A stretch of DNA of 7,081 bases, taken from the IMG/VR virus record IMGVR_UViG_2711768003_000002. One strand, 5' to 3'. This DNA is from a virus. Lineage: Duplodnaviria > Heunggongvirae > Uroviricota > Caudoviricetes. Both the position numbers and the translations under genes were made by a program. Below, one piece after another: positions 1 through 7,081 of the stretch; the first letter of the stretch is position 1, and the number at the start of each line of letters is the position of its first letter. Below the pieces are notes generated by a model, which did not search any database, had not been told where the DNA came from, and was given only the letters and a program-made list of their open reading frames with translations.

Positions 1-26
1 CTCAGCTCACCGTCGAACACTTTCCC
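1..26 (-). CDS. T: Start of the -1 frame extension that yields the gpGT tail assembly fusion (T frame), partial; continues past the left edge of the window
   Basis: From the slippery heptamer the -1 frame reads GGG AAA GTG TTC GAC GGT GAG CTG AG (G K V F D G E L ...) with no stop before position 1. This matches the beginning of the lambda T frame as I recall it. Only about 8 codons lie inside the window. Confidence 0.55.
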
Positions 27-424
27 GCAGAAACAGGCTCTGCAGGCCCGGCGTCCTCTGCCTGTTCAGGAGCATCATTCACCACAAACTCATACATACC
101 GGACAGCCGGTACACCACGTTTTCAGCATGAGAAATTGCCTCTGTGGGCCAGGTGGTAAGCACTTCCTGCTCAATCTGTTTAACGGCTTCATTCATGGAC
201 GGCATCTGCGTCTTCTTCGGATGGTTATGCCACAGGGACATCGCAACCACAAAAGCGCCGGTTCTGATGGCGTCTTCCACAGTAAACTTCCGGTTGCTGT
301 CTGACTCCGCCTGTTCTGCCTGCCGTTTCATCAGGTCGAGATGCTCAATACGCTGCAGGGCTGACAGTTCAGAAAGCGTGACGGTCACACCGTTATGTTC
401 AAATGATTCGGTTTTCAGGAACAT
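2..424 (-). CDS. G: Tail assembly chaperone gpG
   Basis: The 140-aa ORF (MFLKTESFEHNGVTVTLSELSALQRIEHL...AGKCSTVS) matches lambda gpG over its full length as I recall it. ATG at 424-422 is preceded by GGAGAG; TGA stop at 4-2. It starts 15 nt after the V stop, as in lambda. Confidence 0.9.
   Translation of the reverse strand: MFLKTESFEHNGVTVTLSELSALQRIEHLDLMKRQAEQAESDSNRKFTVEDAIRTGAFVVAMSLWHNHPKKTQMPSMNEAVKQIEQEVLTTWPTEAISHAENVVYRLSGMYEFVVNDAPEQAEDAGPAEPVSAGKCSTVS
20..26 (-). promoter_or_regulatory. -1 programmed ribosomal frameshift site, slippery heptamer G GGA AAG (G-T frameshift)
   Basis: The minus strand reads GCG GGA AAG TGT TCG ACG GTG AGC TGA at the 3' end of G. The heptamer GGGAAAG sits in the zero frame 6 codons before the G stop, which is the arrangement of the classic lambda G-T frameshift. 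Confidence 0.75.
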
Positions 425-439
425 CGCTGACTCTCCGGA

Positions 440-1180
440 TTAACTGGCGGTGACGTTGATTTCTGCAACCGCAGCAAACTCACCATTACCAGATACGACC
501 GGAATGTTGACCTTGCCTGCAGCAACACCTTTCACGGTGATGGTCATACCACTGACCGACACGGTGGCTTTTGTTTTATCCGCAGACACCGCACGGAAGC
601 TCTTGTCGGTTGCGCCATCCGGCTGGAATGCCACGGTCAGCGTGGTGCTCTGCCCTTTCACTACGGAAGCACTGGCGGGTGTCACCGTCATGCCGGTCGT
701 CGCCGTCACCGTGCTGCGATCTTCTGCCATCGACGGACGTCCCACATTGGTGACCTTCACCGTGCGGGTAATCACCTCCTTCGCCGTCACCGCCTTACCG
801 ATACTGCTGACCCAGCCACGGAACACATCGACCGTGCCGTTCGGGAAGCGGATTTTATAGGCACGGGTATCACCTTCATTAAACCACGCCAGCAGCGCCT
901 GCTGCCCCTGCTCTCCGGGCATCCACGCCAGCGTGAAGCTGGTATCTCCGGCAGATTTCTGCCCCTGCCCGGTCGCAGTCCAGTCCGCATCTTCATCATC
1001 GAGATAGCTGTCGTCATAGGACTCAGCGGTCAGTTCGCCGGGCGTCAGGTCTTTAACTTTTGCCAGACGCGACCAGTCAACGTCTGAAAGCGGGTTCGCA
1101 TAAGGGTCACCGCTCCCCTTATAAACCCACAGGGTGGTCCCGGCACCTTTCACCGGCATTGTAGGATTTGGTACAGGCAT
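440..1180 (-). CDS. V: Major tail tube protein gpV
   Basis: The 246-aa ORF ([36 protein letters not shown]...EINVTAS) matches lambda gpV, including the C-terminal Ig-like region. ATG at 1180-1178 is preceded by GAGGA; TAA stop at 442-440. The track ORF 440..1210 begins at an upstream in-frame ATG that overlaps the U 3' end and is not used. Confidence 0.93.
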
Positions 1181-1187
1181 AGCGTCC

Positions 1188-1889
1188 TCACATTTCATAG
1201 ATAATGACATAAGTCAGATCGGCTGAACTCCACAGGCCCGCATCATCGTCGCGCCGGTAGTCATAGCCGCTGGCCACCATACTGGTGATCAAATCTGACA
1301 GTGCCGGGATATCGCTCATCACAGGATAAATCCGGGACTCCATCCACGAATCCAGCTCTGAATCCGGCACCTGAGCAGGCAGGAAAACTTCAATATGCAG
1401 CTCCGCCTGCCAGGTATCGCTGTCCAGCTCTTCGCCCGTGTATTCAGCGCCGGTGAGATAAACGGCANNNNNNNNNNNNNNNNNNNNNNNNNNNNNNNNN
1501 NNNNNNNNNNNNNNNNNNNNNNNNNNNNNNNNNNNNNNNNNNNNNNNNNNNNNNNNNNNNNNNNNNNNNNNNNNNNNNNNNNNNNNNNNNNNNNNNNNNN
1601 NNNNNNNNNNNNNNNNNNNNNNNNNNNNNNNNNNNNNNNNNNNNNNNNNNNNNNNNNNNNNNNNNNNNNNNNNNNNNNNNNNNNNNNNNNNNNNNNNNNN
1701 NNNNNNNNNNNNNNNNNNNNNNNNNNNNNNNNNNNNNNNNNNNNNNNNNNNNNNNNNNNNNNNNNNNNNNNNNNNNNNNNNNNNNNNNNNNNNNNNNNNA
1801 ACAGCGGGGCGACCATCAAAAAGCGTCGCCCCGGTGTCATGCTTCTCCAGTGCATCCAGTACGGCTGCACGGAGTTCAGTATGTTTCAT
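1188..1889 (-). CDS. U: Tail terminator protein gpU, interrupted by a 332-nt N run (1468-1799)
   Basis: The visible N-terminal 30 aa ([30 protein letters not shown]) and C-terminal 92 aa ([39 protein letters not shown]...TYVIIYEM) match lambda gpU. ATG at 1889-1887 overlaps the Z stop as ATGA; TGA stop at 1190-1188. The masked span is 111 codons where lambda has 9 (see findings). Confidence 0.8.
1468..1799. other. Run of 332 N (masked or unresolved sequence) inside the U gene
   Basis: Uninterrupted n characters in the supplied sequence. Confidence 1.
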
Positions 1890-2464
1890 CGCTTTATTAC
1901 CATTCTCAGTTGATGCTGCAGCGCATAGCCCAGCTCTTTCGGAAGACGTTCACGCCGTATCCGCTCAATATTTTGTTTAAACGCCGTGGTCAGCGGCACC
2001 GCCATCGGGATTTTCACCACATCAATGGGGTAACGGTTTTTCCCGGCCACACGCTGCATGACATGCCACCGGCCATTTTTCAGTTGCTGAATAAACGCGC
2101 CGGGAATACGACGGTTACCCACCACAAGCACGCTGCCGCCACCTTTCAGGGATGAACGCTGCCCCTTTTTATGACGCCTGCGGCGGGACAGGACAACCCG
2201 CGCATTACCCAGCTTGATTACGGGCAAATCCCCCCGGTTAACTTTGATTCTGGCCTGCGGATTTTTGACCGTGGCCCTTTTCAGCCTGGCCCTTTCCTTT
2301 ACCAGTTTCCGGCGTACCTTTGTCTCACGGGCAACCTGTGACGCAGACTGCGATATCGCGGATGAAGCAACGCGNNNNNNNNNNNNNNNNNNNNNNNNNN
2401 NNNNNNNNNNNNNNNNNNNNNNNNNNNNNNNNNNNNNNNNNNNNNNNNNNNNNNNNNNNNNNNN
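1886..2464 (-). CDS. Z: Head completion / tail attachment protein gpZ; 5' end lies in an N run and the start coordinate is an estimate
   Basis: The visible 162 aa (RVASSAISQSASQVARETKVRRKLVKERARLKRATVKNPQARIKVNRGDLPVIKLGNARVV...HQLRMVIKR) match lambda gpZ residues 31-192 as I recall them. TGA stop at 1888-1886. Start is placed at 2464 by assuming a 192-aa protein, as in lambda. Confidence 0.7.
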   Translation of the reverse strand, partial: XXXXXXXXXXXXXXXXXXXXXXXXXXXXXXRVASSAISQSASQVARETKVRRKLVKERARLKRATVKNPQARIKVNRGDLPVIKLGNARVVLSRRRRHKKGQRSSLKGGGSVLVVGNRRIPGAFIQQLKNGRWHVMQRVAGKNRYPIDVVKIPMAVPLTTAFKQNIERIRRERLPKELGYALQHQLRMVIKR

Positions 2465-2616
2465 NNNNNNNNNNNNNNNNNNNNNNNNNNNNNNNNNNNN
2501 NNNNNNNNNNNNNNNNNNNNNNNNNNNNNNNNNNNNNNNNNNNNNNNNNNNNNNNNNNNNNNNNNNNNNNNNNNNNNNNNNNNNNNNNNNNNNNNNNNNN
2601 NNNNNNNNNNNNNNNN
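2375..2616. other. Run of 242 N (masked or unresolved sequence) covering the FII 3' end and Z 5' end
   Basis: Uninterrupted n characters in the supplied sequence. Confidence 1.
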
Positions 2617-2818
2617 GGACAAACAGGGACGGGCTGGAGCCTTCAACGCGCACGCCCTGTCCGGCATAGCTGATATTTTCAGGGTCATCAAAAACACCAC
2701 GTATCACCGCACCTGACTGCTCACCGGATGTCATGGTGGCTGACGTTCCCATGTACCCGCGTATCGTTTCATCGGCGCGGGCAATGGCAGCATCGAACAG
2801 GTTATCGAAATCAGCCAC
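2465..2818 (-). CDS. FII: Head-tail joining protein gpFII; 3' end lies in an N run and the end coordinate is an estimate
   Basis: The visible N-terminal 67 aa (V/MADFDNLFDAAIARADETIRGYMGTSATMTSGEQSGAVIRGVFDDPENISYAGQGVRVEGSSPSLFV) match lambda gpFII. The start codon is GTG at 2818-2816, preceded by GGGAGG, 11 nt after the FI stop as in lambda. The 3' end at 2465 assumes 117 aa. Confidence 0.7.
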
Positions 2819-2829
2819 AGCGCCTCCCG

Positions 2830-3228
2830 TTATTGCATTCTGGCCAGGCCGCGCTCTGTCATTTCGGCTGCCACACCGGCAGAGACACGAAACGCCGTTC
2901 CCGGCAGCACAAATGCCACAGGTTTATCCCGCGTGGCGTGAAGTGCATCAGTATGCAGCGTCACCAGTGCCACGACCGTGACCAGTTCAGCCGTATCCTG
3001 AATCACGGTATCCGGCTGCGCTGATACCACCTCATTTTCATGCCCGGTCAGCACATTTTCCCGGCTGAGAGGGGTGTCCTGACCGGCAGTTTCATCCGTG
3101 TCATCAAGCTCTTCTTCCAGCTCTGCCACACGAAGCGCCAGTTCTTCTTTCGTTCCCGTCAAACTGACATCGCGGTTCAATTGCTCACCCAGCTCCTGAA
3201 GACGGGCAATCAGTTCATCTTTCGTCAT
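2830..3228 (-). CDS. FI: DNA packaging / head assembly protein gpFI
   Basis: The 132-aa ORF (MTKDELIARLQELGEQLNRDVSLTGTKEELALRVAELEEELDDTDETAGQDTPLSRENVLTGHENEV...ERGLARMQ) matches lambda gpFI. ATG at 3228-3226 is preceded by GGAGGAG; TAA stop at 2832-2830. The track ORF 2830..3267 starts at an upstream in-frame ATG inside the E-FI hairpin, which is unlikely to be used. Confidence 0.9.
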   Translation of the reverse strand: MTKDELIARLQELGEQLNRDVSLTGTKEELALRVAELEEELDDTDETAGQDTPLSRENVLTGHENEVVSAQPDTVIQDTAELVTVVALVTLHTDALHATRDKPVAFVLPGTAFRVSAGVAAEMTERGLARMQ

Positions 3229-3249
3229 GAACTCCTCCACAGAGAGAAA

Positions 3250-3267
3250 ATGGCCCCGAAGGGCCAT
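3250..3267 (-). other. RNA stem-loop between E and FI: 7-bp stem with a UUCG tetraloop (AUGGCCC-UUCG-GGGCCAU in the mRNA)
   Basis: The plus strand atggccc(cgaa)gggccat at 3250-3267 is a perfect inverted repeat with a 4-nt loop. In the transcript it starts 3 nt after the E stop codon (TAA at 3272-3270) and lies about 21 nt upstream of the FI start. Confidence 0.5.
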
Positions 3268-3269
3268 GA

Positions 3270-4295
3270 TTACGCCAGTTGAACGGACACGAACTCATCA
3301 GGATCAGCCAGCAGCATCAGCGGTGCTGACTGAATCATGGTGAACTCACGCGCCGGATCGCCGGTGGTCACCCAGTTTTTCGGGTAACGGGCAGAAGCGT
3401 TAATGCCTTCGCGCTGTGCGTCCGCATCCTGAATGCAGCCATAGGTGCGCAGACCGCGAGCCTGAGTGTTCCCCAGCACCATCGTGTTGTCCGGCAGGAA
3501 GTTCTTTTTGACGCCGTTTTCCACGTACTGTCCGGAATACACGACGATGGCCACATCGCCATACATTCCCTTATAGGACACCGCTTTGCCCAGGTCTTTT
3601 ACCGCTGTCTCCAGCTCGGAATGAGAGCCGCGACGGGTATCCAGCTTCTCCTTGACGGCTTTGAAGGAACGGAACAGCGCCCAGCCTTTCGGGTCAAACA
3701 CGATGATATTCACCACACCGCTGGCGTTCAGCGCGTAGGCTTCGATATCGTCGGTCGGGTCATACGTGGACTTGTCACGCTTGCTCCACTCCGTACCGCC
3801 GGACTGCGTGATGTTGTTCGCCGCACTGCGGCCCATATCCACCTCAACCGGATCGAAGGCTTCACCGGTCATGGTGTATTTGCCCTTGAGCACGGCAGAA
3901 ACTGCCTGCATCTCTTCGACCTGAGCAATGGCCAGCTCTTCGTCACGCATGTTCTGCATGATGATGCGACGGCGGCGGTAAGCCGGGTCCGCCAGATTCT
4001 GCGGATCTTCATCCGGCAGGCGACGCAGGGTCATCTGCGGATTCACCTCATGCTTGGGTTTGACATATCCCGGCGTAAATTCAGAGGTGGAGCCGCCACG
4101 GGAACGGATAACCTCACCGGAAACAATCGGCGAAACGTACAGCGCCATGTTTACCAGTCCCGGAATTTGTGAGAGATAGACTTTCTCCGTGGTGAAGGGA
4201 TAGCTCTCACGGAAAAAGAGACGCAGAAACAGCGGATCAAACTTAAATTTCTGCTCATTTGCCGCCAGCAGCTGGGCGGTTGTGTACATCGACAT
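3270..4295 (-). CDS. E: Major capsid protein gpE
   Basis: The 341-aa ORF (MSMYTTAQLLAANEQKFKFDPLFLRLFFRESYPFTTEKVYLSQIPGLVNMALYVSPIVSGEV...DEFVSVQLA) matches lambda gpE over its full length. ATG at 4295-4293; TAA stop at 3272-3270. The gap to the FI start is 41 nt, as in lambda. The track ORF extends to 4322 from an upstream in-frame ATG (MWLFLRDFF...) that is not supported. Confidence 0.93.
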   Translation of the reverse strand: MSMYTTAQLLAANEQKFKFDPLFLRLFFRESYPFTTEKVYLSQIPGLVNMALYVSPIVSGEVIRSRGGSTSEFTPGYVKPKHEVNPQMTLRRLPDEDPQNLADPAYRRRRIIMQNMRDEELAIAQVEEMQAVSAVLKGKYTMTGEAFDPVEVDMGRSAANNITQSGGTEWSKRDKSTYDPTDDIEAYALNASGVVNIIVFDPKGWALFRSFKAVKEKLDTRRGSHSELETAVKDLGKAVSYKGMYGDVAIVVYSGQYVENGVKKNFLPDNTMVLGNTQARGLRTYGCIQDADAQREGINASARYPKNWVTTGDPAREFTMIQSAPLMLLADPDEFVSVQLA

Positions 4296-4332
4296 AAAAA
4301 AATCCCGTAAAAAAAGCCACACAGGCGGCCTT

Positions 4333-4642
4333 NNNNNNNNNNNNNNNNNNNNNNNNNNNNNNNNNNNNNNNNNNNNNNNNNNNNNNNNNNNNNNNNNNNN
4401 NNNNNNNNNNNNNNNNNNNNNNNNNNNNNNNNNNNNNNNNNNNNNNNNNNNNNNNNNNNNNNNNNNNNNNNNNNNNNNNNNNNNNNNNNNNNNNNNNNNN
4501 NNNNNNNNNNNNNNNNNNNNNNNNNNNNNNNNNNNNNNNNNNNNNNNNNNNNNNNNNNNNNNNNNNNNNNNNNNNNNNNNNNNNNNNNNNNNNNNNNNNN
4601 NNNNNNNNNNNNNNNNNNNNNNNNNNNNNNNNNNNNNNNNNN
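4333..4642. other. Run of 310 N (masked or unresolved sequence) covering the D 3' end and most of the D-E spacer
   Basis: Uninterrupted n characters in the supplied sequence. Confidence 1.
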
Positions 4643-4753
4643 CGGGGTCATTGCAGGCGCTTTCGCACTCAATCCGCCGGGCGCGGTTGCGGTATGAGCC
4701 GGGTCACTGTTGCCCAGCGGCTGGTAATGGGTAAAGGTTTCTTTGCTCGTCAT
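4421..4753 (-). CDS. D: Head decoration protein gpD; 3' end lies in an N run and the end coordinate is an estimate
   Basis: The visible N-terminal 37 aa ([37 protein letters not shown]) match lambda gpD. ATG at 4753-4751 lies 7 nt after AGGGA and 9 nt after the C/Nu3 stop, as in lambda. The 3' end at 4421 assumes 110 aa. Confidence 0.75.
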
Positions 4754-4762
4754 AAACATCCC

Positions 4763-5368
4763 TTACACTGGTGTGTTCAGCAAATCGTTAACGGCATCAG
4801 ATGCCGGGTTACCTGCAGCCAGCGGTGCCGGTGCCCCCTGCATCAGACGATCCAGCGCAGTGTCACTGCGCGTCTGTGCACTCTGTGGTGCTGCGGCCAG
4901 AATACGGCGGGCCGTTTCCACGGTCATACCGGGGGTTTCGGCCAGCACGCGTGCCTGTTCTTCGCGTCCGTGAGCCTCCTCACAGTTGAGGATCCCCATA
5001 ATGCGACTGTTTTCTGCCGCAACCGCTGCGGTGATCTGCGCGTTCACGTCCGGCTGCGCCGCGCTGGCGTTCTCGCCCTCCGTCGCTTGCACCACGCCAG
5101 TAACGTCAGCCTGCGAAGCAGTGGCTGAAACAGTTGTTGATTGAGTCTCTTTGGTCATTCGCCCTCCTGAGAGACGGGATTTACGTGCATCCAGTGCATC
5201 ACGCATGACGGTGATCGCATCGGTACTGTTAACAAGTTCATCAGCCAGTCCGGCATCAATGGCCTCCTGACCGCTGTACACTGCAGCCTCGGTATCCAGC
5301 ACAGCCTGCACGGACAGGCCGGTATATGCCGACACCTTCTGTGCAAACATCCGGCGGGTTGCATCCAT
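4763..5368 (-). CDS. Nu3: Capsid scaffolding protein Nu3, nested in frame in the 3' part of C
   Basis: An in-frame ATG at 5368-5366 gives a 201-aa product (MDATRRMFAQKVSAYTGLSVQAVLDTEAAVYSGQEAIDAGL...NDLLNTPV) that shares its stop with C. Length and sequence match lambda Nu3 as I recall it. Confidence 0.8.
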   Translation of the reverse strand: MDATRRMFAQKVSAYTGLSVQAVLDTEAAVYSGQEAIDAGLADELVNSTDAITVMRDALDARKSRLSGGRMTKETQSTTVSATASQADVTGVVQATEGENASAAQPDVNAQITAAVAAENSRIMGILNCEEAHGREEQARVLAETPGMTVETARRILAAAPQSAQTRSDTALDRLMQGAPAPLAAGNPASDAVNDLLNTPV

Positions 5369-6082
5369 CCGGGACTGCAGTGTTTCCCGGACGTCATCCG
5401 GTAGATGGCTGTAGGGGTTGCCATCCACCTTATGGCTGCCGCTGTAAATCAGCGTGATTTCCACGCCCTGTTTCTCCAGCGCAGCGCCGTAATTACTGTG
5501 AGCCATCATGACGCCGATGGAGCCTGTCCGGGCGGTCTGCGTGACCAGACGCCGGGAGGCGGCACTGGCAAGCAGCTGACCTGCGCTGCAGTTCATGTCA
5601 TTGGCCAGCGCCCATACCGGCTTTATGTCACGCACACGGGCGATGATGTCAGCGCAGTCAAATGCTCCCGCCACCATTCCGCCCGGTGTGTCCATATCGA
5701 GCAGAATGCCGTCCACCATCGGGTCGCTGGCAGCCTGTTGCAGACGGGCGATAATGCCGTTGTAACCGGTCATCCCCGAGTACGGCTGCAGCGCCCGCGT
5801 CCGGCTGACCAGCGTGCCGGACACCGGCAGCACGGCGATGCCGTTCATTACCTGATAACTGCGGGCCTGTCGTGGTCCGTCATCATCACCGGATAACGCC
5901 AGCGCCGCGGGTGCCTCTCCGGCAGTCAGGCTGTCGCCGGATACTGCATCCGTCAGGCAGCTGATCCCAAGCTGGCCTGCAAGCGCACAAAAGAAAACCC
6001 GCGCATAGGCGGGTTCAAGCATCAGCGGCTCATTAAAAGCCATGCTGGCAATATGCGGGAGATTACGCAGCTCTGCTGTCAC
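4763..6082 (-). CDS. C: Capsid assembly (prohead) protease gpC
   Basis: The 439-aa product (V/MTAELRNLPHIASMAFNEPLMLEPAYARVFF...NDLLNTPV) matches lambda gpC. The start codon is GTG at 6082-6080, preceded by GAGGAGGAGAAGA, and overlaps the B 3' end by 20 nt exactly as in lambda. TAA stop at 4765-4763. The track ORF 4763..6217 runs further upstream into B and is not used. Confidence 0.9.
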   Translation of the reverse strand: MTAELRNLPHIASMAFNEPLMLEPAYARVFFCALAGQLGISCLTDAVSGDSLTAGEAPAALALSGDDDGPRQARSYQVMNGIAVLPVSGTLVSRTRALQPYSGMTGYNGIIARLQQAASDPMVDGILLDMDTPGGMVAGAFDCADIIARVRDIKPVWALANDMNCSAGQLLASAASRRLVTQTARTGSIGVMMAHSNYGAALEKQGVEITLIYSGSHKVDGNPYSHLPDDVRETLQSRMDATRRMFAQKVSAYTGLSVQAVLDTEAAVYSGQEAIDAGLADELVNSTDAITVMRDALDARKSRLSGGRMTKETQSTTVSATASQADVTGVVQATEGENASAAQPDVNAQITAAVAAENSRIMGILNCEEAHGREEQARVLAETPGMTVETARRILAAAPQSAQTRSDTALDRLMQGAPAPLAAGNPASDAVNDLLNTPV

Positions 6083-7081
6083 TCTTCTCCTCCTCTGTTG
6101 ATTGTCGCAGCCCGGATTCAAATGCCGCAGCCGCCCAGGCGGGCGGTTTAAGACCAGCTGCGCGGCGCTCCATCGTTTCACGGACCTGCTGGGCAAAAAT
6201 TTCCTGATAGTCGTCACCGCGTTTCGCGCACTCTTTCTCGTAGGTGCTCAGTCCGGCTTCTATCAGCATCACCGCTTCCTGAACTTCTTTCAGACCATCG
6301 ATGGCCATACGACCGGAGCCTATCCAGTCGCAGTTCCCCCAGGCACTGCGGGCTTCCTGAAAACTGAAGCGCGCTTTTGAAGGTAACGTCACCACGCGGC
6401 GAACGATGGCCTCTTCCAGCCAGCACAGAAACATCTGGCTCGCCTGACGGGATGCGACGAATTTTCGCCGCCCCATAAAGTACGCCCACGACTCGTTCGC
6501 ACTGGCCCGTGCCGTGGAGTAGCTCATCTGGGCGTAATTCCGGGAAAGTTGCTCATACGAGACACCCAGCCCGGCAGCGATATACCGCAACAGTGACTGC
6601 TCAAACACGGAGTAGCCGTTATCCGTGTCCTGAGCCGTCTGCAGGTTCAGTGAGTCCCCCGGCATCAGGTGCGGCACTTTTGCGCCTCCCAGACGGACCG
6701 GTGCTGCGGCGTAATACGCGGCAATTTCACCAATCCAGCCCGTCAGCCTTTCCCGCTGCTCCTTACTGTTCGCGCCCAGAATAAAATCCATCGCTGACTG
6801 CGTATCCAGCTCACTTTCAATGGTGGCGGCATACATCGCCTTCACAATGGCGCTCTGCAGCTGCGTGTTCTGCAGCGTGTCGAGCATCTTCATCTGCTCC
6901 ATTACGCTGTAAAACACATTTGCACCGCGGGTCTGCCCGTCCTCCACGGGTTCAAAAACGTGAATGAACGAGGCGCGCCCGCCGGGTAACTCACGGGGTA
7001 TCCATGTCCATTTCTGCGGCATCCAGCCAGGATAGCCGTCCTCGCTGACGTAATATCCCAGCGCCGCACCGCTGTCATTAA
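6063..7081 (-). CDS. B: Portal protein gpB, C-terminal about 339 aa; 5' end is beyond the right edge of the window
   Basis: The translation (...MPQKWTWIPRELPGGRASFIHVFEPVEDGQTRGANVFYSVMEQMKMLDTLQNTQLQ...GLRQSTEEEKSDSRAA) matches the C-terminal portion of lambda gpB. TAA stop at 6065-6063. The reading frame stays open to position 7081. Confidence 0.92.
   Translation of the reverse strand, partial: NDSGAALGYYVSEDGYPGWMPQKWTWIPRELPGGRASFIHVFEPVEDGQTRGANVFYSVMEQMKMLDTLQNTQLQSAIVKAMYAATIESELDTQSAMDFILGANSKEQRERLTGWIGEIAAYYAAAPVRLGGAKVPHLMPGDSLNLQTAQDTDNGYSVFEQSLLRYIAAGLGVSYEQLSRNYAQMSYSTARASANESWAYFMGRRKFVASRQASQMFLCWLEEAIVRRVVTLPSKARFSFQEARSAWGNCDWIGSGRMAIDGLKEVQEAVMLIEAGLSTYEKECAKRGDDYQEIFAQQVRETMERRAAGLKPPAWAAAAFESGLRQSTEEEKSDSRAA

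Follow-up and report, generated by a model that had tools for sequence, protein, structure and literature searches.

The apparently enlarged tail terminator gene U of a lambda-type prophage scaffold is most probably an ordinary 131-codon gene interrupted by a mis-sized scaffold gap

The window, the whole 7081-nt stretch of lambda-type DNA analyzed here, carries on its minus strand an open reading frame (ORF) for the tail terminator gene U that measures 702 nt and would comprise 233 codons plus a stop. We assign a probability of about 93% to the reading that U is a normal tail terminator gene of the lambda type with 131 codons, into which the draft record places a scaffold gap of the wrong length, and that its size is not a real feature. 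All evidence for an excess in U is a distance written as N's, in which no extra codon is seen.

The window represents a head–tail block of the lambda type on the minus strand (G, V, U, Z, FII, FI, E, D, C/nu3, and part of B) and is colinear with lambda. Three runs of N interrupt it (gaps 1–3), the first of them within U (Table 1). Near the 3' end of G, the heptamer GGGAAAG is found at positions 20–26 (minus strand), which we take to be the lambda G/GT −1 frameshift slippery site, conserved here. The reading frame of T extends beyond the end of the window.

Table 1. Features of the window and of related sequences discussed in the text. Positions refer to the window unless another sequence is named.
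Feature	Position	Strand	Remarks
U (lambda-type tail terminator), as in record	1188–1889	−	ORF of 702 nt including the 332-N scaffold gap; visible parts match PF06141 and PDB 1Z1Z/3FZ2/3FZB
U codons 1–30	1800–1889	−	PF06141 profile positions 1–31; ATG overlaps Z stop (ATGA)
U codons 40–131 and stop (AVYLTGAEY...VIIYEM)	1188–1467	−	PF06141 profile positions 41–130
Scaffold gap 1	1468–1799		332 N; homologous 26 nt = U nt 91–116, residues 31–39, FDE(A/E)DFPA(V/I), in 142/142 relatives
Scaffold gap 2	2375–2616		242 N over FII end, 11-nt spacer, and Z start; homologous 253 nt; 11 nt too short
Scaffold gap 3	4333–4642		310 N over D codons 38–110 and part of the D–E spacer; homologous 240 nt; 70 nt too long
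V (major tail tube protein, 246 aa), complete	440–1180	−	7 nt downstream of U stop; exact protein widespread
Z (tail completion protein), visible C-terminal part, cut by gap 2	1886–2374	−	annotated in the source record as a piece of 162 aa
Shared 23-mer	U nt 90–112 in relatives (site of window 1468–1799); L150 425–447; L151 1046–1068; also L152–L154		
ISCro1 (IS66-family, 2.7 kb), between U and V	L148 1181–3894 (NZ_CP149565.1)		
IS621, splitting the major capsid gene E	L149 3443–4721 (NZ_CP091029.1)		

U sits between Z and V in the head–tail block, the position expected for its family. Its start codon (1889–1887) overlaps the stop codon of Z as ATGA, and its stop codon (TGA, 1190–1188) is separated by 7 nt from the ATG of V at position 1180; the Z-U-V gene order, the overlap, and the spacer are all the same in lambda. 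The two visible pieces of U (30 and 92 amino acids) align with residues 1–30 and 40–131 of lambda gpU (PF06141, Phage_tail_U; PDB codes 1Z1Z, 3FZ2, and 3FZB; tail cryo-EM structures 8IYD, 8K37, 8XOW, 8XPM, and 8XQB), from which they differ at 3 of 122 visible residues (F23L, A79S, and T128I). The sole difference to the lambda gene is the distance between the visible parts, which is 27 nt in lambda and 333 nt in the window, where it consists of the N's of the scaffold gap. On the strength of the 98% identity with the solved lambda protein alone, the U product is predicted to form a hexameric ring capping the tail tube. The original prediction had placed the 702-nt gene and its lambda-like junctions correctly, and the alignment confirms both its assignment of the visible halves to lambda gpU and its figure for the surplus, 306 nt.

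The profile of the family leads to the same arithmetic. PF06141 (130 positions) is matched by the N-terminal 30 amino acids with 31.6 bits and by the C-terminal 92 amino acids with 144.5 bits (curated cut-off, 25 bits). A single-domain member comprises ∼130 residues and has room for at most ∼9 residues between profile positions 31 and 41, where the record holds 111 codons' worth of unreadable N. The 26-nt stretch found at this site in all relatives that span it makes up 9 codons together with one visible base, and a 131-amino acid gpU reconstructed accordingly scores 203.5 bits over profile positions 1–130. The surplus of 306 nt is the difference between the 332 N's and these 26 nt. That the 702-nt gene is "in frame" means only that its length is divisible by 3, for which the chance is one in three.

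The reverse complement of the window is identical to an NCBI record (CWVI01000180.1; assembly GCA_001252255.1, 7081 nt), including the N runs of 332, 242, and 310 nt. This record, which probably stems from Shigella sonnei, is a complete draft scaffold of four contigs joined by the three N runs, and one of the contigs is only 575 nt long. U is annotated there as separate pieces of 30 and 92 amino acids, the latter under the name "phage tail terminator protein, partial [Shigella sonnei]". As the N's of the window are also present in the deposited draft scaffold, they are scaffold gaps and not a mask over known sequence. No exact match to the 233-residue U product with its X's is on record, a plasmid collection did not contain the source, and a literature search for the accessions found no citing paper.

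The lengths of all three gaps disagree with those of relatives. Lambda and an E. coli prophage both align without gaps to all four visible segments in their full length (96.9–99.2% identity), and by comparison with these two the N runs are wrong by +306 nt (332 versus 26), −11 nt (242 versus 253), and +70 nt (310 versus 240). We extended the comparison to 147 fetched loci. The equivalent of gap 1 is 26 nt in 142 of the 142 relatives spanning the site, including ones that are 99.8% identical to the window. The equivalent of gap 2 is 253 nt in 102 loci and 252, 254, or 296 nt in 8 others, and never 242 nt, whereas that of gap 3 is 240 nt in 80 loci and 239 nt in one, and never 310 nt.

The nearest relatives are Shigella/E. 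coli lambdoid prophages (e.g. FUBD01000096.1, CATNTE010000116.1, ABXZBY010000174.1, and CP104423.1), which share 99.8% identity with the window over its 6197 visible bases (14 substitutions and no indels) and carry its V, E, and C proteins exactly. These records are sequenced through the gap sites, where they have 26, 253, and 240 nt, so that U is 131, Z 192, FII 117, and D 110 amino acids long. The exact V, E, and C proteins of the window are common, and a 131-amino acid U accompanies them at every place shown. If the lengths of the N runs were faithful, three indels would be confined exactly to the 12% of the window that lies under N's, with none in the other 88%, and the 11-nt deficit at gap 2 would harm FII or Z. 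Gaps of estimated length in short-read scaffolds, as left by paired-read scaffolders with gap filling, are likewise irregular N runs that join short draft whole-genome contigs and err in both directions. Gap sizes derived from read pairs are known to be hard to estimate and imprecise, with steadier estimates between large contigs (PMC3446322, PMC4262078). Together with the identity to CWVI01000180.1, the gap lengths support the alternative that the original prediction itself had named, namely that the N run is a scaffold gap of merely estimated size.

The mis-sized gaps give rise to further false ORFs. Because gap 2 is 11 nt short, FII and Z happen to fall into one frame and read as a single ORF of 310 amino acids (1886–2818, minus strand). 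D likewise reads through gap 3 as an ORF of 202 amino acids (4151–4759, minus strand).

The 14 positions at which the window differs from its nearest relatives are 986, 1964, 1973, 2060, 2075, 3795, 3796, 3807, 4191, 4709, 5380, 5393, 5480, and 6363. At each of them, the allele of the window is also present in other lambdoid prophages, and the window has no private one; this suggests prophage recombination or a mixed consensus of co-resident copies in the draft assembly. We also considered that the four contigs are a chimera of different prophage types and rejected this, as the best match of all four lies in the same relatives. In another virus record (L133; IMGVR_UViG_2534682161_000009, positions 1861–3781), the head genes are 97–98% identical to the window, whereas V, U, and part of Z reach only 75–88%, which places a mosaic boundary inside Z in that record. 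When window positions 5370–5495 were searched in the viral, genome, and metagenome collections, this mosaic relative was the sole match.

Gap 1 lies where short-read assemblies tend to break. The 26-nt patch (U nt 91–116) occurs in at least seven alleles among relatives, which differ at nt 101, 102, 105, and 115, whereas its flanks are fully conserved. Two contigs from two other isolate assemblies (L156 and L157) begin at U nt 118 and 116, respectively. A partial gpU that starts at Ala-40, the first residue after gap 1 in the window, is found on 86 + 3 contigs, i.e. at least 89 other contigs, the 86 being those that carry a second 92-amino acid partial. Other partial gpU products start at Glu-33 (18 contigs), Asp-35 (15 contigs), and Phe-36 (2 contigs), and those starting at residues 33–40 amount to more than 120 contigs in all. 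The polymorphic patch is thus a candidate cause of the break, mainly on the evidence of these recurrent contig ends; a comparison of diversity under the three N runs with that of the visible parts gave no clear difference among 14 distinct full-length relatives.

A plausible course of events can be drawn from these observations. The number of such lambdoid blocks per E. coli genome has a median of 2 and reaches 9, and the source genome may have held two or more copies of a lambdoid prophage, or else a mixed allele. In this case, the assembly graph would have branched at the 26-nt patch, and the contigs would have stopped on both sides of it. The scaffolder would then have rejoined the contigs and written an over-estimated read-pair distance as 332 N, with the 575-nt flanking contig probably making the estimates of gap size unstable. 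The true sequence hidden under gap 1 would be ∼26 nt long and would encode FDEEDFPAI or FDEADFPAV, which restores a gpU of 131 amino acids.

One feature speaks against an artefact. The error at gap 1 (+306 nt) far exceeds those at gaps 2 and 3 (−11 and +70 nt), so that the artefact reading presupposes an exceptionally poor estimate. The same excess could be explained if real extra DNA of uncertain size, such as an IS or another repeat, breaks U; the 332 N's would then be a rough or truncated estimate, and U would be disrupted rather than enlarged. Shigella genomes are rich in IS elements, and IS insertions do occur in the same gene block of closed E. coli genomes (Table 1). We nevertheless consider this explanation improbable. 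An inserted element predicts that the flanks abut with a duplicated target site or that the contig edges carry foreign bases. Both edges instead follow U colinearly up to their last base, show no foreign bases, and leave 26 nt of U absent between them. Moreover, many other assemblies that have no insertion, represented by the 89 or more contigs noted above, share the break point, and every relative sequenced through the site has the 26 nt. The known IS insertions of the block measure 1.3–2.7 kb and lie elsewhere, and the nearest relatives, at 99.8% identity, have an intact U.

Even less probable, and in our view very unlikely, is that the N length is faithful and that 102 codons (306 nt) inserted in frame between residues 30 and 40 of U, as a domain, duplication, or intein-like element, yield a tail terminator of 233 amino acids. 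If true, this would place an element without a counterpart in sequenced relatives within a small, highly conserved, ring-forming protein. The length of 702 nt fits this reading in being divisible by 3, but the errors of gaps 2 and 3 are not multiples of 3, and one divisible discrepancy out of three is what chance predicts. The reading further has to take scaffold gaps as measured lengths and requires an 11-nt loss and a 70-nt gain in addition, whereas the 6197 visible nucleotides are without an indel.

Searches for an enlarged U elsewhere bear on the same point. Exact U flanks 315–345 nt apart gave no match in viral, genome, and metagenome collections. Flanks 15–40 nt apart are present in at least 120 viral contigs, with a 26-nt spacer in 80 of the 80 listed. 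Lambda spacing of the flanks was also seen in each of the 30 phage records and each of the 60 records of complete E. coli genomes listed. When the C-terminal 92 amino acids were compared with 1.84 billion representative proteins, none of the 85 relatives (representatives at 50% identity) had this block starting near residue 142 or an insertion at gpU residues 30–40; the long members among them are joins of gpC, gpZ, or gpE to gpU. The best 120 of 291 clusters at 90% identity likewise contained no protein near 233 amino acids and no insertion at residues 30–40. An in-frame change in the length of U is possible in principle, as illustrated by an E. coli gpU of 185 amino acids in NCBI (P0086) with an in-frame 54-amino acid tandem duplication (...ALWSSAD), but this duplication differs in both site and size, and no relative, contig, or protein found has an insertion at residues 30–40. 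The P0086 duplication was seen once, on two contigs, and may be either genuine or a product of the assembly. The ∼102 extra in-frame codons put forward in the original prediction as a domain, duplication, intein, or gene are therefore unsupported, given deposited scaffold gaps, three wrong lengths, and no insertion in relatives or databases.

The last reading, that the N's are a pipeline mask of true length over known sequence, was suggested by the word "masked" in the original prediction and by masked stretches mentioned for one collection, and is refuted by the public record itself, which contains the same three N runs with genes called as fragments on either side.

In three metagenome-derived proteins (P0001, P0122, and P0124), foreign sequence runs into gpU at precisely residue 30/31. 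It stems from the chromosome of an uncultured bacterium, where a gene for a Na/sulfate-type symporter is followed by a small secreted-protein gene, and neither E. coli genomes nor phages contained a match to it. The native foreign protein reads ...ADFDEADFPVEL..., and the DNA of the secreted-protein gene has an exact 23-mer, TTTTGATGAGGCGGATTTTCCGG (encoding FDEADFP), in common with U (Table 1). L150 and L151 are therefore chimeric contigs that the assembler created through the shared 23-mer, and we rejected the join at residue 30/31 as an insertion, the joined DNA being bacterial-chromosomal. Chimeric contigs of this kind arose in at least two independent studies (ERZ8158651 and ERZ28598493) and have introduced false "gpU" entries of 129–210 amino acids into public protein sets. 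As a cause of the break in the window, the 23-mer was rejected as well, since the source is an isolate draft and the 23-mer is absent from the GAA allele carried by the nearest relatives.

Some public records of lambda length (about 48.4–48.5 kb) match lambda-type DNA at lambda's own identity. These are MW057783.1, deposited as "Campylobacter phage", and NZ_CP082339.1, NZ_CP104294.1, and NZ_CP068597.1, deposited as "plasmids" of Salmonella, Stenotrophomonas, and Paenibacillus. All four are probably lambda control DNA carried into the assemblies.

The case of U cautions that the length of an N run in a draft scaffold cannot be read as a sequence length and that ORFs running through N's are artefacts, of which this scaffold holds three (the 233-amino acid "U", the 310-amino acid "FII-Z", and the 202-amino acid "D"). 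A test that can be reused is to compare each N run of a scaffold with relatives that are sequenced through it and then to consult the public record behind the window. For the prophage itself, the gap in U most probably has no biological significance, and U is an ordinary lambda-type tail terminator.

Follow-up and report, generated by a model that had tools for sequence, protein, structure and literature searches.

The intergenic hairpin between the major capsid protein gene E and gene FI of a lambda-like phage possesses a stem that, judged from the comparison of related loci, is under purifying selection, and the hairpin most probably serves to delimit the capsid message and to shield its end. 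As a structural element it is already known and ordinary, being the lambda-type copy of a stem-loop annotated before in related phages. The angle added here is only mildly novel: the hairpin, rather than termination, is regarded as the conserved unit, and E is bracketed by two such structures. The first-pass annotation of this DNA had proposed that the RNA between E and FI folds into a structure with a function, a notion that is borne out by the conserved stem, by the covariation of its outer pairs, and by the presence of unrelated hairpins in distant E-type loci.

The window, i.e. the whole stretch of 7,081 nucleotides that was analysed, originates from a lambda-like phage; over the 901 nt at the E-FI junction (2800-3700), it is 99.7% identical to mEp332 and 96.3% identical to lambda. 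Genes and signals of this junction are located on the minus strand. Gene E (3270..4295), encoding the major capsid protein of 341 aa, was assigned according to its translation, the lambda annotation, and 100% identical E proteins found, and ends with the stop codon TAA (3272-3270). Gene FI (2830..3228) encodes the DNA packaging chaperone of 132 aa; besides its translation and the lambda annotation, this assignment is based on a match of the product to the Pfam family Packaging_FI (E = 2.6e-56). The FI start codon ATG (3228-3226) is preceded by the Shine-Dalgarno (SD) sequence GGAGGAG (3232..3238), and a GGAG 6-10 nt before the ATG is conserved across the alignment of relatives. Read along the minus strand, the order of elements is CAA CUG GCG UAA-UC-AUGGCCC-UUCG-GGGCCAU-UUUCUCUCUGU-GGAGGAG-UUC-AUG ACG AAA. 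FI is followed on the same strand by FII, Z, U, V, and G, which places the hairpin in the middle of an operon and not at the end of a transcription unit, where an intrinsic terminator is expected. No promoter-like site was found along with this run of genes.

The hairpin (3250..3267, minus strand) consists of a 5' arm AUGGCCC (3267-3261), a loop UUCG (3260-3257), and a 3' arm GGGCCAU (3256-3250). The first-pass annotation thus gave correctly its position, its 7-bp stem without mismatch, and its C(UUCG)G loop. Five of the seven pairs are G-C, and together with the 4-nt loop this corresponds to the GC-rich stem and loop of an intrinsic terminator. Merely 2 nt separate the E stop codon from the stem; such a location, immediately past the more highly expressed cistron, is expected of an mRNA stabiliser. 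Folded alone, the hairpin reaches -12.3 kcal/mol (z = -3.3 against dinucleotide shuffles). The 44-nt stretch 3229-3272, for which a fold had been suggested as a check, is stable as well with -17.4 kcal/mol (z = -2.6). The hairpin is retained in a 141-nt fold, and its pair probabilities range from 0.76 to 1.0 in a 300-nt context. In the 44-mer, RNAfold additionally joins the tail (3249-3243) to the SD sequence of FI (3238-3232); this helix was discarded as a candidate, since it is mostly composed of G-U pairs, is paired in 71-91%, and does not appear in RNAalifold.

Perfect 7-bp hairpins with loops of 3-8 nt are not rare in the window (4 vs. 2.7 +/- 1.8 in dinucleotide shuffles); the number expected to lie wholly within the 41-nt E-FI gap is ~0.01. 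In an inverted-repeat search of the window, the E-FI hairpin was the sole perfect repeat of at least 7 nt with arms 3-12 nt apart. The motif is present in one copy, and a REP-like family or another repeated element was rejected on account of this uniqueness. A search of the window against Rfam 15 yielded no family at the gathering thresholds and only chance-level matches with E values up to 10. In lambda, the 18 nt of the hairpin recur without any change at the corresponding site, followed by the tail UGUUUCUCU, and the hairpin was found in 3,205 of 5,426 complete E. coli genomes (59%). It is the conservation of the stem together with its covariation that makes the hairpin more than a product of chance.

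To follow this conservation, loci encoding relatives of E were gathered from IMG/VR, GTDB genomes, and GenBank phages. A close set was defined by E proteins at least 95% identical (104 loci, 39 haplotypes). Here, one of the 14 stem positions is variable, an A -> G exchange in the outermost pair that keeps a G-U pair; elsewhere in the same set, variation affects 20 of 60 third-codon positions in the flanking genes, 3 of 9 positions of the tail, and 4 of 7 positions of the SD sequence. A second set comprised enterobacterial prophages and phages with E proteins 87-93% identical (Kluyvera, Klebsiella, Enterobacter, Citrobacter, Trabulsiella, N15, phi80, and HK225). In these loci, the GGCCC/GGGCC core is invariant and aligned in register, and the outer two pairs covary (AU16/GU10/GC4 and UA23/CG4/UG1 among 32 distinct sequences). 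Changes on both sides are thus found in two of the seven pairs, AU -> GC in four sequences and UA -> CG in another four; the inner five pairs, being invariant, are uninformative on covariation. Of the stem cells in the 32 sequences, 96% are paired, which is above every slid control, and RNAalifold predicts the E-FI stem as the only consensus helix of the same alignment. The search for conservation and compensatory changes, which had been recommended together with the original description, therefore turned out in favour of the stem. The emphasis placed there on the UUCG tetraloop finds no such backing: relatives carry UCCG, AUUC, UGUC, UGUU, UUUC, UGCG, or UUAG in addition to UUCG, and the tetraloop was rejected as functional core because the loop varies and the stem is kept.

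The distant set (E 27-75% identical) extends to phages of Erwinia, Pseudomonas, Vibrio, and Xylella, to Chi-like phages, and to marine MAGs. Taken together, 106 distinct downstream regions from lambda-type, N15/phi80-type, Pseudomonas, Chi-like, Vibrio, and Xylella phages were inspected, and nearly all of them harbor a GC-rich hairpin at most ~60 nt from the capsid stop codon. In the distant groups, these hairpins are unrelated in sequence to the lambda-type hairpin and equivalent to it in position. They usually belong to the top 0-5% in stability among the 34-nt folds of the 4-kb locus; lambda-type folds at the hairpin attain only the ~14th percentile of their locus, because GC-rich coding sequence folds comparably. 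The energy rank of 34-nt folds was hence abandoned as a significance test for lambda-type loci, where it is uninformative, and is informative in the distant groups only. One compensatory GC -> AU change was noticed in the Pseudomonas group. Some of the distant hairpins (L121, L140, and L187) are textbook terminators. In none of the 20 Pseudomonas- and Vibrio-type representatives do the 8 nt behind the stem contain more than two T, and in these types the 3' arm leads directly into the SD sequence of the next gene. Since these counterparts lack a U tract, the hairpin and not termination is taken as the common unit; across all groups, the sequences look as if a hairpin after the capsid gene were the common denominator and the U tract a variable addition.

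Two GenBank records already contain the element. In N15 (AF064539), positions 7053-7073 after the major head gene are marked as 'putative rho-indep. transcription terminator', and the record of HK225 (JQ086371) carries the same putative terminator annotation at 7009-7028. In both, a second putative terminator separates the decoration gene from the gene for the capsid protein. These entries are predictions, with no experiment cited in the records, and the lambda RefSeq record has no terminator feature at the E-FI hairpin. According to the alignment, the E-FI hairpin is the orthologue of the N15/HK225 post-capsid stem-loop: in either case, it lies between E and FI homologues, the GGCCC-loop-GGGCC cores align column for column, and a pyrimidine tail runs into the SD sequence of FI. 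The outermost pair is G-C in N15 and A-U here, the N15/HK225 loop reads AUUC or UGUC instead of UUCG, stop codon and stem are 9 nt further apart in those phages, and the N15/HK225 tail has fewer U. With the element present in lambda, in complete E. coli genomes, and in the N15/HK225 records, its recognition in the window is of small consequence except for orderly annotation; phage genomes are well known to carry terminator-like hairpins behind their capsid genes.

A companion is situated on the other side of E. The D-E gap contains the hairpin GGCCGC-CUGU-GUGGCU (4330-4315, extendable to 4332-4313; with its U tract 4309..4332, minus strand), which was recognised by sequence and fold. It ends in a U7 tract (4315-4309), the first U of which closes the core stem; it has a canonical terminator-like build and lies just upstream of E. 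The same element is present in lambda. Going by the lambda and mEp332 annotations, genes in this part of the late operon overlap or are 7-15 nt apart, except on either side of E, where the spacing widens to 55 nt (D-E) and 41 nt (E-FI). In the window, a hairpin is found in each of these two larger gaps.

The E-FI stem is followed by a pyrimidine/U-rich tail, UUUCUCUCU (3241..3249, minus strand), taken from the listing of the terminator-like scan as an imperfect U tract with 6 U in 9 nt, interrupted by C. Directly after the stem comes UUUCUCUC, in which U makes up 5 of the first 8 nt; one more U is contributed by the closing pair of the stem. A consensus terminator scan reports the site as terminator-like; this listing is to be read as a statement on anatomy and not on function, as the scan found 8 sites in the window vs. 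5.7 +/- 2.2 in shuffles and hence no enrichment. A score of the d'Aubenton-Carafa type takes a weakly positive value in the window (+7.6) and amounts to -3.5 for lambda, -12.5 for N15, and +52 for L148. The tails of the enterobacterial group are T-rich throughout (median 4 T in 8 nt), with a maximum of U8 in L148; U5 tracts follow the hairpin in L121 and L140. In some lambda-type rows of the survey of relatives, the automatic stem parser took the wrong helix, and the group-A tail statistics of that survey were therefore disregarded. It had initially been argued that the hairpin is no canonical terminator because a U tract is missing. This has to be revised, since a U-rich tail exists and the scan lists the site, and the dismissal of terminator character is further at odds with the U8 of L148 and with the rho-independent terminators annotated for the N15 and HK225 orthologues.

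Canonical terminators of E. coli and lambda, e.g. tR', likewise combine a GC-rich stem with a 4-nt loop and a 3' tail rich in T, and among those of E. coli the UUCG loop is frequent. Unlike tR'-type terminators, the E-FI hairpin has a U tract that is interrupted (UUUCUCUCU), lies mid-operon ahead of ~20 essential genes, and is transcribed by a Q-modified, terminator-resistant polymerase. A different kind of precedent is given by the malE-malF REP and by the intercistronic hairpins of the Rhodobacter capsulatus puf operon, which are mRNA stabilisers setting differential expression within operons. There, likewise, a stem-loop is found immediately 3' of the most-needed cistron, and the same barrier to 3'-to-5' exonucleases is proposed, with accumulation of the upstream segment. 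In contrast to the malE-malF REP, a single short hairpin is present here, which with one motif copy in the window does not form a repeat family. T7 T-phi is also a terminator-type hairpin right after the capsid gene (10), with read-through into structural genes. It acts on T7 RNA polymerase, is experimentally characterised, and is unrelated in sequence to the E-FI hairpin; antitermination at an intrinsic terminator in the transcription of T7 gene 10 is treated in one publication (PMC2952870).

How the hairpin acts can be ranked with graded confidence. Of the mechanisms put forward in the first-pass annotation, namely an exonuclease barrier, a partial attenuator, and a structure that uncouples FI translation from E, the first, in the form of a barrier and leaky terminator, is ranked first; the sequence analysis does not separate the three. 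We give roughly an even chance to the explanation that the element is a leaky terminator-type hairpin working mainly post-transcriptionally, by shielding the D-E message from 3' exonucleases. The late genes of lambda are transcribed from a single promoter by a Q-modified, terminator-resistant polymerase (PMC10695390; PMC7547250). This polymerase would read through the E-FI hairpin in most rounds. Read-through must dominate because FI and the distal head-completion and tail genes need the same pR' transcript, and efficient termination at the hairpin is excluded by this operon logic, not by measurement. At most a minority of transcripts would end at the hairpin. The hairpin would stay in the mRNA and could block 3'-to-5' exonucleases after an occasional termination event or a downstream endonucleolytic cut, so that the D-E segment, encoding the two most abundant head proteins, would outlive the distal message. 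The D-E gap hairpin may do likewise for D, and the two hairpins would bracket E. What favours the barrier reading is the conserved location right behind the capsid cistron, a twin hairpin that follows D, and the existence of counterparts without U tract. Terminator hairpins have been reported in one publication to increase the stability of upstream mRNA (PMC11696848). Read-through, partial termination, and exonuclease protection at the E-FI hairpin are accordingly proposed steps, which we infer from the arrangement of the locus. Within the collection covered, a full-text literature search that included the exact sequence returned no paper on the hairpin, its 3' ends, or its decay.

Several considerations set bounds to a barrier of this kind. 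With -12.3 kcal/mol, the stability of the hairpin is modest, and ribosomes ending E would have to melt the stem repeatedly, as it begins 2 nt past the stop codon; both points count against a barrier, and so does the rank of lambda-type 34-nt folds, only at about the 14th percentile of their locus. Sampson and colleagues reportedly concluded in 1988 that the ~1000-fold range of late-protein amounts arises mainly from translation initiation on a roughly equimolar lambda transcript, and an equimolar transcript of this type would leave little room for a large stability effect. If true, the stabiliser role would add a modest post-transcriptional layer to the textbook operon. A more far-reaching version holds that the two bracketing hairpins define a processed, unusually long-lived capsid mRNA segment which contributes materially to the unequal yields of late proteins and which is common to E-type phages from enterobacteria to Pseudomonas and Vibrio, even where the U tract is absent. 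We regard this version as rather doubtful; were it correct, segmental stabilisation would qualify the classical view that translation initiation alone sets the ratios of late proteins.

The strongest competitor of the barrier is a partial intrinsic terminator, i.e. an attenuator at which a fixed fraction of polymerases stops, Q-modified ones included, so that FI to J are transcribed less and mRNA stability plays no part. It is possible, yet distinctly less probable than the barrier. The anatomy that passes the consensus terminator scan, the T-rich tails in all enterobacterial relatives, the canonical tracts of L148, L121, and L140, the rho-independent terminators annotated for the N15/HK225 orthologues, and the weakly positive score of the window are all in line with attenuation. 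At variance with it, C interrupts the U tract here, the corresponding scores of lambda and N15 are negative, and a U tract is entirely missing from the counterparts in Pseudomonas and Vibrio. Furthermore, the Q-modified polymerase is terminator-resistant, and all essential downstream late genes need read-through. As the stem begins only 2 nt further on, a ribosome at the E stop codon would presumably impede folding of the hairpin during coupled transcription and translation.

An unlikely alternative is that the hairpin serves as a translational insulator between FI and the very heavily translated E, which blocks re-initiation or scanning from E and fixes the context of the FI ribosome binding site, the output of FI being set by its own SD sequence. 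The arrangement in all groups fits such a role: the hairpin follows the capsid stop codon and precedes the next SD sequence, its 3' arm ending 0-12 nt before GGAG; in the Pseudomonas group, this arm even abuts or overlaps the SD sequence. In the window, the FI start codon is part of an additional 7-bp hairpin (-7.5 kcal/mol, z = -3.9), which, however, does not exist in lambda itself. In lambda-type phages, SD sequence and start codon lie outside the main stem, and the helix between the pyrimidine tail and the SD sequence, the one absent from the RNAalifold prediction, is insignificant (-4.5 kcal/mol, z = -0.3). Insulation of FI also leaves unexplained why an equivalent hairpin with a U7 tract should directly precede E, itself highly translated, in the D-E gap.

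That the hairpin has no function as RNA, being a chance palindrome, a site acting at the DNA level, or part of a longer FI frame starting from an in-frame ATG/GTG in the 5' arm, is scarcely credible: although the window has no excess of perfect 7-bp hairpins, the ATG at 3267 shares the reading frame of FI and opens a 145-aa ORF, the mEp332 and phi80 records start FI at that arm codon, and the plus strand folds almost equally well, the covariation keeps pairing and not codons, distant phages have other hairpins at this position, and the motif is single-copy in the window. As for a coding N-terminal extension of FI from the 5'-arm ATG, neither start codon nor frame is conserved, and the candidate was rejected: the arm start codon is absent in L107, L112, L123, and L148, the spacing to the FI ATG shifts the frame in L133 and L105, and the canonical FI ATG with its strong SD sequence is conserved. 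A function on the plus strand was likewise dismissed, as the hairpin folds there at -11.4 kcal/mol, yet has no T-rich tail and no other support. For annotators, the in-frame ATG/GTG in the hairpin arm (mEp332 and phi80 records) is not the FI start, and for users of the lambda D/E regions, e.g. in display vectors, two structured elements flank E.

The intergenic gap between the head gene D and the major capsid gene E harbors a terminator-like element directly 5' of the capsid gene (4309-4332, minus strand), in which GGCCGC-CUGU-GUGGCU is followed by U7. This element is closer to a canonical terminator than the E-FI hairpin, the 7-bp stem with a UUCG loop (3267-3250, minus strand) between the E stop codon and the Shine-Dalgarno (SD) sequence of the packaging chaperone gene FI. 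It is common to lambda, N15, HK225, phi80, 569R10, and Vibrio phage K288, and the records of N15 and HK225 list it as a rho-independent terminator. E is thus flanked on both sides by a hairpin, one in the D-E gap and one in the E-FI gap.

The start codon of FI itself lies within an AU-rich hairpin with a perfect 7-bp stem (AGUUCAU-GACGAAAG-AUGAACU; 3212-3233, minus strand), with a folding energy of -7.5 kcal/mol and z = -3.9 in the window. In lambda, a C in place of U3230 disrupts this structure (-3.0 kcal/mol, z = -0.1). Since the U variant is found in 8 of the 39 close haplotypes (derived from 104 loci with E at least 95% identical), this common polymorphism may modulate FI translation. The position of the FI start differs between public annotations. 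In mEp332 (L232, 2634), it is placed at an ATG within the 5' arm of the E-FI hairpin, and in phi80 (L161, 1641) at the equivalent GTG. In lambda imm434 (L002, 944-961), FI is annotated from a GTG four codons upstream, with an "RBS" marked in the hairpin's 3' arm. A conserved SD sequence plus ATG supports the start given in the lambda RefSeq record.

Lambda-like phages of Pseudomonas (L203-L216) show a post-capsid hairpin of the form CUGAGGCGCGC-loop-GCGCGCCUGCAG, located ~17-45 nt past the stop codon of the capsid gene. It lacks a U tract, and its 3' arm adjoins or overlaps the SD sequence (CAGGAG) of the next gene, which points to a function in translation or stability in these phages rather than in termination. 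An 8-bp GC-rich hairpin, GAACCCGC-CUAUGC-GCGGGUUU followed by UCUUUUGUG, lies within gene C (5995-6016, minus strand), 47 nt beyond the stop codon of B; it matches the E-FI hairpin in strength (-12.5 kcal/mol, z = -3.2), but sits in coding sequence.

Of 5,426 complete E. coli genomes, 3,205 carry the E-FI junction (query window 3130-3400), at 4,542 places in all; a single genome has up to five copies, and the majority of matches are 90-95% identical to the window. Near-identical (99%) lambda E also occurs in assemblies of unrelated organisms, on contigs that are short and of low coverage (L085-L100, L117-L155); among these organisms are Chromatium, Kitasatospora, Paenibacillus, Bradyrhizobium, Shewanella, Akkermansia, and Corynebacterium. 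These occurrences almost certainly reflect contamination by laboratory lambda DNA.

Three N runs (1468-1799, 332 bases; 2375-2616, 242 bases; 4333-4642, 310 bases) hide the greater part of U, the junction of FII and Z, and the bulk of D. Because of these runs, the mechanical ORF list fuses genes, e.g. into a 310-aa "FII+Z" ORF at 1886-2818. The distance from the D start to the E start is 72 nt longer in the window than in mEp332.
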